Part shown: piece by piece, positions 1-64,000 of the stretch
Numbering within the stretch: position 1 is the stretch's first letter
Layout of the letters: every line of letters starts with the position of its first letter
Source of the DNA: a virus
Virus record (IMG/VR): IMGVR_UViG_3300005805_000056
Coordinates: 1 to 64,000 of that record
Reading direction: 5' to 3' (one strand)
DNA length: 64,000 bases
Program-made: the position numbers and the translations under genes
Notes under the pieces: generated by a model
What the model was told of the DNA's origin: nothing
Database searches by the model: none
What the model saw: only the letters and a program-made list of their open reading frames with translations

Positions 1-1
1 A

Positions 2-178
2 GCTGGCGAGAGACGTCTGGACCTCATATCTCAGCTACATTATGGCACTCCAGAGCTGTGGTGGGTCATTGCACTAGTAAACAATCTTATCGATCCAATT
101 GCGGGTGTAGCATCTGGAGCTGAAATCCGCATTCCACTAAGATCAAGATTGTCTGCACTTGGAATTCTAAACGTATAG
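2..178 (+). CDS. Partial (5'-truncated) baseplate wedge protein, T4 gp53/LysM-like
   Basis: Not in ORF track; frame 2 reads ...RRLDLISQLHYGTPELWWVIALVNNLIDPIAGVASGAEIRIP...*, matching the RxDxIS-YG-LWWVI-N-I-DP pattern of gp53/tail-X LysM proteins. Confidence 0.8.
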   Translation, partial: AGERRLDLISQLHYGTPELWWVIALVNNLIDPIAGVASGAEIRIPLRSRLSALGILNV

Positions 179-181
179 TCT

Positions 182-697
182 ATGTTCCTCACAACTCAAG
201 AGTTAGAGTCAATTATTGATTTGCCCATATCAATGCCAAGCACCCTGGTCCGTTCAGGCGATTGGCTTGTGGTTGCAACATTCAGCCTGAGTGAAGGCCA
301 GACTCTTGTCTACAAGGACATGAATCTGACAGTCACTAGTGCTTCAATTGCTGGCGTGGATCTTCCTTTGGGAAATCAATGTAACCAGTTTAACATCAAG
401 CTGCTGAACAACAGCTATGGTATTTCATACATTGGCATTGCAAAGGACTTCTCTGCAACAACTGATCCTCAGAGTGTTACGTGGGTTGGTACTGCGGCTG
501 ATGTGATTTCAGCCGATTCGGTTGGCACATACGTTAGAGCCAGCTCTGCTGCAGAGTTGGAGATCACTGAGCCTGGTTTCTATTCGGTGGTGATTGTGAA
601 TAACTGTGAAAGCACCACCTCAACAGTGACCACATCACAGCTATACAACGTTGATTTGAAGATGATTGTGTCATCTCAGATTCGGTTAAAGCTATGA
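182..697 (+). CDS. Putative virion structural protein (paralog of 694..1371)
   Basis: 171-aa beta-rich S/T/V ORF following the gp53-like gene; N- and C-termini align by eye with the next ORF. Confidence 0.55.
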   Translation: MFLTTQELESIIDLPISMPSTLVRSGDWLVVATFSLSEGQTLVYKDMNLTVTSASIAGVDLPLGNQCNQFNIKLLNNSYGISYIGIAKDFSATTDPQSVTWVGTAADVISADSVGTYVRASSAAELEITEPGFYSVVIVNNCESTTSTVTTSQLYNVDLKMIVSSQIRLKL

Positions 698-1371
698 TAA
701 CGCCACAACAATTTAGCAGCATAAAGACCATTGGTGGTTGTCTACCTGAAACCGTCATAAGTCCTGGAAAATCAGTGACAGTTTCACTGGTTCAGCTGGC
801 CTATCTGGATGCCTTGTCAGTACCATGGATTTGCATGCACGTCACTGATCTGGTTGGTGTTCAAAGAAATAGCTTGCTGGCTACAGCATCAAAAGCAGTT
901 GATACATCACCTGGTGCCACAATGACTGTGACGTCAAATGAGCCATTCTTTCTCTCATCTGATGTGGGTTCCATGATAACGTGGTCCAATAACCAACAGT
1001 CCTACGTAACTGGGTATCTGTCATCCACTCAAGTTCAAGTGGTAAACTCCACGGGCATCACAAACCCTGCCACTGGAGCTCAAGATAGCTATTTCATTTT
1101 GACACCCACGGTGCCCAACATCATAAATAAGTCTATGGGCGCTGCAGTCTGTGGCATACAGTCAACATCGCCTGACAAGTTCAATCTTCCTGGCGGCTAT
1201 CCTGAGTCGATTCTGACAACATCCTTGATTGGTGTTGTAGCCGGATCACCTTTTCAACCCAGACGATACACGGGCCCAGATAAGATTGCTGTCTCTGTTC
1301 TTAACAATACCAGAAACTTTGAGTTGCATGTCGCTGTGAATACCGCCATGCGATACACTCGTGGCATATGA
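694..1371 (+). CDS. Putative virion structural protein (paralog of 182..697)
   Basis: 225 aa; ATGA overlaps with both neighbours; beta-rich composition. Confidence 0.55.
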   Translation: MITPQQFSSIKTIGGCLPETVISPGKSVTVSLVQLAYLDALSVPWICMHVTDLVGVQRNSLLATASKAVDTSPGATMTVTSNEPFFLSSDVGSMITWSNNQQSYVTGYLSSTQVQVVNSTGITNPATGAQDSYFILTPTVPNIINKSMGAAVCGIQSTSPDKFNLPGGYPESILTTSLIGVVAGSPFQPRRYTGPDKIAVSVLNNTRNFELHVAVNTAMRYTRGI

Positions 1372-3680
1372 TCCAACAGCTTAAGATTCCACCTCAGATT
1401 CCTGATGCCATAGTTGACACCACTGGAACGATTTTGTACAATCGTCCAGCTTCAAATGTCCTCTATGTCAATGGCACACTTGTGTCAGAAGGTTTGGTTG
1501 TTCCAACAGGTGGTACTCTTGTTGAGACATCCACTCTGATAAACCCATACGGTCTTTTTGACTGGTATGATTATCAGAAGAGAGATTTGGAGCTTATTGG
1601 ACGTGACCACGCAGTGGCCGCAGCAGTGGTTACAGTGAGCTCTAATGCGGCCACAGTCTTTGGCACTCGTGTTGAGAGACCTCGTCAGTTGGGCATGACC
1701 TATCCAGTGCTACCTGACTCATCTGCGGATAGGTCCATAACAGTTAATCAATTTGGCACAGTTTCCTATGTGGTTCCTTCGTCTGTTCCCTATGATGAGG
1801 TGACAGCTGATAAAGATCTCTATGGCAGAGATCTTTTGCTACATGAAACTCTAGCCAGAACGTCCAATATTTTTGTCAACCCACCTGTGATCAGTGTTGA
1901 TACCCATGGCACGGCAGTGGGTAGTATCAACGATGTTTGGTCATTCGCAGACGGAAGTCCAGTCAATGAAGGTATCAACCCAGTTTTACGTTTAGACGTT
2001 GATCTGTTCTCAAAGCCGGATAAGACCTTGGCTTTTAATGACAACAGTCTTGGTGTCTATGTTGCCAACGTAGAAAACTTCTTAAAGAACCCGTTCATTA
2101 CAGCTGAACAGCTGATAATTCAAGTAGTTTCTAGTGGCACTACAGGCCTAGAAGCAGAGTGGTATAGCCACGATCCCTCTCAAGACACGGCCCATACTCG
2201 TGTTTGGGTCGCTGAGCCAAGACTGACAGGAAGATACAAGATCGTTTACTACACTGACACTGGCTTGCTGAGGTGGTATCCTCCTAGTGCTAACACAATT
2301 CATATACCACAACCTCAGCCTTTTGTAAATAACTCCACGGTTATTAGTGGACCTGGAACTGACCAAATCGATTTCGTAGTAAACACATTGGCCAAGCAAG
2401 ACAGTGCATTTTACGCTCAAAAAGCTGGCCAACTAGTGTTAACTGAAGGACAGTCGAAATCTTCTCTTCTTTCCGGAGCCTACTGTGCGGCTATAGACCA
2501 AGGTGGTTTGGTGCAAAATGTTCAGTTGACACTAACCAACGCCATACGGCTCCAGTCCCTTCCTGCCATAACTGCGGGTGATGTCTATGTGGGCATGACA
2601 ATCATACCACAGTCTTACTATGAAGTGCTTGGATGCCAACTGAATGGCCTCACACCCACTCAAGACTCTGGTGGATTGTTCCCAGCTGCGGTATCTACCA
2701 CGGCTGACTACTCGTTTGAACTGTTGCCTGGAAACTATCAGTTTGAGGTCTCTTACACAAACTATGGCGGTGACACCCCTAATGATTTCCCTGTGCTGAT
2801 CTCATTTGGTGGTTCCATAGTCAGCACATCTCCACTTGTTTTTGGAGCAGAGGGTTATCAAGATGGTGATGTTGTCAAGAAAACATTCAATCTTTTAGCC
2901 ACTGGCACAAATGCCCAACTGTCTATTTCGTGGACGGGCCCAGCAGCTTCCACATCACAGCTAAAAGTGCTTGACATTCGTTTTGTATCGTCTGATGTGA
3001 CTCCACTGTCCATCAAGATGAATGCAGCATTGATGAATGGAAACACAGAAGTGGGATCGGCCTTGTTTGAGTGTAATGGACTCAGAAATAGACCCGATGT
3101 AGCTGTGTTCAAGTTTAGTCCAGGGTCTACAGTTTCTAATCCTTCTATCCTTGTAAATCTCGTACAGAATTCAAATCTTCCAGCTCTCGCAATCAACCAA
3201 GTACAGCTTGGAAGAAGCAAGAATCTGGCTCTATCACAGAATGTTGACGGCCTTGGAAACTATCCATGGTCTATGCTTAACAGGGCTTTCAATAGCGTTG
3301 TGGATTCTTTCAATGCTATTGCCGACTATCAAGACCCAAGAATAGAAGTGTCTTCAACGGTGTATCAGTGGAATAGGTCTTCAACGCAAAATTGGATTTC
3401 ACAGTTGGAGACCCAAGAAACGCGATTCAACCTCGCTTTTAGGCCTGCGGGTCCCCTTGATGTTGGAAACCCTGCTATTATTCCAAATGGTCTTCAGTAC
3501 CTTACATCTGGCACGCTTGGACTAAGTGATGGGTCTGTCCTTTCTCTTTCTGAGATAACCAGCCCACAATTGCTGTCTGCCACAGCATGGATGTTGACGC
3601 AAGGTTTCTACGTGGCAACTGACGCATTTCTTGGAATTGGCCCAGAAATAATGCCACCGACCAGCAGTGGCACAATATAA
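1368..3680 (+). CDS. Large putative baseplate/tail-associated structural protein
   Basis: 770 aa, low charge, S/T/G/V/N-rich; translationally coupled to the baseplate-like operon; possible jelly-roll segment near residues 450-540. Confidence 0.5.
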   Translation: MIQQLKIPPQIPDAIVDTTGTILYNRPASNVLYVNGTLVSEGLVVPTGGTLVETSTLINPYGLFDWYDYQKRDLELIGRDHAVAAAVVTVSSNAATVFGTRVERPRQLGMTYPVLPDSSADRSITVNQFGTVSYVVPSSVPYDEVTADKDLYGRDLLLHETLARTSNIFVNPPVISVDTHGTAVGSINDVWSFADGSPVNEGINPVLRLDVDLFSKPDKTLAFNDNSLGVYVANVENFLKNPFITAEQLIIQVVSSGTTGLEAEWYSHDPSQDTAHTRVWVAEPRLTGRYKIVYYTDTGLLRWYPPSANTIHIPQPQPFVNNSTVISGPGTDQIDFVVNTLAKQDSAFYAQKAGQLVLTEGQSKSSLLSGAYCAAIDQGGLVQNVQLTLTNAIRLQSLPAITAGDVYVGMTIIPQSYYEVLGCQLNGLTPTQDSGGLFPAAVSTTADYSFELLPGNYQFEVSYTNYGGDTPNDFPVLISFGGSIVSTSPLVFGAEGYQDGDVVKKTFNLLATGTNAQLSISWTGPAASTSQLKVLDIRFVSSDVTPLSIKMNAALMNGNTEVGSALFECNGLRNRPDVAVFKFSPGSTVSNPSILVNLVQNSNLPALAINQVQLGRSKNLALSQNVDGLGNYPWSMLNRAFNSVVDSFNAIADYQDPRIEVSSTVYQWNRSSTQNWISQLETQETRFNLAFRPAGPLDVGNPAIIPNGLQYLTSGTLGLSDGSVLSLSEITSPQLLSATAWMLTQGFYVATDAFLGIGPEIMPPTSSGTI

Positions 3681-3682
3681 GC

Positions 3683-5263
3683 CTAACGCCTAATCATAGC
3701 TGACAACCACCACTTTGGGAAGAGGTTAGAGTTGTAGTCTAGCAGTCTGTTGATATCAGAGTCCATGATGTAGGTGGTACCCTTATCGGTCTCTGATCTG
3801 ACAATTCGTCCACAAGCTTGGACTATGGTCTTGATGGTTTCCATCTTGTACCAGTTGTCATCCACGTCCTTTCGTTTGCATGTGTGCTTGTCTCCCATAT
3901 TTGGGAATGGCACTTTAGCAATGATCTGCCACTCAGCCAATGTGCCAGCAAAGTCAAAACCCTCCGTCATGGATGGGCTGATTATCACTGTGGGCATCTT
4001 TGAGTTTGCGTGGTCATTGAATGCCTGCTCTCTTTCTTCGGCACTCTTGGGATAGATGATACGATTGCTATGTGCAGTATCATTCAAAGCATCATATAAG
4101 GCTTGACCAACTTTGTACGAGTTGCAGTGTATGAGTCCCTTCTTGTCATGGAATTTGTCCATGATTCGAATGGTGTATTTTATCAAGACTGGCAAAGTGG
4201 CATCAATGTTTCTCATGCTCATCGACCCTACAGAGGCGATGTGGATTGGTCGATTTTCCACTGGAAATGTTGAGCCAAGACCAATCCATGCAACGTCATT
4301 AGGATCCAAACCTAATGACTGACAGTAGGTGATTTTGTCGCCTGGGAAAGCTGACATGTGCAAGATTACATCAGAGTCTCCAAAGAGTGATGATGTGAAC
4401 TCGTGGGCATAGAGTGGTCTGGCCGTGTACTGCTTACCCTTAATCTTCTGGTCTTCTTGACTCCAAAACACCCAATCCTGTGGATTGGCATTCATTGAAT
4501 CCAGAGCCCTACATAGCTTTTGAAGCTGCATGGCCAGCTTCATAGCCTTATTGATGTCCTCAACTGCTTCACTGCTGTGGGCCACACTGGCCATGTTTTC
4601 AGCTTTTTCTTTTAGACGGGGTTTATACACGTTGTTACACCACAAAATGAAATGATTTATGCTAGAAAATTCAGGGATCCTGTCCAATACTTCAACATCA
4701 TCCATCTGTTCTTGGCCAACTGTAATGTCAAAGAATCTAACAAGAAGACGTTCGATGTTGTGACACTCGTCCAGCACCATAACTCTTCTAGTGGGCATCT
4801 TGCCCACGTTCAACTTCTCGGTGATAAAGTAGGAATAGTTAGTAACTCCAATGGTAGATGTCAAGAATTTTTCTTTGAGTGGATTGTACTTTGTGCATCC
4901 GCCACACTTGTTCTTTGTACGACCAATCTCACAATTCTTAAATCTGGGTTCATCACACTCATAGGCCGCGGCTGACTTGAGTGACGCACACCCGAACTGT
5001 GGATGCTTTACGAAGTCTTTCTCAAGCTGATCTTGTAGCATCTTTTGAGTTACCAGATAGTATCCTCCTGGCTCACCTCTCAGACTTGATGCATTTTGAC
5101 TGGCTGCCCATAGGCACAAAGTGGCACCAATGGCTGTTTTACCCGTTCCAGTGGGAGCCGAAACAACAATGTGCTTGTACCCGCGTTCTATTGCAGCTTG
5201 GATGAACTGAACGGCTTTGACTTGTTTTTCTCTGGGTTTAGACAGAGGGAAAAAGTCAAGCAT
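3683..5263 (-). CDS. DinG/Rad3(XPD)-family SF2 helicase
   Basis: Q-motif PREKQ, Walker A APTGTGKT, Cys cluster, DECH, SPSMTEGFDF, KVPFP, QACGRIVRSETDKG; start placed at MLDFFP. Confidence 0.9.
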   Translation of the reverse strand: MLDFFPLSKPREKQVKAVQFIQAAIERGYKHIVVSAPTGTGKTAIGATLCLWAASQNASSLRGEPGGYYLVTQKMLQDQLEKDFVKHPQFGCASLKSAAAYECDEPRFKNCEIGRTKNKCGGCTKYNPLKEKFLTSTIGVTNYSYFITEKLNVGKMPTRRVMVLDECHNIERLLVRFFDITVGQEQMDDVEVLDRIPEFSSINHFILWCNNVYKPRLKEKAENMASVAHSSEAVEDINKAMKLAMQLQKLCRALDSMNANPQDWVFWSQEDQKIKGKQYTARPLYAHEFTSSLFGDSDVILHMSAFPGDKITYCQSLGLDPNDVAWIGLGSTFPVENRPIHIASVGSMSMRNIDATLPVLIKYTIRIMDKFHDKKGLIHCNSYKVGQALYDALNDTAHSNRIIYPKSAEEREQAFNDHANSKMPTVIISPSMTEGFDFAGTLAEWQIIAKVPFPNMGDKHTCKRKDVDDNWYKMETIKTIVQACGRIVRSETDKGTTYIMDSDINRLLDYNSNLFPKWWLSAMIRR

Positions 5264-5270
5264 GGTTGTA

Positions 5271-5277
5271 GTAGTTA
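5271..5277 (+). promoter_or_regulatory. Putative late promoter GTAGTTA
   Basis: Recurrent heptamer in a 22-nt divergent gap; ATG at 5286. Confidence 0.55.
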
Positions 5278-5285
5278 CCATAGAA

Positions 5286-5948
5286 ATGAAAGACCTTAAG
5301 GCTTTAATCAACTATCTGTACGATGCTCAGGAGGACAACGATTTTCGTGATGATCTCCTTAATTTAGCTGAGCAAATCAAGACGGAGAACAGGATAGAAG
5401 TTAAAAAAGGACCCTTAAATAAGGCCCTTTCTGCCATCGGTGTCAGTGTGCCAGATGACAAGCTTGTGCCTGAGTATGCGTCTGTGGTTGCTCATTTTGA
5501 TTCTGCTAAAGATTACCAGGCTGCTGTAAACAGCCTCGAGTCTCCAGATGGAATGGAAAAGTTGGCCGAACTTGGCTGGGTGATGAATATCTGTGGAGAT
5601 TCTGATCCAAACCAGACAGATTATCGCATCAGATTCCTTGAGCTAGATCTCCACGATGGCCCTCTTAAGAATGACCAGAAGGATGTCAACCTCGACAAGA
5701 TGATGAGAGATGTGGCTGACACCTTCAGCCACGATGAGGAAGACCCTAAGAGAAAACTACAGGCCAAGGAGACCAATGAGTCCATCATAAAGGCTGAGAA
5801 TCTAATCAAGATGGTCTTGGAGTGCGAGGACGAGGTCAGAGCCTTAAAGAGGCTTGAAACCTCAGAAATTGTAAAAAGAATGAAAGCCAAGGGTTACAAA
5901 GTTGATGCTGCGAAGGTCAATGACATCCTTGGTCGTTCTTCCAAATAA
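5286..5948 (+). CDS. Hypothetical protein (probable head-associated)
   Basis: 220-aa acidic ORF from MKDLKALINY; first gene of a run of coupled late-type genes. Confidence 0.65.
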   Translation: MKDLKALINYLYDAQEDNDFRDDLLNLAEQIKTENRIEVKKGPLNKALSAIGVSVPDDKLVPEYASVVAHFDSAKDYQAAVNSLESPDGMEKLAELGWVMNICGDSDPNQTDYRIRFLELDLHDGPLKNDQKDVNLDKMMRDVADTFSHDEEDPKRKLQAKETNESIIKAENLIKMVLECEDEVRALKRLETSEIVKRMKAKGYKVDAAKVNDILGRSSK

Positions 5949-5949
5949 C

Positions 5950-6489
5950 ATGAGAGACTACGACTCAATTGCCTATCTTTCTGAATCTGTACGAGACAAC
6001 CATCTTGTAGAAGTCTATTCTGGAGAAGGCATTGTTGGTTGGCACGGCAACATAGAGCGTCAACTTGACAGAATGCTCACAACATATGAGGCGGCCAGAA
6101 ACCGTCCATATACTGACAAGCTGTCCACATATCTGAAGATATGGAGAGGCAATCCTCTGTCTGGGTCCATCAACATTGAAGATGTCAATACGCTGGCCAG
6201 CGGAGCAGAGGTTCTGGCTGTCGATAACTGGAACCTAAAGGACTACTTCTCAAACCTAAGAGACCAGCTGAACAAGCTTAAGGCCTCAGAGGAAGAGTTG
6301 CCGAGATCTGCTGCTGGTATTCAACCGGGTCCAACACCTCGCATGGGTTCAATTGGTAAGGAGCTTACTTCAGACTTTGGTGCTGATGCTGACAAATTGG
6401 CCACACCCCCAGCTGAACAGCTTCCACCGACCCCTGGAAGTACAACACCCCAGCCCGCCACGCCACTTACCCCTACTAGAAAACCTTAA
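5950..6489 (+). CDS. Hypothetical protein with Pro/Thr-rich C-terminus
   Basis: ATG 1 nt after previous stop; YLSE-S motif near N-terminus. Confidence 0.65.
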   Translation: MRDYDSIAYLSESVRDNHLVEVYSGEGIVGWHGNIERQLDRMLTTYEAARNRPYTDKLSTYLKIWRGNPLSGSINIEDVNTLASGAEVLAVDNWNLKDYFSNLRDQLNKLKASEEELPRSAAGIQPGPTPRMGSIGKELTSDFGADADKLATPPAEQLPPTPGSTTPQPATPLTPTRKP

Positions 6490-7004
6490 TGAAAACGTCA
6501 CAGATAGCCAAGAAGATTCTCGAGGTACGCAAGCGTCCATCACCATTTATTATGAATGGTGAGTTGATTCTTTTACTTGGCCCAGATGGCTTCCAGGAAG
6601 CCCTGAATCGTCGCTGGCTCATCCAAGACAGTGACAACGGTGCAATGCTCATAACTCCTCTTGAAGCGTTTATTGAGCAAATGAGAACGTTGGCAGAGGA
6701 GGATGACTCAGACTATGAGCCTGGTGTGGGTGATTCAGTCGTTGTTGCCTCTGACGGTGCAACCTACACGGCCACTGTTCAGTCAAAGGAAGGTGACGAT
6801 TACAAGCTTAGCTTTCCTCCTGGCAAAGGACCCAGCAGGGCTGAAACCTCCTACAAGAAGAATCAGCTTAGAAAGTTTGCTCAACCTGAGCAGAAGATTC
6901 AACCAGGCTCAGTGCCAGTGAAACAAAAGCCTGCCTCTGGTCCAACGGTTCCTTACAACCCTGGACCGGGTATGAACCAGACGATTAGACAAATACCTCA
7001 ATGA
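6489..7004 (+). CDS. Hypothetical protein with SH3/Tudor-like barrel
   Basis: MKTSQIAKKILE leader; PGVGDSVVVASDGATYTATVQSKEGDDYKLSF resembles a small beta-barrel. Confidence 0.6.
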   Translation: MKTSQIAKKILEVRKRPSPFIMNGELILLLGPDGFQEALNRRWLIQDSDNGAMLITPLEAFIEQMRTLAEEDDSDYEPGVGDSVVVASDGATYTATVQSKEGDDYKLSFPPGKGPSRAETSYKKNQLRKFAQPEQKIQPGSVPVKQKPASGPTVPYNPGPGMNQTIRQIPQ

Positions 7005-7666
7005 CCATCGAGGAAATCTCTTCGACACTGAACAAAGTCCTCGAAAACGCGGGCTACAAGCCTGTTCGCGTTGTCATTGAGACTAACTCAGCGACTGGTC
7101 GTGATGTCAGTATTACCTTTGATGGCCAGTCACTGCTGGTTCACATCTACCCAGTCCTCATCAAGAAGACATCTTTTGAGGCTATTAAGGCCATACTATT
7201 CGAGCTGGGTGACTTCCTGCTTGGCCAGTGTGGCGAGCACTCACAAGATCTCTGGGAGAAACGTCTTGTAAAAGCAAGACTTGACCAGGTAAACTTGTTC
7301 CAAGGTAAGCTTTCAAGTGGTGAGTACCCATCATTCCAAGCGATTGTTCAGTCCATTGAACGAGCAACAGATCGGTTGGTTGCCATTCACTTATCAAATG
7401 GCCTGCTGTCCAATGGTCAGACGGTCGTATCATCCAAGAACATAAACGTTTTGCAGTGGGGAACCACATCAGAGTTTGCCACAGGCCAGAAACCTTACAG
7501 CCTGATACCACTGGTTTCTGTCTACGCACCCGCTGATGTCTATCAGCACTTCAACGCAGCTTTTGCTGATTGTATTTTATCTGGACTTAGTAGTGTTGCA
7601 GAGACATCTGTGCGAACGGCTTACATGTCTTTGGTGCACAAAGTAACTGAAGCTTTTAGAAAATGA
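7001..7666 (+). CDS. Hypothetical protein
   Basis: 221-aa coupled ORF; N-terminal LNKVLE-N motif. Confidence 0.65.
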   Translation: MTIEEISSTLNKVLENAGYKPVRVVIETNSATGRDVSITFDGQSLLVHIYPVLIKKTSFEAIKAILFELGDFLLGQCGEHSQDLWEKRLVKARLDQVNLFQGKLSSGEYPSFQAIVQSIERATDRLVAIHLSNGLLSNGQTVVSSKNINVLQWGTTSEFATGQKPYSLIPLVSVYAPADVYQHFNAAFADCILSGLSSVAETSVRTAYMSLVHKVTEAFRK

Positions 7667-9306
7667 CAACTTGGGAATACATCATTGATGGCATTTTGGC
7701 TGGTACATCAGCCAAAATGCTGATTGAGCAGCTTAGCCAACTCAAGTCTGATAGAGCTCGTGGCTTAGCCAAGAGAACAGGCCTACCAATTGAGCAGATG
7801 ACAGCCATAGCTGAGATTGACCCAACAGCTAATGGATCCTACATGGATTGGTTGGCCAAGATTGTAAAGAATGCGGGTGGCAATCTCCCTGCGGAGCCTG
7901 ATCAAATCAGAAGTGCGATCGTTGGCTTTGAAGCTGCGAAGAAGATTCCAGCTTTCCAAGGAAACAAAAACATCCTTCAGTATCCAACATTTGATGCTTT
8001 AGCTGATGTAGTAAATCAGTCTCAAAACCTAGCTTCAAATGCCAAGAAAGAGGCTGAAGTTAAGAAGCTTTTTGCTGAGATTGACAAGCGTTTCCCACTG
8101 AGGTTGATCGATCCTACAACAGGCCAACTGGGCAATAAACCTGTGTTGAAGTCTGGTTATTTCCCGTGGTTGATGGGCTTGATCAAGAAGGACGACATTA
8201 TTCTGCCAGAGGATAGCGCTCAGATCTTGGATGCAATCACCAAGTTTGAGGCCAAGCGTCAAGATGCAAACTTCACCGGTGCCAAGAGCATCGAGAGATA
8301 CCCGACCCTTGCATCACTGATCAGTGCCGTTACACGTGGTGAAAAAGGTGAGGAAGTCACCAAGTCTCGTGATCGTCTACCTGATGAGCCTGGAATCAAG
8401 TTTGTTTCAGCCACTGAGAAGTATGGTCACTACTATGATCTCTATGCAGTGACCACACCTGATCAAGCTTCCAAGAATTTTAACCCAGCTGGCATGGGAA
8501 GAAAGTCTGATGGTGGTCAGTTCCGTGGCTGGTGCGTTAAAGATCCGACCTTCTTCAAGAGTGCTTCGTATCGCATGGGTCCAGAAAACCCTGCATATAT
8601 GTTCAGAAAGGATGGCATTCCCTACGCCCTTTCTGATATTTATTCAGGCAATGTAAAAGACCGTGATGACAATGATGCCAATGCTGCCCTATCAGTAGAG
8701 TTGCTTGGCCTTGAAATGCCAGATAAGCTGAGAAAAGCTATCATCAACAAGAACCCTTGGACCAGAAGCCACGCTGACTTGATTGAGAAGGAAGGCATTG
8801 ATCAAGCTGTAACGACTATCTTCAAGAAAGCTGCAGGTGAGTTTGGTGGCTCCAGCACGGCTGCACAGTTGGCTGCTAAAGATGCCATCGAGTTCATGAA
8901 AAACTTCGGTTGGAAATATCCAACTCAAGAGGCTCTTTCATACATCTACTCCAACCCATGGTTGGCAATGGGTTATGCTGCTCGATCCATTAAAGATTGG
9001 GTGCCTGATCTCCATCCTATCATTGAGCAAACTCCTGCTGCTTTGGCTGCCTACTATAGCATCATGGTTAAGGAGCTGAAGAAGGATCCAAGCGGTTTCC
9101 CAGACTACAAGCAGAAGGCTTTTGAATGGGCCTCAAAAGGTAATGGACAATCAGAGGATGGCATCATGTGCTATCTGCCTCTGGCCATGTATGTTCGTAA
9201 CACTGGAGACACCAGTGGTATTACCCCTGAGCTAACCCAGCGCATCAAGAAGGATGCTCCAATTGTCTGGAACTTTATCTCAAAGTCGATGGAACAAAAT
9301 GCCTAA
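7663..9306 (+). CDS. Hypothetical protein with tandem duplicated helical domain and GWCV motif
   Basis: 547 aa; two IDPT..Y..WL..LP...Q I..AI..FE...F.G.K.I..YPT...L repeats. Confidence 0.7.
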   Translation: MTTWEYIIDGILAGTSAKMLIEQLSQLKSDRARGLAKRTGLPIEQMTAIAEIDPTANGSYMDWLAKIVKNAGGNLPAEPDQIRSAIVGFEAAKKIPAFQGNKNILQYPTFDALADVVNQSQNLASNAKKEAEVKKLFAEIDKRFPLRLIDPTTGQLGNKPVLKSGYFPWLMGLIKKDDIILPEDSAQILDAITKFEAKRQDANFTGAKSIERYPTLASLISAVTRGEKGEEVTKSRDRLPDEPGIKFVSATEKYGHYYDLYAVTTPDQASKNFNPAGMGRKSDGGQFRGWCVKDPTFFKSASYRMGPENPAYMFRKDGIPYALSDIYSGNVKDRDDNDANAALSVELLGLEMPDKLRKAIINKNPWTRSHADLIEKEGIDQAVTTIFKKAAGEFGGSSTAAQLAAKDAIEFMKNFGWKYPTQEALSYIYSNPWLAMGYAARSIKDWVPDLHPIIEQTPAALAAYYSIMVKELKKDPSGFPDYKQKAFEWASKGNGQSEDGIMCYLPLAMYVRNTGDTSGITPELTQRIKKDAPIVWNFISKSMEQNA

Positions 9307-9308
9307 CA

Positions 9309-9548
9309 ATGAACGCCAAGCAAATTATCTCTCGAATCCTCAATGAGGCTCCAGCGGCCCCAGTTGAGGAGCCTGTGACTAAGCCAGCGACTAAGCCGAT
9401 GCCCGGACCAGCCAGGCCTGAGACTAAGCCACAGCGCAAGCACCCCAATCCTTTCAGAGGACCACAGCGTGGACCCAAGCCAGCACCCAAGGCCATTGAG
9501 GTCGAAACTGGAACCACAGCTCCAGGCGTATGGCCTGGTTTGAGCTAA
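9309..9548 (+). CDS. Small Pro/Lys-rich protein, candidate internal head protein
   Basis: MNAKQIISRILNE-A leader followed by low-complexity P/K tail. Confidence 0.6.
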   Translation: MNAKQIISRILNEAPAAPVEEPVTKPATKPMPGPARPETKPQRKHPNPFRGPQRGPKPAPKAIEVETGTTAPGVWPGLS

Positions 9549-10696
9549 TGAAAAAAGCCAAAACACTAGTTGAGATGGCCATGGATCCAGGTGAGGGTGG
9601 CCATCTTATCAACCCACAGAAGCGACAGAAGATTGACACCCGTCAAACTCCACTGTCAACTAATCCAGCTTTTCCAGAGGGCGAGTATGGTGAGAAGGCC
9701 GCCACACAAGCCTATGGAAAGGTTTTGCAGGGTGTAAGTCGTTCCATGGGTCGAGATGTAAGAAGTCTCAGACCACACGAGATTATGAACACTCTTATGA
9801 ACACAGTTCAAACTGTCGTTCAAAAGGAGGAAGACTATCGATCAGAGCTTGAGGAGTTGGCCGTGGCCATTGTCCTTGATCTGCCTGAGTTCAAGGATGC
9901 TCGTGAGGCCTACATCGACGGCAAGTTGAGAATCAATGCTCGACTCATGCCTGAGATGCCTGAGGAGATGAATGCCCAGAACATGGACAACATCGATCCA
10001 GAGGAGCCTAGTGATGAGGAGATCTCTGACTTGGGCTTAGATGTGCCTGAGATCAAAGCCCAGTTTGATCAAGAGGTCAACAAGCGTAAGTTCATCAACT
10101 TTCTAATTCAGGGAGCTGCGGTCAACAAGACGCATGCTTACCACCTTGCGGCCGAAAGACTGAATGAGATAGACCCGGATCTCATTAAGCTGTATGGCAA
10201 GATGACAGCTTTGGGTGATCTGTCATACTGGATGAAACCAGAGGATGTTTTTGGTGGAAAGCACGGTGGCCAAGAGTCCATTGAGGTGGAACAAGACGAC
10301 GATGGTGAAGATGTCTATACCATCAATGCCACCGCAATAAACTTCCCATTGCTCATTCATGAGCTTGCCAAGGGACTCTATGAGGTGGTGTTTCACAACG
10401 TCATTGAGGACCCAAGTGTTAGAGCCAGAGTCTACAAAGACGCTGACACTCTGAGCCAAGAGGAGTGGGGCATCATGAAGGGCCCAGCAGTCTGGATGCA
10501 CTTCAATCACATGGTCAACAAGATTGATGCGGCTGAATACATCCCACGCATTCTCAACCACATCACTTCACTTTCGGCTGATGAGTTTGCTGGCGTCGTA
10601 CGTAGTATTTTCAGTGAGACACCCGAAGGTCTACAGTATCTCAAAAACCTAGTGGACGAGATCAAGGCTGAAGACGAATCACAAAACGAGGAGTAG
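9548..10696 (+). CDS. Acidic hypothetical protein
   Basis: TAATG overlap with previous stop; MKKAKTLVE-M leader; FPLLIHELAKGLYE motif. Confidence 0.7.
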   Translation: MKKAKTLVEMAMDPGEGGHLINPQKRQKIDTRQTPLSTNPAFPEGEYGEKAATQAYGKVLQGVSRSMGRDVRSLRPHEIMNTLMNTVQTVVQKEEDYRSELEELAVAIVLDLPEFKDAREAYIDGKLRINARLMPEMPEEMNAQNMDNIDPEEPSDEEISDLGLDVPEIKAQFDQEVNKRKFINFLIQGAAVNKTHAYHLAAERLNEIDPDLIKLYGKMTALGDLSYWMKPEDVFGGKHGGQESIEVEQDDDGEDVYTINATAINFPLLIHELAKGLYEVVFHNVIEDPSVRARVYKDADTLSQEEWGIMKGPAVWMHFNHMVNKIDAAEYIPRILNHITSLSADEFAGVVRSIFSETPEGLQYLKNLVDEIKAEDESQNEE

Positions 10697-10698
10697 AT

Positions 10699-11097
10699 AT
10701 GAGCACTGAAGAAAAAGCGATCAGGGTTATTGAAAAACTCTTAGATGAACATGTGGTTACTGAGAATGAAGAAATCACTGTTATTGGATTAGTGAACGAT
10801 GATGATACTGGGTACTTTCAGGATATTGAAGGTGAGGAGGACATGCTTCAGAAAATTTTGAAAGGTGGTGTTCTCTCTTCAGGAAATTACGTCTACTACC
10901 CTGGATATGATGGAGCCACTGGCAACCAAGACAACGGTATTGCTATCTACTCCAGTGCTCCACTGGAGCCATTCGATGACTTCTACGGAAATCCAGCCAA
11001 ATATCCAGTTATCGCCAAAATCAGTAAAGCCCTTGAAGCCGCTGGTTATGATAACCTTGACGGATTTGGTGCTGGAAAACTAATGGCAAAAAACTGA
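10699..11097 (+). CDS. Acidic hypothetical protein
   Basis: 132 aa; AIRVIEKLLDE leader. Confidence 0.65.
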   Translation: MSTEEKAIRVIEKLLDEHVVTENEEITVIGLVNDDDTGYFQDIEGEEDMLQKILKGGVLSSGNYVYYPGYDGATGNQDNGIAIYSSAPLEPFDDFYGNPAKYPVIAKISKALEAAGYDNLDGFGAGKLMAKN

Positions 11098-11101
11098 CAG
11101 T

Positions 11102-11189
11102 TGGCGGAGAGGGAGGGATTCGAACCCCCGGTGGAATTACCCACTGCGGTTTTCAAGACCGCTGCATTAAACCACTCTGCCACCTCTCC
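11102..11189 (-). tRNA. tRNA-Ser (anticodon UGA) with encoded CCA
   Basis: Reverse complement GGAGAGGTGGCAGAGTGGTTTAATGCAGCGGTCTTGAAAACCGC...GGTTCGAATCCCTCCCTCTCCGCCA: 7-bp acceptor stem, CT-TGA-AA loop, long variable arm, TTCGAAT T-loop, G discriminator. Confidence 0.95.
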
Positions 11190-11195
11190 ACTAAC

Positions 11196-11555
11196 TTACT
11201 TCGACTCGATGCTACACTCCCTCTTGCATGAGGGACACTCTTTTATCAAGAATGTCTGATCATCGTGTGACTCGCTACGAATGATTTGGGCTCTAGCTAA
11301 GTCCTCACCACAGAATTCACAGGAAGGCGCCGTTGGTCCTTGAGATCGACGGCGCCTTCTTGGTTTGTCCTCGGCCATTTCATAGGCTGGGACCAAGGAG
11401 AGAGTTGGCTGGTTTGAAGGCACAGCGACTGGGTTCTGAGGCGGACCCTTGAAGATGTCTTTGATCACGCGGACCGTTGCGGCCACAATCACGGCCAGAC
11501 CACAGGACACCACGCCAAAGGTGCAGACCAGAGAGATAATTTCGATTTTGTCCAC
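11196..11555 (-). CDS. Membrane-anchored zinc-ribbon protein
   Basis: N-terminal hydrophobic helix; CEFC...CPSC; ends just upstream of the tRNA. Confidence 0.6.
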
Positions 11556-11562
11556 TTTTTTG

Positions 11563-11592
11563 TTTACAAATTTTAAGGTCCTGAGGTATACT
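11563..11592 (+). promoter_or_regulatory. Sigma70-type (early) promoter TTTACA-N18-TATACT
   Basis: TTTACA 11563-11568, TATACT 11587-11592; ATG 7 nt later; same architecture at three other loci. Confidence 0.75.
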
Positions 11593-11599
11593 CACCCTC

Positions 11600-11767
11600 A
11601 TGTCAGCTACTCTTCAAGAACAAACTTTATCCGCCACGCTTCTCGACAAGGAATTTCCCATGGGCGATGATGACCAGACTGTCATCGACCTGATGGACGA
11701 CATGCCTCTGATTGAGGCGATGCAGCACGAAGTTCTTATGAGAAACATTAACGGATTCTACGCATGA
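11600..11767 (+). CDS. Small acidic hypothetical protein (55 aa)
   Basis: Below ORF-track cutoff; MSATLQEQTLSATLLDKEFPMGDDDQTVIDLMDDMPLIEAMQHEVLMRNINGFYA*; stop overlaps ligase ATG (ATGA). Confidence 0.7.
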   Translation: MSATLQEQTLSATLLDKEFPMGDDDQTVIDLMDDMPLIEAMQHEVLMRNINGFYA

Positions 11768-13752
11768 GCGCTCAACGACTCCACCAGCTCCGTAGCGAGC
11801 TTCACCAGCATATCCACAACTACCATGTGCTTGCTCAGCCGACTATCACTGACGAGCACTACGACCATCTTTTCAAGGAGCTTCAGACTCTTGAGGCCCA
11901 GTTCCCTGAGTTGGCAGATCCCAACTCACCGACCGCTCGTGTGGGCAGCCAGTCGATCGACAGCTTCGAGAAGGTCAAGCACTGTGTAGCCATGCTCTCA
12001 CTCGAAAACACATTCTCGGCTGAGGAAGTGGTCAGCTACTTCAAAGGCAAAGTACGTGATCAAGCCAATCCCATGGGTGTGGTTGAGCCAAAGATCGACG
12101 GTCTTTCGATGTCCTTGATCTACAAGGACGGTCAGCTCGTAAAAGCCATCACACGCGGTGACGGTACTGTGGGTGACGATGTCACGGCCAATGCTCGCAC
12201 GATCAAATCCATTCCTCTCACTCCCCAGTTTAGTGGCGAGGTTCGTGGTGAGGTCTACATGCCTAAGAAACAGTTTGAACGACTCAATGCTAAGCTGAAG
12301 AAGGAGGGCGACGAGCTGTTTGCCAACCCTCGCAATGCGGCTGCTGGATCGATGAAGCGAAAGAACCCAGCGGATGTGGCTGAACGTGGTCTGGCTTTCT
12401 TGGCTTACCACATCGTAAAGTCTGACTATTTGGGCACAGCTGATGCAGCAAGCCAGCACGAACGTTTGAAGCAGTTGCAGGCTCTGGGCTTCAGGACTCC
12501 TCTAGAAAGTGGAGTTCCCGTCGTCAATCTTTTTGATCTTGACCAAGTCAAATCCGCTATCGAGGGTTGGTCTATTGGACGAAGCACATTGGACCACGAG
12601 ATCGATGGGTTGGTTTTCAAAATTAACGACATCAAGACACAGGTCGCCCTGGGCCTCAACAACCGTGCTCCAAACTGGGCCACATCCTACAAGTTCCAAC
12701 CTGAGCGTAAGGTCACCAAGCTCCTTGGCATCACAGTTCAAGTTGGTCGACTAGGCACCTTGACTCCAGTGGCTGAGTTGCAACCTGTCAATCTGGCTGG
12801 CACAGTTGTCAAGCGAGCCAGTCTTCACAATGCTGATGAGATCCAACGGTTGGGCATCAACATTGGCGATGAAGTCATCATTCAGAAGGCCGCCGAGATC
12901 ATTCCACAGGTTGTGGGCGTGGCAAATAAGCTAAGCCGAGGGGTGTGGTCTATGCCAGACAGGTGTCCATGCTGCAACTCAGCCGTCGATCGTCTCGCCA
13001 ACAAGGTGGCCATTGTCTGCACTGCTCGTATGTGCAAGGACCAAGTGTTTGCTCGTCTCGAGCATGCAGTCAAAAAGCAGTCATTGGACATTGATGGTTG
13101 TGGTGAGCAGAGCATCAAGGCCATGGTTGATCGAGGCATCAACAGTCTCTCAGACTTGTTTGCAGCTGATGATCTTTCTTTTCTGGGTGTTGCAGCGTCC
13201 AAGCGTGTTGCTGCTGGTTTGAAGAAGGCCAAGACTGCACCCCTCTGGCGTAAGCTTCATGCCCTTGGAATTGATGGCATTGGAGTCACCACTTGCAAAG
13301 AGCTGGCCAACCGGTGGAATTCACTGCCAGACATGCTTGATAATTTGGATGAAGTTTCGAAACTGTTGGGCCCTGTGACGTTCTCTAACTTTCGCAATTA
13401 CTTTGAACACAGTGACGATAACATTGCTGAGCTTGAGAAACTCATTAGCCTTGGTTTTGTCTTTGAAGATGAGAAGAAGTCTGGACCTCTGGTTGGTAAA
13501 GTCTTCTGTATCACTGGCGGGATGTTGAGTGGTTCTCGTGATGAAGTGTCAGCCAAGATTGAATCCCTTGGTGGGTCAGTCAAGTCCTCAGTTAGCAAGA
13601 AGGTCCACTACCTGGTGGTGGGTGACGGTGCTGGCAATAACAAGTCGGCTGATGCTAGAAAGAATGGCACACAGTGCATCAGTGAGAAAGAGCTCTACGA
13701 CATTATGGGACTTCCAATGGAGATTAAGATGTCTGACAACTTCGAAGAATAG
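11764..13752 (+). CDS. ligA: NAD-dependent DNA ligase
   Basis: MLSLEN, EPKIDG adenylation motif, TRGDGTVGDDVT, EVRGE, NPRNAAAGS, Cys4 Zn finger, C-terminal BRCT (VFCITG...SVSKKVHYLVVG). Confidence 0.97.
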   Translation: MSAQRLHQLRSELHQHIHNYHVLAQPTITDEHYDHLFKELQTLEAQFPELADPNSPTARVGSQSIDSFEKVKHCVAMLSLENTFSAEEVVSYFKGKVRDQANPMGVVEPKIDGLSMSLIYKDGQLVKAITRGDGTVGDDVTANARTIKSIPLTPQFSGEVRGEVYMPKKQFERLNAKLKKEGDELFANPRNAAAGSMKRKNPADVAERGLAFLAYHIVKSDYLGTADAASQHERLKQLQALGFRTPLESGVPVVNLFDLDQVKSAIEGWSIGRSTLDHEIDGLVFKINDIKTQVALGLNNRAPNWATSYKFQPERKVTKLLGITVQVGRLGTLTPVAELQPVNLAGTVVKRASLHNADEIQRLGINIGDEVIIQKAAEIIPQVVGVANKLSRGVWSMPDRCPCCNSAVDRLANKVAIVCTARMCKDQVFARLEHAVKKQSLDIDGCGEQSIKAMVDRGINSLSDLFAADDLSFLGVAASKRVAAGLKKAKTAPLWRKLHALGIDGIGVTTCKELANRWNSLPDMLDNLDEVSKLLGPVTFSNFRNYFEHSDDNIAELEKLISLGFVFEDEKKSGPLVGKVFCITGGMLSGSRDEVSAKIESLGGSVKSSVSKKVHYLVVGDGAGNNKSADARKNGTQCISEKELYDIMGLPMEIKMSDNFEE

Positions 13753-13756
13753 TTCT
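13752..13756 (+). promoter_or_regulatory. Putative middle promoter GTTCT
   Basis: G is 12 nt upstream of ATG 13764; same spacing at several other genes. Confidence 0.55.
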
Positions 13757-13763
13757 GTCCTGC

Positions 13764-14348
13764 ATGACAGTTATGGGAATAGACGCCGGTTATGGCCGAC
13801 CAGGCCTAAGCGTTGTCAAATTTACTGGTGATAAGTGGGATCATCGTCAGTCAAAACTTCTATTCTCGGGATTCTTTGAAACAGAAAGGCAATCTGACAA
13901 AAATACCAAGGTTGCTGTAGATGATGCTCGACGTATTGGTGAGAGCTGCACATGGATGCGCTCCCTTGTTCTTCAGCACTGTCCAGACTTAGTAGTTGTA
14001 GAGATGCCACTCAGTGGTGCAAAGAGCGCCCTGGCTATCAAAGGGATGGCTATGGCTGCAGGTTACACTGTGGCTTTGCTAACTCTAATGCAGGCTGATC
14101 TTCAGTTCAAAGTCTTGTATTATTCCCCATATGATACTAAGCGTATTTGTACTGGTAACCACCATGCGGAGAAGGAAGAGATGGTAAAAGCTGCTATGGA
14201 TGCTTGGCCAGATGTTAACTTTCCCATAAAGAAAACCCGTAAAAACGGTGTATTTAGTATACATCCAGGCCGCTCTGAGGCCATGGCAGACTCTCTTTGC
14301 GCAATTTTGACACATGTTCGTTTGAATCTCGGAAAATCTATTCTTTAG
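13764..14348 (+). CDS. ruvC: RuvC-like Holliday junction resolvase
   Basis: VMGIDAG, PDLVVVE, YSPYDTKRICTGNHHAEKEEM, ADSLCA acidic tetrad pattern. Confidence 0.85.
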   Translation: MTVMGIDAGYGRPGLSVVKFTGDKWDHRQSKLLFSGFFETERQSDKNTKVAVDDARRIGESCTWMRSLVLQHCPDLVVVEMPLSGAKSALAIKGMAMAAGYTVALLTLMQADLQFKVLYYSPYDTKRICTGNHHAEKEEMVKAAMDAWPDVNFPIKKTRKNGVFSIHPGRSEAMADSLCAILTHVRLNLGKSIL

Positions 14349-14351
14349 TCT

Positions 14352-15182
14352 ATGTCTGACACTACAAACATTGGTGGGTACTTTAACGGCAACACCTTCC
14401 CAATACAGATCAATATATCTGCTATTGGCCAGACCTACACCTTAGCTCCAGGTGAGTTCATCACAGCGTTAAACACCTCTGGCCAAAAGGTTCGCATCAA
14501 TGATCCTTTGTTTGATGCGTATGTTGGCAAGAACCGTCTTTCAAAAGAGGTGTTGAAAGATAAGCAGGTTCATATTTATAGGGTTATGTCACGTGATGAA
14601 CGTGGCCAGGTGCCTGTTATCCAGACGGCTCCAATCAAGAATGCTGGTGACGGCAAACTTGTTACTCCCACCCTGGCACCACCATCGCCTGCCACTGGGC
14701 CTAACTCACCCATCAAGGGGATGACCATCCAAGAGGCCATCAGCCTTGGACTGATTCCTAAGCCGAGGATCTCCACGGAGAAGTCTGGTGTTATTGAAAC
14801 AGAGGGCGCACCATTCAGAGGTGAGTCTATACCTGAGATCCAATATGATGACGCCGATGTTAAGAATTACAAGCCCAAATCCAAACTGGACAACTCTCTG
14901 TTGAATGAGAAAGTGACTCTTGACACTGCTGGCCAGAAAGCCTCGATACCTCTCCCTCCTCCGCCTACCTCCATCCCAACGCCAAATGTGCCGGACATTG
15001 TGATGCCAACATTGGAGGATGCTAAAGAGCAGCTTGAGTCTAAAGAAGCCACTGTCTTTGTGTGTGATTTGGAGAATCCACCAAAAAATTTCCAGTTCCG
15101 TTCTCAGCTTGAAAGCTACCTTCGAAAGAAGTATCCTACTCAGGTTGATAGCTACATGGCTCGCTATCCAAAGAAAAAGTGA
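14352..15182 (+). CDS. Hypothetical protein, Pro-rich
   Basis: 276-aa ORF; ATTCT variant motif 12 nt upstream. Confidence 0.65.
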   Translation: MSDTTNIGGYFNGNTFPIQINISAIGQTYTLAPGEFITALNTSGQKVRINDPLFDAYVGKNRLSKEVLKDKQVHIYRVMSRDERGQVPVIQTAPIKNAGDGKLVTPTLAPPSPATGPNSPIKGMTIQEAISLGLIPKPRISTEKSGVIETEGAPFRGESIPEIQYDDADVKNYKPKSKLDNSLLNEKVTLDTAGQKASIPLPPPPTSIPTPNVPDIVMPTLEDAKEQLESKEATVFVCDLENPPKNFQFRSQLESYLRKKYPTQVDSYMARYPKKK

Positions 15183-15189
15183 TGGCTGT

Positions 15190-15196
15190 GTAGTTA
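15190..15196 (+). promoter_or_regulatory. Putative late promoter GTAGTTA
   Basis: Starts 11 nt upstream of GTG of the neck gene. Confidence 0.6.
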
Positions 15197-15200
15197 GTTT

Positions 15201-15947
15201 GTGCCGAACCCTGAAGTTCCATTGGCCGTCGGTCCAACTCTACCTCTCTATGGGTACAGTGCCGACCAGTTGAAAGATTGGATTTTCCGTCAATTGGGAT
15301 CTCCAATCTTTAACGTTGAGCTGCATGAGCAGCACGTCTATGACAGCATTCAAGAGGGTCTCAACAACATTTCCTTGTGGAGGCCCAGAATCAGATATGG
15401 TGCCATACGGCTTTTAGCTAACAAGACGATCTACTTGCAGGGTGTAGACGTTGGTGCTCAAGGAATTGTCAATGTTGATTTCGTTGACAATGTTCCAAGT
15501 CCAACTGAAATTTTCTACGGTAACCTTATATCACCAGCTCCTCTTATTCGTACCGGCCTTGATGAGTACGATAACTTTCTAAGATGGAGAAAAACATGGC
15601 AGCGCGTCACCTCTGTGATGCCTGATTGGATGTATGACGTGTTCACAAAAACGCTATACATCCACAACCCAATTGAGCGTTACCATGCCGGTGTTACTGC
15701 TTTTGAGAATTTCAATCGTACGCAAGATCTTCCTCCGTACGAGGCCAAGTGGGTGCGTGATTTCTCTTTGGCACGGTCACGGTATCTCTACGGCGACATC
15801 CTCAACAAATTCAGTGGCGCCATCCCAGGTCCAGTCAAGGACCTGACATTGGACATCAACAAGCGAGCTGATGGCGAGAAGCAAATGAACGAGCTACTTC
15901 AGACTCTTAAGAATTCTCAGTATCTTACAGCCATCTCGACAGACTAA
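15201..15947 (+). CDS. Neck/head-completion protein, T4 gp13-like
   Basis: LKDWIFRQLGSPIFNVELHEQHVYDSIQEGL and WVRDFSLARSRYLYGDILNKFSG-IPGP match gp13 N- and C-terminal motifs. Confidence 0.85.
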   Translation: MPNPEVPLAVGPTLPLYGYSADQLKDWIFRQLGSPIFNVELHEQHVYDSIQEGLNNISLWRPRIRYGAIRLLANKTIYLQGVDVGAQGIVNVDFVDNVPSPTEIFYGNLISPAPLIRTGLDEYDNFLRWRKTWQRVTSVMPDWMYDVFTKTLYIHNPIERYHAGVTAFENFNRTQDLPPYEAKWVRDFSLARSRYLYGDILNKFSGAIPGPVKDLTLDINKRADGEKQMNELLQTLKNSQYLTAISTD

Positions 15948-15999
15948 AAAGCGCATTTCGCTGCGTCTGGCACGCTCTAGAAATTTTTTCAAAAGATTG

Positions 16000-16029
16000 T
16001 TTACATTCGTCCCAGCCAGGAGGTATACT
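16000..16029 (+). promoter_or_regulatory. Sigma70-type (early) promoter TTTACA-N18-TATACT with AT-rich upstream tract
   Basis: TTTACA 16000-16005, TATACT 16024-16029, ATG 16038. Confidence 0.75.
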
Positions 16030-16037
16030 CACCCCTG

Positions 16038-17993
16038 ATGACTGCGACGACTATGACAATCAACATCCTCAACCTCCTGCCTTGGAGCCAGCCTCGACTG
16101 GTCGACACCAGCCGCGGTTTGCGCCAGGTTCGCAACGCCATTCCTGACCGTAACTTCTGGGATCTCTGGAAGACGAACAAGGAGAAACTCAAAAATCACG
16201 GCGTTAGCATCAAAAAGGTCGATACCACAGGTGAGTGGACAGCTTGCCTCTGGACTGATCCTTCTCCAGAGTACATCGAGAAGCTGGCTGCTAGCCAAGC
16301 TGAAGACGCCAACATCACCGTACCTGCTCCTGAGGGCTTCGACTACCTTGGCTACCAGCGAGCCGGTATCTTGTATGCCCACACTGACAGCTCGCTGACC
16401 ACGCTGAAACGGGGCGTTCTTATCGGCGACGAAATGGGTCTGGGCAAGACCATCGAGGCGATTGGTATCATCAACCTTCATCCAGAACTTCGCAAGGTTT
16501 TGGTGGTTGTGCCCTCCTCCCTCAAGATCAACTGGAAAAACGAGCTCACTAAGTGGCTCACTGACGACCGAACAGTTGGCGTTGCCAAAGGTTCTAAGGT
16601 TCCTGACACTGACATCGTCATCATCAACTTTGACATCCTCAAGCAGAATCATCACGCTCTTCTATCCCGTAGCTTCGATCTGATGGTCATTGATGAGGCC
16701 CACAACATCCGTAACGTTCGTACTCAACGCTACGCTTTTCTAAAGCCACTGGTTGCCAAGCACGTTGTCGCTTTGACTGGCACACCTATCTGGAACAAAA
16801 CTGATGACCTGTGGGCGTTGCTTACCCTTCTCTGCTCCCCAGAGGAACTGAATGAGAAGTGGTCAGACTGGCGCAAGTTTAAGTACTGCTCCACTAAGCC
16901 TAACCTTCAGGCCCAACTCAATCGTCGTCTCCGTGAGAATCTGATGATTCGCCGCATGAAGGCCGAAGTGCTTAAGGAGCTTCCGCCTAAGCTTCGTCAA
17001 GTTGTTGAGTTGCCTGCCACTGGTGCAGCTTACGAGGCGGTTCAGACTGAACTTGCAGCCTATGTTGCCCGTCAATCTCGTCTCATTGAGCTTCGCTCCG
17101 CTCTTCTGCTGGCCAAAGTAAATGAGGACAAGGAGGCCTATCACAAAGCTCTGGAGGCTCTTAAGTATGAGGCCCGTGTGTCTTTTGACGAGCTTTCCAA
17201 AGTTCGCCACAACACAGTGCTTGCCAAGTTGGACCACATCATCGAACATCTCAAAGATCTCCATGAGGAGAATCCTGAGCGCAAGATCATCTTCTTCGCC
17301 CACCATCGAGACGTGCTTGAGACTATCTCGAGCCACTTCGCTGGTGCTCCCATTGTTATGGGCGGTATGACGCCAGAGGCCAAACAACAGTCTGTTGATC
17401 GTTTCAACAATGACCCGAATACTTGGTTGATCTGTGGTTCGATTCGTGCCATGGGCCTTGGCTTCAACATGACCTCCTCCTCGTGGGTGGTATTTGGCGA
17501 GTTGGACTGGACGCCAGCTACTGTTACCCAGTGCGAAGACCGTACACATCGTATCGGTCAGACTGCATCCAACATCATGGTTCAGCATCTGACTCTTGAA
17601 GGTTCACTGGATGCTCGCATGGCCCAAATCATCCTGGAAAAGCAGCGAATCATGGATGGAACTGTCGGCCAGCTTGAAGCTGAGGAGCCAGCCATTATGG
17701 ATCCCAACGTTGAACTGGTCACTGTTTCTAACAAGGAGCTTGATCGCGCCCAAGGTATGCCTGAGGCGCAAATCTCCGCCATTCATACCGCTTTGCGAAT
17801 GTTGGCCGGTGTCTGCGACGGTGCCCATCAGCGAGATGACATTGGCTTCAATGGTTGTGACACTATCATTGGACACGCTTTGGCCGGTTGCCATGGCCTA
17901 ACCTCCAAGCAAGCTCTGCTTGGCAAGAAGATCCTTAAGAAATATCACCGTCAAATCCCTGGTGATATTTACGCCACTATCTTTAATTCATAA
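16038..17993 (+). CDS. SNF2-family (SMARCAL1/HARP-like) helicase
   Basis: GDEMGLGKT, DEAH, LTGTP, MIRRMK, GLGFNMT, QCEDRTHRIGQ; C-terminal CDGA..RDDIGFN domain. Confidence 0.93.
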   Translation: MTATTMTINILNLLPWSQPRLVDTSRGLRQVRNAIPDRNFWDLWKTNKEKLKNHGVSIKKVDTTGEWTACLWTDPSPEYIEKLAASQAEDANITVPAPEGFDYLGYQRAGILYAHTDSSLTTLKRGVLIGDEMGLGKTIEAIGIINLHPELRKVLVVVPSSLKINWKNELTKWLTDDRTVGVAKGSKVPDTDIVIINFDILKQNHHALLSRSFDLMVIDEAHNIRNVRTQRYAFLKPLVAKHVVALTGTPIWNKTDDLWALLTLLCSPEELNEKWSDWRKFKYCSTKPNLQAQLNRRLRENLMIRRMKAEVLKELPPKLRQVVELPATGAAYEAVQTELAAYVARQSRLIELRSALLLAKVNEDKEAYHKALEALKYEARVSFDELSKVRHNTVLAKLDHIIEHLKDLHEENPERKIIFFAHHRDVLETISSHFAGAPIVMGGMTPEAKQQSVDRFNNDPNTWLICGSIRAMGLGFNMTSSSWVVFGELDWTPATVTQCEDRTHRIGQTASNIMVQHLTLEGSLDARMAQIILEKQRIMDGTVGQLEAEEPAIMDPNVELVTVSNKELDRAQGMPEAQISAIHTALRMLAGVCDGAHQRDDIGFNGCDTIIGHALAGCHGLTSKQALLGKKILKKYHRQIPGDIYATIFNS

Positions 17994-17999
17994 TTTGCT

Positions 18000-18004
18000 G
18001 TTCT
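18000..18004 (+). promoter_or_regulatory. Putative middle promoter GTTCT
   Basis: 12 nt upstream of GTG 18012. Confidence 0.55.
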
Positions 18005-18011
18005 AAGCAGA

Positions 18012-18692
18012 GTGACTTACTCGCTCTGCTACACATCAAGGCGTCCACCAGCCATTGGACCCATGGCTGATCTATGGGTAAAAATGGCAACGGATACCTC
18101 ATGCTTTGAGATAATCATTGCAGTCGATCAAGATGACTCGGCCAGCATTGAATCTGCCTGCAAGTGCCATGAATCATTGAAATCAAAAGGCATCGTGAGT
18201 CAGGTAGTCATCCAGCCTGACATTCCAGGGACCTGTGTAAAAGGCTGGAATGCTGCAGCCAAGAAAGCCAATGGAAAAGTACTTATAGCCATATCTGACG
18301 ACTTCTACCCCATCAGAAGTTGGAACGAAAGGATCTTGGCGGTCTCTGACAAAGACTGGATCAATCGTCGTCATGTTGTGATGGTAAATGATGGCTATGT
18401 TAAAGACTTGTGTACATTGCCCATAGTCACGAAGGAACGGCACGATGAACTGGGTTATCTCTTCTATCCCGGTTACAAGTCAATGTACTGTGATACTGAG
18501 CTTACATACCATGCCATTCAAGATGGCATCATGATTAAAGCTCTTCACCTTGTTTTCAGCCACTATCACCCAGACAATAATATGCGAATGAAGGATGTAG
18601 TCGACATGAATCATTCCAATCCTGAGAGATACAAGTCTGGCCAATCTTTGTTCGAATATCGTAAGTCCACTGGTTTCCCAAAAGATCTATGA
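18012..18692 (+). CDS. Glycosyltransferase family 2 (GT-A)
   Basis: EIIIAVDQDD, GWNAAAKKANGKVLIAISDD, YCDTEL, HYH. Confidence 0.85.
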   Translation: MTYSLCYTSRRPPAIGPMADLWVKMATDTSCFEIIIAVDQDDSASIESACKCHESLKSKGIVSQVVIQPDIPGTCVKGWNAAAKKANGKVLIAISDDFYPIRSWNERILAVSDKDWINRRHVVMVNDGYVKDLCTLPIVTKERHDELGYLFYPGYKSMYCDTELTYHAIQDGIMIKALHLVFSHYHPDNNMRMKDVVDMNHSNPERYKSGQSLFEYRKSTGFPKDL

Positions 18693-19513
18693 AATACGCT
18701 GCATACATTCAAGCCACCAAAGATGACTTCTGCCTTTTTGAGGTTTGTAAGCGTCTTCTGGATGAAGGTCTTCAAGACTTCTTTTTCTGCGTTCCAGATG
18801 AGTACTGGAATGGCAGAATCACACCGCCTGAGGACTTGCTTCAGGTTGACAATGTGGCCAAGGAACTTAACAATCTTGGGGCTAATGCGAGAGTCAAGAC
18901 TTTTGGCGTATCAAAATACAGAAGGCTAGGCAGAAGTCTGATCGAGGTTGAGACCCACATCAGAAATGAATCAGTTCAGTGGATCAGAGAATCTGGTTTT
19001 GAGCACATCATAATCGTCGATGGCGATGAGCTGTGGAAGAAGAATTACTTCCTTAATATGAAGAGGTTTGTGGCCGATTACAAGCCCACCTCCATAGCCC
19101 TTGGAATGATACCCACCATTGGCCTTCCAGGGTATCCCATCGAAGGTGCAAAGGACATGGCCACAGCTTACATTGGGCCAGGAGTTTCTTTTGTTGAATG
19201 TCGCAAGCCCGATGGTCACAGAGGCGTTGAACTTGTGGATGTAAGAGGCATAATCCACTTCACAGCGACTCGAAAGACCATGCAGGAGATCATCGATAAG
19301 CATCGTACTTCAGGACACTATGATGACCCCTCTTATGATTTTGAAGGGTGGATTGCCAACACACTGCCGAATGTTAAACCTGGTATGTTGAACGCTCACA
19401 TGTATCGTCCATACCAAATTTGGCCCAGAGTTCGCAAGTGGACCAAGGCTGAGATAGACCAGATTCCAACGTCCATTCACCCATATTTAGACACTACTGA
19501 CATTGATGCCTGA
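18689..19513 (+). CDS. GT-A fold glycosyltransferase-like protein
   Basis: ETHIRNE...HIIIVDGDELW DxD motif; IIHF. Confidence 0.7.
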   Translation: MKYAAYIQATKDDFCLFEVCKRLLDEGLQDFFFCVPDEYWNGRITPPEDLLQVDNVAKELNNLGANARVKTFGVSKYRRLGRSLIEVETHIRNESVQWIRESGFEHIIIVDGDELWKKNYFLNMKRFVADYKPTSIALGMIPTIGLPGYPIEGAKDMATAYIGPGVSFVECRKPDGHRGVELVDVRGIIHFTATRKTMQEIIDKHRTSGHYDDPSYDFEGWIANTLPNVKPGMLNAHMYRPYQIWPRVRKWTKAEIDQIPTSIHPYLDTTDIDA

Positions 19514-19898
19514 TGTTACACGATCATTGAGTCCAGCAGTAATTGAGAGGTCCATTCTCAATTATTTGCGAAGACAGAGAGACTGGACCGGTTATCACCA
19601 GATGATCTATCGGGTCTCTAAGGAGTTAAGACCATTCACTTACAAGGTGGATGGCACAAAACTTGCTGTCTTTAGATGTTGTGCCGACTTGCTTAAAAGC
19701 CACATTATCTTTAGAAGAAAAGCCAGAATAGGAGCTAGAAGCTGTTGTCGTAAGACTGATATTAAGCTGCCGGACCAAGTTAGACTCAACGCTCTTTACT
19801 TGCCGAGTTCTAGTCAGCATGAAAGAGTCTTTGAAGTTTTCCAATCCCCGGTGGCTCGTAATGACAATGGCCAAGCCCGTCTTGTGGCCACGATGTGA
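19506..19898 (+). CDS. Basic hypothetical protein
   Basis: ~130-aa R/K-rich ORF coupled to upstream gene; overlaps downstream GT9 start. Confidence 0.45.
   Translation: MPDVTRSLSPAVIERSILNYLRRQRDWTGYHQMIYRVSKELRPFTYKVDGTKLAVFRCCADLLKSHIIFRRKARIGARSCCRKTDIKLPDQVRLNALYLPSSSQHERVFEVFQSPVARNDNGQARLVATM
19807..19811 (+). promoter_or_regulatory. Putative middle promoter GTTCT
   Basis: 12 nt upstream of ATG 19819. Confidence 0.55.
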
Positions 19899-21036
19899 TC
19901 AAGAGACGTGGTCTCTTACCCCTCCAAACAGATATGTAGTAAACGCTGAGTACTCCAGCCGTTTCTCTGAAGATCAGGTAGAGGAAGTTTCTGATCTCAA
20001 AGGCAGTGCATACCACAAGCCTTTTGTTGGACTGATCAACCTTAATAACTCTAAGATACTGGTTGAAAGACACCGCAGCCGTGGCATCGGTGATCTTCTT
20101 TTTCTGTCTGGTCCACTATCTTACCTCCATCACATGTCTGGTGGCACGGTAAAATTCTTTCTTAAAAGCTTGGTTGATAGAGGTTCCGTGCTGTACAACC
20201 ATCCAGCCTTGCATCTTAAGACTCCGCTCTATGGACCAACAGTCTATGACACCCTTCCTCTGTATGACTACCACTGGTTTATTGAGTCAGTGACTGAATT
20301 TAACGAGGACCGAGAACAGCCTAACGTCTACGATGTGCTCTACAGACAGATTGGCTTTGATCCAAAAACAATCGATCCAGTCTACAAGAGACCGTCTGTG
20401 GGTTTTGATGAGTCAGACACTCGTGGCTTACACGCTTTCTATCACGCCATCTGGTCTGAGAAGCAAATAGACCTTAGGTCTGAGCCATATTATGTTGTAG
20501 CTCCGTTCTCTCATGGAGTCGTAAGATCAGCTCCTTATGGTTTGTGGTTGAACCTAATCCACGAACTTTCCCAGAATCATCCCGTGCTCATCATTGGTTC
20601 ATTGCGCCATGAGTTGCCAGACATGGACATGCCTGCTGGTGAATTTGTTCAACGGCTAAGAATGATGAGTCAACAGCAGGCTAAGATCATCAACCTCATA
20701 AGTGATCTTCCCTTGCGTTCTGTTCTCACCATAATTTCAAAGTCCAAGTGTGTCTTCTGCCTGGACTCAGCACCACTTTACATGGCACAAGCCTGTAGAG
20801 TTCCAGCTATTTCTGTGTGGGGACCTCATTCACCTCGTGTCCGTATAGGCTATGACAAGGCCTACATGGACTTGGCTATCCATGCAAAGGAGGCCTGTCC
20901 AAACAGTCCATGTTTTGCATATTCAGGATTTCCTGAGAGAAAGTGTCCCGAGCAGGAAGCCCAGAAATTTTGTGCAGTTCTCGCTAATGTTGGTGTCAAC
21001 GACATCATGGAAAAACTAAGTCTGTTAGAGCAATGA
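19819..21036 (+). CDS. Glycosyltransferase family 9 (heptosyltransferase-like, GT-B)
   Basis: RGIGDLLF, CLDSAPLYMAQACRVPAISVWGP, C-terminal CPNSPC...C. Confidence 0.88.
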   Translation: MKESLKFSNPRWLVMTMAKPVLWPRCDQETWSLTPPNRYVVNAEYSSRFSEDQVEEVSDLKGSAYHKPFVGLINLNNSKILVERHRSRGIGDLLFLSGPLSYLHHMSGGTVKFFLKSLVDRGSVLYNHPALHLKTPLYGPTVYDTLPLYDYHWFIESVTEFNEDREQPNVYDVLYRQIGFDPKTIDPVYKRPSVGFDESDTRGLHAFYHAIWSEKQIDLRSEPYYVVAPFSHGVVRSAPYGLWLNLIHELSQNHPVLIIGSLRHELPDMDMPAGEFVQRLRMMSQQQAKIINLISDLPLRSVLTIISKSKCVFCLDSAPLYMAQACRVPAISVWGPHSPRVRIGYDKAYMDLAIHAKEACPNSPCFAYSGFPERKCPEQEAQKFCAVLANVGVNDIMEKLSLLEQ

Positions 21037-21491
21037 GTGACCACACTCTTCCTGAATTGGGAATCATAGATCTAGGTTCTGAGTTTACTCTGAACCTAGA
21101 TGTCTTCCTAAAGCATCCATACGAAGAGATTGGCGAAGCTGCAGTCGAGCTTCCAGCCATCATCGAATGGGTCAATCAACAGTTGCAGTGGGTCATTGAA
21201 CAAAAGGGAATCAAGAAGCAAGAGGTCAAAACAGTAAGAGCTCAGGCCTTTGTTCGACTTAAGAATGGAAAAGCTCAAGATGAGATTCCAGGAAAAGTCT
21301 CTGAGAACGCCATTGAGCAATTGATAGAGATCGACGCTGATGTGATTAGAGTCAATGAGGAACTTTCCAAGATCTTGGGATGGTCATCCAGACTCAGCAA
21401 TCTCCTATATGTTCTGCAAGCCAAATTAGACTTAGTCCGTTCAACTGAATCGACACGTAGAAAACTAATAACAGGAAACGACGATGAGTAA
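21033..21491 (+). CDS. uvsY: Recombination mediator, UvsY-like
   Basis: 152-aa helical protein (SENAIEQLIEIDADV) directly upstream of SSB and UvsX. Confidence 0.6.
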   Translation: MSDHTLPELGIIDLGSEFTLNLDVFLKHPYEEIGEAAVELPAIIEWVNQQLQWVIEQKGIKKQEVKTVRAQAFVRLKNGKAQDEIPGKVSENAIEQLIEIDADVIRVNEELSKILGWSSRLSNLLYVLQAKLDLVRSTESTRRKLITGNDDE

Positions 21492-22851
21492 CCAGTACAG
21501 TCCAGACAACTACGGCGATGACATCTTTGATGACATCGAGAAGGAGCGTAAAGCAGCCTCTAACAAGCGTGATGATAACCAGATCAAGCTTGAGAAAGAG
21601 GGCGATTTGTGGATGATCAGATTCCTTCCAGCACTTCTAGGTGAGCGCAAGACTTTCTTTGCCCGTATTGCCCAACACTGGGTCAACAAACGCCCGCACT
21701 TCTGTGCTCGCTCCACTCCTCCTGAGTGTGGTGGCAACCCAGATTCTCACTGCCCACTCTGCGATCTCAGTGAGCAGTTTCGTGAGAACTCCAATCGTGA
21801 TATCTCGACTGTTGGCTACAAAGCTTCGGCTAACAGCCAGTGGCTGACTTACGCTTTGGTGTGGTCTAAGGAAAGCAAAGGGCAAGAGCCATTCTACCCA
21901 GAGGGTGATGAGCAGTGGACACCCTATCGTTTCTGGCTGAATAAGACCAATTTCACTGAGCTTGTTGAGTACTGGAAGCGGTATCGTGATCGTCTTGCCA
22001 AAGACAAAAATCCGTCGGCCAACAACAGCATCTTGGATCCAGAGATCGGTGTTGACTTTGTGGTCAAGCGAGCTAACAACAAGATTAGCCTCCAAAAGGA
22101 TGAGTCTCGTTCGATCTTCCCTCAAGACTATACCAGAGAAGATCGCGTTAACTTGATGGCCTACATCCACAGCCGTATCAAGATGCCGACTTACCGACCT
22201 CTTGGCTCGGACGAAATGGATGCTGCTTGCCAAAAGCTTGAAGAGGCTGTGAGACGAGTTGAGATTGCCACTCCAACCCGTAGACCAGCCCCAAGACACG
22301 TCGATGATGCTCCGGCTCCTCGTCCTTCAGCCAGACCTCCAGCTCCTCGTCCTTCGGCTCCGGCTCCTCGTGTTCAACAGCATGATGATCTGGATCAAGA
22401 GGAAGCTCCAGCTCCAGCCCCTCGTGCTCCAGCTCCAAGAGTTCCAGCCCCTCGTCCTCAATTGCCACCAGCAGCTCCTCGCTCTGTACCGTCAGCTCGT
22501 CCTGCCCCTAGAGCTCAGGCTCCAGCCCCAGCAGATGATGACGATGTTCCATTTGACTTCCAGGAACCTGCTGAAGCTCCAGCTCAAGCGCCAGTTCAAA
22601 CACCATCCAATCGTCTGCGTCAAGCAGCTCGTCAGGTTACTGAGCCAGAAGCGCCCAGATCATCCGGAGTATCATCTGTTGATGATGACGATGATGTGAC
22701 TGATGAGGTCCGTGATCCTGTGCCTCAAGCTCACGTGGACGATATCAGCATCGAGGATGCTCCTCCTGCCCCAGTTGAGAAGGTCCAGACACGTCCTTCG
22801 TCTCGCATGTCGGACAAACTTCGCAGTGCAATTAGCCGTACTCAGCAATGA
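21484..22851 (+). CDS. Single-stranded DNA-binding protein, T4 gp32-like, with long disordered tail
   Basis: IRFLPA, HW..C......G..CPLC Zn motif, ILDPEIGVDFVVK; P/A/R-rich C-terminal half. Confidence 0.8.
   Translation: MSNQYSPDNYGDDIFDDIEKERKAASNKRDDNQIKLEKEGDLWMIRFLPALLGERKTFFARIAQHWVNKRPHFCARSTPPECGGNPDSHCPLCDLSEQFRENSNRDISTVGYKASANSQWLTYALVWSKESKGQEPFYPEGDEQWTPYRFWLNKTNFTELVEYWKRYRDRLAKDKNPSANNSILDPEIGVDFVVKRANNKISLQKDESRSIFPQDYTREDRVNLMAYIHSRIKMPTYRPLGSDEMDAACQKLEEAVRRVEIATPTRRPAPRHVDDAPAPRPSARPPAPRPSAPAPRVQQHDDLDQEEAPAPAPRAPAPRVPAPRPQLPPAAPRSVPSARPAPRAQAPAPADDDDVPFDFQEPAEAPAQAPVQTPSNRLRQAARQVTEPEAPRSSGVSSVDDDDDVTDEVRDPVPQAHVDDISIEDAPPAPVEKVQTRPSSRMSDKLRSAISRTQQ
22270..22590 (+). repeat. 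Imperfect coding repeats (PAPR/APAP; GCTCCAGC/CCTCGT units)
   Basis: Repeated CCAGCTCC/CCTCGT words encoding PAPRP/APAP within the SSB tail. Confidence 0.7.
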
Positions 22852-24155
22852 AAAAACCGTCGCTACCCCAAGTCAAGGACAAGGTCCTTGCAGCCCTTCA
22901 GAAACTTACTTCAGACAAGAAGGGTGATCCACTGGCCGAATTCGGCCGTATGTCTTCGTCTATCCTATCAGACGTTAGGCATGTCCTCATGATTGACAAC
23001 AAGGTGTATGATGCCGTGACAGGCGCATTGCCTTTTGGTCGTATCATTGAGGTTTATGGAATCGATGCGTCAGGCAAGACAGCATTAGCCAAGAAGGCTG
23101 GCATCAGTGCTCAGCTTAAAAACATCTATAAGCGTGTGGTAACCTTTGGCACTGATAATGTCAAGAGGACGACTTATGAAAAACTGGATCCGGAGAAAAT
23201 TGACACCCACGTGCTCTACATTGACAATGAGCAATCTTTCTCTGATGACAACTCATTGACCATTGATGGTGTCAAAGCTGACTTCATTCTTGGTCGTTGT
23301 GACACCATTGGCCAGATCTTCGATGCCATTGAGCGTATCGTCAAGGTTGTTGAGGAGAGTTCCAAGGACACAGATCGTGAACAGTTCATCTTTGTGGTGA
23401 TCGACACGATCGCATCAACATCCACTGAGCAGGAGCTTAACCAGGAATGGGGACAGCAGGACTTCTCAAGACATGCAAAGGAGCTACGCTCTGCGTTCCG
23501 GAGAGTCTCCAGAGCGATCAATAAGCACAATGTCTGCCTGCTCTGCATCAACCAGGTCTCTGATTCTTTTGCTCAAAAGATGAAGAAGAACCCAAATGCT
23601 CTGCCAGATGAGAATGATTATGCTACATTTGGTGGCAGAGCCTTGAAGTTCTACGCGTCTCAGCGTATCTTCGTGCAAAAAGTGCCTAAGAAGTACAAGC
23701 TACACCCAGACAATAAGCTTGAGGATGGTCTCTTGATTGAGATGAAGACGGTCAAGAATCGAGTCAAGAAGCCATTGAGAAAAGGCCGAATGGTTTTGTT
23801 GTTTGGTGATGAGAATAGCGCGGGTGGTGGTTTCAGCGAAACCTTCTCCATGCTAGAAACCTTCATCATGCTAGATATGGCCAAGGATGAATCTGGAACT
23901 ATCTCTTTCAGATTCCAAGCAAATGGAGTAACACCAACCACATTTGAGTCTAAGAGGGCCAATCCTTCAATAGACTCTCGAATTGACTGGCCTGCATTCT
24001 ACAACGAGCACAAGGTCGACTTTGATGCCTTGTGGGCTGCTACAGAGAAAAAGATATTCTCCTCTGAAGCCCAGATTGATGCGTTGGCGTCTGATGACGA
24101 CGATGATGAAATGTTTGGCCGCAAGAAAACTGATGATGACGAGGATCTTATCTAA
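22848..24155 (+). CDS. uvsX: RecA/UvsX recombinase
   Basis: LPFGRIIEVYGIDASGKT Walker A, YIDNEQ, VVIDTIA, INQV, TFGGRALKFYASQRI, VKNRV. Confidence 0.93.
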   Translation: MKKPSLPQVKDKVLAALQKLTSDKKGDPLAEFGRMSSSILSDVRHVLMIDNKVYDAVTGALPFGRIIEVYGIDASGKTALAKKAGISAQLKNIYKRVVTFGTDNVKRTTYEKLDPEKIDTHVLYIDNEQSFSDDNSLTIDGVKADFILGRCDTIGQIFDAIERIVKVVEESSKDTDREQFIFVVIDTIASTSTEQELNQEWGQQDFSRHAKELRSAFRRVSRAINKHNVCLLCINQVSDSFAQKMKKNPNALPDENDYATFGGRALKFYASQRIFVQKVPKKYKLHPDNKLEDGLLIEMKTVKNRVKKPLRKGRMVLLFGDENSAGGGFSETFSMLETFIMLDMAKDESGTISFRFQANGVTPTTFESKRANPSIDSRIDWPAFYNEHKVDFDALWAATEKKIFSSEAQIDALASDDDDDEMFGRKKTDDDEDLI

Positions 24156-24622
24156 TGCCTACTGAGTACGAACAAAGCTCTGAGCTTGAACAGCTTGTCA
24201 ACGACGTGCTGTCTGAGTCAGATTTCACAGCTCTGGTAACCCACGGAGTTTCAATCACGTCTTGCCTAAAAATCAAGATGAACAGCGACAACGAGTATGT
24301 GGCCAGCAAGGGAGATCCTGCTCAGCTAAAGAAAGTTGGTGCACCATTCAATGCTTTTATTGACAAGCATTACATCGTAGTTTTTGATGCTTATGCGTGG
24401 CAAAACTTTCCAGCCAAGCGTGAGGCGGCCATTCATAAGGCTTTGATGCGCATATCCATCAAGTTGACAGACAGTGGTGAAGTAAAGCTTGGAAGTCGAT
24501 CACCAGATGTACAGGAGTTTACAGCCACCGTTCGTCGATATGGCAACTACAACCCAGAGCTGGAAGCACTGTCGATGGCCAACGCTGAGCTTAATCGTAT
24601 CATGGGAAACAGCAATAGTTGA
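24155..24622 (+). CDS. Phage metallopeptidase-like protein (degenerate active site)
   Basis: W....REAAIHKALMRI...PDVQEFTATVRRYG resembles the family pattern HEL.H...HD.EEF..VV.RYG. Confidence 0.6.
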   Translation: MPTEYEQSSELEQLVNDVLSESDFTALVTHGVSITSCLKIKMNSDNEYVASKGDPAQLKKVGAPFNAFIDKHYIVVFDAYAWQNFPAKREAAIHKALMRISIKLTDSGEVKLGSRSPDVQEFTATVRRYGNYNPELEALSMANAELNRIMGNSNS

Positions 24623-24679
24623 GTATTTGGGTTTACCCAACGCCACAAGTCACTAGGATCAAAAACGAAGTAAACAAAC

Positions 24680-25294
24680 ATGGACAAGAAAGAAAACGTA
24701 GTCACATTCGCCACTGTGTCAAAGATTGAAGAAATCCTTCTTAACACAGATGAGCTTAAGGGTAAGATCAACAAGTCTGAAAAGATTGATGTACCCAAGC
24801 GTGGCAGCCCCACCCCTGTAAAGGTGTTGAAATTGGCTGCTGAAGTCACCAAGAAGGTTGAGAATGCTTACGCTCCACGTAAGGACGAGGTTGTGAAACT
24901 AGCTCTTGAGCTTTTGGCAGAAGCTCAGCCAGCCACGCCAACAGAGGCTGAAGATGAGGCCCCATCGACTCCTTCGGTTGTCAAGTCCTCGGGATCCACC
25001 GCCAAATCTTCGGGAGTTCCAACAGGTACTGTTGAACACTCTGAGATTTCCAAGCGTATTGCAGCTGACCTAGAGCTGGATTTGGCCCTGGTTGAATCCA
25101 TCACTGGTGCGTTCGTAAGCCACGTTTCTGGCAGTTTTGTGCTGGGTTTGGTGGCTTTGTCCAACAGCCTGCATTTTATCGCGTCATCACATGACAAGAT
25201 GCCAGGTCACGAGGCTCGGGTAAAAGCTATTGATGACATTCGTCGTCAATATGTTGAGGCTGGAACGTTGACTTCCCGAAAGTCGCGTTCTTAG
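24680..25294 (+). CDS. Hypothetical protein
   Basis: 204-aa ORF with S/T/P linker. Confidence 0.65.
   Translation: MDKKENVVTFATVSKIEEILLNTDELKGKINKSEKIDVPKRGSPTPVKVLKLAAEVTKKVENAYAPRKDEVVKLALELLAEAQPATPTEAEDEAPSTPSVVKSSGSTAKSSGVPTGTVEHSEISKRIAADLELDLALVESITGAFVSHVSGSFVLGLVALSNSLHFIASSHDKMPGHEARVKAIDDIRRQYVEAGTLTSRKSRS
25287..25291 (+). promoter_or_regulatory. Putative middle promoter GTTCT
   Basis: 12 nt upstream of ATG 25299. Confidence 0.55.
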
Positions 25295-25298
25295 TATC

Positions 25299-26339
25299 AT
25301 GCCGAGAGTCGCCAAAGACACTAACCGAACTAAGGATGAGCACATCTTCCCAGAGTCAAAAATTCGACCATTGGTCCTTAATTGGAAAAGACTGATAGAC
25401 GAAGACAAGACCTGGGAAGCAATGGACCTCCTTGAGGTTATCATTGCCGACTCCACCGAGATGTTTAAGCGTCTCGCACAGCATGAAAAATTCCATCATA
25501 CCGTACCACTAGACTCATTGGTGGTAGCAGCACAGGAGAAAATTCCTAAATGGCTCATGAAATGGGACCCCGCTAAGGGGTCCCTTTTTTCGTGGCTGTC
25601 TACTTGTGCTAAGAATGTCTTCAGATCCGAGCTAGTAAAGACCACAACATTTACCAAGCGTGTTCATTGCACAGACGATGATGCTGCGCTTGAGCGACTT
25701 TCTGGGTTTACAGATGACGGTCAAGACGCCAAAGATAGATCAGACGCCATTCTGACTAAGATCCGAGGGATCAGTGCTCCATGGGCGTCTGAGGAGATGA
25801 GGGGTGCCATACGTTACATGATTGAATGTATCATGGAAGATGATCACAGAAGACAAGACTGCATTCGTGGTGCAGCTTTTGCCTGGGGTCTTAGCATGGA
25901 CACATCCAAGTTCCTCTACTCTTGGACTCACGTACAGATCAAAACTGAGCTATACGATGAAAAGTATGTACGTTTCACAGATCAAGATCTATTCATGGCC
26001 CAGTACCGAAATACCATATGGCCACAAGTCATTGATATTGTCGGTTGGAAGCCAGCCCTAAAGTTATTTGCTTGTGTTGGAGGCCAGAGATTGAAAGTCC
26101 TAACCATTGCTGAGATAGCTCGGATGAAGCAGCAGGGTCAGATGGTTCAGGAGATACTAAACTCTGACAAGGATCCAGATGCTATCGCTAAGATAGCAAA
26201 ACGCTTTGGTAAAACAGAAAAATCTGCTACAGATGTCTTTGTGACCATGACAGGTATCATGAATCCAATGATGTCTGGAGAGTTCCCCGTATATGATGAC
26301 TACCCACCCGAAGACAGAGAAGAGGATGACCTCCTATGA
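25299..26339 (+). CDS. Sigma-factor-like protein (region 2, gp55-like) fused to a Mor-like C-terminal domain
   Basis: KWDPAKGSLFSWLSTCAKNVFRSEL (sigma region 2.3-2.4 pattern); IDIVGWKPALKLFACVGGQRLKV plus HTH-like end (Mor/C pattern). Confidence 0.65.
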   Translation: MPRVAKDTNRTKDEHIFPESKIRPLVLNWKRLIDEDKTWEAMDLLEVIIADSTEMFKRLAQHEKFHHTVPLDSLVVAAQEKIPKWLMKWDPAKGSLFSWLSTCAKNVFRSELVKTTTFTKRVHCTDDDAALERLSGFTDDGQDAKDRSDAILTKIRGISAPWASEEMRGAIRYMIECIMEDDHRRQDCIRGAAFAWGLSMDTSKFLYSWTHVQIKTELYDEKYVRFTDQDLFMAQYRNTIWPQVIDIVGWKPALKLFACVGGQRLKVLTIAEIARMKQQGQMVQEILNSDKDPDAIAKIAKRFGKTEKSATDVFVTMTGIMNPMMSGEFPVYDDYPPEDREEDDLL

Positions 26340-27834
26340 GGATGTCATAGACTACAAAATGTTAGACAGGGATGCACGACTTCATTGTGTGCATCCATGC
26401 GATTTCGAAAATCGCCCAACTGTTTTTGAAGAGATTTCCTCAGACACTGAGAATCTGATTCAAAATGTAATTCGGCCATACATTGATCCTGGCTGTGTCA
26501 ACCTCACCGAAGAGGAGTTGAGGTCAGAGTGTCGTGTCAAAATTGGTGTCTTGTTCCACAATGGAAAACACATGGAAATTAGCAGCCGGTTTGAATTTTT
26601 CAAGTATCTCAAAACTGCTCTGAACAACCATGTTAAGGGACAAGTTCAACGCCACAGATTTACATTGAAAAGAACTGGCATTCGTCCACCGGAAAAGGGT
26701 GACTTCCTTACTGAACACCACAAGCCTATTGAGATTTCCATCGATGATCCTGAGGCACGTCTGCAAGTTGAGTCACGTCTGGAGTGTCCAGAGTCAGACA
26801 ATCACTTTGGGTCATTTGGTGCTGAACTTCTTGAGGACTTGCGTTCTGTGTTGACACCCCTTGAATCGCTGGTTGTTCAACAGCTTAGCGCACCAAACGC
26901 GGCAGCAGTTCTATCCGCTAAGTATGAGATGTGGGGCGACATGGCCAAACATGGCCGTAACTCCAATCTTAAAGTCCATTACTCCCATATGGCCAGTGGA
27001 CTGGGTATGTCCACTGAACATTTTATGGAAGTACGCAAACAGGTTATAGCTAAAATCAAAGTCTTTATGTTAACATCCTCTGAAGATTATTCATGGAATG
27101 CCTCAGTCGCTTTTCTATCAAAAGTGTTTGGGGTTGAGGTTCCTCGTAGCACAGACAAAGTCGTCGTAAGACGCCTTTTTAGTTTAGCCGCCCGTAACAT
27201 GTTGAGTAAGATCAACGAGGAGGTCAAGCACCATCTGTCAGTCGTCAACGCCAGACTTCCAGTCGATCAAGGACTCGCGTTGAGCTGCTTCGGTATCATG
27301 TACGAAGATCAGCATCCAAAGTGTATGGGCTGTGGAGTTAAGTCAGCCTGTGTGGTTGAGACGAGGTCTTTGGGCCTGGACAAGATCACTCCACATCCAT
27401 CTATTCTTGGAAGTCGCACAAACAGAATACCCGCAGTCAACATCGATTTGCCAACTAGTGACAACCAAGCGCCTATCCGGGCTCTTCCAACGATCCCAGT
27501 TGATGACAGTGTGAATGAGCGAAGTGTTGAAATCATCAACTTCCTTAACTCTAATTTCAAGCGAGCTGAACAGTCCAGAAAGGACAGCAGCCAGGAGAAA
27601 ATCATATCCTATGCTTTGAAGCAGGGAAGCAAGTCACCTATCTTATGGTTGAGCAAGAATCCTGATGATGGTGAATTGTCTTTGCGTTTTACCCGGCCAT
27701 CATCTCAGTTGAAGAAGAAGCTTGTGCAAGTGGCCAATGGCTATTACTTGGACAAGAATGCTTCTGTGAAGGACTCAATCAAGCTCATTGAGCAGTTGGC
27801 CAATGAAAAAATCCAGAAAGGTGACCTCGAATGA
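26326..27834 (+). CDS. ECF-like sigma factor with Cys-rich C-terminal extension
   Basis: EEELRSEC...FFKYLKTALNNHVK (region 2), EISIDD, LTPLESLVV...YSHMASGLGMS...RKQVIAKI (region 4 HTH), CFG...C..C...C. Confidence 0.55.
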   Translation: MTSYEDVIDYKMLDRDARLHCVHPCDFENRPTVFEEISSDTENLIQNVIRPYIDPGCVNLTEEELRSECRVKIGVLFHNGKHMEISSRFEFFKYLKTALNNHVKGQVQRHRFTLKRTGIRPPEKGDFLTEHHKPIEISIDDPEARLQVESRLECPESDNHFGSFGAELLEDLRSVLTPLESLVVQQLSAPNAAAVLSAKYEMWGDMAKHGRNSNLKVHYSHMASGLGMSTEHFMEVRKQVIAKIKVFMLTSSEDYSWNASVAFLSKVFGVEVPRSTDKVVVRRLFSLAARNMLSKINEEVKHHLSVVNARLPVDQGLALSCFGIMYEDQHPKCMGCGVKSACVVETRSLGLDKITPHPSILGSRTNRIPAVNIDLPTSDNQAPIRALPTIPVDDSVNERSVEIINFLNSNFKRAEQSRKDSSQEKIISYALKQGSKSPILWLSKNPDDGELSLRFTRPSSQLKKKLVQVANGYYLDKNASVKDSIKLIEQLANEKIQKGDLE

Positions 27835-28151
27835 AAACTAATCTTGACTTGCCTCGTGAGCCAGAGAATCAATTTGACTTCTTGGTTATGCTGGGCTTTT
27901 TGCGGTGGTTTGATGCACCATTCATACTTGGAATCATCACTTCGCCTATAGCCATCTTTGTGATCTACAAAGTGTGGCCAGAATCACTCACAAATGCACT
28001 TTTGGGAGGCATTCTTTTCTACTTGATGTGGATGTGTATCCTAATCTTTAGGTGCATGCACTTTGTCATTAAGAGCATTGGAGAAACCAAGAACGTTGGT
28101 TTTGAAGCAGCCAGAATGGCTGCTACCTACCTGTCTGGTGGTAAACCATGA
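27831..28151 (+). CDS. Two-TM membrane protein (holin candidate)
   Basis: Two hydrophobic segments; directly upstream of a peptidoglycan-binding-domain gene. Confidence 0.5.
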   Translation: MKTNLDLPREPENQFDFLVMLGFLRWFDAPFILGIITSPIAIFVIYKVWPESLTNALLGGILFYLMWMCILIFRCMHFVIKSIGETKNVGFEAARMAATYLSGGKP

Positions 28152-29788
28152 AGCTCGACGTCAAAACGGCCCAGGAGTATTTGATTATTCTTGGATACAA
28201 AGTATCCAAGTCTAACAAATTTGAAACGTGTTTAAGGTCGTTTCAAATAGACAATGGCATCAATGTCACTGGACTGTTAGACGCTTCAACTTGTCAGCGG
28301 CTATACTCAAAAGCTGTTGGAAAAGTCAAGAAAGAACCTGAAACGATGACCCATAACGGTATGGTCGTTATTCCTTATTCTGTTGACGCATTCAAAGTAT
28401 CAACAGTGTTTCATGCTGTTGTAATAATAACAGACGAAAACAACGACCAAGTGAATCAATGCATAGCCAAACTTGATTCACTTTTGAAAGGCAAAAGTTG
28501 GTTTCTTACCATTACACATCCTGGACGTGCGCCAATGTTGAATGCCACGTCGGCCAAGGAGACAAATGTTATAGACTATGGCCAACACTGGTGGTCAGTT
28601 GGTGCGAATGAAGCCTTTAGACAGGCGAGGATTAAAAATATCCCAACTACTATGTATCCCATCATGGCTAGAGACATGGTGTGTGATGACTTAGTGAATC
28701 GTATTTGGCCATTGATGGAGACCAACAACTACCTCTTCGTGGTTGCTGATTGGTACTGCAATGTCTCTAAGTCTGTCTGTGTCGCTAGAAAGGACAGTGT
28801 TCTGTGGGAACAATCACCTATTGGCAGTGTCCTTTTTAACGTGAGTCTTGTTCCTGTTGTGGTGATGAATACCATGCCAGTACTTCAGCACAACGCTGAT
28901 CACGCAACATGGATGCATTGGACCATGTCAGGAATCAAGGTCAATCCAATAAATTGGACAGCCTGTAATATCACAAGGCCAAGAGTGGAGGAGACTGAGT
29001 GGACTCTATTTAGGGCCCAACTTTTCTCTGGGTGGAAAAAGCCCAAAGTATCAGCGCTGATGATCACTGGCAAGAATGCTGAGCGTTACCCACTTGCCAG
29101 AGTTTCTCTTGGTTGCTTCTTGGACCAAACGTGGTCCAATAAGGAACTTGTCATCATAAACCATGGCAACGAAAAAGTGTGCAAAACCCCTGATGCTAGA
29201 ATCAAGGAGGTGTTTGTTACTAAGGGCCAAGGAGTAACACTTGGTGATCTAAGAAACTGGTCGATAGAGAATGCCACAGGCGACTGGTGTATGACGTGGG
29301 ACGACGATGACTGGCACCACCCCACTCGTATCGAGAATCAGATGGCCAACACACGCGAGAAGCACATATCAACTTTCATCTGGCAAATACGGTGTTCGTT
29401 GACTAACAACTGTGCTTTCTATGACAAGATGCCCACAGGCCAACAGATGTCAGTTATCTACGAAAGATCCACACCAGCCCGTTATCTTTCTCTTGAAGTA
29501 AGAGAGGACACAAAATTTCTGGAGTGGTTTTCAGACAGAGTTATTTGTGTTGATAACCATGTGGGTAACTGGAATTGTGACCCAGCACAATACGTTCGTT
29601 TCTATCATGGTCGAAACATCTGGGACTTTGGCCACATGATGAATGGTTCAGACGGTCTGTATGTGCCTGAGCAAAATAAGATCGATCTGACTCCGTATCA
29701 CAAAAATCTTCTAAACCAGATTGTCTCAAAATTCAAAGCTGAAGATGGCTTCAGTGTCTCACACACTCACCCAGGTGCTCCTGTTTAA
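28148..29788 (+). CDS. Peptidoglycan-binding domain / GT2 glycosyltransferase fusion
   Basis: N-term AQEYLIILGY...LRSFQIDNGINVTGLLDAST (PG_binding_1); C-term VSALMIT, QTWSNKELVII, LGDLRN, TWDDDDWHHPTRI, EDT. Confidence 0.8.
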   Translation: MKLDVKTAQEYLIILGYKVSKSNKFETCLRSFQIDNGINVTGLLDASTCQRLYSKAVGKVKKEPETMTHNGMVVIPYSVDAFKVSTVFHAVVIITDENNDQVNQCIAKLDSLLKGKSWFLTITHPGRAPMLNATSAKETNVIDYGQHWWSVGANEAFRQARIKNIPTTMYPIMARDMVCDDLVNRIWPLMETNNYLFVVADWYCNVSKSVCVARKDSVLWEQSPIGSVLFNVSLVPVVVMNTMPVLQHNADHATWMHWTMSGIKVNPINWTACNITRPRVEETEWTLFRAQLFSGWKKPKVSALMITGKNAERYPLARVSLGCFLDQTWSNKELVIINHGNEKVCKTPDARIKEVFVTKGQGVTLGDLRNWSIENATGDWCMTWDDDDWHHPTRIENQMANTREKHISTFIWQIRCSLTNNCAFYDKMPTGQQMSVIYERSTPARYLSLEVREDTKFLEWFSDRVICVDNHVGNWNCDPAQYVRFYHGRNIWDFGHMMNGSDGLYVPEQNKIDLTPYHKNLLNQIVSKFKAEDGFSVSHTHPGAPV

Positions 29789-30690
29789 TGTTGGTGGCTT
29801 CTTGCACATCAGGACTTTGCAATAGGATCCACTCACTGTTGGGTTCAAAAATAATCGCTGATAGTCTTAATCGTGATTTTAAGATTTATTGGCCAAAAAA
29901 CAGTGAGTTGGACGTTAGCTTTACGGACATATTTGATTCAGATTTAAGCATTATTTCTGATCATGAGTTGTCATACAGGCTACTAGATGCTAGAGTCACC
30001 TGTAAAGTCTACAATGCAGGTTTAGTTCCTCCTCACGAATACACCAACATACGAAGAGATGATCCACACGACATCATAGTCATAAAGTCTTGGACTGCTC
30101 CAGTATTTTCAGGACAATTTCACACCGAAGATCACAGAGATGCACTTAAGACACTTCTGTCAAGTATTCCATTCAAAAGAGAGATCTTGGCCAAAGCGTC
30201 TCCTTCGAAATACTCATCTTACATTGGAATCCATCTCAGATATGGTGACTACAGGCCTGAAGGTGTAAATCACCTTGACTGCTTTAGTGGAGCCTCTGAA
30301 GAGGCATTTAAGGCTTTAATGCACAGAATTGTAAGTGCAAGACCCACTACTAGATTCTACATAAGCTGTCCAAATTTACGGATAAAACAATCTCTATCTG
30401 AACATTTTCATGCTGATTATCTTGACATAAATCCCTACCGCTCAGTGGATGGTGTTAAAGACGCTGTCATAGACTTGATGAATCTAAGTGGATGTGCGTT
30501 TGTTTTTGGTTCGTCATCAAGCCAGTTTAGCCAGTTTGTAGGTCTTTTGTCCAACAAGCCTGTTGGAACAATAGGAGGTCCACCAAGTCGTAGGTTTGAA
30601 TTTGTAGAAGGACCATTCTCACTTGAGACCAACGAGGACGAAATGCTTAGCTGTGCCCTAAATCGCCTAGATGGATGTATGACCCAGTAG
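29788..30690 (+). CDS. Fucosyltransferase-like GT-B enzyme (NodZ/GT11/GT23-like)
   Basis: GLCNR, IGIHLRYGD, DLMNLSGC..VFGSSSSQFS GDP-fucose-binding motifs. Confidence 0.75.
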   Translation: MLVASCTSGLCNRIHSLLGSKIIADSLNRDFKIYWPKNSELDVSFTDIFDSDLSIISDHELSYRLLDARVTCKVYNAGLVPPHEYTNIRRDDPHDIIVIKSWTAPVFSGQFHTEDHRDALKTLLSSIPFKREILAKASPSKYSSYIGIHLRYGDYRPEGVNHLDCFSGASEEAFKALMHRIVSARPTTRFYISCPNLRIKQSLSEHFHADYLDINPYRSVDGVKDAVIDLMNLSGCAFVFGSSSSQFSQFVGLLSNKPVGTIGGPPSRRFEFVEGPFSLETNEDEMLSCALNRLDGCMTQ

Positions 30691-31533
30691 GAATTCGGTC
30701 TGAATGCCAGCTTCATTCATAGAATCTGTCATTCTATTTCTTACTAAGGAAAAACCAAGGTATGGACTTGTAAATGGGTAGCGCTTAGACTTTTCTCTCA
30801 TGGTTAAGCTCGCCACTCTGTCTAACTCTGGCTTTTCAGCCTGTGATATTGTTGAGTTAACCTCCTGATGTTTAAGCACTGGGATTGATGGATTGATGTC
30901 CACACAATACTGCTGTATGCCCATGATGCTTTGGTGTCCAGCATAGCGAGCTCTTATGGTATAGTCACAGTGTTCCTCACCAAATCGGCCAAATTGAGGA
31001 TCAAAATAACCAATACTTTCCACGAGCTTTCTCGTGATTGACATCATCATGCCAGTCATTCTGGAAAGCTTTTTAAGAGCAAATCCCCTATAGATCACAG
31101 GAGTGCACTTGTACTGTGTGCTTGTGAAGTCACAGAAACAAAAAAGCTCAATCTGGGTTCCATCATGAGCATCTCTATAAGCTTTGGCTGCATTTCCAAC
31201 AAACTCAATATCATCATTGCACAGCAGCAAATGATCGGCTGTGGTCTCCTCCATGAACCACTTAAGTGCTCTATTGCTGTTGCCAGCAACACCCAGATTG
31301 TCTGTTCCTAGAAATGCTTGTACAGTTCCACCACCAAGAATGTGCTGTGTAGCCATCAGATCTGGTCTTGGTATCTTAGGTAAGGTGGAATTGAGCCAAA
31401 AACGAGTGGTGTCCTGCTGTCCACAGTCCTCAAAAATAGCTATGTCTTTGACTTTGTTTTGATTCATGATGCTTTCAAGAATCTTTTGCAAGGCCGGAAG
31501 ACGATTGTAAGTCAGAATGGCAATAGCAGTCAT
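30667..31533 (-). CDS. Glycosyltransferase family 2
   Basis: ILTYNR, IFEDC, NLGVAGNSNRAL, LLCNDD, IGYFDPQFGRFGEEHCDYTIR. Confidence 0.88.
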   Translation of the reverse strand: MTAIAILTYNRLPALQKILESIMNQNKVKDIAIFEDCGQQDTTRFWLNSTLPKIPRPDLMATQHILGGGTVQAFLGTDNLGVAGNSNRALKWFMEETTADHLLLCNDDIEFVGNAAKAYRDAHDGTQIELFCFCDFTSTQYKCTPVIYRGFALKKLSRMTGMMMSITRKLVESIGYFDPQFGRFGEEHCDYTIRARYAGHQSIMGIQQYCVDINPSIPVLKHQEVNSTISQAEKPELDRVASLTMREKSKRYPFTSPYLGFSLVRNRMTDSMNEAGIQTEFLLGHTSI

Positions 31534-31540
31534 GTGCTCA

Positions 31541-31554
31541 AGAACTTGTATCTA
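31541..31554. promoter_or_regulatory. Back-to-back promoter motifs: GTTCT (- strand) and GTATCTA (+ strand)
   Basis: AGAAC 31541-31545 is 12 nt from ATG 31533; GTATCTA 31548-31554 is 12 nt from ATG 31560. Confidence 0.6.
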
Positions 31555-31559
31555 GATTG

Positions 31560-31847
31560 ATGTCGAATCAGCCACCTATGGTTGAACCTCTGCCCGTTCA
31601 ACCATCACAACCTCTTACTATTGAGCTGAGAAGAGAACCGGGCCTAGACTGGTTTGTGCTTAATGTTAGTGATGGCTCATCAGAGGAATTGGATCCAGAA
31701 GATGCCCGTAGTTGGTTTAGAATGCGTGGGGCCAATATGGACGCAGTTGAAAAGGCGTTAGACTACTGTTGGAACTTCTATAATGCAACAATTGTAATCA
31801 AGAACCCAAAGACGCCCAAGCGCTCACCATTAGAGCCATTGGTGTAA
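31560..31847 (+). CDS. Hypothetical protein
   Basis: 95-aa ORF upstream of the prohead protease. Confidence 0.6.
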   Translation: MSNQPPMVEPLPVQPSQPLTIELRREPGLDWFVLNVSDGSSEELDPEDARSWFRMRGANMDAVEKALDYCWNFYNATIVIKNPKTPKRSPLEPLV

Positions 31848-31936
31848 TGTCCGAAGATTAGCTTTGAAGTTCAATCATTTTAGCGCTGATAGAGATAAAA
31901 CGTCTGAGTCATCGTTTACACCCTGGCTTTTAATAC

Positions 31937-33493
31937 GTGGCAAAGCAATACCTTGTTGATTCATGTGATTTCATCATTGATAGACAGAAAGGTCTAGTCA
32001 ATGAAGATCTCGGTGGTGGCTTTAAGGCCACAAAGGCCATAGGTCGCCTTGGCTTTTGTGACGAAGTCAATGGTAATCGCCGAATCTATACGAGAAAAGT
32101 TTGGGAGGCCAACTTTAAGGATGGAAGTCTTCTTCGTAAGCGTTTGGCTGAGAATAAGACTTTCGGTCTTCTTGAGCATCCATCTGATGGTCAGGTTACA
32201 TTGCTCAGCCCAATCAGCCACATCGTTACATCCGCTCAGCTCAATGAGGACGGATCTATAACGGGTGAACTAGTATTCCTTGACACAGCTGAAGGCCGCA
32301 AGATGCAAGCGTTGATTGCGGCTGGCTACAACCCAACAGTCTCAAGCAGAGGCTATGGTAGCCTGGTTAAAAATTCAGAGGGTATTGACATAGTCCAAGA
32401 AGACTATATTTGCGAAGGCTGGGACGTTGTAATGACTCCCAGCTTTTCTAATGCCGTAGTTGAGCCAGTCGGTGAATCCAAGATTTCGAAGCGCTCCGTT
32501 ACTACTGTAACAGAGAGCTCGATTCAGGGAGCCAAAACTCCAGTAGCTAAACAAACACCAAAAAATACCATGGACGCGAATCAAATTCGTCAGTCATTGC
32601 AGTCATTCGCGGGCCTGGAAGTCAGCAAGCTGACTCCACAACGGTACGCTGAAGGCATGCGCCAGATGGAAACTCTCCATCAGCATGTTGAGGCTTGGTG
32701 CAGTGAGGATACAGCTAATCGTCGTTGGGACGGAACACGTCTCCACGAAGAGATTACAGCCATCCAGAATACCTGGAGCTCGGCTATTGCTGCCCCCACT
32801 GCCCAAGTTGAGCGTCTCAGCGTGGAGAAGCAGAAGCTGCTTTCAGTCACCGAGAAGATCGTTCAAACCGGCGTGACCTTGAAGAACAAACTCAAGGAAT
32901 CGCTTGACGCCAACACTAAGTTGATGGAGGTCAACCAACGTAACCTTGCCCGCGGCCGCGCCTGGAAGCAATTTGCTGAAAGCGTTCAAGCTGACCAGGG
33001 TACGCTGAATGAGAAGTATGATGTTGCTACCACTGCGCTGGAGATTCTGGCCAAGCGGTACAAGTCACTTCAGGCCGAGAGCAACGACTCTGTCGTTCGC
33101 CTTGGTCGTCGAGTTCTCGAGCTTGAGTTTTCTGATAAGCTCAAGACCGATACTGATTTTGCGGCTAAGTTGAAGGAAGCTAAGACTCCAGAGGCTCTTG
33201 CCTCTCTGCGTGAGTCTATCCAGCCAGCTAAGAAGGCTGAAGCTCCTAAGGCTGCCGCGGTTGGAACCCCAGCGGCTTCAACAACCACTGTCCCTGCGAC
33301 GAATGAGTCTAAGGAGAATGTTGAAACCAAGGCCACTATTACTGAGGCCAAGGTTGAGACTTCAACCCCAGTCACTGAGTCAAAGGACACGGGCAAGCTC
33401 GGTACCATTGTGGTTCCGGTTGGCAATCCCCGTAACATTAGTGAGAGTATTGCCATTGCCCGTCGTCTCTCGACCTCGGGTTCACAACAATAA
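31937..33493 (+). CDS. Prohead protease (T4 gp21-like) fused to coiled-coil scaffold (gp22-like)
   Basis: NGNRRIY, GLLEHP (His), VSSRGYGSL (Ser), WDVVMTPS (Asp); ~330-aa coiled-coil/acidic extension; upstream of MCP. Confidence 0.9.
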   Translation: MAKQYLVDSCDFIIDRQKGLVNEDLGGGFKATKAIGRLGFCDEVNGNRRIYTRKVWEANFKDGSLLRKRLAENKTFGLLEHPSDGQVTLLSPISHIVTSAQLNEDGSITGELVFLDTAEGRKMQALIAAGYNPTVSSRGYGSLVKNSEGIDIVQEDYICEGWDVVMTPSFSNAVVEPVGESKISKRSVTTVTESSIQGAKTPVAKQTPKNTMDANQIRQSLQSFAGLEVSKLTPQRYAEGMRQMETLHQHVEAWCSEDTANRRWDGTRLHEEITAIQNTWSSAIAAPTAQVERLSVEKQKLLSVTEKIVQTGVTLKNKLKESLDANTKLMEVNQRNLARGRAWKQFAESVQADQGTLNEKYDVATTALEILAKRYKSLQAESNDSVVRLGRRVLELEFSDKLKTDTDFAAKLKEAKTPEALASLRESIQPAKKAEAPKAAAVGTPAASTTTVPATNESKENVETKATITEAKVETSTPVTESKDTGKLGTIVVPVGNPRNISESIAIARRLSTSGSQQ

Positions 33494-33511
33494 CAACAAC
33501 ATCAATAAGAT

Positions 33512-34963
33512 ATGGTCATCATTGCACCTAGTGGCCGCCCTGAGCTGGCCACAGAAGGCGGTGGCGTAACACGCTTCACCGAAATCTATGAGTGGGGCAA
33601 GCGCCTGGCGGATACTGACGTCGGAGTAGCAGAGGGGTCTGATCGTGGACTCTGGGAAGCTCTCGGATGGAAGCAGTTCGTCTCGCACATGCCGGAGTAC
33701 AAGCGGCCCATCGCCGCTATCATGCTCGAAAACTGCCGTCGTAAGTTCGGTCGCCTCGATGAGGTTACCCGTACTTCCAACCTCGGCACTTTCGACAAGT
33801 GGATCTTCCCAGTCATCTCCAACATGGCTGAGAATGATGTCATCGACCAGCTCGTCGCCCTCCAGCCCATGGCTGGTCCGGTGTCCCAGATCGTCTACCT
33901 CGACATCATCACTGGTCGTCGTAAGGGTCAGACTCCTAAGGGTGCTCCGATGTGGCGCGCTCTCGGTGGTGCGGTTGACCGCGATGACGATAGCTCTGAG
34001 CTCGTTTCTAACGAGACTGGTGCTCTCGCTGGTGGCGCTGCTACCCTCGAGTGGACTCCGCTCCGTCCTGGCACTATCCAGCTGACGATCGGCAATGACA
34101 CGACCACTGATGACGGCAACGGTGCGATTATCGCCACCGGCGCTATCACAGGTGGTACTGTGAACTACGTGAACGGTGCCTTCACTGTCACCGGCGTTTC
34201 CTCCACTGCTTCGTACTCGGTTACCTACCAGTTCAACTCGGAAGGTAATCAGTCGATCATGGACTACGAGGTCAAGATCAGCTCCACCCCTGTCACTGCG
34301 CAGGTAATGAAGCTGAAGGCCGTGTGGTCCGAGGAAGCTGATCAGAACCTCTCCGCGATGTACAACATCCGCGCTGAGTCGATTCTGCTCAACGCCATCA
34401 CCAACGCGCTTCAGTATCAGAAGCATCGTCAGGTCATCTTCGACCTGCGTGCCCGTGCTGACGCTGGTTTCGTTACCTGGGATGCTACGCCTCCCTCGAA
34501 CGTCAACTACCAGACCCACAAGTACTCGTTCATTGATGCTATGGAGACTGCCTCCAACTTCATCTTTGGTTCGACGAACATGGTTGCTGGTAACTGGGCG
34601 CTGCTCGGCCTCCAGTCCGCCACCGTTGTTGCCACGCTGCCGCACTTCGTGCCGCGTAACAACCGCGTTGAGATGCAGGGTATCACCTACATCGGTGACC
34701 TCGGCAACAAGAAGATCTTCGCTGATCCTCACTATCCGACCAACGAGTTCCTCGTTGGCCACAAGGGTGACCAGTTCCTCCGTACCGGCTACGTCCTAGC
34801 TGAGTACCAGAAGCTGTACACCACCCCTGATATCATGCTGCCTGACTTCCTCCATCAACGGGGCTTCGCGACCAGCTTCGCGAAGAAGATGATCAACTCG
34901 AAGTTCTACGCCCGCGGCATTGTGCAAAATGCTCCGAGCTCCTTCGGTCCAGTCATCGGCTAA
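33512..34963 (+). CDS. Major capsid protein, T4 gp23-like
   Basis: AIMLEN, QPMAGPVSQIVYLD, LKAVWSEEADQNL, YAxY-like LAEYQKL, RGFATSFA; strong C-ending codon bias; followed by terminator. Confidence 0.93.
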   Translation: MVIIAPSGRPELATEGGGVTRFTEIYEWGKRLADTDVGVAEGSDRGLWEALGWKQFVSHMPEYKRPIAAIMLENCRRKFGRLDEVTRTSNLGTFDKWIFPVISNMAENDVIDQLVALQPMAGPVSQIVYLDIITGRRKGQTPKGAPMWRALGGAVDRDDDSSELVSNETGALAGGAATLEWTPLRPGTIQLTIGNDTTTDDGNGAIIATGAITGGTVNYVNGAFTVTGVSSTASYSVTYQFNSEGNQSIMDYEVKISSTPVTAQVMKLKAVWSEEADQNLSAMYNIRAESILLNAITNALQYQKHRQVIFDLRARADAGFVTWDATPPSNVNYQTHKYSFIDAMETASNFIFGSTNMVAGNWALLGLQSATVVATLPHFVPRNNRVEMQGITYIGDLGNKKIFADPHYPTNEFLVGHKGDQFLRTGYVLAEYQKLYTTPDIMLPDFLHQRGFATSFAKKMINSKFYARGIVQNAPSSFGPVIG

Positions 34964-34978
34964 GCTAGCTGATTAAGC

Positions 34979-35012
34979 AAAACCCACCTGGAGAAATCCA
35001 GGTGGGTTTTTT
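34979..35012. terminator. Bidirectional rho-independent terminator
   Basis: AAAACCCACCTGGA-GAAA-TCCAGGTGGGTTTTTT perfect stem between convergent genes. Confidence 0.92.
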
Positions 35013-35686
35013 CATGCACGAATAACCTTACTTGCCTTGATGGAATAGTCCGTCGTTCCGTCTTTTCTCTTATATTTTACAACTTTACCCAATACGTAGA
35101 CTTTTCTCCCTCCAATCAGTGGTTCAGCAACTGACCAAGCATTTGTATAGTTCACCCACACATGGTCAGCCAAAGTTGTCTTCTTGCCAAATAGCTTTAC
35201 TTGACTCAACATCAAACTTTTATTTGATGTTCCGATGAATCCTCGATGGCCGATGGTCACCGAGAAAAGGATCTTCTCTTGGCGCCCGCACAGCAGGGCC
35301 AACAACCTAGACGTATTTTTCTCAAAAAATTCCCTGAAATTTTTGACATTGTCCAGTTCAACTACTTTAACATCTTTTTCATGCTCAAAGTACTGAAGCA
35401 ATGTTGTTCCACTCAGATATTTTCTGACAAGAAGATAGTGCTCATAAGCATCTAAGCATTCATCGTACTGATCACAAAGCCAATTGTTCGTAGTAACATC
35501 GTCTAGAGAATTTAAGCCACAATCATTTCTGATACAGGGTGGCCAGAATGGACCCCTAATTAGGGCATACATTGTTCCTAAACGACTTGGAGCCGATTCA
35601 ACCTTTCTGACCCAAATTTCAGGTTTATTTTTTCTACCGACATCCTTAATCGATGTCACCAGGTTATGTCCATATGAGTTATTCAT
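35012..35686 (-). CDS. Hypothetical early protein with OB-like C-terminus
   Basis: 224 aa, AT-rich; HVWVN...GKVVKYKRKDG..DYSI; sigma70-type promoter upstream. Confidence 0.6.
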   Translation of the reverse strand: MNNSYGHNLVTSIKDVGRKNKPEIWVRKVESAPSRLGTMYALIRGPFWPPCIRNDCGLNSLDDVTTNNWLCDQYDECLDAYEHYLLVRKYLSGTTLLQYFEHEKDVKVVELDNVKNFREFFEKNTSRLLALLCGRQEKILFSVTIGHRGFIGTSNKSLMLSQVKLFGKKTTLADHVWVNYTNAWSVAEPLIGGRKVYVLGKVVKYKRKDGTTDYSIKASKVIRA

Positions 35687-35694
35687 ATGGAAGC

Positions 35695-35723
35695 AGTGTA
35701 CTCACCTCACCCTAAATTGTAAA
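35695..35723 (-). promoter_or_regulatory. Sigma70-type (early) promoter TTTACA-N17-TACACT
   Basis: Minus strand TTTACA (35723-35718), TACACT (35700-35695); ATG 35686. Confidence 0.7.
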
Positions 35724-35731
35724 CATTTTTC

Positions 35732-36415
35732 ATGGAAAGTATCAAGACGAAGGTAAAAGCTAAGAAGCTCGTTGACTTTGAGAGCTTGGACGAGATGGCT
35801 CTTCACGCCTGGTTAATCGTCCACGAGCACTGCCGTAAGGAGTTTTATGACAGCTGGAACTCAATTAGCTTGGCGTCTGTGGACGTGATCTCTGAGGAGT
35901 TTTTCTTTAGAAACTACCTCTGGTGCGTCTATGTCAGTGGTTTCTCAGCCAAGGCCGTGACAGCCAACTATGACAAACTTCTTGTGGCCCATAACCTGGT
36001 CGATGGCCGTGGACGCTTTGTCCCGTCAGAGATTGCCAGTCCTCCGGACAAAGATCAAGTCTTTAAGATCTGGCGAAACCATGCAAAGTTCAACGCCATC
36101 TTTAAGACCAGAGCTGAGGTAAGGGAGGGCTGGTCTCCTTTTAGAAAACGCTATCTGGAGGACAGAGATCCATTGGCCATACAAAACATCGCCTTCATGG
36201 GTCCAGCGCTCTCCATGCACCTTGCACGTAATCTGGGAGCTGTCCAATTGGTAAAGCCTGATGTGCACCTTGTTAGGCTGGCCAAGAAGTTTGGATTTGA
36301 TACAGCCCACAACCTTTGTCTGGGTGCTCGAGATGCTTGTCCTCGCATGGCTGACTGGCCACTTGGCAAAGTAGATTTGCTACTCTGGTACGCTGCTGCG
36401 ACGATACGTAGTTAG
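35732..36415 (+). CDS. HhH-GPD superfamily DNA glycosylase-like protein
   Basis: IAFMGPALSMHLARNLG (HhH) followed by VKPDVHLVRLA and VDLLLW. Confidence 0.7.
   Translation: MESIKTKVKAKKLVDFESLDEMALHAWLIVHEHCRKEFYDSWNSISLASVDVISEEFFFRNYLWCVYVSGFSAKAVTANYDKLLVAHNLVDGRGRFVPSEIASPPDKDQVFKIWRNHAKFNAIFKTRAEVREGWSPFRKRYLEDRDPLAIQNIAFMGPALSMHLARNLGAVQLVKPDVHLVRLAKKFGFDTAHNLCLGARDACPRMADWPLGKVDLLLWYAAATIRS
36408..36414 (+). promoter_or_regulatory. Putative late promoter GTAGTTA
   Basis: 11 nt upstream of GTG of the tape-measure gene. Confidence 0.6.
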
Positions 36416-36418
36416 TCT

Positions 36419-39280
36419 GTGACGACAGCAGCCGCTCAAGCACAAGCACTAGCCAACGGGTTGGCCCAATCAAGTAAGTCAATAGCTGACAGTACAAAGG
36501 TTACTAGTCAGTACTTTGACTCTTTTGTCAAGCGCATCAAGGAAGCTGATGCGGTTTTCAACAGTGGTCAGATGTCTAAGACTCTGAAGGCAATCACTGG
36601 TGATGCTAGAACCGCTGATCAAGCCAGAGTGGCAGTTAGTCGTCTGTCCAACGAATACCGTCAGCTTCAAGCCTCAGTGACAGGTGGGTTGGGCACTGCC
36701 ATCACCGAGATTGGAAATGCCTTGGCCCAAGCTACAGCCGCTGGTATTCCTCTAGGCATATCTCAAATCAATGACGAGCTTACCCGGCTAAATGAGATTG
36801 CTGGACAGTCTGCTTTGTCTGGTGCAGTTTCTCAAGCCTTCAAGCTTAAGACTCTGATCACGTCAGCTCTCACTGACACCAGTGATTCAGCTGGTCAGAA
36901 GATCAAGAATATCGCGGCTGGCACCCTTAAAAACTTTGAGTCCTACGAGACAGGCCTCAATGCATTGAGCATTACCATCAGCGCGGATGCTCAAACCATA
37001 GCCACTGACATCAAGAAGTTGTCCGACACCATCAGAACCACTCAAGCATCTGATGTTGAGAATCTTCGAGCCATGTTGCTCAATCTTGGCGCTCTTCAAG
37101 AGAGCTTCCAAGCTGAGATGGACAAGAGCAAGACTGTTGTCACCCAGTTCACCAGCCAAGCTGATTTGGTTGCGGCAAGTCTGCAACGCATACGAAATGC
37201 TGACCCAACAGGAGCACTCACTTCGACAATATCTGCATTTGAGGACTTAGTACAGAGGGCCAGGGATACATCTAAACAACTTCTTACAAATGTTGCTGAA
37301 GACAGATTTAAGCAACTGCGTGACATCAGTTTCAGACTTATTGGTGAGATCAAGGACTCGTTGTTTGGCCAGTTGTATGGTCTTGTAAAGACACAGCTTG
37401 ACGCCTTTCAGAAAGGCTTTGAAACGTTTGCCAGCAACATTGGCACACGCAGTGTTCTCTTCGCTCAAGGTTTGAAAGCTGCCTTTCAAGGTGGTGGCAC
37501 AGTGGCTACCACTGTTGAAGCCATGGCCACACTCGGCAGACTCAATTTCAAGGCTGGAACGGACGAGTTAACCACATCTGCAGCCATGGCCGTGAAGATG
37601 GCTGAGGCTCTTGGAATCAGTGGTGACAATGCTGCACACCTGGTCTTCTACACCAAGCAAGCTGGTGTGGATCTGGTTCAGATGGGTGACACACTGGCCA
37701 CCATTCGTGAGAACACTCGTCTCACAGCTGATGAGTTTGGCCGATTCACTAAGGACCTGGGCGAAGCCCTGATGATCATGGGCAACATCAGCAACTATGC
37801 CCAAGTGATCAAGAGCACACTAAAGATTGATGATGCTCTTCGTCAATTCACTGGCATGTCTGGTGACTACGTCCAGTTTTTCAAGCGCATGGCCACAACG
37901 ACTGAGGGCATGCAGACAGCCATGGCGTTGGGCATCAATCCTGAGAATCTTGGCAACGACACTGAGCAGAGACGATTCATCGCCAGCATGGGTGCCTATG
38001 TGGACCAGCTGACAAAGAATCAGCCAATGCTCCAGCAGATTGCTATACTCGAGGATCTTTCAGTTCAAACTGGCCTGTCTGTGGTGTCACTTCGTAATCT
38101 GTCTAAGGCCGCTGCAGAGTTGAACTCTCGTACAGAGGATTCTATATCGTTAGATCAACGATATGCCAACGAAGTAGCAAACCTTGGAAAGTCTGTTTCA
38201 TCCATATCTGAGAGCCTCCAGAAGCTGCTATCCGCTGGAATGTGGCCATTTGTTGCTGTGCTTTCACAGGTGGCTGGTGGTGTTGCTTGGCTGCTTGAAA
38301 AACTCAGAGGTCTTCCGTTGGTGTTTGAGACACTCGCCGTTGTTGGTGGTGTTGTGGCCGTGGGTGCTTTAGGACTACTAATCAACAGCATCAAGCAGTT
38401 GGCCATAGTTGCTCCTATTGCCATGGCTGGACTTCGGGCCTTAAATGCTCAACTACTGGCCACTAGCACTGGAGCAGCTGTTTCAGGAGCTATGTCAGCT
38501 GCGGGTGCTGGAGCTGGCGCAGCAGGTGCTGCGGCCTCCACAGGCATAGGGGCCATGCTAATGAATTTTCTGGTTAACCCTCTTAAGGTAGTTTTCGTGC
38601 CTGTGGCCAAAGCCTTACTAGCCTTAGTCAATCCTCTTACACTAGTTGCTGCTGCACTAACCTTAGCTGCGGGTGGAATCTACAAGCTTGTAACTGGAAG
38701 AAATCCTGTATCAGATTTAAGAGACGTAATTTCTCAAGGTAGAGAAAATGATGAAGCCAGAGGCCGTGATGCTGAATCAATCCGAAAGGCCATTTTACGT
38801 CGCACATCTGAAGCGCGTGGCGCCTCAATAAGCACTGCTGAAGGATTAACTGACGCTGAAAGGTTGAAGTCAATCACTGTTGAAGGTGCTGGTGGTCGTT
38901 CAACAAGTTTTGGCCAGATGCTTGCCACTCGTGAAAAAGACATTGCTGAAATGATGAGTGGAGCGAGTGGCGCTCAAACCATATCTGCCGCTCAAGCCGC
39001 TGAGTTCAAGAGTGAGTTGGCTCAACGTGATGTTATCTACCTTAGAAATGCTATTGCAGCTAAGGAAAGCCAGCTTGTCACTGAGAGTCGTCCTCCTTCT
39101 AAGAATGAGACTGATCAGTTGGCCTTGCTAACTGAAATGGTTAAGTATCTGGAGAGACAAGTATCGATTTCACAGAATCAAGCTGATGATGCTCGTAAGC
39201 AACAAGACGAACGTGACCTCTATGAGCAGATGCAGCGAATCCAGAGGTACGGTGACTACTCCACACAATCTGCTTTTTAA
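36419..39280 (+). CDS. Tail tape measure protein
   Basis: 953 aa, Ala-rich helical with central hydrophobic/GA-rich segments; followed by tube-initiator-like gene. Confidence 0.75.
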   Translation: MTTAAAQAQALANGLAQSSKSIADSTKVTSQYFDSFVKRIKEADAVFNSGQMSKTLKAITGDARTADQARVAVSRLSNEYRQLQASVTGGLGTAITEIGNALAQATAAGIPLGISQINDELTRLNEIAGQSALSGAVSQAFKLKTLITSALTDTSDSAGQKIKNIAAGTLKNFESYETGLNALSITISADAQTIATDIKKLSDTIRTTQASDVENLRAMLLNLGALQESFQAEMDKSKTVVTQFTSQADLVAASLQRIRNADPTGALTSTISAFEDLVQRARDTSKQLLTNVAEDRFKQLRDISFRLIGEIKDSLFGQLYGLVKTQLDAFQKGFETFASNIGTRSVLFAQGLKAAFQGGGTVATTVEAMATLGRLNFKAGTDELTTSAAMAVKMAEALGISGDNAAHLVFYTKQAGVDLVQMGDTLATIRENTRLTADEFGRFTKDLGEALMIMGNISNYAQVIKSTLKIDDALRQFTGMSGDYVQFFKRMATTTEGMQTAMALGINPENLGNDTEQRRFIASMGAYVDQLTKNQPMLQQIAILEDLSVQTGLSVVSLRNLSKAAAELNSRTEDSISLDQRYANEVANLGKSVSSISESLQKLLSAGMWPFVAVLSQVAGGVAWLLEKLRGLPLVFETLAVVGGVVAVGALGLLINSIKQLAIVAPIAMAGLRALNAQLLATSTGAAVSGAMSAAGAGAGAAGAAASTGIGAMLMNFLVNPLKVVFVPVAKALLALVNPLTLVAAALTLAAGGIYKLVTGRNPVSDLRDVISQGRENDEARGRDAESIRKAILRRTSEARGASISTAEGLTDAERLKSITVEGAGGRSTSFGQMLATREKDIAEMMSGASGAQTISAAQAAEFKSELAQRDVIYLRNAIAAKESQLVTESRPPSKNETDQLALLTEMVKYLERQVSISQNQADDARKQQDERDLYEQMQRIQRYGDYSTQSAF

Positions 39281-39283
39281 GAT

Positions 39284-40285
39284 ATGCCCGCACAATACCC
39301 CATAAGCCAGAAACAAGGCTACATCAGCCCTCCGGTCAACACGCAACGACCGTTGGACAGACGCCCATCTGTTCTTGGTCGTCTTGTCTCACTGGGCTCT
39401 ACATACAATGGCGTGGCTGACTACTTGACGAGTAATCGAAGCAACGAGGCTTCATCGTCAACGGTTATCAACTTTCCATCGATGCCTGAGATCGTGGAGT
39501 TGGCCAGAGAGGCTGACTACCGTCAAACTTCAGCTCCATACACTCCTGACGGCATACACCTCTACAAGAAAACCAATCCTCTAAAGATTCCAATCTCATT
39601 TTCACTACACTACCAGGATCCATTCTGTAGTAAAGGTGGACTGTCTTTGCTGCTAATGTCAGCCAAGCTTCATTCACTTTTGTTGCCAATAAACAACAGC
39701 GCTGATCGCTCCAACATATCTGTTACTGTTGGAAACTACTATAACTCTGCGGCTTCTGGCACAACTCATTCTGGTGGAGCTCCAAATCCACCAAAGGATT
39801 CATCAGCTGTTGGCACTCCAGCGTCAGTGGGCCAAGATGAATCGATTGCTTTTAATGGCAATGCTGGTCAAGCCACAACTGTGTTTCCTCCAGCTTGTCT
39901 ATTAGACTTGATATCGGTTGGTGATCGTAATGGAGCCCCTGGAATTCGGTGCTACGGCTATGTCAACAGTGTCAGTGTTAAGCTTAAAGGCCCATGGATG
40001 AGAGGTGCTGTGGAATATGGGCCAAATGGAATCAGAAACGTCCCAACATCTGCGGACTTTTCATTCATTTTCGTACATGCTCCAGGCTTCTCAAACTACT
40101 TTGGTGGAGCTGCCACATCTCCATTCCAGCTCAGTGGTCTCAGTGCTTTTGCCCAAGACGTGCTAGGAAACCTCTACAACACTGTTCCTCTAACTGAAGG
40201 TCAGCCACAACTCAACCGATATGTGGGCATTGGTGAGAATCCTAACAATCTCAATCAAAACACTGTGAGCAACCAGGGCATTTAG
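39284..40285 (+). CDS. Putative tail tube initiator/baseplate protein
   Basis: NFPSMPEIV..READY, IPISFSL, PPACLL, CYGYVNSVSVK..GPW, VPTSADFSFIF pattern of tube-fold baseplate proteins. Confidence 0.55.
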   Translation: MPAQYPISQKQGYISPPVNTQRPLDRRPSVLGRLVSLGSTYNGVADYLTSNRSNEASSSTVINFPSMPEIVELAREADYRQTSAPYTPDGIHLYKKTNPLKIPISFSLHYQDPFCSKGGLSLLLMSAKLHSLLLPINNSADRSNISVTVGNYYNSAASGTTHSGGAPNPPKDSSAVGTPASVGQDESIAFNGNAGQATTVFPPACLLDLISVGDRNGAPGIRCYGYVNSVSVKLKGPWMRGAVEYGPNGIRNVPTSADFSFIFVHAPGFSNYFGGAATSPFQLSGLSAFAQDVLGNLYNTVPLTEGQPQLNRYVGIGENPNNLNQNTVSNQGI

Positions 40286-42219
40286 ACCCACGAGAAGGTT
40301 GTGACACCTTCCTTGCTTTTCGTGGCTCTAAGGACATGATCAGCATAGGCTGAGACTTCTGGGTGGTGATCAACCACAAAGATCAAGATTCCTAGTCTAT
40401 TCGCAGTCTCTTTGAGATATGACAGTATGCACTTGCGAACCTTGGGATCCTGTGAGTTGACCACTTCATCATACCAGCGAAATCCAATACGAGAGGAAAC
40501 TCGTCCAACTTCAGTAATGGTCTCAGCCACGATGAGGTTGGTTAGGCCACTCTCACCTTTTGAGTTGCCTGTTACTCTGGAAGCTCCTCGTGAATTCTTC
40601 ACCTTGATGTTCAGGCAGTTTTTCTCAGCTCCACTGGTCAACTCTTTGGTTGTCTCATAGGAGATGCCCAGGGTGCCACCAGACATCCGGTGTGACAACG
40701 CCATGGACACTTGATTCAGTGGATCCACTGACCTGGAAAGTACCATGTTTGGTATGCCAGAACTGTTGAAAGCCCCAGACCAATATTCCACTACCTTGCA
40801 GAGCTCTTGATTCTCCTCTAGTTCAGCTGTCACATTGACTAGCTTTTCTTCGTACTCAATTAGACTGCTCTGCTTGGAGTCTAGCACACTTTGGGCCTTG
40901 ACCACATTAGCATCAGAGGGTCCCTTGCTGAGCATGGCTACCTGAACGCTTAGGGCCGTGCACTCCTGAGTGGCCTTGGCATCCAGCTTGTCCAAGCCAT
41001 CAAGCTCCGTTGAGAAGCCTCTGACCTGGTCTTTTACATTGAGCTGGCGCTGCTTCTGCTGGTTCTCATTGATCTCATCCTGTTTGGCATCTTCACGGGC
41101 CCTGATCTCGGCAACTTGGCCCCTAAGATTCTTGAGCTTTTCAATGGCCTCACTCAGCCGATTCTCAGCCTTTTCAATGTCAGACTCAGATGGTCCCTTG
41201 TCCCATGGCTTCTTACAAGTGGGACACTCCCTGGGCTTGAGTCGCAGACTCTTCAGGTCCAGATCGGCCTTGTAGTGCTCATTGCTGGCTTGATTCTCAA
41301 GCTGAGCTATGGGTTTCATCTCAGCAGAGATCTTGAGTTTCTCGGCCCTCAGTTTCATATCCTCTGCTTCTAGGGCCTTGTTTTGTTCAGCCAGGTCATC
41401 CTCGATCTTCTTGATTTGGGCCTTGATGGACTTACGCCTCTTGGCTCTCTCATCAATCTGGCCTTTGACCGTCTCAAGCTTAGACTGGGCTTCAGTCAAC
41501 TGTTGGGCCATGACTTTGGCTTGGTTTTCAAAGGTCTCCCGTTCACGCTCCAAATTCTCACCAGCCTTAACGATGCCTTGCTTTGTGGTATCAATCATCT
41601 CAAGCATGGTCTCTTTGGAGGACTTTTTGGCTGCTACGTCACTCTTAAGCTCATTCAGTGTCTTCTTCGCTTTCTCATAATATGAAGCCCATGATGGCTG
41701 ACCCAACGCAGCCATCATTAGTTCAACTGCTTGAGTTTGTGAGAGTGAGCTGAAGTCTAGATTGTCTCCGTCAATATAGACAGACCATTTTGCAACCTCT
41801 GGAGTGATGCCGAGAGTCTGGCTCAACTCATTTCTAGTGAGATCCACATGGGATCTTGAAATGACTGTGTCACCTGTCTTAAAACGAAGGCCTTCACCCG
41901 TCTTGGACAGGTCTTTGAACTTGTAGCCCATCTCAATCACCAGGCCTTTGTCTTGGAAAGACCCCTCAACCCTGACCAACGTATTGCCTTTCTCATTCGT
42001 GCTATAATGGCCTAGGGAGGAGTATCTACCCCGGATTCCACAGACAGCAATGCTAAGTGCCTCACCAAGACTTGTTTTTCCAGAGCCTATGGATTCAAAT
42101 TGACTGGACTCATCGACACCTGAGACGAATACCAATCCTTGGTCTGGGAACTCAATCTCTTGGTCACGGATCGTCATCCAATTCTTAAGTTGGATTTTCC
42201 GAAGCTTGAACTGTGACAT
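40282..42219 (-). CDS. Rad50/SbcC-like recombination ATPase (T4 gp46-like)
   Basis: LKNWMT, GSGKTS Walker A, coiled coils with CPTC zinc hook, NSKGE signature, WYDEV Walker B, VVDH. Confidence 0.9.
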   Translation of the reverse strand: MSQFKLRKIQLKNWMTIRDQEIEFPDQGLVFVSGVDESSQFESIGSGKTSLGEALSIAVCGIRGRYSSLGHYSTNEKGNTLVRVEGSFQDKGLVIEMGYKFKDLSKTGEGLRFKTGDTVISRSHVDLTRNELSQTLGITPEVAKWSVYIDGDNLDFSSLSQTQAVELMMAALGQPSWASYYEKAKKTLNELKSDVAAKKSSKETMLEMIDTTKQGIVKAGENLERERETFENQAKVMAQQLTEAQSKLETVKGQIDERAKRRKSIKAQIKKIEDDLAEQNKALEAEDMKLRAEKLKISAEMKPIAQLENQASNEHYKADLDLKSLRLKPRECPTCKKPWDKGPSESDIEKAENRLSEAIEKLKNLRGQVAEIRAREDAKQDEINENQQKQRQLNVKDQVRGFSTELDGLDKLDAKATQECTALSVQVAMLSKGPSDANVVKAQSVLDSKQSSLIEYEEKLVNVTAELEENQELCKVVEYWSGAFNSSGIPNMVLSRSVDPLNQVSMALSHRMSGGTLGISYETTKELTSGAEKNCLNIKVKNSRGASRVTGNSKGESGLTNLIVAETITEVGRVSSRIGFRWYDEVVNSQDPKVRKCILSYLKETANRLGILIFVVDHHPEVSAYADHVLRATKSKEGVTTFSWV

Positions 42220-42220
42220 C

Positions 42221-42227
42221 GTAGTTA
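42221..42227 (+). promoter_or_regulatory. Putative late promoter GTAGTTA
   Basis: In a very short divergent gap; ATG at 42230/42233. Confidence 0.6.
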
Positions 42228-42232
42228 GTATG

Positions 42233-42919
42233 ATGTTTTGTAGAACACCATTGATGGAGTCGGTGCCGTATGGGACTGTCTTTTTGACAGCAGGCCAGCA
42301 CTATATCGATGGAGGAAGCTTCTACTCACCCATGGACTTAGACAGGTCTCTTGAGGCTTTTGTCGATGATTTGAGCAGTGGAAGTGACGTTCGTATTACC
42401 CACTCTCCAAAAGATCTCGTGGACCAACTTGTGAAAAAGCATGGCCTAGTCATCGTCCACAAGAGTTCGTCCATGACCAAACCTGCGTCGAAGACTCTGA
42501 AGCTAGATGGAACTGACTACGTCTATCAGATCAATGGTGTTGATGGCGATTTCGACTTTAATCAGATACGCTCCTATGTGACGAGAGGGGTGATTAAGTT
42601 CGACACAGGGATAAGAGTACTTGACGCTGAATACAAGCAGCTATCTGACTATGTTCCAGCGTCTAAAATATCGTCCATACGACCACTCTTCTCCACACTT
42701 GTCGAACCACCATCTGAAATAGCAGATGCTAAGCCGTCTGTGGTAATAGTGGCTGCCAATCCAGCCTCTGTGCGGGCCTTAAAAGGTCAGATCGAGAACT
42801 ATTTTGATATCCAACCTGAAGACACTGTGCTCTATGGTCAAAGTCTTGACCAAGTGGCAGGTGAAAGAGGAGTGGTAAAAACCTTCAAAGACATTGAAAA
42901 ACAGCCTAAAAGAGCATAA
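42233..42919 (+). CDS. Hypothetical protein
   Basis: ~228 aa; start chosen by promoter spacing; PLME-S near N-terminus. Confidence 0.6.
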   Translation: MFCRTPLMESVPYGTVFLTAGQHYIDGGSFYSPMDLDRSLEAFVDDLSSGSDVRITHSPKDLVDQLVKKHGLVIVHKSSSMTKPASKTLKLDGTDYVYQINGVDGDFDFNQIRSYVTRGVIKFDTGIRVLDAEYKQLSDYVPASKISSIRPLFSTLVEPPSEIADAKPSVVIVAANPASVRALKGQIENYFDIQPEDTVLYGQSLDQVAGERGVVKTFKDIEKQPKRA

Positions 42920-42923
42920 GCAC

Positions 42924-44066
42924 GTGGCGAAAGGATGTCTTTGTGAGGCTTTGAGCTTTGCCCAGCTCTTCAACCTCTCAGAGCCAAAAAGAATCGTCAG
43001 GTCAAATACTGTAAAAGGCCCACCTCTGGATGTGAAGGCCTTTGATGATGCGCAGTACCACATCTTCAACTTTAAGTCTAACCCATCTACCACGGGTTTA
43101 CGTCATCACGGCTACATAAAATTCAATAAGCCAAAGAAGACAGAGGCTCTAACAGAGATACCCTGTTTAGTGGATTGCACGTGTCAAGACTATCGATACA
43201 GATGGGCATGGACAAATAAGCAAAGAGGAGCCAGCAAGGTAGGAGCCGGCTCGATGAATCAGGCCCTTAACAGGGCCCCAAGAATCACAAACCCAACAAA
43301 CAGACCAGGTCTTTGTAAGCATATTTTGGCCTTAAAAAATTACCTTCAGGGTTTGATGTGGGATTTGCCAAAAACAGGAATCAAGACACCAGATGGTGTG
43401 CTATCGAATCTTGTTACCTACGCTAATAATCGTTGGACTAATCTGCCACAGCAGATGGCTGCGGCTAGGGCCAGAGATGCAAGATTTGCTGCAGCCAAGG
43501 CGTCCTCTAGAGCTGGTCAACCTCAGCCTAACGCTGATGAGTTACCTGGCATACCAGCTACCGAGGAGCCGCAAGCCTCAGAATTGCCACAACCACCTGA
43601 GAGTGAGCAACCTGAGATGCCTGAAAACATTGAACAGGCCCAAAAAATTAAGCCACCAGCCATCAATCTTAAACCCGAAAAGGGTCGTCCCAATGAGTCT
43701 ATGAATCGAGTAATGGTAGATAGTTTGTGCAATATGAGATCTCTAACTGAGGAGCTTTCAATAATCGGTCAGCTAATTGAGGACGCTGAGGCCCAAACAC
43801 CTCCTACAGAAGGTGAAGCCGCCCACTCAAATGCTCTTGACTTGCTTAAGAGCATTGACAGTGGAATCAAGTCCTTGAACACTGGCATTCAAGCTCTGTC
43901 TGCTGAGATGAAGCCAGAAGCTGATGTGGCCAAGGAAGAGGAAGGCACAGAGGCTGAAGAGGAAGCTACGGCTGGAGCTGAGGAAGCTGGCGCGGTGGCG
44001 AACCAGGCCGATGATGTTGCAAATCTTGAACAGGAACTTCAGAAGCTTGGAGTGCCACAACAATAA
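42924..44066 (+). CDS. SWIM-type zinc finger protein with acidic C-terminal tail
   Basis: CTCQDYRYRW...NPTNRPGLCKHI (CxC...CxH). Confidence 0.7.
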   Translation: MAKGCLCEALSFAQLFNLSEPKRIVRSNTVKGPPLDVKAFDDAQYHIFNFKSNPSTTGLRHHGYIKFNKPKKTEALTEIPCLVDCTCQDYRYRWAWTNKQRGASKVGAGSMNQALNRAPRITNPTNRPGLCKHILALKNYLQGLMWDLPKTGIKTPDGVLSNLVTYANNRWTNLPQQMAAARARDARFAAAKASSRAGQPQPNADELPGIPATEEPQASELPQPPESEQPEMPENIEQAQKIKPPAINLKPEKGRPNESMNRVMVDSLCNMRSLTEELSIIGQLIEDAEAQTPPTEGEAAHSNALDLLKSIDSGIKSLNTGIQALSAEMKPEADVAKEEEGTEAEEEATAGAEEAGAVANQADDVANLEQELQKLGVPQQ

Positions 44067-44072
44067 TTCCAC

Positions 44073-44537
44073 ATGAATCCTGGAGAATATCCACAACCTT
44101 TAGCTCGTGTAGCTCCGCTAAACTTCACTGCGGTTAATGGCTATACGACACTTCGCCTTCGTAATTTGGCCATTGACAATCTGGCTCCTGAAGGTGTAAA
44201 GTCCAGACTGATTTTCCAGAATGTGGGTGATCAGACCGTTACTTTGCAGCTTAAGGGTGTTGACAATGCCTACGTCTCAAGTGGCACACGTACCAACGTT
44301 GGCTCACCAGTAACACTGGTTCCCACAGGTTTCAAGTCGTTGGACTTCACACCAACTCAGACTGTACTTGAGGTTGCTTGTACCAATGGCACAAGCACTG
44401 TGCGAGCTCAGATGGAAGCTTTGATCAACTGGGAAATCATGGCCAGCGTTAACATCAATGAGACAGGTGGAGTCAATCAGCTCTATCCTCCTTCATTTGA
44501 TCAAAGTGCTGATCAGCTTCCGTGGAACTCTCTGTGA
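44073..44537 (+). CDS. Small beta-sandwich virion protein (paralog of 59734..60087)
   Basis: FQNVGDQTVTLQLK...TLVPTG; C-terminal LPWNSL. Confidence 0.5.
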   Translation: MNPGEYPQPLARVAPLNFTAVNGYTTLRLRNLAIDNLAPEGVKSRLIFQNVGDQTVTLQLKGVDNAYVSSGTRTNVGSPVTLVPTGFKSLDFTPTQTVLEVACTNGTSTVRAQMEALINWEIMASVNINETGGVNQLYPPSFDQSADQLPWNSL

Positions 44538-44821
44538 GAGACGACATCCACAAGTTGAATTTGCCGGCTGACGCTAAGCGTTATGCCCGTCGTAGTGGGT
44601 TAAAACAGATGGGCCCCGCTGGTGTCAATCTGTTCCTGAAAGTTAATAAGCAGATCGTCAACCCCTCAAATGATGGGGTTATGAAGTCAAACGACGTATC
44701 AGCTAGCACGTCAGGTAAGCGTGGCCCTGTTCAACACCCAGGTCTTGCTGGTTCATCAATGCCCAAAGGTGGAAGAGGCCCACGACCAAATGTGACTAGT
44801 CGCATTCTAGGTCAGAAATGA
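44522..44821 (+). CDS. Basic hypothetical protein
   Basis: 99-aa K/R/G-rich ORF coupled to neighbours. Confidence 0.5.
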   Translation: MELSVRDDIHKLNLPADAKRYARRSGLKQMGPAGVNLFLKVNKQIVNPSNDGVMKSNDVSASTSGKRGPVQHPGLAGSSMPKGGRGPRPNVTSRILGQK

Positions 44822-46095
44822 TTGAAAAGGGCCAACTACAAGTTGATGGAACATTTCAGGTACAGATTGATTTGGGCCTCCAGTTTGACGGTTACCTGAC
44901 AGTTCCTGACTTGGTTCACGAACGATCAGAGATCACTCTGTCGATCAACAACACTGCTCGTCATTTACACCAGTTCACGACAGTCAATCTTTCCGTGGTG
45001 GATGTTCTGACGAAGAACTCCATTCTTCAAACAACGCCAAATGTCAAGATTCGAATTGGCGTGTCACAGGGCCAAGGAATTTTTTGGTTTCCTTGGCAAA
45101 AACACATCCTAATGTACACGGACATTATCCCATTGGGCAAGGGATATTCCATCACATTTGTAACTAACGACTTTCTGGGAGCAGCCAAGCGTCAATACAA
45201 AACACGCTTCCACAACGGCACGATACAATCCATAGTTGAGAAGATTGCCATTGATAATGGCCTAAACTATCTGGTTGAACCCACTCAGGGATCCTGGTCT
45301 TACATTCAGAGCAACCAAACTGACTCTGATTTTCTTGCCAAACTAGCTGTTAGAGCCGTGAATAATTTTGGGCACGGTGGGTTTAGGTATTTCGTGCAAG
45401 ATAATGTCTTGCACTTTCACACTTTAGACTACGTTGCTACCATACGTAATGCCAGTGTATTTGACCTTTCTGGTACTAAAGTCGTGTTGTCAAGCAGAGT
45501 TCAGGACGCTGTGGATGAAGGTGCTCCTGGAGTAAAAGTAGTTGGCATTGATCCGTATGAGGGACAGGCATACGCTTTTGAATCTGATCCTCAGAAAGTT
45601 CCAATTCATGGCAACCAATCACCAGATCTTCAGTCACTAAGTAAGCTGATTGTGGGTATTCACCCATCAGCCAATAGGTTTGATGAGTTAAAGGCCATGG
45701 CTCAGTCTGAATATGATTGGGCCAGAACTGACTTGTTAGAATGTGTGCTAACAGTTGAGAAGGGTTATCCAATTCAACTCAATGACATTATACGGGTCAC
45801 CTTAAATTCGGCGTCATCCTCTCAATCACCATGGGGTGGAACCTATACTGTGGTGGCTGTTTCTCATGTAATCACCAAAGGCACGTCTGTCTCCACCATA
45901 AAACTGCAACGTGGAGAATTTCTTATTTCTAATATCAACAGGTCTCGTCCCGCGGATTCGATATCGACCTCTAACTATGAGGCTCCAGGTCAGCCCATAG
46001 ATCTCTCTGACATATCATCCTCCTTGAGCACCAAAGGTCCTCTGGACTCATTTACAGATGGACGTTATGTCCGTGCTGTGGTGCCAACTACTTAG
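44818..46095 (+). CDS. Baseplate hub protein (gp27/P2 gpD-like)
   Basis: IVEKIAIDNGL, QSNQTDSDFLAKLA, YFVQDNVLHF, GTYTVVAVSHVI...STIKLQR. Confidence 0.8.
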   Translation: MIEKGQLQVDGTFQVQIDLGLQFDGYLTVPDLVHERSEITLSINNTARHLHQFTTVNLSVVDVLTKNSILQTTPNVKIRIGVSQGQGIFWFPWQKHILMYTDIIPLGKGYSITFVTNDFLGAAKRQYKTRFHNGTIQSIVEKIAIDNGLNYLVEPTQGSWSYIQSNQTDSDFLAKLAVRAVNNFGHGGFRYFVQDNVLHFHTLDYVATIRNASVFDLSGTKVVLSSRVQDAVDEGAPGVKVVGIDPYEGQAYAFESDPQKVPIHGNQSPDLQSLSKLIVGIHPSANRFDELKAMAQSEYDWARTDLLECVLTVEKGYPIQLNDIIRVTLNSASSSQSPWGGTYTVVAVSHVITKGTSVSTIKLQRGEFLISNINRSRPADSISTSNYEAPGQPIDLSDISSSLSTKGPLDSFTDGRYVRAVVPTT

Positions 46096-46832
46096 CCACC
46101 AATGTAGCACCCATTTCGATGGGTCTGGCGTACGAACTCCTTGGCTGAGCTTTGGTTATGCCAAGATTCCACCAGTCCATCGTTGGTGACTTCATAGGCC
46201 ACACCTTCCTTCAGTTCAATCAACGTCATGTTGTGAATGTGATTTTTTGGGAAGTGCTGCTGACGTGACGCGATCAATACTGCAGGGGTTAGTGTGCCAG
46301 AGTCACCAATTACCAGACCATGTGCAGCTAGCAAGCTTTGCTGGTGCCTGTAGACGAACATCTTCCACTGGCTATCGATTTGTTCAAACCAAGCCAGTCC
46401 AACGGATCCCCAAGCTGGTGAAATATCACGTTGATGAATGAGTGGCCCAAGACATTCAGAGTCAACGATTGCATCAGACTTAATCTGACGATAGTTGCTG
46501 ATCACTCCGTTGTGGACGAAGTGCACGCCATTGTTTGAGAAAGGATGAGCATTCTCATCACAGATGCGACCGTGTGTTGCGTAGCGAGTATGGCCAATGC
46601 CCATGCTATGAGTAGACATGCGATCTAGCCGATGGTTATGATTTCGAAGAGCAACACTCGCTGAGATCGCCTTCTTCCAGAGATCTAAGGTATAGTCTTC
46701 GCCACCACGTCGACCTACGTTGTCAATTGTCATCAGCCCAGTGGACATGGGCCCAGATGGTTCTGCCCTTCGGAAAAACTCACGAAGAAGTGACTTGCCA
46801 ATGTTTCCCTTCCAACCAATAATAGCACACAT
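46092..46832 (-). CDS. Class II (Ntn) glutamine amidotransferase
   Basis: MCAIIG (Cys2 nucleophile), GHTRYATHG, NAHPF, HNGVISN, VDSE. Confidence 0.9.
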   Translation of the reverse strand: MCAIIGWKGNIGKSLLREFFRRAEPSGPMSTGLMTIDNVGRRGGEDYTLDLWKKAISASVALRNHNHRLDRMSTHSMGIGHTRYATHGRICDENAHPFSNNGVHFVHNGVISNYRQIKSDAIVDSECLGPLIHQRDISPAWGSVGLAWFEQIDSQWKMFVYRHQQSLLAAHGLVIGDSGTLTPAVLIASRQQHFPKNHIHNMTLIELKEGVAYEVTNDGLVESWHNQSSAKEFVRQTHRNGCYIGG

Positions 46833-46839
46833 GATGCTG

Positions 46840-46867
46840 AGTATACCTGACTTGGAGTTTTTGTAAA
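46840..46867 (-). promoter_or_regulatory. Sigma70-type (early) promoter TTTACA-N16-TATACT
   Basis: Minus strand TTTACA (46867-46862), TATACT (46845-46840); ATG 46832. Confidence 0.7.
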
Positions 46868-46871
46868 CAAC

Positions 46872-47330
46872 TTATTCTCGAATAGTTGCTTTTTGCTCGA
46901 TGATGGCCCTCTCAACGTCTATGACCATATGGGGTCCAATGCGCACCCGGCGTAGAGTCCAACCTTTGTCGGCTGCATTTTTGTCCTTGGCTTGGTCTCT
47001 GATTCTGTGCCTTTTGTGCATGTGGTACCTTCTTGAGTCTAGTTCGATCAGTAGACCCAAGTTTGGAACGGCAAAGTCATAGATGAATGGTCCCAGTTTG
47101 AACTCAGCTGTGGCTTCCACATTGTTTTCTTGAAGCCACATCCTGACCTCTTTCTCTGGTGGTGTCTCGTTGTTTTTACGATTCAACCGTTGAACTCTTG
47201 GTTTTGACAGGCACTCAAAACATGTAAAGATGTGCGTGTTGTATCTGTAACCCGGCTTGTGCTTACCAAGATTTGCTGCCTTGAGTTTTTTACACTGACA
47301 GCAAACATCAGGCATTCCTGGATAGATCAT
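46872..47330 (-). CDS. DUF559/Vsr-like PD-(D/E)xK endonuclease with N-terminal Zn ribbon
   Basis: CCQC...CFEC; TPPEK, FIYDFAV, LIELDSRRYH, RDQAKD...GWTLRRV. Confidence 0.8.
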   Translation of the reverse strand: MIYPGMPDVCCQCKKLKAANLGKHKPGYRYNTHIFTCFECLSKPRVQRLNRKNNETPPEKEVRMWLQENNVEATAEFKLGPFIYDFAVPNLGLLIELDSRRYHMHKRHRIRDQAKDKNAADKGWTLRRVRIGPHMVIDVERAIIEQKATIRE

Positions 47331-47608
47331 ATCTCGTCAACCAACGCAAAAATCTCTTCAACAAGCAACCATACTTCATCTGACAGTCTAACATTATGCA
47401 ACTCAAGACTTTCTGAACCTGAGAAACATTCTTTCAACCTTTCCAGATTTTCTGGGCTTCCAAATACTTTCTTGGCTATGTCCGGAGGGACATCAAACCT
47501 TGAACCGTTTTCACAGATGATGGAAATCTCTGAGCCTGATGTCATCTTTATCCCATCATCTGGATCAAGATTTTCAGCTTCCTTACGTAGTCTATTTAGT
47601 GAGAACAT
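47327..47608 (-). CDS. Acidic hypothetical protein
   Basis: ~93 aa coupled (ATGA) to the DUF559 gene. Confidence 0.5.
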   Translation of the reverse strand: MFSLNRLRKEAENLDPDDGIKMTSGSEISIICENGSRFDVPPDIAKKVFGSPENLERLKECFSGSESLELHNVRLSDEVWLLVEEIFALVDEI

Positions 47609-47617
47609 AGTTATGTT

Positions 47618-48193
47618 GTGAGATTCAATCAACGAAAAGAGTGGTTGTACGACCCTGAGATCTTCAAGCGCTATGATACTCAGACAGCCTTACGTATTCA
47701 GGCAGAATACGTGCGGAAGCATTCCCCAAGACCTTTTCCAAGGTTCATGGAAGTCAACAGAAATAACTCTCAAATCGATACTCTTTGGCACGTTCCGTTG
47801 CCCGAAAGAACCGGCTTTTCAAGACAGCTTGACATACCAGCAATAAACTATTTTGAAAAGCCGAATTGGACTCTTACAGCCCAAGGTTTGGTGCCTAAGA
47901 GGAACGATAGATTCTGGTTGGCCAATAGCATCCTATCAGAAGAGTGCATAGACTATTTTCCTGAAAGAGGAGACATGGTATTTTGGAATGGATACAGATA
48001 CGCAATAATTAACGTTGTACTGCCACCTGAAGCATACTGGCAGCAGACAAATGTGTGGTTAGGAATGTATGTTGAATGCTCAATCGTTCCAGAGGGTGAT
48101 GCAAAACCTCTTGTTAATGTCAGTTATGTTCATCCAACTGAGATGAGCCCAGCAGGCCAACTGGCTCAAGAATTTGTTAGAAAAGGTCTATGA
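47618..48193 (+). CDS. Head-closure/neck protein, T4 gp14-like
   Basis: IDTLWH, LTAQGL, FPERGDMVFWNGYRYAI..V..E.YW; ATAGTTA motif 11 nt upstream. Confidence 0.6.
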   Translation: MRFNQRKEWLYDPEIFKRYDTQTALRIQAEYVRKHSPRPFPRFMEVNRNNSQIDTLWHVPLPERTGFSRQLDIPAINYFEKPNWTLTAQGLVPKRNDRFWLANSILSEECIDYFPERGDMVFWNGYRYAIINVVLPPEAYWQQTNVWLGMYVECSIVPEGDAKPLVNVSYVHPTEMSPAGQLAQEFVRKGL

Positions 48194-48540
48194 TTGACAT
48201 GGTATCCATAGCAAATGATGCCTTGTCTGATACTTTGAACTCGGCCTCAGACTCCGAAAGAATGCTGATATCTGAGGCTCTTTTCAAAGAGTTTGTCGAC
48301 TCCACAAGAAAACTTCCTCTGTCTGATCTTGATGCCAGAGTGGCCAAGCTAAAGGAACAGATCAACAGCTTAGCCATAGACTTAAGGTTTGAAGTCAAAG
48401 TTCAAAACTCTGAGGTTGTTATTACTGCTGAAGGCTTCTCAGACGAAACCTTGTCACGATTGACTCGTGGCACAGATTGGTTTGAGGGCCGGGATATCGG
48501 GAATGATATTCTGAAATCTATGTCTGGTACTAGTAGTTAA
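48190..48540 (+). CDS. Hypothetical protein
   Basis: 116-aa coupled ORF. Confidence 0.55.
   Translation: MIDMVSIANDALSDTLNSASDSERMLISEALFKEFVDSTRKLPLSDLDARVAKLKEQINSLAIDLRFEVKVQNSEVVITAEGFSDETLSRLTRGTDWFEGRDIGNDILKSMSGTSS
48533..48539 (+). promoter_or_regulatory. Putative late promoter GTAGTTA
   Basis: 16 nt upstream of ATG 48549. Confidence 0.55.
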
Positions 48541-48548
48541 ATCGCAAC

Positions 48549-48815
48549 ATGAATGCCAAGCAAATCCTAGAGAAGGCCCTGGAGACAGTGGACCTGAAGA
48601 AGCCAAAGACCATTGTTGAGGCTGCTAACACGGCCCTTGGTCTTAACAACGTGAAGGTTGGTGGTGATGTGGCCATCATTGATGACCCCACATTCCCAAC
48701 AGCTGGTCTCAAAGGCAAAGTCAAGAAGATCGACCTTGACAGTGGACTAGCCACCGTTCAACTCCACAACGGTGACGAGGTTCCTCTTCAAGTCAATCAA
48801 CTTATTGCCCTTTAA
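48549..48815 (+). CDS. Small KOW/SH3-like protein with head-protein leader
   Basis: MNAKQILEKALE...IVE-A then VKVGGDVAIIDDPTFPTAGLKGKVKKIDLDSGLATVQL. Confidence 0.6.
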   Translation: MNAKQILEKALETVDLKKPKTIVEAANTALGLNNVKVGGDVAIIDDPTFPTAGLKGKVKKIDLDSGLATVQLHNGDEVPLQVNQLIAL

Positions 48816-48816
48816 G

Positions 48817-49686
48817 GTGAATTCTGTTCGACGCATACTGGGTGAGTTTACTGGCACTGGTTCCATGGGCGCAGTTGAAGTTGTGCCTGTCATGGTTAAC
48901 ACAGCGTCGTCTACTCATCAGCAGCCTCGTCGAAAGGTGTTACCTCATCTGAGACGTAAGCGCAAACCCGTGTCTGAAACAGTCACGGCTGATGTGGCTC
49001 CTGTGCTGGTAAATCCAGCCCCAGAGCTCATGGCCAGACTGAGAGACAGAGTCAATCCTAAGGACAGGAAGAAGTCGGCCATCGAGTCAATTCTGGGAGA
49101 GGCTGAAGACAAAAGCCTAATACCAGCCGATGCTGACCCACTTCTGACCACAAAGGAAGTTGAGGATGCAGAGAAGGTAAAGCATAACACTGTCAACTTA
49201 GACAAGGAAGACCTTCTTCAACCATCACTCGCTCTTGTCGCTCCAGACACCACTCCAAATGCGACTAAGGAACTTGATCCATCTCTAGTTCCAAATCGTG
49301 ATCCGGCTTTGTCAACCATCTTGGGTGATAAGCCGTCTGCTGGTCCAACAAACACGGTTAGGACCGAATCTTCGAAGAAGGTCGAGACTCCAAAAATACA
49401 GGAGTCAGTGATCAATGAACCGAAGAGCATTGAGGAGAGTTTGCCTTCTTTTGAAATGCCCCGTCCCCCTGGAGAGTTTCTCCGGTCGATTGGTGACATT
49501 ACAGGAGAGGGACGAGAAGAGAAGCCAAAGGTTGAGTTAGTCGTTGGCAACTCTTCAAATCCTGTCGGCGCTACAGTATCAGAAGGAATGTTAGGTGCTT
49601 CAGAGATGCCAACTCCTAAGGAGGCCAACATCGATAGAACCATGGACGCATTCCGAAGATTTCATCGAGTTAAAACACAAAAGTAA
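48817..49686 (+). CDS. Disordered acidic hypothetical protein with multiple I/L-x-E motifs
   Basis: GTG start after TAAG; RRILGE, SILGE, IQES, IEES, VSEG. Confidence 0.6.
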   Translation: MNSVRRILGEFTGTGSMGAVEVVPVMVNTASSTHQQPRRKVLPHLRRKRKPVSETVTADVAPVLVNPAPELMARLRDRVNPKDRKKSAIESILGEAEDKSLIPADADPLLTTKEVEDAEKVKHNTVNLDKEDLLQPSLALVAPDTTPNATKELDPSLVPNRDPALSTILGDKPSAGPTNTVRTESSKKVETPKIQESVINEPKSIEESLPSFEMPRPPGEFLRSIGDITGEGREEKPKVELVVGNSSNPVGATVSEGMLGASEMPTPKEANIDRTMDAFRRFHRVKTQK

Positions 49687-49700
49687 TTAGAACAGAATTT

Positions 49701-52136
49701 ATGGCTACCTCACCTACGACATTCCCGGGGTTTTATGCTTCTGTAATTGACAAGAGTTTTGCTCCTGTCACTCTCAGTCGTTTTCGTGGCGGACTCACTG
49801 GCGTTGCCAACAAGGGACCGTTCAACACTCCAACTCTGGTAAACTCTCTGACGGAGTTCGCCAACAAGTTCGGTGACTCGAATGTCACCAACGATGCTGG
49901 TTGGGCCGGTCAGTTGGCTGTGACCGCCGCTTCAGTTGCTGACTTCAGCGGCAGCAGCTTGATTGTCCGCATTGGCCATCAGTACGAGTCAACAGGCGTT
50001 GTTGACAATGCTAGCGGCGCTGCTTCTGGCACATCCACAATCACAGTCACAAATGCCAATCACTTTACTGTTGGTGATTACATCAGAATTATTGATGCTC
50101 AAGGCGAAGTTGAGACTACCTCCAACGCTGTAATCTCTAACGTTAATGTGGGTGCGGACACCATTACTATTGATACTCCTCTGCAGTACACCTACGCGAA
50201 TGGTTCAACCATCTATCGTAGCTCTCAATCTGGTGCGGCGACCTCTGCTGAAGCATTCCTCTCAGCTTTTACCTTTGTTACCAACAGAGTGGGTTCTGGT
50301 TCCTCTGCTACTGTCTCTGGAACCAAGGGTGAGTTTACCTTGGAGTGCACTGCCGACCTAAGCAAGAAGACTATCACAGCTATCAGTGCTTCAGGCGGCA
50401 CAGTGACTGCCACTACATCCTCTGCTCACAACTACGCAGTTGGTGACCAAATCAAAATCGAGAATGTTGTTGCTTCCAGTGGCAATGGTGTCTTTAACGG
50501 CACATACACACTTCTCACTGCCTCTGGTAGCACATTCACCTACGCCTCACTAACATCTTTCAGTGATACTGGCATATCAGCCACCGTTGGTGGTGTGATG
50601 ACGGCTGCTGCCCTTTCTGCCGGTGATCTTATCAAGATCAGTAACTCTACCAACCCAACAGTTGGTCTAGCGACTGATACAGGTGAAGTGCTAGTAAAAT
50701 CCGTGGTGGCCAACAATACCACTGGTGGATGCACAATCACACTGTATCCTTCAGGTGTAACCTCACTGGGTTATCAGTCTCTCCCTCTCCAAGCCAACTA
50801 CACCACCGCTCGCATCTACAAGGTCAAGCGCGCTGATGGCCTTGATAGTGGTGGCGCTTTCGACACATACAGAATTCTTCACCTGTGGGCTTCTTCTGAA
50901 GGCACCTGGGCCAACTCTGATTCAGCCACCAACTCTAACCTGGTGGTTGGTATTGGCCCTGGCTCCGCGGCTGGTTCCAAGAAGTTGCTGGTTTTCTACA
51001 ACACTGAGTTGGTTGAGACGATCGACAACCTGACGTATTTGGATTCCACAGCGGACACCTTCTTCCCAACTAAGGTCAATGCCACATCGGCTTATGTTCG
51101 CGTTGGATATGATGGCATCGCTGACGAATTCTTGGTCAATGATGTTCCTCCAGCAAACACTCTTGATGGCTGGAACATTACTAACCTCGGTGGTAAGACC
51201 AACGTTGCTAACTTCACTGGTGGCGACAATGGCGCTAACACTGAGAATTCTGACTGGGTGGGCGATCTCAATCCTACCACTGACCTCTACACTGGATTCC
51301 AGTCGTTCCGCAATGAGACTGACTACCAAGTCAACGTTCTCGCCATACCTGGTGCCACTGACACTGACTTGCAACAAAACCTTGTTCAAGTCGCTCGTGT
51401 GTTGAATGCTGTGGCCATCCTAGACGTGGCTGAAACCACTGTTCCTCGTCAGTATGCTGATTGGCGGAATGCTGCTGGTCAGTTTACCAATCGTACAAAG
51501 ATTGATGACTGGCACGGTGCGTTGTTTGCCAACTGGGTTGACATCATTGATCCGTACACCACTGAAACTCGCCGCGTTCCACCTTCAGTTGAAGTGGTTC
51601 GCTGCATGGCTCGTACGTTCAACAACGACAAGCCATGGTACGCCACTGCTGGTGAGATTCGCGGTTTCTGTGACAACGCCCAAGGCCTCCAGTTCAGAAC
51701 GATTAACTTCGCTTCTAAGACTCAAGCCTATGAGAGCAACGTCAATCTGATCGTCAGCAACAACGGACGCATTCAGATCTACGGTGACCGTACACTACAG
51801 GTCGCTGACTCGAAGCTGATGGAGCTTCATGTGGCGATCCTGGTGAACTACATTATTGCTAACATCGGTGTCATCGCTCGTCAGTTTGTTTTCGATCCGA
51901 ATGACACAGTCCTGTTGGCTCAGCTGAATCAAGCCATTACCCAGTTCATGGACGGTATACAGAATGAGCGGGGTGTTGAGCAGTACAAGCTCGTGGTTGA
52001 TGGTTCAAACAACAATGCTGAGACCCGCGCCCTTCGTGAGGTTATCATCGATCTGGGAATCGTGCCTACCAGCACGGCTGATCGGATCTTCTTGAACCTC
52101 ACTGTCAATCGCAGTGGTGCTCAGCTGAACGCCTAA
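49701..52136 (+). CDS. Contractile tail sheath protein (gp18-like) with inserted domains
   Basis: FPGFYASVID, KGPFNTPTLVNSLTEFANKFG, VPPS, PWYATAGEIRG, IYGDRTL, FVFDPND, NN...EVIIDLGIVP. Confidence 0.95.
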   Translation: MATSPTTFPGFYASVIDKSFAPVTLSRFRGGLTGVANKGPFNTPTLVNSLTEFANKFGDSNVTNDAGWAGQLAVTAASVADFSGSSLIVRIGHQYESTGVVDNASGAASGTSTITVTNANHFTVGDYIRIIDAQGEVETTSNAVISNVNVGADTITIDTPLQYTYANGSTIYRSSQSGAATSAEAFLSAFTFVTNRVGSGSSATVSGTKGEFTLECTADLSKKTITAISASGGTVTATTSSAHNYAVGDQIKIENVVASSGNGVFNGTYTLLTASGSTFTYASLTSFSDTGISATVGGVMTAAALSAGDLIKISNSTNPTVGLATDTGEVLVKSVVANNTTGGCTITLYPSGVTSLGYQSLPLQANYTTARIYKVKRADGLDSGGAFDTYRILHLWASSEGTWANSDSATNSNLVVGIGPGSAAGSKKLLVFYNTELVETIDNLTYLDSTADTFFPTKVNATSAYVRVGYDGIADEFLVNDVPPANTLDGWNITNLGGKTNVANFTGGDNGANTENSDWVGDLNPTTDLYTGFQSFRNETDYQVNVLAIPGATDTDLQQNLVQVARVLNAVAILDVAETTVPRQYADWRNAAGQFTNRTKIDDWHGALFANWVDIIDPYTTETRRVPPSVEVVRCMARTFNNDKPWYATAGEIRGFCDNAQGLQFRTINFASKTQAYESNVNLIVSNNGRIQIYGDRTLQVADSKLMELHVAILVNYIIANIGVIARQFVFDPNDTVLLAQLNQAITQFMDGIQNERGVEQYKLVVDGSNNNAETRALREVIIDLGIVPTSTADRIFLNLTVNRSGAQLNA

Positions 52137-52160
52137 TACTTAATTTAACACCTTCCTGTT

Positions 52161-52790
52161 ATGGCCAAAATGAATACAAGAAACACCTGGGGTAGCATTG
52201 CTACCACTGGTGGTACTGGCATCGATCAACAGCGCGCTGATTTGTTCAAGATCAGTCTGAATCTTCCTCCTTCCATCGGTGGCACTGGCACATGGGACGA
52301 GCAGGTTCAGTTCGCTGTGGAGTCATTCCCCTTCCCTGACATGAAGGTGCAGGGGTATGACACCAAGTACCTCAATCAGACTAACCATCAGATTGGTGCT
52401 GACAATGCTACGGGTGAGATTGTCATTCCTGTGAGATATGCTTTCTCACAGCAGACTGCTCAGATCCTCTACAAGTGGCAGTACTTGATCTCTAACCCTG
52501 TCACTGGCGGTGTCGGCCTAACATCTGCTGTTAAGTGCAACGGCGAGTTCCGCTGGTTGGTACCTGATATGGCCAAGCAGATTGCTAATGCCAATGCTCT
52601 CGGTGGCAGTGACCAGTCCGACGTTCTAAAGACGGGGTTGGTCTACAAGCTCGAAGGATGTTTCATCACTGGCCTCAAGCCGACTGACGCTGACATGAAG
52701 ACAGGCAACACGCCAGTCAATCTCAGTTTCTCACTGATGGTAGATCGTTACTACCCAATCCAGCCCAGTGGCTTGATCGTTACTCAGTAA
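52161..52790 (+). CDS. Tail tube protein (gp19-like)
   Basis: Immediately after sheath; DQQRADLF, ILYKWQ, YKLEGCFIT, LSFSLMVDRY. Confidence 0.85.
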   Translation: MAKMNTRNTWGSIATTGGTGIDQQRADLFKISLNLPPSIGGTGTWDEQVQFAVESFPFPDMKVQGYDTKYLNQTNHQIGADNATGEIVIPVRYAFSQQTAQILYKWQYLISNPVTGGVGLTSAVKCNGEFRWLVPDMAKQIANANALGGSDQSDVLKTGLVYKLEGCFITGLKPTDADMKTGNTPVNLSFSLMVDRYYPIQPSGLIVTQ

Positions 52791-52802
52791 TATCTTTACA
52801 CC

Positions 52803-52838
52803 AAAATGGCCCAGAGATCCTCTCTCTGGGCCATTTTT
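52803..52838. terminator. Bidirectional rho-independent terminator
   Basis: AAAATGGCCCAGAGA-TCCTC-TCTCTGGGCCATTTTT between convergent genes. Confidence 0.9.
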
Positions 52839-52841
52839 ATT

Positions 52842-53285
52842 TTAGTGGATGTTCAGCAACTTGAACATCTCAGTGACTTGTTGAACAGTGGCTGGATGGC
52901 TCAACTTGTGTTCGATCGGCTGATCAACACCAAAGATTCCAACGGTCAACTTGTCTCCACTCGCCGTCAGTGTAGACAATGCATTCGGCCAGATAAATGT
53001 CTTCTGGCTTGAAGACTCAATACATAGAATGGCTGTGTATGCGTCCTTAGTCGTCTCCAGGGCGATTTGTTCACCAACCCTTACGATGTTATAGCGGCTG
53101 CGAATTGACTTCTCAAACTTAGACTGCTCTTCAGCAGTAATGTCTTCGAGTTCAAGGTCATGTTGAGATGAGAAGACCTCCATGCAGTTAGGACTCGTGA
53201 CGACCCTCTTAAGGTCAGATGAGTTAACTGCCACAGTGTATTCTGACTGGGCACTCTCTAAGATAATGAAAGCTGGCTTCTTCAT
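52842..53285 (-). CDS. Hypothetical protein
   Basis: 147-aa ORF; start uncertain. Confidence 0.55.
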   Translation of the reverse strand: MKKPAFIILESAQSEYTVAVNSSDLKRVVTSPNCMEVFSSQHDLELEDITAEEQSKFEKSIRSRYNIVRVGEQIALETTKDAYTAILCIESSSQKTFIWPNALSTLTASGDKLTVGIFGVDQPIEHKLSHPATVQQVTEMFKLLNIH

Positions 53286-53607
53286 AGTAGTTGTGGATGA
53301 CTGTTAGTTTGTTGTGATGACCAACATCAATAGGTCTAGCAGCGCAGTAGTCTTTGAACTTCTGGTGCAGGTAGTCTTTGGCAGTGTCATTCTTGGGCAA
53401 TTTCTTCTTATATCGACTGATGTACTCAAGAATTACACAGCGTCCATAGACAATTTGGCTTGAGACAATTCCAACAAACCAGATGGCTGGCAGTACTGAG
53501 ACAAACCAGACACCTTTGATAAGAAGGAATGCACTTACAAATGACAGTGGACCATAGACTACTTGGCCAATTTTGTTGATCAGCCTGAGTACTGAGATTA
53601 CTTTCCT
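53224..53607 (-). CDS. Start-less membrane-protein reading frame (possible -1 frameshift extension of 53598..54101)
   Basis: Open frame RKVISVLRLINKIGQVVYGPLSFVSAFLLIKGVWFVSVLPAIWFVGIVSSQIVYGRC...IHCGS*; no ATG/GTG/TTG upstream of the hydrophobic segments. Confidence 0.5.
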   Translation of the reverse strand, partial: RKVISVLRLINKIGQVVYGPLSFVSAFLLIKGVWFVSVLPAIWFVGIVSSQIVYGRCVILEYISRYKKKLPKNDTAKDYLHQKFKDYCAARPIDVGHHNKLTVIHNYYEEASFHYLRECPVRIHCGS

Positions 53608-54101
53608 AGTTCGATGACCGTACAGTTTTTCTTCAAGGTTTCGACGGAGAGAGGTGAGTTGTCGATGGTCGAGCCGTCTTTCAGGTGCAACGTCACTGTC
53701 TTCCCGTTGAACTCGGCAATCGAGATCGCACGCAGGTTCACTCCGCTCAACGTGAATGCTGGGGTGACCAGACGTCGCTCCACCTTTTGGGTTGGACCAG
53801 CCTTGCTCGTCTGGGTCTGAGGGACCGGTGGTAGACCCTCGCTCTTATCAATCCAAGAGTGGGCCTTCTCAGTCACAATTGGCTTTTCACCCATCAGCTT
53901 GGCAAAAAGCGGAGGGAGGTAACCGTGGTTCTTGGCCACCTTAAGCAAGGTGGCCTCAATGCCACTGGAATTGGGTGAACAGAGCTTCTGAGAAGCAAGT
54001 TCAGCCACGACAGCCGACTTAGTCAGCTTGACACTCAAAGCTTTTTCCACCTTGTTAAGGGTAGAAACTGCTTGGTCTTTGTTTAGATCACTTAGTTTCA
54101 T
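53598..54101 (-). CDS. Basic hypothetical protein
   Basis: 167 aa; GGA + ATG start; TTTACA element ~35 nt upstream. Confidence 0.65.
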   Translation of the reverse strand: MKLSDLNKDQAVSTLNKVEKALSVKLTKSAVVAELASQKLCSPNSSGIEATLLKVAKNHGYLPPLFAKLMGEKPIVTEKAHSWIDKSEGLPPVPQTQTSKAGPTQKVERRLVTPAFTLSGVNLRAISIAEFNGKTVTLHLKDGSTIDNSPLSVETLKKNCTVIELGK

Positions 54102-54333
54102 TGGTTCCTTTTATTACACCTGTGCTATCCTGTAAACAAGTTTTTCTCCCCATGGTGACGTTTGACGTCGCCTTTACATCTTTATTTGTGAACTCCCAGA
54201 TCTCTCCTGAGCTGTCCAGGATCACTGTGAAGAGCTTCTCAATCTCACTGCCGTAGTCTGTCACAAGCCAGACTCGGCCACGACCTTTCGGTGTTTCAAC
54301 TTGAAGTGATTGTTGTACCTCTAGTATTGTCAT
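54088..54333 (-). CDS. Small hypothetical protein
   Basis: 81 aa, TPKGRG...DYG...GEIW; coupled to the carbamoyltransferase stop. Confidence 0.6.
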   Translation of the reverse strand: MTILEVQQSLQVETPKGRGRVWLVTDYGSEIEKLFTVILDSSGEIWEFTNKDVKATSNVTMGRKTCLQDSTGVIKGTNETK

Positions 54334-56066
54334 TGAAAGTTTCCAATGACAAGAATAGGAGCGGTCATTTGGCCATTTGAAGCCTCAACCTCTTTCAGGT
54401 TAAAGGCCATATCCTCAATGGCATCTTTAGCTGAGTAAACGATAGGAACACCATGAACATTCAGAGATGTATTGATCAACGCTGGATGTTCCGGATAGAG
54501 ACTTCTGAGGATATTCGAGATAGGCTGAATGTTGTTTGACTCAATCAGCTGAGGTCTCCCTGAGTATCCATACTTGTTGCTGAACTTTGGATAGGGGTGC
54601 ATCACACCCCTGAATCGCTCAACGTCCACAGTGGGGTGGTAGTCCAGCGTAAGGATCATGTAGTCTAGAGATCCAGCTACTCGACTGATGTCGCTGTGGT
54701 TGAAGAAAGCATGGGCATGTTGCTTCAACATCACTGGAGCCATGGGCATAACGGTGTCACGGCCATTCAGTGAATTGATAGTCGCCACATTGTCATTAAA
54801 TGGCAATGAAAGAGTTGTCGTATTGCACAAGGCTCTTGGTCCAAATTCCATCGAACCTGTGACTGTATTGACAATCTTATTTTGCTTCAGCTGAGATACA
54901 ACGAAATCAATATAGCTCTGCTTGTTGTTGAAGTAGAAGTGTCCAGGCCTGAACTCAGTTCCATTAGCACAGATAATGCCAGGAACACGAAGATCTCTGT
55001 GGCCCCACAGGAGGCTGTCCAGACCCATCACAGATCCCTCATTGTATCTCATCAAGCCAATGGCTGCACCTTGATCACCAGCAAGTGGCGTGGCACAGAA
55101 CTCACCAGGAATCTTAGATAGAATGTGGTTGTTCAGCTTGACATTGTAGTGAAGTCCTCCAGTGACAATGATGTTGTCAATTGAGAAGTCGTCGATGATG
55201 TTCGTATAGTAGTTTTCGATGATGCACTGAACGAAGTGGCCAATGATCTTACGTAGATCAGTCTTGCCAAATGCTTCCTTATTCTTGCCAGTGATCTTCT
55301 CAATCACTTCATCAAATCTAGCCCACAGCTTATTCTTTACGCTGATCAAGCGTTCTACACTGATATAGCTTGAGTTGGAGCTTGGATCAGAAGTACGTTT
55401 TTGGAATTCATCAGCCCATTTGTGGGCCTCTGTCTGAAGATTCTTGATCTCTGAGTTGGTCAGCACTTCATCAACCCAGGTCTCATATCCTAAGAATTTA
55501 TACTCATCCTGGTTTTCTTTCATGCCACAATATGAGGTGGCATACTGGTAAAGCAAGCCTAGAGAGTTTTCATAGCCATACACGCGATGGATCAGAGACA
55601 TTGTGTCTGCTGCTGCATTCCACTTGTAGATGGAGAAGACTTCTTCTTTGTTTCCAAAGCCATCAGCAACACAGATATGAATGGGGTCTAGTGCTGTGGA
55701 GTGAGCCTCATAGAAAGCTCTAGCAGCCCAAGCATGAGCATCGTGATGCGTAAACTGTGGGTTAAGAGTAACGAGTTTTAGCTTGTGAGTGCTGCAAAGT
55801 TCCTCCACAAAATGTGGGTTCCAGTGCTTGTCATTGAACCCATTCTTGTGGAAATCAAAGTCATCAAACCAGTGTGATACATAGAGATACTGGGAACCCA
55901 GGACGTTGTTCTGGTGATTCTTAAGACACTCCTCGATTGAGAGCTGAGGAAACTGAGATGAGCTCTTGATTCGATTAAGACGTTCCTCTTCATATCCAGC
56001 CACAATACGAAATTCATCCGTAGTGATAGCTGACGAGTTGTGTCCAAGCGTAAGTAGTAAGTTCAT
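54330..56066 (-). CDS. Carbamoyltransferase, NodU/CmcH family (candidate 5hmC carbamoyltransferase)
   Basis: GHNSSA, EEERLNRIK, HHDAHA, DGFG, SLGLLY, EYKFLG, GGLHYNVKLN, GDQGAAIG, EFGPRAL, NTSLNVHGVPIV. Confidence 0.93.
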   Translation of the reverse strand: MNLLLTLGHNSSAITTDEFRIVAGYEEERLNRIKSSSQFPQLSIEECLKNHQNNVLGSQYLYVSHWFDDFDFHKNGFNDKHWNPHFVEELCSTHKLKLVTLNPQFTHHDAHAWAARAFYEAHSTALDPIHICVADGFGNKEEVFSIYKWNAAADTMSLIHRVYGYENSLGLLYQYATSYCGMKENQDEYKFLGYETWVDEVLTNSEIKNLQTEAHKWADEFQKRTSDPSSNSSYISVERLISVKNKLWARFDEVIEKITGKNKEAFGKTDLRKIIGHFVQCIIENYYTNIIDDFSIDNIIVTGGLHYNVKLNNHILSKIPGEFCATPLAGDQGAAIGLMRYNEGSVMGLDSLLWGHRDLRVPGIICANGTEFRPGHFYFNNKQSYIDFVVSQLKQNKIVNTVTGSMEFGPRALCNTTTLSLPFNDNVATINSLNGRDTVMPMAPVMLKQHAHAFFNHSDISRVAGSLDYMILTLDYHPTVDVERFRGVMHPYPKFSNKYGYSGRPQLIESNNIQPISNILRSLYPEHPALINTSLNVHGVPIVYSAKDAIEDMAFNLKEVEASNGQMTAPILVIGNFQ

Positions 56067-56887
56067 GACTTAAAGAATTTCAAATCGTGGTACAGGTGGG
56101 TGCTTAGTGCAAAGGGACTTTCAAATGTGAATTCATCGTCAAAGAAGTGTCTTAGTTGTAGCATGTCGCCTAACTCATTTGGGTGGAATGTGGGCCACTC
56201 AATGAGCGTGGCATGCTCATAGGTAAGATTCTTGTATTCAATGTGGAGTGAACCCACATTGTGGAAATAAGTACCCACATCCAATCCTAAAAATGTGGCC
56301 ATCATCTCCTGCAGCATTGTGAAAAATACCACATCTGTTCTAAACCCAAAATGAAGTTCATTTGACCTCATTGTAGTGATTAGATTCAATCGGTTATTAC
56401 GAATCAGAAACTGCAATGAGGTTGTACAGATGTGGTCACTTGTTCCAGACATGGCAACCTCACGTCTGTTGAACATGATGATGGCTCTTCGTGAGCTTGG
56501 GTCTTTTCTAAGAAGATTCAGACAGTGTTGAAACTGTCTCTCCACCCAAACGTATTGACCATAGTTTGAGTTGACATCACCCTCCTGTGCTCTCTCCCAC
56601 ATCTGTGGGAAATACTGCTTCAACTCAGTGTTTTGCTTGCCCCAAGCGTACCACGCCCATTGAAGGGCCATATATGGCACAAAAGTAATTGGATCACTTC
56701 TAAGGGCTACAACCCTCTCTAGAGGATTATCGATCTCAATGCAGACATTGATGAACTCATGCCAATCTCCACTAATGGCATGGTGGGATGGGTTATAGTT
56801 GTCGCTTATTGGAGATACGTTGGCCTGATCAATCTTCCTGACTAATGTTGAGTAGGCTTCAGGTACATTCGTGGCGTGGATAATCAT
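56063..56887 (-). CDS. Thymidylate synthase-fold dCMP hydroxymethylase-like enzyme (T4 gp42-like, divergent)
   Basis: NSNYG, SRRAII, DHICTTSLQFLIR, MRSNE, FGFRTD (Asp = cytosine specificity position), NVGSLH. Confidence 0.85.
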   Translation of the reverse strand: MIIHATNVPEAYSTLVRKIDQANVSPISDNYNPSHHAISGDWHEFINVCIEIDNPLERVVALRSDPITFVPYMALQWAWYAWGKQNTELKQYFPQMWERAQEGDVNSNYGQYVWVERQFQHCLNLLRKDPSSRRAIIMFNRREVAMSGTSDHICTTSLQFLIRNNRLNLITTMRSNELHFGFRTDVVFFTMLQEMMATFLGLDVGTYFHNVGSLHIEYKNLTYEHATLIEWPTFHPNELGDMLQLRHFFDDEFTFESPFALSTHLYHDLKFFKS

Positions 56888-57480
56888 GCGATTTCTGACA
56901 GTGCTTCTTCACAGGCACTGAGTATCTGGTCTTCTTCCTTGCGCACGTCTACCTTAGTCAACTTGGACAAACCTGTAAACAACCCAATGTTCAAAGTTTC
57001 AATGAGCTGGTGCTCAATGGTCTGGGTCACCATCAAGTCGTTGGGTCTCATTGGGTCTTTGACTGTGATGGGCAAAGGCTGCATCATGAAGACAATGTCA
57101 TAACGCTTCTTTGCTTTGGCCGTCTCTGTAATGGTCTTGACAAAGTTGACGTAGTCAATCTTCTGGGCATCTGTTAGAGCCTTGATGTCAATGTAGAACG
57201 TCGTGTAAAACAAAGAGTCTGCCAGACTTCTGTCTACAAGGATCAGCTTGCCACTACCAGAGTTTGCTTCATCCTCCATCTTGATCTTCTCCATGACCAC
57301 CTTCTGCTGAAGCTTAAAGTAGTTCTGGGCTGAGTTTCTAACAACGTCAATGGAGGTGATCTTGTCTCTGATGCACTCACCCACGATGTGGACCTTTGAG
57401 CCAAAGCGGTCCTTGATCTTGTGCATGAGTGTTGTCTTTCCAGCATTACAAGGACCTGAAAAGGCGAAAGTGACGTTCAT
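56884..57480 (-). CDS. P-loop nucleotide kinase (NadR/AAA_28-like; candidate modified-dCMP kinase)
   Basis: SGPCNAGKTTL, ILVDRSLAD, YDIVF, DPMR. Confidence 0.75.
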   Translation of the reverse strand: MNVTFAFSGPCNAGKTTLMHKIKDRFGSKVHIVGECIRDKITSIDVVRNSAQNYFKLQQKVVMEKIKMEDEANSGSGKLILVDRSLADSLFYTTFYIDIKALTDAQKIDYVNFVKTITETAKAKKRYDIVFMMQPLPITVKDPMRPNDLMVTQTIEHQLIETLNIGLFTGLSKLTKVDVRKEEDQILSACEEALSEIA

Positions 57481-57488
57481 ACTTCTCA

Positions 57489-57512
57489 AGAACATGAACC
57501 GATGCGTGTTCT
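57489..57512. promoter_or_regulatory. Divergent pair of GTTCT motifs
   Basis: AGAAC 57489-57493 is 13 nt from ATG 57480 (-); GTTCT 57508-57512 is 12 nt from ATG 57520 (+). Confidence 0.6.
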
Positions 57513-57519
57513 TAGTGTC

Positions 57520-58341
57520 ATGGCAATTAAGAGTAACATCCAGGATTTCAGACCAACACGGGAAAAGTTCTCAAAGAAAATCAGACTTCTCTCTGGTGGG
57601 TTCACCACCTTGGACTACTTTCCCAAGGGAGAAATAACCATCTACCCATGGGACTCCAAGATGGACGATTGGGTTGTAAAGAACCAGGGTCTGGCACCCA
57701 ATGATTTCTTGGTTCAGGCTGTCCAACGCATCGTTCCTCTTGGTCAGTGCCCTGTTCAAAAGCTGGTGTTCAGTGATGTTCAGACCATCTTGTTGGTTTC
57801 TCGTGCCATGAGAAACAACTCAGTCTATGCTCACCAGGCCAAGTGCACAGCTTGTGGTTTCCTCCATCCAGAGGACCATATCCGTATCCCTGATGACATG
57901 GAGATGGTGGGTGTTAAGAACGATGGCTACATTGGCCATGATACTTTTACACTTCCTGATTGTAAGGACGAGGTTTCAATCCGCCCACTAACTGTGGGTG
58001 ACATTCAACGTTTGGACCAACGTACTGAGATTGAAAACTCAACAGTAAGACGAGAGTCAGCCGAACTACTCTGGGGCATTGTTGCCGTGGGTGGTGGCAA
58101 GCCTGATTCATTGGAGGAAGTTGATCGTTGGTACGGTGCTTTGTCACCGGCTGATCAGCTCTATTTTAATCTCATGCGTCGTGAGTTGGACCCTCACCTC
58201 AGCCCTGAGATCAAATACTCATGCAATAAGTGTAAGGCGGAGTTCAGCGTGCCGGTCCAGCTGGACTCCGAGTTTTTTCGTCAGAGAGTCCGAAAGGGCC
58301 CTATACGACAGGTGGCACAGAGTGTGGATGGTAGCGACTAA
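57520..58341 (+). CDS. Baseplate hub/tail assembly chaperone (T4 gp26-like)
   Basis: LLSGG, DVQTILLVSR, CTAC, LPDCKDEVSIRPLTVGD, CNKC...QLDSEFFR. Confidence 0.75.
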   Translation: MAIKSNIQDFRPTREKFSKKIRLLSGGFTTLDYFPKGEITIYPWDSKMDDWVVKNQGLAPNDFLVQAVQRIVPLGQCPVQKLVFSDVQTILLVSRAMRNNSVYAHQAKCTACGFLHPEDHIRIPDDMEMVGVKNDGYIGHDTFTLPDCKDEVSIRPLTVGDIQRLDQRTEIENSTVRRESAELLWGIVAVGGGKPDSLEEVDRWYGALSPADQLYFNLMRRELDPHLSPEIKYSCNKCKAEFSVPVQLDSEFFRQRVRKGPIRQVAQSVDGSD

Positions 58342-58471
58342 CTGTCGTAACATGAACGTGGATCTTCTCCAGGTCCCGGATTATGCACTTGACTGGTTCA
58401 TAGAATGGCATAATGAGGCCAGCAAAGAATTACCACCTTTTGACCCAACAATGCTAGGCAATGAATTGTAG
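58274..58471 (+). CDS. gp51/gpT-like chaperone extension, +1 frame relative to 57520..58341
   Basis: FFVRESERALYDRWHRVWMVAT...LLQVPDYALDWFIEWHNEASKE; begins at a TTTTTTC run. Confidence 0.5.
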   Translation, partial: FFVRESERALYDRWHRVWMVATNCRNMNVDLLQVPDYALDWFIEWHNEASKELPPFDPTMLGNEL

Positions 58472-59303
58472 TCCCACTGACATAGACATCGTCATAGATG
58501 CCAGCAGCCTGTATGCTCGTGCATTTTTTGCTGCTCAACGCTCTGGAACTGACCCGGTGATTGCTGGGTTACGTTCATTCTTAGGTGTTATCAATCACAC
58601 CAAAGCTACCAGAGCCATACTTTGCTGGGATGGAAAATCCAAGTCAGAAAAGGTCCGCGAGGAAAAGCCTGAAGGCTATGATGACCACAGAGCCAGTTTC
58701 AAGGAGCATATCGATTGGCTTTGGGCTTGTCCTCAAATTAGGTCCATGGATCATGAGGCTGATGACCTAGTCGCCTCAGTTGTCTACAGTGACTTAGTAT
58801 CACAGGAGATCTATGTGGTCTCTGGTGATAAAGATCTTCAACAGCTGATGGACTGTCGCAAAGACAGAACAGTGGGTTACTATTGCCTGAACAAGAAGAA
58901 GATCCTTGACACAGATGAGGTAATTCAAAAGTGGTCAATCAAGAGGCCATCCCATATATCCATTGCTTTGGCCATTCTTGGAGATCCAGGTGATGGCATA
59001 TCAGGCATCAAGGGTTGGGGTCCAGCCAAAGTGGCCAAGCTGTTTGAGTCTGTCTCAGAAAATGCCAGCTTTGAGGAAGCTGTGCTTACTATTGATGACC
59101 AGATTCCCGAGGCCCTGAAGCAAGTCTTCTATGACTGTTTAGAGGCAACCATTCTACACCAGGATGCAGTGCTGGAATCAGGCCCACAAAAACTAAATTG
59201 GCGTCATCCAAGCGAGTTAGACGACGCCAATCTGAATGAGATACGGGAGCAGTATTCTACTGGATACTACAATGCTGCACCTGTCTCAATTGATGATATT
59301 TAG
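58461..59303 (+). CDS. 5'-3' exonuclease / flap endonuclease (T4 RNase H-like)
   Basis: VIDASSL, CWDG, EADDLVAS, SGDKDLQQL, LGDPGDGISGIKGWGPAK. Confidence 0.92.
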   Translation: MNCSPTDIDIVIDASSLYARAFFAAQRSGTDPVIAGLRSFLGVINHTKATRAILCWDGKSKSEKVREEKPEGYDDHRASFKEHIDWLWACPQIRSMDHEADDLVASVVYSDLVSQEIYVVSGDKDLQQLMDCRKDRTVGYYCLNKKKILDTDEVIQKWSIKRPSHISIALAILGDPGDGISGIKGWGPAKVAKLFESVSENASFEEAVLTIDDQIPEALKQVFYDCLEATILHQDAVLESGPQKLNWRHPSELDDANLNEIREQYSTGYYNAAPVSIDDI

Positions 59304-59737
59304 TCCTCATCCTCATTGGCCAAGACGGACTTGAGCATCTGAAACCAACCGTTTGGATCACGCTTGCTGCTCTCAAGCTCTTCAGAAATCTGCTCCAGAA
59401 TTCTGTTGTAGACGTCTTCGTTGTATTCCAGGTACTCGTCTAAGTCACTGCCCAAGTCATTAAGCAGTGCTTCAACCGTGTTACGGTCGGGCCGAAGGTG
59501 GTGATGACGCAGTCTCTTATTGGCCCACCTATCCATCAGTTCATCAACATCCAGGTCCTCGCCAAGAGCATTTCCTGACAGGATTTTTCCTGCAAGGCTG
59601 TCTGGACCAACTTTGACTGGAGGTGGTGGCGTGCTCTTCGAGTGGCGCACGATGCCAAGCTTGTTGAGGTAGTCATCGGCACCGGCCTCACCCAGGAGGA
59701 TGCTGACCAGCTTGTTGGCTCTATCTTGAGTCTTCAT
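59300..59737 (-). CDS. Acidic hypothetical protein, candidate internal head protein
   Basis: MKTQDRANKLVSILLGE-A leader. Confidence 0.6.
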   Translation of the reverse strand: MKTQDRANKLVSILLGEAGADDYLNKLGIVRHSKSTPPPPVKVGPDSLAGKILSGNALGEDLDVDELMDRWANKRLRHHHLRPDRNTVEALLNDLGSDLDEYLEYNEDVYNRILEQISEELESSKRDPNGWFQMLKSVLANEDED

Positions 59738-60087
59738 AGTGACAGTAGTGGCAGAGGACCATACTGAGCACGGTTGAAGTAGCGTGACACAGCAAAGTCA
59801 ATTGTTGAACCACTGCTCGCTGAAGCTGTCAGACGCACCATAGCCAAGCTGGAGTTGATCTTGTAGGAGATGATCTGACTGCCACCAGCTGGGGTCAATG
59901 TGCCACTGGTATTGGCAATGTTAGCCCAGGTTACACCATCAGAGGACTCCTGGAACTGGTAGTCGATGTTGTTGTCACCCGCATTCTTCAACGTAACGAA
60001 GAAGTTGATGGGGCTGGACTGGAGCACTCTCCACATTTCAAGTGTGGATGACGTGACCTCGTTGGTGTCTTGGATGAAAGTATGCAT
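59734..60087 (-). CDS. Small beta-sandwich virion protein (paralog of 44073..44537)
   Basis: LKNAGDNNIDYQFQESSDGVTW...TLTP; C-terminal LPLLSL. Confidence 0.5.
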   Translation of the reverse strand: MHTFIQDTNEVTSSTLEMWRVLQSSPINFFVTLKNAGDNNIDYQFQESSDGVTWANIANTSGTLTPAGGSQIISYKINSSLAMVRLTASASSGSTIDFAVSRYFNRAQYGPLPLLSL

Positions 60088-60088
60088 G

Positions 60089-60514
60089 TTAATCTTCCTG
60101 TAGTTTTTTCAAAAGTGACTTTATCTTTGTTTCAGGGCACTCTGAAATGAGTTCATCGATCAGTTCTTGTCCACTCCGTGCACTCTCCCAGTCCTCCTCT
60201 GATCTAAGCACACGGCCACGAAGATACTTACTAACTCTGGAGTAAAATCCATAGTCACTGTCAATGTCATCTAAAAGAAATCGTTTAATTTCTTCCCTCA
60301 CGTTCTCCAAAAGATTTTCAACCACCTGTATGGCTAAGCTCTCAGTTCTTGACTTTTTAGGTGGCTTGCCAGTGGGTTTCCATCCATGGTCAATGGCGTT
60401 AAGCAAACGCTTCTGACGCTCAGCTTTTGCTTTGGTAGTACTCTTGGCTTTAGTACCGCTTGGTGTTGACACACGGTACTTTCCTTTACCCACAGATTTA
60501 ATTTTTACTGGCAT
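60089..60514 (-). CDS. Hypothetical protein with basic N-terminus
   Basis: K/R-rich first 55 aa, then ESLAIQVVENLLE motif; GTAGTTA (60537-60531) upstream. Confidence 0.6.
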   Translation of the reverse strand: MPVKIKSVGKGKYRVSTPSGTKAKSTTKAKAERQKRLLNAIDHGWKPTGKPPKKSRTESLAIQVVENLLENVREEIKRFLLDDIDSDYGFYSRVSKYLRGRVLRSEEDWESARSGQELIDELISECPETKIKSLLKKLQED

Positions 60515-60541
60515 AAGATCTCGTTCGGTTTAACTACAGAG

Positions 60542-61108
60542 TTAGAAGCGAAGACGCCAGACAAAAGTGGGAGCCAAGCTGGAATCCTTATTATAGCCCA
60601 GAATAACCTTTCTGGCCAAAAGAGTATTTCCACCACCGCCACTAGACCCTGTGAATAGGCCTAATTCAGTGATAAGGTACGTGTTTGCTTCACTATAGGC
60701 TAGAGCCAGCTCTATGTCGACAATGAAAGGATACGGAAATGACGCCTTGGATATAGGCTTGTACTGGCTGTCAGGCGTACCGCTGGAATCTGAATCGTAG
60801 AAGGTCAGAGGAGATTCCAAAGCTACGTCTGTGACCTTGGGTGGGGTTGTGCCAGTTCCAATGCCAAACTGTGTGCACACATAGTTGACAATAGGACTAC
60901 GAAAGCCAAAGGCGTAGGCCATCGTCTGGCGGCCCTCATCAGTGAACAGGTTGTGACCCAGAGGTATCTCGTGTTTCTGAATACCCCAACCAGATGGCTT
61001 TTTGGCCAGGGGCTTGATGAGACCCTTGTCAACAGCCTCCTGTGTGGATAATTCCCGTCCGTCTGGACGAGTCAATTTTGAAATGGTTACAAAACCCTGA
61101 GGTCTCAT
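60542..61108 (-). CDS. Tail-collar/fibre attachment protein
   Basis: GIGTGTTPPKVTDVALE, EANTYLITELGLF, LLARKV...KDS...WRLRF; GTATTTA 12 nt upstream. Confidence 0.7.
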   Translation of the reverse strand: MRPQGFVTISKLTRPDGRELSTQEAVDKGLIKPLAKKPSGWGIQKHEIPLGHNLFTDEGRQTMAYAFGFRSPIVNYVCTQFGIGTGTTPPKVTDVALESPLTFYDSDSSGTPDSQYKPISKASFPYPFIVDIELALAYSEANTYLITELGLFTGSSGGGGNTLLARKVILGYNKDSSLAPTFVWRLRF

Positions 61109-61122
61109 GCTCTTAAATACTT

Positions 61123-61719
61123 TTACGGGGTTGACAGATTTTCAACTTGGCTGATGACATTTTTGATCTCTTGAACTTTGGCTTGGCCCCTCTCTGAGAG
61201 GACAGCTGATGTGGTGTTCAAGATGTTCTTGCCATACTCGTCAATAACAGTGGCATTTCTTTCAAGCGTGGCTGATATTTGTCCTGCAGCTTGACATGCC
61301 GCTTGGGCACATTGAAGATACTGGAGAACGCAGGCGTAATCCACGCCAGACTGAGCGATAAGTCTATCCAGTTGGTCAACTAGGCGCTGTAGTTGAAGAA
61401 ATGGGTGCAGTCTTAGTCTAGCAATTAAAGCATTGTAGGCTTGGTTCAGATCTGACCTCAGCCTGTTGAGTCCTTCAGCTGCTGATGGGAGATCTAGAAA
61501 TGGACATGATTGCCTGAGATTTTCGTAACTCTGTACGTCAATTCTATCAATTGGAACAAGTTGATTTATGTCAGGTATCAGAGTGCGTGGATCAGATGCC
61601 TGCTCAATGAGCTGAGCTAACCGTCTAAGGCCATTGACCTTGTTATTGAGAGTGTTCATCTTTGACACCATGCCACTTATGGCCGAGTCAATGATTTCAC
61701 ATCCATTGTAGTTTGCCAT
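61123..61719 (-). CDS. Hypothetical helical protein in spike operon
   Basis: 198 aa; several Cys. Confidence 0.55.
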   Translation of the reverse strand: MANYNGCEIIDSAISGMVSKMNTLNNKVNGLRRLAQLIEQASDPRTLIPDINQLVPIDRIDVQSYENLRQSCPFLDLPSAAEGLNRLRSDLNQAYNALIARLRLHPFLQLQRLVDQLDRLIAQSGVDYACVLQYLQCAQAACQAAGQISATLERNATVIDEYGKNILNTTSAVLSERGQAKVQEIKNVISQVENLSTP

Positions 61720-61720
61720 A

Positions 61721-62089
61721 TTACTTGTTGCTCTTGTTACAGAGTGTCAAAGCTATTGTAGCAGCTAAGGCATCAGCTGTTGTGAATGTCTGGTCAATCA
61801 CCACGATTGGGCCTACTTTAACAATCAATCGTATTGCAGCTCTGGGTATGAGTGACAGTAGTTTCTCTATGATCTTCTGTAGTTGAGCCAGGGTTTTTGC
61901 AATGGCCCTCAGTGCCTCTGGTATGAGTGGAACTTTTAGCAGAGGCAGCTTGGGTGGAAATCCAAAAGAAATAGTGGGCAACGAAACTGTTGGCAATGGT
62001 AACGATATTACGATGGTAATCGTGTTCGATGCCTTGTCAACAGAGACTGATGATCTGGGCCAATTTAGACCGACTGAAGGTGTTGCCAT
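61721..62089 (-). CDS. Hypothetical Pro/Leu-rich protein in spike operon
   Basis: 122 aa; LPLPTVSLPTISFGFPPKLP. Confidence 0.5.
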   Translation of the reverse strand: MATPSVGLNWPRSSVSVDKASNTITIVISLPLPTVSLPTISFGFPPKLPLLKVPLIPEALRAIAKTLAQLQKIIEKLLSLIPRAAIRLIVKVGPIVVIDQTFTTADALAATIALTLCNKSNK

Positions 62090-62090
62090 A

Positions 62091-63128
62091 CTATTGAGCT
62101 ATTGTTGTGGTTGACCCTATCATTTCTGACGTTATTTGCACAATAGGTGGTCCAGTTGGAGATCCATCATTGCCATTTGAATGGGTATGGGAATTGAAAG
62201 CCAAAACGAGTAAATCGCTGAGTGTGACCGTACTTTTTGCGAGTGCGCCTAGTGCAATGTTTCCACCATTGATCAATATGTTTTGGGCTGACACCTGAAC
62301 TCCAAGTTCACCCACAACAACGGATGATTGATCTGGCGTCGATACTGTAACAGTCGTGGGTGATAGACTTACATAGCATCCACTCCCAGTAGAAATCGCA
62401 ATATTACCGTCGCCATCAAAGGCAAGAGTTGATCCAGCGGCATCTGCAAGAGTTACTGTGCCATCAATTATCGTGAACAAAGCTGCGCCGACAAAAAGAG
62501 AGTATCGTCCAACAAACTGAATGAGGTCCTCATCCAAAGAGATAGCCATGTCAGTGGCTTTGATTGAGAATCCTTTGGTTGTTTCAAAAAAGATCTGGTC
62601 CTCCGCACTTACCTGCAATGAGCTGATGATTGCTGTGATGTCCTGAACGCTAATCTGCAAGTCTTGGTTTGCTCTTAGCAGTATTCCATCGACTCCATCA
62701 TCCAATAGTATAACGTTGCCTTTGGCCGTTGCAAGCAGAACAGACGTTTCATTCAACTCAACTGTGTGGCCAAACTTTGTAAGTGCTGCCCTGAATGGCC
62801 GTCCATTCTTGTCATACTGGTGAAGTGGAAACTTTTGGGCCTGTGGTCTACTTTGGGTTGCCCACTCCCACAGGGGCTTCTCTGGCTCCCCATCAAGAAA
62901 GGTCACCCACACCTGGTCACCCACATCTGGAATCCAGTCAATTCCACCAGACTTGGCTGATCCACCAGCTGGAAGTCCTCTTGACAGCGCCCATGGCAGT
63001 TGGCCAGTGGACACTTGGCTTGAGTTTCCATAGGCAATAGGCACCCTTACCTTGAGCCTTCCAAGCTTTTCTGGGTCCCTGTTGTCTTCAACCACTCCGG
63101 TGTAGACTCCTGGATATTGTGCTTCCAT
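62091..63128 (-). CDS. Baseplate central spike (gp5/gpV/VgrG OB-fold, no lysozyme)
   Basis: GVVEDNRDPEKLGRLKVRVP, LPWA, PDVGDQVWVTFLDGEPEKP; beta-helix; C-terminal HTH...TGPP metal apex. Confidence 0.9.
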   Translation of the reverse strand: MEAQYPGVYTGVVEDNRDPEKLGRLKVRVPIAYGNSSQVSTGQLPWALSRGLPAGGSAKSGGIDWIPDVGDQVWVTFLDGEPEKPLWEWATQSRPQAQKFPLHQYDKNGRPFRAALTKFGHTVELNETSVLLATAKGNVILLDDGVDGILLRANQDLQISVQDITAIISSLQVSAEDQIFFETTKGFSIKATDMAISLDEDLIQFVGRYSLFVGAALFTIIDGTVTLADAAGSTLAFDGDGNIAISTGSGCYVSLSPTTVTVSTPDQSSVVVGELGVQVSAQNILINGGNIALGALAKSTVTLSDLLVLAFNSHTHSNGNDGSPTGPPIVQITSEMIGSTTTIAQ

Positions 63129-63142
63129 TTAGTTATAGTAGA

Positions 63143-63805
63143 ATGCGTATAGTTTCCAAGAACATTTGGGGATCAGCTTCCACAGAGGGAATTGACCAAC
63201 AGAGAGATGATCTTTGGTTCGTTGATTTCAAGGTTGTGGCAAATGACCTGAACTTTACACTGGACAACTCTTGGCTGTACGTCAAGTCTGTTAAGTTGCC
63301 CAATTTAGAGACCATAGCTGAAGCCTTTAAGCGTGATTCACGCCCATATTACTTACCAGGCTATGACAAACCCATGGAGACTGTCGACATAACCTTTCTC
63401 TATCCCATACCACAGACAGGCCAAGAATACCCACCAATCTATCACCTGCTCTATAAGTGGAGAGCCAGAGTTAGAGCTGGACGTGGTGCCATGTCTGGTG
63501 AAAGGGCTGAGTACATCTCTGAGGCCAACAACTATGGAGCCGCACTGCCTTTCAGGTGGGATCTTCCTTTGAGATTCTTACGTGGCAACAGACCCCAAGA
63601 AACTCCTACAACCTTTGACGCTTCTTCAACTGTCTCTGCTTTGTCGACATCATCAGCCCACATAATGAAAAATGCCTGGCTATCAAGCCTAGGCATTTCT
63701 GAAGTCGACACTAGTAGCCAAGCAAAAGGCGTCGAGATCAGAACGTCATTCTACTGTGAAGACGTTTTACTCTCTACACCTGATGGCGTAAGGTACGATC
63801 CTTAA
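63143..63805 (+). CDS. Second tail-tube-like protein (gp19/gp54 paralog)
   Basis: KNIWGS..EGIDQQRDDLW matches RNTWGS...GIDQQRADLF of 52161; LLYKWR, MKNAWLSSL. Confidence 0.75.
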   Translation: MRIVSKNIWGSASTEGIDQQRDDLWFVDFKVVANDLNFTLDNSWLYVKSVKLPNLETIAEAFKRDSRPYYLPGYDKPMETVDITFLYPIPQTGQEYPPIYHLLYKWRARVRAGRGAMSGERAEYISEANNYGAALPFRWDLPLRFLRGNRPQETPTTFDASSTVSALSTSSAHIMKNAWLSSLGISEVDTSSQAKGVEIRTSFYCEDVLLSTPDGVRYDP

Positions 63806-63990
63806 CTAGGAATTGGTGTGTGACCCAACTTGTGTGGGGCCTCTTCCTTCTGTTTGGCCTCAGTTGACTTACGAAGTGTCTCTAGCACCCGAAGACTGTC
63901 AGAAAGAGACGGGCCAGAGGTACGAACCTTGGGCTTCTTCAATCCGCCAAGGCTTTCGGCAATTTGGATATGATCGTTGACGTTCTTCAC
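63802..63990 (-). CDS. Small hypothetical protein
   Basis: 62 aa; IAE-S motif near N-terminus. Confidence 0.45.
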   Translation of the reverse strand: MKNVNDHIQIAESLGGLKKPKVRTSGPSLSDSLRVLETLRKSTEAKQKEEAPHKLGHTPIPS

Positions 63991-64000
63991 ATAGTATCTA

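Follow-up and report, generated by a model that had tools for sequence, protein, structure and literature searches.

A coupled kinase, thymidylate synthase-fold enzyme and carbamoyltransferase in a T4-like metagenomic phage as a candidate cytosine modification operon

The stretch of DNA analysed here, referred to as the window, comprises 64,000 nucleotides from the record of a T4-like metagenomic phage that is about 41% complete. The likeness to T4 lies in a Gp23 capsid protein, a UvsX-like recombinase, gp46/47-like nucleases, a sheath and a baseplate. One minus-strand unit of the window brings together a kinase, an enzyme of the thymidylate synthase (TS) fold, designated P0002, and a carbamoyltransferase, followed by two small open reading frames (ORFs), with the following features:

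57481-57519: short divergent intergenic region, with the inverted pair AGAAC...GTTCT
56884-57495, minus strand: P-loop kinase (ORF call; likely true start at 57480, giving 198 aa)
56063-56887, minus strand: TS-fold protein P0002, 274 aa (Pfam Thymidylat_synt, E 1.3e-15)
54330-56066, minus strand: carbamoyltransferase, 578 aa (Carbam_trans_N, E 1e-17; Carbam_trans_C, E 1.2e-24)
54088-54333, minus strand: small coupled ORF, 81 aa, with an ATGA overlap with the carbamoyltransferase gene
53598-54101, minus strand: fifth coupled ORF, 167 aa, whose start overlaps the 81-aa ORF by 14 nt
52803-52837: strong, bidirectional terminator-like hairpin with a 15-bp stem, probably the distal end of the minus-strand unit

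Read straight from the sequence, three ATGA overlaps join the kinase, TS-fold, carbamoyltransferase and 81-aa genes in turn, which bears out the coupling of three genes plus a small ORF described in an earlier note on this DNA; since the 167-aa ORF overlaps the 81-aa ORF by 14 nt, the coupled unit extends past the start given in that note. The 81-aa ORF has no Pfam or PHROG match and, in the loci compared, has homologues only in the close relatives L005-L009. The 167-aa ORF, for which no family match in Pfam or PHROG and no usable Atlas match was obtained, is kept in L005-L009 as well as in L026 (30%), and is absent from a complete relative of 230 kb (G001) that is syntenic across the operon region. 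At the nucleotide level, no match was obtained in the phage collection.

The kinase belongs to the P-loop nucleoside/nucleotide kinases of the AAA_28/NadR-RNK/dNK/TMPK superfamily, with a Pfam AAA_28 match (E 2.9e-14; 54 bits for a cut-off of 27) next to a weak dNK one. Its AF2 model (pLDDT 92) is closest in fold to the ribosylnicotinamide kinase domain of NadR (Z 17.1), followed by dGK (15.1) and TMPK (about 14). The Met matching 57480 opens several homologues, an alternative ATG being present upstream at 57495. Respective to the acceptor, i.e., nucleoside, nucleotide or base hydroxyl, the fold fits more than one choice. Three candidate relationships with phage kinases were considered and rejected, namely (i) with the 5-hmdU DNA kinases, where the hhalign alignment with M6 gp54 was limited to 21 columns of the P-loop and that with SP10 gp186 gave nothing, (ii) with T4 gp1, where the hhalign probability was 3% and phmmer found no match to the solved gp1, and (iii) with RB69 gp45, where the likeness was that of the P-loop only. 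Neither G001 nor the source record yielded a homologue of T4 gp1. Across 68 loci, a homologue of the kinase directly adjoins the carbamoyltransferase in 38.

The carbamoyltransferase possesses both the Kae1-like Carbam_trans_N and the YrdC-like Carbam_trans_C domain, matches PHROG 1601, "Nol-like carbamoyltransferase" (E 2.3e-63), and counts the novobiocin, GdmN and TobZ carbamoyltransferases among its solved relatives. All 92 positions conserved at 95% or more among 63 phage homologues are kept here, as follows by construction of the list. Members of the same family occur in Xanthomonas phage Xp15, Acinetobacter phages and Bacteroides phages (36-38% identity). Homologues of the carbamoyltransferase adjoin Asp-type TS homologues in the 77 cases examined out of 77, the key Cys and Asp being encoded in every one of these adjoining TS-like genes (77/77). 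A phage carbamoyltransferase has been characterised that converts 5hmC to 5-carbamoyloxymethylcytosine, with 5hmdC in DNA, 5hmdCTP and RNA as substrates (Yang et al., 2021, eLife, PMC8670742); the precedent invoked in the earlier note, namely the formation of 5-carbamoyloxymethylcytosine by phage NodU/CmcH-family enzymes, is thus real. From its sequence, the present protein can be regarded as a NodU/TobZ-family O-carbamoyltransferase and a candidate 5-hydroxymethylcytosine carbamoyltransferase. As such, the assignment of the kinase, TS-fold and carbamoyltransferase families in that note stands, on Pfam, PHROG and solved-relative matches.

The best solved relatives of P0002 are MilA (E 1.5e-21) and T4 gp42 (E 1.2e-20), TS itself following at E 7e-11; in direct comparison, P0002 shares 34% identity with T4 gp42 (E 4e-27) and 22% with the RB69 hydroxylase gp48 (E 7e-10). 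No other Asp-type TS homologue is encoded in the 93.6 kb of the source record, where a canonical ThyA is also present. The Asp of its GFRTD motif (D185, at the N177 position) aligns with Asp179 in the FRND motif of T4 gp42, in agreement with the earlier claim that it occupies the Asn position of dUMP-specific enzymes. The catalytic C154 aligns with T4 C148 (C146 in Escherichia coli), the acidic D151 stands at the L143 position as in hydroxymethylases, and R174, S175, R132, R133, Y109 and H215 are kept (R166, S167, R126', R127', Y94 and H207 positions, respectively). Asp at N177 together with an acidic residue at L143 are the published criteria for a T4-type dCMP hydroxymethylase (PMC13326640).

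Over the E. coli TS positions E58, L143, C146, H147, Q165, D169 and N177, the signature of P0002 reads Q, D, C, T, M, E and D. In HMMER alignment to MilA and in MAFFT alignments, Gln76 takes the place of the Glu (E. coli E58, T4 E60, MilA E68) whose role in methylene-THF activation has been described (PMC6400193). E177 replaces D169 (T4 D171), and where T4 has Y218 there is no Tyr, the clade of such Gln-containing (Q-type) sequences showing E, K or other residues at this position. At these three positions P0002 departs from all the characterised folate-dependent members compared, namely T4 gp42, MilA and one canonical ThyA, while several folate-contacting residues (Y56, W82 and F174 equivalents) are retained. 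With Glu at the D169 position, it is also without the D169N signature of the 5-hydroxy-dCMP synthases. Judged from these residues, P0002 is a cytosine-specific enzyme in which the residues for covalent catalysis are kept, and does not qualify as a typical dCMP hydroxymethylase.

The Q-type sequences are monophyletic (98% SH-aLRT in a quick IQ-TREE run), and Gln76 is invariant in 22 clade sequences of 30-50% identity. Wherever the flanks are long enough, the kinase lies upstream and the carbamoyltransferase downstream (6 IMG/VR and 11 metagenome loci); 75 of the 76 Glu-type matches have neither close by. The Q-type is, then, a conserved clade found only in the triad wherever flanks allow the test. 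G001 carries a canonical ThyA, a canonical Glu-type dCMP hydroxymethylase beside the ribonucleotide reductase (RNR) gene and, within the triad, a Q-type enzyme, this extra hydroxymethylase being known from one complete and distant genome (35-49% aa identity). In loci of the Bacteroides-phage type, the TS paralogue beside kinase and carbamoyltransferase is devoid of the Glu in 20/20 and shows D169N in 16/20. The closest cultured homologues of P0002, in Enterococcus phage VPE25 and Lactobacillus phage ATCCB, are Glu-type and lie beside beta-glucosyltransferases, and are uninformative on the Q-type. RB69 gp48 appeared Glu-less as well in a first alignment; other alignments place a Glu there, so that it was dropped as evidence shared with P0002.

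Several characterised systems resemble this arrangement in part. That of Yang et al. (2021) likewise has a two-domain NodU/TobZ-type carbamoyltransferase beside an Asp-type TS homologue in phage, but the partner domains reported are TS, PRA-PH and deaminases, with no mention of a kinase (PMC8670742), whereas an AAA_28 kinase is present here, the TS homologue is Gln-type instead of Glu-type, and no PRA-PH, MazG or deaminase was found. The T4 hmC pathway follows the same logic, combining a TS-fold enzyme and a kinase with a transferase that places a group on the hydroxyl, but gp1 shares only the P-loop with the present kinase, the T4 transferases are glucosyltransferases in lieu of a carbamoyltransferase, and P0002 differs from gp42 by Q for E60, E for D171 and the missing Y218. 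RB69 gp48 and DLP3 gp80 are also TS-fold, cytosine-specific enzymes, each with a dNMP kinase and a transferase directed at a hydroxyl as partners; they are flavin-dependent 5-hydroxy-dCMP synthases without folate chemistry (Lee et al., 2026, PMC13326640), exhibiting D169N where P0002 has Glu, and identity to the RB69 protein is only 22%. In the system of the 5-hmdU DNA kinase and aGPT-Pplase, a P-loop kinase gene again lies beside a pyrimidine hydroxymethylase homologue (PMC5889632, PMC8989533), but the kinase family is another one, the base is uracil and not cytosine, and no counterpart of the glycosylase-fold transferase is present here.

Very probably, the product of the operon decorates cytosines of the phage DNA. 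We give an even chance to the triad being a variant of the phage C5-cytosine carbamate system in which P0002 is a second, neofunctionalised TS-like enzyme and the hydroxymethylase is encoded elsewhere. By homology, the carbamoyltransferase would O-carbamoylate, at the expense of carbamoyl phosphate and ATP, a hydroxyl borne by the C5 substituent of cytosine; conversion of 5hmC to 5-carbamoyloxymethylcytosine, at the level of DNA or of the nucleotide, is the likeliest case. The kinase, again by homology, would phosphorylate the modified deoxycytidine nucleotide toward the triphosphate pool, the job done by gp1 in T4. P0002 would have been neofunctionalised, and an ordinary dCMP hydroxymethylase may be encoded in the portion of the genome still to be sequenced, just as G001 encodes one outside the triad. 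Because P0002 is without the catalytic Glu kept by all compared relatives, the exact base is uncertain and could be new.

The earlier note had taken P0002 for a dCMP hydroxymethylase feeding the carbamoylation of cytosine, a view sustained by the families, the Asp, the precedent and the 77/77 adjacency, and shaken by Gln76, E177, the lost Y218 equivalent and the hydroxymethylase of G001. In its full form, an atypical but functional P0002 would make the hydroxymethylated nucleotide, the kinase would convert it to 5hmdCDP, and the carbamoyltransferase would turn 5hmC into 5-carbamoyloxymethylcytosine. MilA and T4 gp42 being its best solved relatives, Asp occurring at both N177 and L143 as in hydroxymethylases (PMC13326640), tight translational coupling of the three genes and the status of P0002 as sole Asp-type TS homologue in 93.6 kb all speak for it; as P0002 resembles T4 gp42 much more than it does the RB69 hydroxylase and keeps several folate contacts, it could simply be an unusual hydroxymethylase. 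Against this, the substitution by Gln of the mTHF-activating Glu is invariant across the clade, D169E comes together with the loss of the Y218 equivalent, and a separate canonical hydroxymethylase is kept in G001. Overall, this simple pathway is considered rather unlikely. The residue losses, the separate clade and the G001 enzyme mean instead that P0002 may not be a hydroxymethylase, and hence that the product may not be 5-carbamoyloxymethylcytosine. We tentatively entertain that the Gln-type enzyme catalyses a C5-cytosine reaction other than folate-dependent hydroxymethylation, leading, with the kinase and the carbamoyltransferase, to an undescribed cytosine derivative. Examples of such a derivative are a carbamate on 5-hydroxycytosine or the product of carbamate or phosphate displacement.

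The former example corresponds to P0002 installing another C5 hydroxyl, e.g., in 5-hydroxy-dCMP, which the carbamoyltransferase would convert to 5-carbamoyloxycytosine, an undescribed base. O2/flavin hydroxylases do exist among TS homologues (PMC13326640), P0002 has lost the folate-activating Glu, and the Bacteroides-phage-type paralogues combine the absence of Glu with the published hydroxylase signature in most cases; but P0002 has D169E and not the diagnostic D169N, is far nearer to T4 gp42 than to RB69 gp48, in which the Glu loss depends on the alignment, and the characterised carbamoyltransferase was assayed on 5hm substrates only, which leaves this route improbable. Far less credible is the latter example, entirely speculative, where 5hmC would be activated by a leaving group, either the carbamate or a phosphate that the kinase places on the hydroxymethyl group, and P0002 would re-form the exocyclic methylene and add another nucleophile to yield a further derivative. 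With 5hmC already activated, a Glu-less P0002 would need no folate activation, and it is indeed linked only to kinase and carbamoyltransferase; hypermodification of thymidine, where a 5-hmdU DNA kinase acts prior to group transfer, offers a precedent in principle (PMC8989533). The present kinase nonetheless resembles the 5-hmdU DNA kinases in the P-loop only, and the operon is without a candidate enzyme supplying the nucleophile. It is equally hard to believe that the module serves nucleotide salvage, RNA modification or small-molecule synthesis instead of phage DNA: MilA-type CMP hydroxymethylases are used in antibiotic synthesis and RNA is also a substrate of the characterised carbamoyltransferase (PMC8670742), but the module is conserved among replication genes in many unrelated phage contigs and the published association is with modified-DNA contigs (PMC8670742).

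Returning to the preferred carbamate system, the replacement of all cytosine in the genome, as asserted in the earlier note, is not shown, since no dCTPase or dCMP deaminase was found: the MazG, PRA-PH, dCMP deaminase and dUTPase-type dCTPase families were all searched for without success in the source record, itself about 41% complete, and in G001, though dCTPases of the T4 gp56 type may escape the family models used. The UDG family was not found in the source record either. An anti-restriction and anti-CRISPR role may only be inferred.

Hypermodified DNA lets phages overcome restriction and CRISPR defences, and hypermodification is a source of enzymes used in epigenetic sequencing; to our knowledge, carbamoylated cytosine is so far known only from the in-vitro activity of one metagenomic enzyme. 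The locus would define a recurrent three-gene form of the cytosine carbamoylation system, together with a Q-type member of the TS fold in which the folate-activating residue has been given up and which is yet strongly conserved, exclusively in the company of the kinase and the carbamoyltransferase. Since TS homologues of other phages have switched to flavin chemistry (2026), the Q-type clade is a testable candidate for another change of chemistry, and may hint at a new DNA base as well.

As for the GTTCT motif placed over the operon in the earlier note, it is borne out in part. The 5-mer is rarer than expected overall (99 copies for 162 +/- 13 expected), but the record has 7 cases in which it precedes an ORF-opening ATG by exactly 12 nt, and 0-2 for neighbouring offsets. 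One copy lies 12 nt before the ATG of the divergent gene at 57520; for the copy ahead of the kinase, whose ATG is at 57480, the spacing is 13 nt.

Five translationally coupled ORFs lie on the minus strand, the first three junctions being ATGA overlaps and the fourth, between the 81-aa and 167-aa ORFs, a 14-nt overlap:

56884-57495 (-), kinase
56063-56887 (-), TS-fold protein (P0002)
54330-56066 (-), carbamoyltransferase (P0003)
54088-54333 (-), 81-aa ORF
53598-54101 (-), 167-aa ORF

The unit probably ends at a strong bidirectional hairpin (52803-52837). MilA and T4 gp42 are the solved proteins closest to P0002, by a margin of ten orders of magnitude over true thymidylate synthases (TS); its Cys154 corresponds to T4 C148 and its Asp185 to T4 D179. 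As this Cys and Asp were present in 77/77 TS-like genes adjoining carbamoyltransferase homologues, the Asp at the specificity position, already pointed out in the earlier note, is both correctly read and general. P0002 differs at three positions that are otherwise conserved, namely (i) Gln76 at E. coli E58/T4 E60, (ii) Glu177 at D169/T4 D171, and (iii) T4 Y218, which has no equivalent. In TS, the Glu at E. coli E58 protonates methylene-THF via a water molecule and thereby starts the reaction (PMC6400193). In a HMMER search across sequence databases, Gln occupied this position in 27 of 157 aligned rows, about 24 of these 27 being database cluster representatives among the best 150, and the change is thus not a one-off. 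The nine closest all read QDCTED. Gln76 is invariant across 22 such Gln-type sequences sharing 30-50% identity, which form one clade (98% SH-aLRT) apart from the T4 gp42 group in a quick maximum-likelihood tree.

At each of the six Gln-type loci from IMG/VR, the TS-like gene is directly flanked by the kinase on its upstream side and by the carbamoyltransferase on its downstream side, forming a triad. Of the 74 Glu-type loci that came up in the same search, none has the kinase and only four have any carbamoyltransferase-like match. On metagenome contigs, 11 of the 12 Gln-type loci show each partner that the flank has room for, the twelfth (1.2 kb) being too short to hold them; the sole Glu-type metagenome locus has neither kinase nor carbamoyltransferase. 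In the 93.6-kb IMG/VR record (about 41% complete according to CheckV, the window being its first 64 kb), the only TS-family members are P0002 and a canonical ThyA. One of the Gln-type metagenome contigs (G001) is a complete 230-kb genome with terminal repeats and encodes three TS-family proteins; its stretch between sheath and baseplate hub is syntenic with the record, at 33-49% amino acid identity.

TS-family proteins accompanying the Gln-type
Record 83619-84608 (-) (= L071:4620-5609), beyond the window: canonical ThyA, signature E L C H Q D N, typical C-terminus
G001, protein 1: canonical ThyA
G001, protein 2: canonical Glu-type, Asp-specific dCMP hydroxymethylase, adjoining ribonucleotide reductase
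G001, protein 3: Gln-type, in the triad

Because the Glu-to-Gln change is invariant, because the Gln-type is found only inside the triad, and because G001 has a separate canonical hydroxymethylase, we favour, at about an even chance, the reading that P0002 would be a second TS-like enzyme with a new role. Ranked next is the simple pathway, where P0002 would itself be an unusual hydroxymethylase, as suggested by its closer overall resemblance to T4 gp42 and by the several folate contacts it keeps. A parallel is seen in loci of about 50 kb of Bacteroides-phage type, where a Glu-less TS paralogue directly follows the kinase and carbamoyltransferase (20 loci, among them L002:9456-10262 in Bacteroides phage BF503P2). 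In the kinase-side paralogue of these 20 loci, Met, Leu or Ile replaces the Glu, and 16/20 show D169N, the published signature of flavin/O2-dependent 5-hydroxy-dCMP synthases (PMC13326640); a Glu-type paralogue, the canonical hydroxymethylase, sits 1-3 kb off. Cultured Bacteroides phages with these loci could reveal what the carbamoyltransferase really decorates. Complete replacement of cytosine by a carbamoylated derivative, as the earlier note proposed, is unsupported: searches of the record and of G001, with models that may miss divergent enzymes, turned up neither a dCTPase-like nor a deaminase gene.

P0003 carries both NodU/TobZ domains (Pfam) and matches PHROG 1601 (E 2.3e-63); its solved relatives are O-carbamoyltransferases from antibiotic pathways, and its cultured-phage homologues (36-38% identity) belong to Bacteroides, Acinetobacter and Xanthomonas Xp15 phages. 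Relatives are encoded at 65 IMG/VR loci, and 92 positions (P0003 numbering) are at least 95% conserved among 63 homologues, including His/Asp metal-site, GPRAL and NTS-N motifs. One metagenomic carbamoyltransferase requires carbamoyl phosphate and ATP; it acts on 5hmdC in single-stranded DNA, on 5hmdCTP and on RNA, yielding the 5-carbamoyloxymethyl form, and is inactive on 5mdCTP and 5hmdUTP (Yang et al., 2021; PMC8670742). A literature search found no later paper on 5-carbamoyloxymethylcytosine.

The kinase matches Pfam AAA_28 above cut-off and dNK weakly. Its AF2 model is confident (pLDDT 92) and closest in fold to the NadR ribosylnicotinamide kinase domain (Z 17.1), followed by deoxynucleoside kinases (Z 14-15) and thymidylate kinases (Z about 14). 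The family-invariant residues, i.e., the P-loop, E40, R43, R53, Y59, D88-R89, D93-S94 and Y97, presumably resemble dNK as well as TMPK motifs. Kinship with 5-hmdU DNA kinase, T4 gp1 or RB69 gp45 was rejected, the P-loop alone being in common with each. Only six cultured phages, all infecting Bacteroides, have a kinase homologue, and all six also have the carbamoyltransferase; at 38/68 carbamoyltransferase loci, a kinase homologue directly adjoins that gene. For kinase and carbamoyltransferase alike, homology and conserved linkage argue in the ordinary way for the predicted function.

In the Xp15/Acinetobacter form, a PRA-PH/MazG-like pyrophosphohydrolase follows the carbamoyltransferase in place of the kinase, so that the module has at least two architectures. 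At no fewer than four carbamoyltransferase loci, the kinase C-terminus is fused to a UDG-superfamily domain (PF03167), which hints that some variants may act at the level of DNA or flip bases; we know of no earlier description of such a fusion.

Variant partners of the carbamoyltransferase
L004:8634-9053 (Xp15 gp38), PRA-PH/MazG-like gene after carbamoyltransferase
L003:8646-9320, PRA-PH/MazG-like gene after carbamoyltransferase
L010:8140-9414, AAA_28 kinase-UDG fusion
L013:7532-8866, AAA_28 kinase-UDG fusion
L016:7736-9025, AAA_28 kinase-UDG fusion
L065:4480-5934, AAA_28 kinase-UDG fusion

Judging by gene content, the source phage is a T4-like myovirus, with a Gp23-type capsid protein, RecA/UvsX-like recombinase, glycosyltransferases, tail sheath, helicases, NAD-dependent ligase, gp46-like nuclease and prohead protease, as well as a baseplate hub, tube and flap exonuclease around the operon and a primase, gp47-like nuclease and portal farther along. 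Two glycosyltransferase-like genes lie in the window at 19819-21036 (+) and 28148-29788 (+); one belongs to the GT9 family, and the other is a GT2 that also has a peptidoglycan-binding domain.

Towards the 3' end of the operon, a stop-to-stop frame at 53224-53844 (-) encodes a hydrophobic, membrane-like protein kept in relatives (55% in L006-L009, 42-44% in L026 and G001); it is read in a different frame from the 167-aa ORF, with whose 3' end it overlaps. As no ATG, GTG or TTG occurs before 53400, translation might begin at an unusual start codon or rely on reinitiation or frameshifting. At the 5' end, the Met matching 57480 is the first residue of several kinase homologues; GTTCT lies 13 nt upstream of this ATG, mirrored 12 nt upstream of ATG 57520, the start of a divergent gene. 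GTTCT is rarer than expected across the record (99 copies vs. 162), yet seven copies precede an ORF-opening ATG by exactly 12 nt, vs. 0-2 at other offsets, and the motif is therefore a real start-proximal signal. The linked starts are 13764, 18012, 19819, 25299, 31533(-), 57520 and 57480(-; spacing 13 nt) in the window, and 68453(-) and 75654 (record coordinates) beyond it, the extended context being GTTCTTAGT..CATG-like.

Follow-up and report, generated by a model that had tools for sequence, protein, structure and literature searches.

A clade of phage dCMP-hydroxymethylase-like enzymes without the conserved cofactor-activating glutamate, encoded beside a carbamoyltransferase

Hypermodifications of phage DNA are relevant to how phages evade restriction and CRISPR, and they are of interest for epigenetic sequencing, where they serve as tools. 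Within the thymidylate synthase (TS) superfamily, Glu58 of the E. coli enzyme (Glu60 in phage T4) is regarded as the acid that protonates N10 of CH2-THF via a water, and Glu-to-Gln mutants of TS and of the T4 dCMP hydroxymethylase (dCH, gp42) are severely impaired. According to the T4 dCH ternary-complex paper and to the paper on MilA, this glutamate is conserved in all TS/CH/dCH members, and the former describes it as required for cofactor activation. The T4 dCH study defined a hydroxymethylation signature, formed by Asp145, an Asp or Glu position three residues ahead of the catalytic Cys, and by Ser94/Tyr96, with D145N being inactive. In MilA, Ala176 and Lys133 set the ribo preference, and exchanging both residues, for Ser and Arg, reverses it (MilA paper). 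The homologues RB69 gp48, DLP3 gp80 and HY126 AfhB are flavin-dependent 5-hydroxy-dCMP synthases (PDB 9IQU), for which an Asp169-to-Asn change is diagnostic and which have a cognate dNMP kinase as partner (Lee et al. 2026, NAR gkag646). A phage carbamoyltransferase proved to depend on 5hmC as its acceptor, which it also takes in RNA and as 5hmCTP; the resulting 5-carbamoyloxymethylcytosine (5cmdC) was made in vitro, and its presence in native phage DNA was not demonstrated (Yang et al. 2021, eLife 10:e70021). In that study the carbamoyltransferase alone was assayed, and the TS positions analyzed were 147 and 177, not 58, 169 or 209.

The window analyzed here (64,000 nucleotides of virus DNA, positions 1-64,000 of the IMG/VR record IMGVR_UViG_3300005805_000056) encoded a kinase, a TS-like enzyme and a carbamoyltransferase next to each other.

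56884..57495, minus strand: P-loop kinase, 203 aa, first gene of the cassette (AAA_28, 2.9e-14; weak dNK match; phrog_2107 'thymidylate kinase')
56063..56887, minus strand: TS-fold, dCMP-hydroxymethylase-like gene, 274 aa, member of the Glu58-less clade (PF00303, PDB matches, AlphaFold2, Foldseek)
54330..56066, minus strand: O-carbamoyltransferase of the NodU/TobZ family, 578 aa (PF02543, PF16861; phrog_1601, 2.3e-63; PDB matches NovN, GdmN, TobZ)
53598..54333, minus strand: two small ORFs of 81 and 167 aa after the carbamoyltransferase, no family match

There were 4-base overlaps between the kinase stop and the TS-like start, and between the TS-like stop and the carbamoyltransferase start. 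The kinase upstream of the TS-like gene was conserved in related loci, and the position of the two small ORFs was kept in closer relatives. The carbamoyltransferase adjoined the TS-like gene in all 16 evaluable clade members, usually in the order kinase, TS-like gene, carbamoyltransferase (Fisher test of the linkage, p = 6e-9, a value that ignores shared descent and comes mainly from one clade). The window combined a cytosine-type TS homologue and a carbamoyltransferase of NodU/TobZ type that is a homologue of the 5hmC carbamoyltransferase assayed by Yang et al. and, judged by homology, the three-gene set is of the published 5cmdC cassette type. In a megablast search, no cultured phage genome matched the locus, the group being known from metagenomes only.

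The TS-like protein belonged to the TS superfamily by sequence (PF00303, 1.3e-15, 57.7 bits for a cut-off of 24.3), and its best solved relatives were MilA (1.5e-21) and T4 gp42 (1.2e-20). Its AlphaFold2 model (pLDDT 91.9) matched MilA and then T4 dCH in Foldseek, with a probability of 1.00, as well as many TS structures; structures of HY126 AfhB were also among the matches. A true ThyA was encoded elsewhere in the same virus record. Residues were placed by HMMER pairwise alignments and by MAFFT alignment with E. coli ThyA, T4 gp42 and >200 homologues, and site frequencies were compared between 168 canonical cytosine-type homologues and 56 clade members. The residues below were located by alignment and codon, with E. 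coli ThyA (Eco) positions used for numbering across homologues.

56660..56662, minus strand: Gln76 (codon CAA, motif LQWAWY), at Eco Glu58 / T4 Glu60, the CH2-THF-activating acid
56561..56569, minus strand: Ser107-Asn108-Tyr109, with the Ser-x-Tyr pair of T4 Ser94/Tyr96, part of the hydroxymethylation signature
56426..56437, minus strand: Asp151-His152-Ile153-Cys154, the water-activating Asp, a clade-specific His (Eco 144) and the catalytic Cys (Eco Cys146)
56357..56359, minus strand: Glu177 (codon GAA, motif RSNE), at Eco Asp169 / T4 Asp171, a pterin contact
56333..56335, minus strand: Asp185, at Eco Asn177 / T4 Asp179, the cytosine-specifying residue
56237..56239, minus strand: Glu217 (codon GAA, motif SLHIE), at Eco Tyr209 / T4 Tyr218, a contact of the sugar 3'-OH and of pterin

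Three altered conserved residues had been noticed in this protein by a first-pass annotation, and the alignments placed all three as real, clade-specific and selected changes (Gln76, Glu177 and Glu217). The glutamate conserved in TS, CH and dCH (Eco 58 / T4 60 / MilA 68), present in 100% of the 168 canonical homologues, was replaced in the clade by Gln (95%) or Leu (5%). Position 169, Asp in 100% of canonical homologues, was Glu in 70% and Asp in 30% of the clade. Position 209, Tyr in 100% of canonical homologues, was variable (K/A/E/Q/N/S/L/R) in the Tyr-less sub-clade; in the His-x-Tyr pair that binds the sugar 3'-OH, the TS-like protein kept His215 and had Glu217 in the place of Tyr. A one-residue alignment slip, with Tyr218 in the role of Tyr209, was rejected, this Tyr following Glu217 not being conserved in relatives. 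The catalytic Cys and the cytosine-specifying Asp, both said by the first-pass annotation to be retained, were found as Cys154 and Asp185, and the roles it had given (Glu and Asp at the folate, His-x-Tyr at the 3'-OH) agree with the T4 dCH ternary-complex paper and the MilA paper. It had named a 5hmdCMP-forming homologue with the same changes as the observation that would speak against new chemistry; the three substitutions were absent from all characterized enzymes compared, which were T4 gp42, MilA, a SPO1-type dUMP hydroxymethylase and RB69 gp48.

The remainder of the active site was conserved. Catalytic and phosphate-binding residues of TS were present as Cys154, Tyr109, Arg174, Ser175, Arg133 and Arg134 (Eco Cys146, Tyr94, Arg166, Ser167, Arg126' and Arg127'), and Cys146, Tyr94, Arg166, Ser167, Arg126, His207 and Asp177 were found in 100% of both the canonical (168) and the clade (56) sets. 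Asp185, the cytosine-specifying Asp at Eco 177, was as in dCMP hydroxymethylases of the T4 gp42 type, and the ThyA-type residues Asn177, Leu143 and His147 were replaced by Asp185, Asp151 and Thr155. The hydroxymethylation signature was complete, with Asp151 three residues before Cys154 and Ser107-x-Tyr109, each kept in 100% of the clade (including the equivalents of T4 Ser94 and Asp145, Eco Ser92 and Asp143). In the folate site Tyr72, Trp97 and Phe180 were kept, the equivalent of T4 Asp171 being Glu177. The PABA-stacking residues corresponding to T4 Tyr56 and Trp82 occurred in 100% of the clade, versus 69% and 66% of canonical homologues, and Trp80, Gly173 and Phe174 are missing from the flavin-dependent RB69 enzyme, which makes the different cofactor suggested by the first-pass annotation unlikely.

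On the tree these enzymes form an undescribed, conserved and well-supported metagenomic clade that lacks Glu58 and is under purifying selection. Twelve contigs carried the identical TS-like protein, which stood for 24 member sequences, the Q/E/E combination was retained in relatives 98% and 91% identical to it, and dN/dS against relatives was 0.11-0.21; together with the 100% conservation in canonical homologues, these observations place the substitutions beyond chance. A pseudogene or an assembly error as their source was rejected. Within the clade, Glu58 changed first, to Gln or Leu, Asp169 became Glu next, and Tyr209 was lost last. The sister group consisted of canonical Glu58 enzymes that are also carbamoyltransferase-linked (Xp15, Acinetobacter phage Effie and locus L114), and the carbamoyltransferase tree mirrored that of the TS-like proteins, so that the clade has descended in place from an ordinary hydroxymethylase of the same pathway. 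Glu58 was lost three times, always in a carbamoyltransferase-adjoining gene where the context is known, and never among TS-like genes without a carbamoyltransferase; some of the Glu58-less members had Leu or Met at this position.

Glu58-less proteins also stood out by the residue two positions before the catalytic Cys. His occupied Eco position 144 in 88% of the clade and in 1% of canonical homologues, and His, Lys or Glu was found there in ~88% of Glu58-less proteins versus 6.5% of canonical ones, in each of the three lineages. An independent-contrast test of Glu58 loss against a protonatable residue 144 counted only 2-3 events, too few for significance. In two of the lineages, Lys or Glu at 144 was already present in the relatives that keep Glu58, so that this residue appears to be a pre-condition and not a change coupled to the loss.

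Based on these observations, the TS-like gene probably encodes a folate-dependent dCMP 5-hydroxymethylase that works without the canonical cofactor-activating Glu. The Asp three residues before the Cys and the Ser-x-Tyr pair, kept throughout the clade, make 5-hydroxymethyl the likeliest product and 5cmdC the likeliest final base, ahead of the undescribed carbamoylated base that the first-pass annotation had envisaged. The predicted 5-hydroxymethylation of dCMP would be the nucleotide-level first step of the three-gene cassette, which would convert cytosine to 5-hydroxymethylcytosine and then to 5-carbamoyloxymethylcytosine: the TS-like enzyme would yield 5hm-dCMP, the kinase would phosphorylate it, and the carbamoyltransferase would act on the 5-hydroxymethyl group. 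After the loss of Glu58 the proton relay could have been re-routed, with His152 (Eco 144) as the candidate residue and Lys or Glu at 144 as candidates in the other Glu58-less lineages; the His may thus compensate for the lost Glu58. Glu169 could re-anchor the pterin or the sugar and make Tyr209 dispensable. A literature search for kinetics of Glu58/Glu60 mutants returned nothing usable.

In the weighing of the 5hm-dCMP reading, the retained 5'-phosphate arginines, the deoxyribose filter, the PABA-stacking residues of the folate site, purifying selection and the carbamoyltransferase linkage were counted toward it, and the description of Glu58/Glu60 as universal and needed for cofactor activation, as well as the inability of Leu or Met at position 58 to hydrogen-bond, against it. 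A clearly smaller, though appreciable, probability was given to a neofunctionalized paralogue that would no longer activate CH2-THF for dCMP and would employ its Cys146/C6-addition chemistry and its folate pocket in a different step of the carbamoyltransferase pathway, for example on 5hm-dCMP or 5cm-dCMP via an exocyclic-methylene intermediate, or with the intermediate trapped by a non-water nucleophile. 5hm-dCMP would then come from a canonical hydroxymethylase encoded at another site of the genome, and the final base would be undescribed. A second canonical Asp177 hydroxymethylase in G001 and in the Leu58-cassette Bacteroides phages fits a paralogue with another job: G001 (230 kb, the only complete related genome) encoded ThyA, a Q/E/R enzyme in the cassette and, at 188 kb, a canonical Asp177 enzyme with E/D/Y, and phage BF486P2 encoded a canonical second enzyme (gp32) near gp27, the Leu58 protein beside its carbamoyltransferase. 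The record of the window, 41% complete and without RNR, dCMP deaminase and MazG-like genes, is uninformative on a second hydroxymethylase. The confinement of the three Glu58 losses to carbamoyltransferase-adjoining genes, and Leu or Met at 58, which preclude side-chain proton transfer there, also favor the paralogue. However, the water-activating and C5-proton-abstracting residues were 100% kept, which would be unexpected had dCMP hydroxymethylation been abandoned, and sister cassettes have canonical enzymes in the same slot. Moreover, the complete-genome support amounts to two cases, of which BF486P2 gp27 is maybe a different one (long branch, Trp80 and Gly173 lost), and redundant nucleotide enzymes are frequent in jumbo phages. 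It appears rather doubtful that, next to the folate hydroxymethylases and the flavin hydroxylases, the Glu58-less branch, in part with Glu169, forms a third chemical class among cytosine-type TS homologues, and a changed function of the TS-like enzyme itself is about equally doubtful. Such a class, if true, would perform another Cys-dependent, folate-pocket reaction at C5 rather than simple 5hm-dCMP synthesis, e.g., 5-methylene substitution on 5hm-dCMP/5cm-dCMP or capture of the exocyclic methylene by a non-water nucleophile, and these jumbo phages would contain an undescribed cytosine base.

An improbable explanation is that the protein is a crippled binding or scaffold subunit, holding dCMP or 5hm-dCMP and folate with low turnover and channeling the nucleotide to, or regulating, the kinase and carbamoyltransferase. 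The absence of a residue considered to be catalytic, the relaxed and variable position 209, the stop/start overlaps with both neighbors (suggestive of co-translation and possibly of a complex) and the faster divergence of the TS-like gene (70% identity to locus L057, versus 81% for the carbamoyltransferase) are compatible with it, but strict conservation of Cys146, Tyr94, Ser92 and Asp143 among members roughly 35% identical to each other, along with the low dN/dS, is difficult to reconcile with a protein that only binds its ligands. A flavin-dependent 5-hydroxy-dCMP synthase of the RB69 gp48 / HY126 AfhB type, leading to 5-carbamoyloxy-cytosine, is very improbable. In its favor, position 169, where changes mark the adoption of flavin chemistry, is altered here, RB69 gp48 likewise lacks Tyr209 (it has Phe) and AfhB is among the fold matches; however, the diagnostic residue is Asn and here Glu, so that the 5-hydroxy product raised by the first-pass annotation is unlikely. 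The flavin-type signature (D169N, W80A, G173V) was absent, Trp80, Gly173 and Phe174 were kept where RB69 gp48 has lost them, RB69 gp48 itself retains Glu58, MilA and T4 dCH were nearer than AfhB by sequence and fold, and the clade was distant from RB69 gp48 in the tree. Membership of the flavin hydroxylases was rejected, Eco 169 being Glu177 instead of Asn. There is similarly little to recommend a MilA-like CMP (ribonucleotide) hydroxymethylase, in which a changed sugar would account for the missing Tyr209 and the product would feed RNA or a nucleoside metabolite: MilA was the top match by sequence and fold, the 3'-OH-binding Tyr is lost and the published carbamoyltransferase also takes 5hmC in RNA and 5hmCTP, but MilA itself retains His-x-Tyr, and Ser175 and Arg133 are the deoxy forms, as in 100% of the clade, instead of Ala176 and Lys133. 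A ribonucleotide substrate was therefore rejected (neither Ala at Eco 167 nor Lys at Eco 126), and the different sugar proposed earlier is unlikely, the deoxy-versus-ribo determinants known from MilA mutagenesis (Ser167, Arg126) being kept.

The acid treated as the invariant, family-wide catalyst of CH2-THF opening is naturally Gln, Leu or Met in this branch. If the cofactor is activated in another way, as the preferred hydroxymethylase reading would have it, these enzymes could be useful for TS mechanism and engineering; if the chemistry has changed, they would parallel the Asp169-to-Asn branch recently shown to be flavin-dependent hydroxylases. Annotation pipelines at present label such metagenomic TS homologues 'thymidylate synthase'. 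The absence of Glu58, His/Lys/Glu at 144, Glu169 or not, and an adjoining carbamoyltransferase offer a signature for sorting them, which singles out phages in which to seek 5cmdC or a relative.

Among described systems, that of Yang et al. (2021, eLife 10:e70021) shares the TS-like gene and the NodU/TobZ-type carbamoyltransferase on one phage contig. The carbamoyltransferase of the window kept all compared conserved motifs of the assayed enzyme (~39% identity over 68 N-terminal residues). The contig of the assayed enzyme was not found with this 68-residue query, best matches reaching 54% in related loci and 50% in IMG/VR, where the match G007 had a canonical TS-like enzyme. Xp15-like phages also pair the two genes, with a canonical Glu58 enzyme 0.6-1.9 kb from the carbamoyltransferase. 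Bacteroides phage BF486P2 gp27 (annotated deoxycytidylate 5-hydroxymethyltransferase) was the only cultured-phage Glu58-less protein found, with Leu58, Lys at 144, Trp80 to Tyr and Gly173 to Leu, while Asp169 and Tyr209 were kept; its cassette comprised the carbamoyltransferase, a 217-aa ORF and the TS-like gene. The flavin-dependent synthases set a precedent for a position-169 change marking altered chemistry in an Asp177 TS homologue, but those synthases combine Asn169 with a kept Glu58 and lack Trp80, Gly173 and Phe174 (RB69 gp48, as aligned here, had Asn at 169 and Phe at 209), whereas the TS-like protein had Glu169 and Gln58 and kept these three residues.

MilA (PDB 5B6D, 5JNH), the CMP 5-hydroxymethylase of mildiomycin biosynthesis and the best match (Foldseek 3e-16, TM ~0.73), shared Asp at 177 and Asp three before the Cys, and differed by Glu68, His-x-Tyr and the ribose-type Ala176/Lys133, where the TS-like protein had Gln, His-x-Glu and Ser/Arg. 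T4 gp42 (PDB 1B5E, 6A9A) had in common the TS fold, the catalytic Cys, Asp at Eco 177, Asp three before the Cys and Ser-x-Tyr, as well as Asn168, Thr147, His207, Ser167, Arg126, Tyr56, Trp82, Phe174, Arg177 and a short C-terminus. At ~24% identity, the TS-like protein differed from it by Glu60 to Gln, Asp171 to Glu, Tyr218 to Glu and Phe146 to His, and its partner is a carbamoyltransferase, whereas those of T4 gp42 are glucosyltransferases.

Gln76, Glu177 and Glu217 in the 274-aa ORF replace three active-site residues of the thymidylate synthase (TS) family. They were placed at Glu58 (T4 Glu60), Asp169 (T4 Asp171) and Tyr209 (T4 Tyr218) of E. coli ThyA by HMMER pairwise alignments and by MAFFT alignments in which ThyA and T4 gp42 (dCH) were joined by a SPO1-type dUMP hydroxymethylase and more than 200 homologues; the E. 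coli numbering is used for two-digit and three-digit positions below unless T4, MilA or the ORF is named. Catalytic Cys154 and cytosine-specifying Asp185 (ORF numbering) were retained. The first-pass annotation had listed the same three substitutions and the retained Cys and Asp, and these alignments agreed. The residue roles it gave matched those in the papers on MilA and on the ternary complex of T4 dCH, where Asp169/171 contacts the pterin and the 3'-OH is bound by T4 His216 and Tyr218, the latter also packing on the pterin. Asp169 and Tyr209 were each 100% conserved in the 168 cytosine-type homologues that have Glu58, which places three joint departures far beyond noise. The identical protein was found on 12 contigs, the Gln/Glu/Glu combination was kept in relatives of 98% and 91% identity, and dN/dS of the gene was 0.11-0.21.

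Genes of the cassette in the window with the small ORFs that follow, and the canonical ThyA of the same record (G000, the whole record)
56884-57495, minus strand: P-loop kinase, 203 aa (AAA_28, weak dNK, phrog 'thymidylate kinase')
56063-56887, minus strand: TS-like ORF under study, 274 aa (PF00303, 1.3e-15)
54330-56066, minus strand: O-carbamoyltransferase of NodU/TobZ type, 578 aa (PF02543, PF16861; phrog_1601 at 2.3e-63)
52842-54333, minus strand: three small ORFs past the carbamoyltransferase, 81, 167 and 147 aa, without family match
G000:C1:83622-84593, outside the window, minus strand: canonical thymidylate synthase, ThyA (345 bits to PF00303; Asn177, Leu143, His147)

The kinase, TS-like ORF and carbamoyltransferase are adjoining genes with overlapping stop and start codons, in a 93.6-kb virus record (IMG/VR) of 41% estimated completeness. 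The three small ORFs keep their position in relatives, the 147-aa ORF as far as the complete related genome G001, and may be part of the cassette. Six bases (57496-57501) separate the kinase start from a divergent 279-aa plus-strand gene with a weak baseplate-hub match; the kinase could alternatively start at a second in-frame ATG five codons further down, and nothing upstream of the cassette resembled a sigma-70-like promoter convincingly. The canonical ThyA suggests that phage dTMP comes from the ordinary folate route, beside the variant enzyme.

The changes defined a well-supported clade (SH-aLRT 99, maximum-likelihood tree) in which position 58 was Gln in about 95% of members and Leu in the remainder, and never Glu. 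One half of the clade retained Asp169 and Tyr209; the other carried Glu169, with the loss of Tyr209 nested inside it, which gives the order Glu58 loss, Asp169 to Glu, Tyr209 loss. The replacement of Tyr209 was variable (Lys commonest, then Ala, Glu, Gln, Asn, Ser, Leu and Arg). Screening 1.84 billion representative proteins yielded about 30 clusters of Glu58-less proteins at 50% identity and added two more small lineages (Gln58 with Glu144; Met58 with Lys144); three losses of Glu58 were needed on a 110-row tree. In cultured-phage proteins the signature was not found, save a divergent Leu58 form, gp27 of Bacteroides phage BF486P2 (Leu58, Lys144, Tyr80, Leu173); phages of this type were the only cultured ones found with a protein lacking Glu58. 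Two metagenome contigs (L078 and L071) belong to a separate lineage with the gene order carbamoyltransferase then TS-like gene, in which Gln58 of one member contrasts with Glu58 of a relative at 45% identity, both with Glu144; they offer a natural pair for the cost of Glu58 loss. Other architectures among the representative matches included a TET-associated glycosyltransferase domain fused to a canonical hydroxymethylase (P0241, 616 aa), together with numerous TS-like proteins around 500 aa long (P0128, P0133 and others) in which the C-terminal 250 residues had no Pfam match.

Loss of Glu58 went together with tight linkage to the carbamoyltransferase. In all 16 judgeable Glu58-less proteins from IMG/VR and metagenome loci the carbamoyltransferase gene abutted with overlapping reading frames, mostly in the order kinase, TS-like gene, carbamoyltransferase. 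It lay near 10 of the 50 evaluable Glu58 proteins, at a gap of 0.6-1.9 kb in nearly all ten. The sister group of the clade consisted of exactly the carbamoyltransferase-linked canonical enzymes, those of Xanthomonas phage Xp15, Acinetobacter phage Effie and locus L114, the last also with the kinase, and the TS-like tree was mirrored by the carbamoyltransferase tree. The clade thus descends in place from a canonical hydroxymethylase of the pathway, the cassette having diverged as one unit.

The closest solved structures to the ORF were MilA, a CMP hydroxymethylase (1.5e-21), and T4 gp42 (1.2e-20), with true thymidylate synthases far lower; a confident AlphaFold2 model (pLDDT 91.9) had the same two enzymes as top fold matches. 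A different cofactor, product or sugar had been proposed from the substitutions. The PABA-stacking T4 Tyr56 and Trp82 were present in 100% of the clade, a higher conservation than among canonical enzymes, and T4 Phe174 and Arg177 were kept in the ORF, which makes a different cofactor unlikely. RB69 gp48, a flavin-dependent 5-hydroxy-dCMP synthase of a newly described family (Lee et al., NAR 2026), has in contrast lost Trp80, Gly173 and T4 Phe174 and retains Glu58. The residue diagnostic of such synthases is Asn169 (Lee et al., NAR 2026); the Glu found here argues against a 5-hydroxy product. In MilA mutagenesis, ribose preference went with Ala176/Lys133 and deoxyribose with Ser/Arg (MilA paper); Ser and Arg occupied these positions in the ORF and throughout the clade (100%), at odds with a different sugar. 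In T4 dCH, the hydrating water is activated by Asp145, three positions ahead of the Cys, and a D145N mutant is inactive; Ser94 and Tyr96 hold the water abstracting the C5 proton (T4 dCH study). Asp151, Ser107 and Tyr109 of the ORF, all 100% conserved in the clade, complete this hydroxymethylation signature, which speaks against a changed product. Judged from these residues, the machinery for dCMP and folate binding, C5-C bond formation and methylene hydration appears intact; the acid thought to open CH2-THF and two pterin/sugar contacts are missing.

It is fairly probable that the protein 5-hydroxymethylates dCMP in a folate-dependent reaction whose proton relay has been re-routed. The candidate substitute for the missing acid is a clade-specific His144, two positions ahead of the Cys, present in 88% of the clade versus 1% of canonical enzymes. 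Other Glu58-less lineages have Lys or Glu there, as do their nearest Glu58 relatives (Lys in L114, Glu in L071), so that a protonatable residue 144 looks like a pre-condition for Glu58 loss. That Glu169 preceded the loss of Tyr209 suggests that this longer carboxylate took over the pterin or 3'-OH contact. The cognate kinase would then phosphorylate the product, by parallel with the TS-homologue and dNMP-kinase pairs needed for incorporation of 5hm-dC and 5ho-dC (Lee et al., NAR 2026), and the hydroxymethyl group would be carbamoylated after this step.

The reading in the first-pass annotation is supported in part: the active-site signature is real and unprecedented, but each specific alternative it proposed is contradicted by a retained determinant. 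New chemistry rather than rewired hydroxymethylation is unlikely. Several observations nevertheless favour it, two of them from genomes with a further, canonical enzyme.

Loci in related phages
L136:1968-2798 (G001:C1, about 188 kb), plus strand: second cytosine-type TS homologue, canonical signature
L004:2539-5815, plus strand: BF486P2 cassette, with carbamoyltransferase, 217-aa ORF and TS-like gp27

G001 (230 kb, terminal repeats) is the group's one complete genome and shares synteny with the window in the cassette region. It has three TS-family genes: ThyA, a canonical Glu58/Asp169/Tyr209/Asp177 enzyme and the Gln58 enzyme in the cassette. Its canonical enzyme adjoins a PF12224 amidoligase and the large subunit of ribonucleotide reductase, a setting that hints at a further modification pathway. 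Bacteroides phages likewise carry canonical gp32 together with Leu58 gp27; in BF486P2, gp32 lies 2 kb downstream and both are annotated deoxycytidylate 5-hydroxymethyltransferase. In addition, a Leu58 or Met58 side chain could not join any hydrogen-bond relay, and the confinement of Glu58 losses to genes abutting a carbamoyltransferase is unexplained if the job is unchanged. Neither a second hydroxymethylase nor ribonucleotide reductase, dCMP deaminase or MazG-like genes were found in the 41%-complete record of the window; its nucleotide-metabolism module probably lies in the missing 59%, which makes the absence of a second hydroxymethylase uninformative.

A TS homologue paired with a carbamoyltransferase is already on record (Yang et al., eLife 2021). 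Such a carbamoyltransferase, the only enzyme assayed there, converted 5hmC to 5-carbamoyloxymethylcytosine in DNA, 5hmdCTP and RNA; 5cmdC was demonstrated in vitro, not in native phage DNA, and the TS positions analysed were 147 and 177 only (Yang et al., eLife 2021). By its gene content, the cassette is of this known 5cmdC type, with a TS homologue that represents a new variant.
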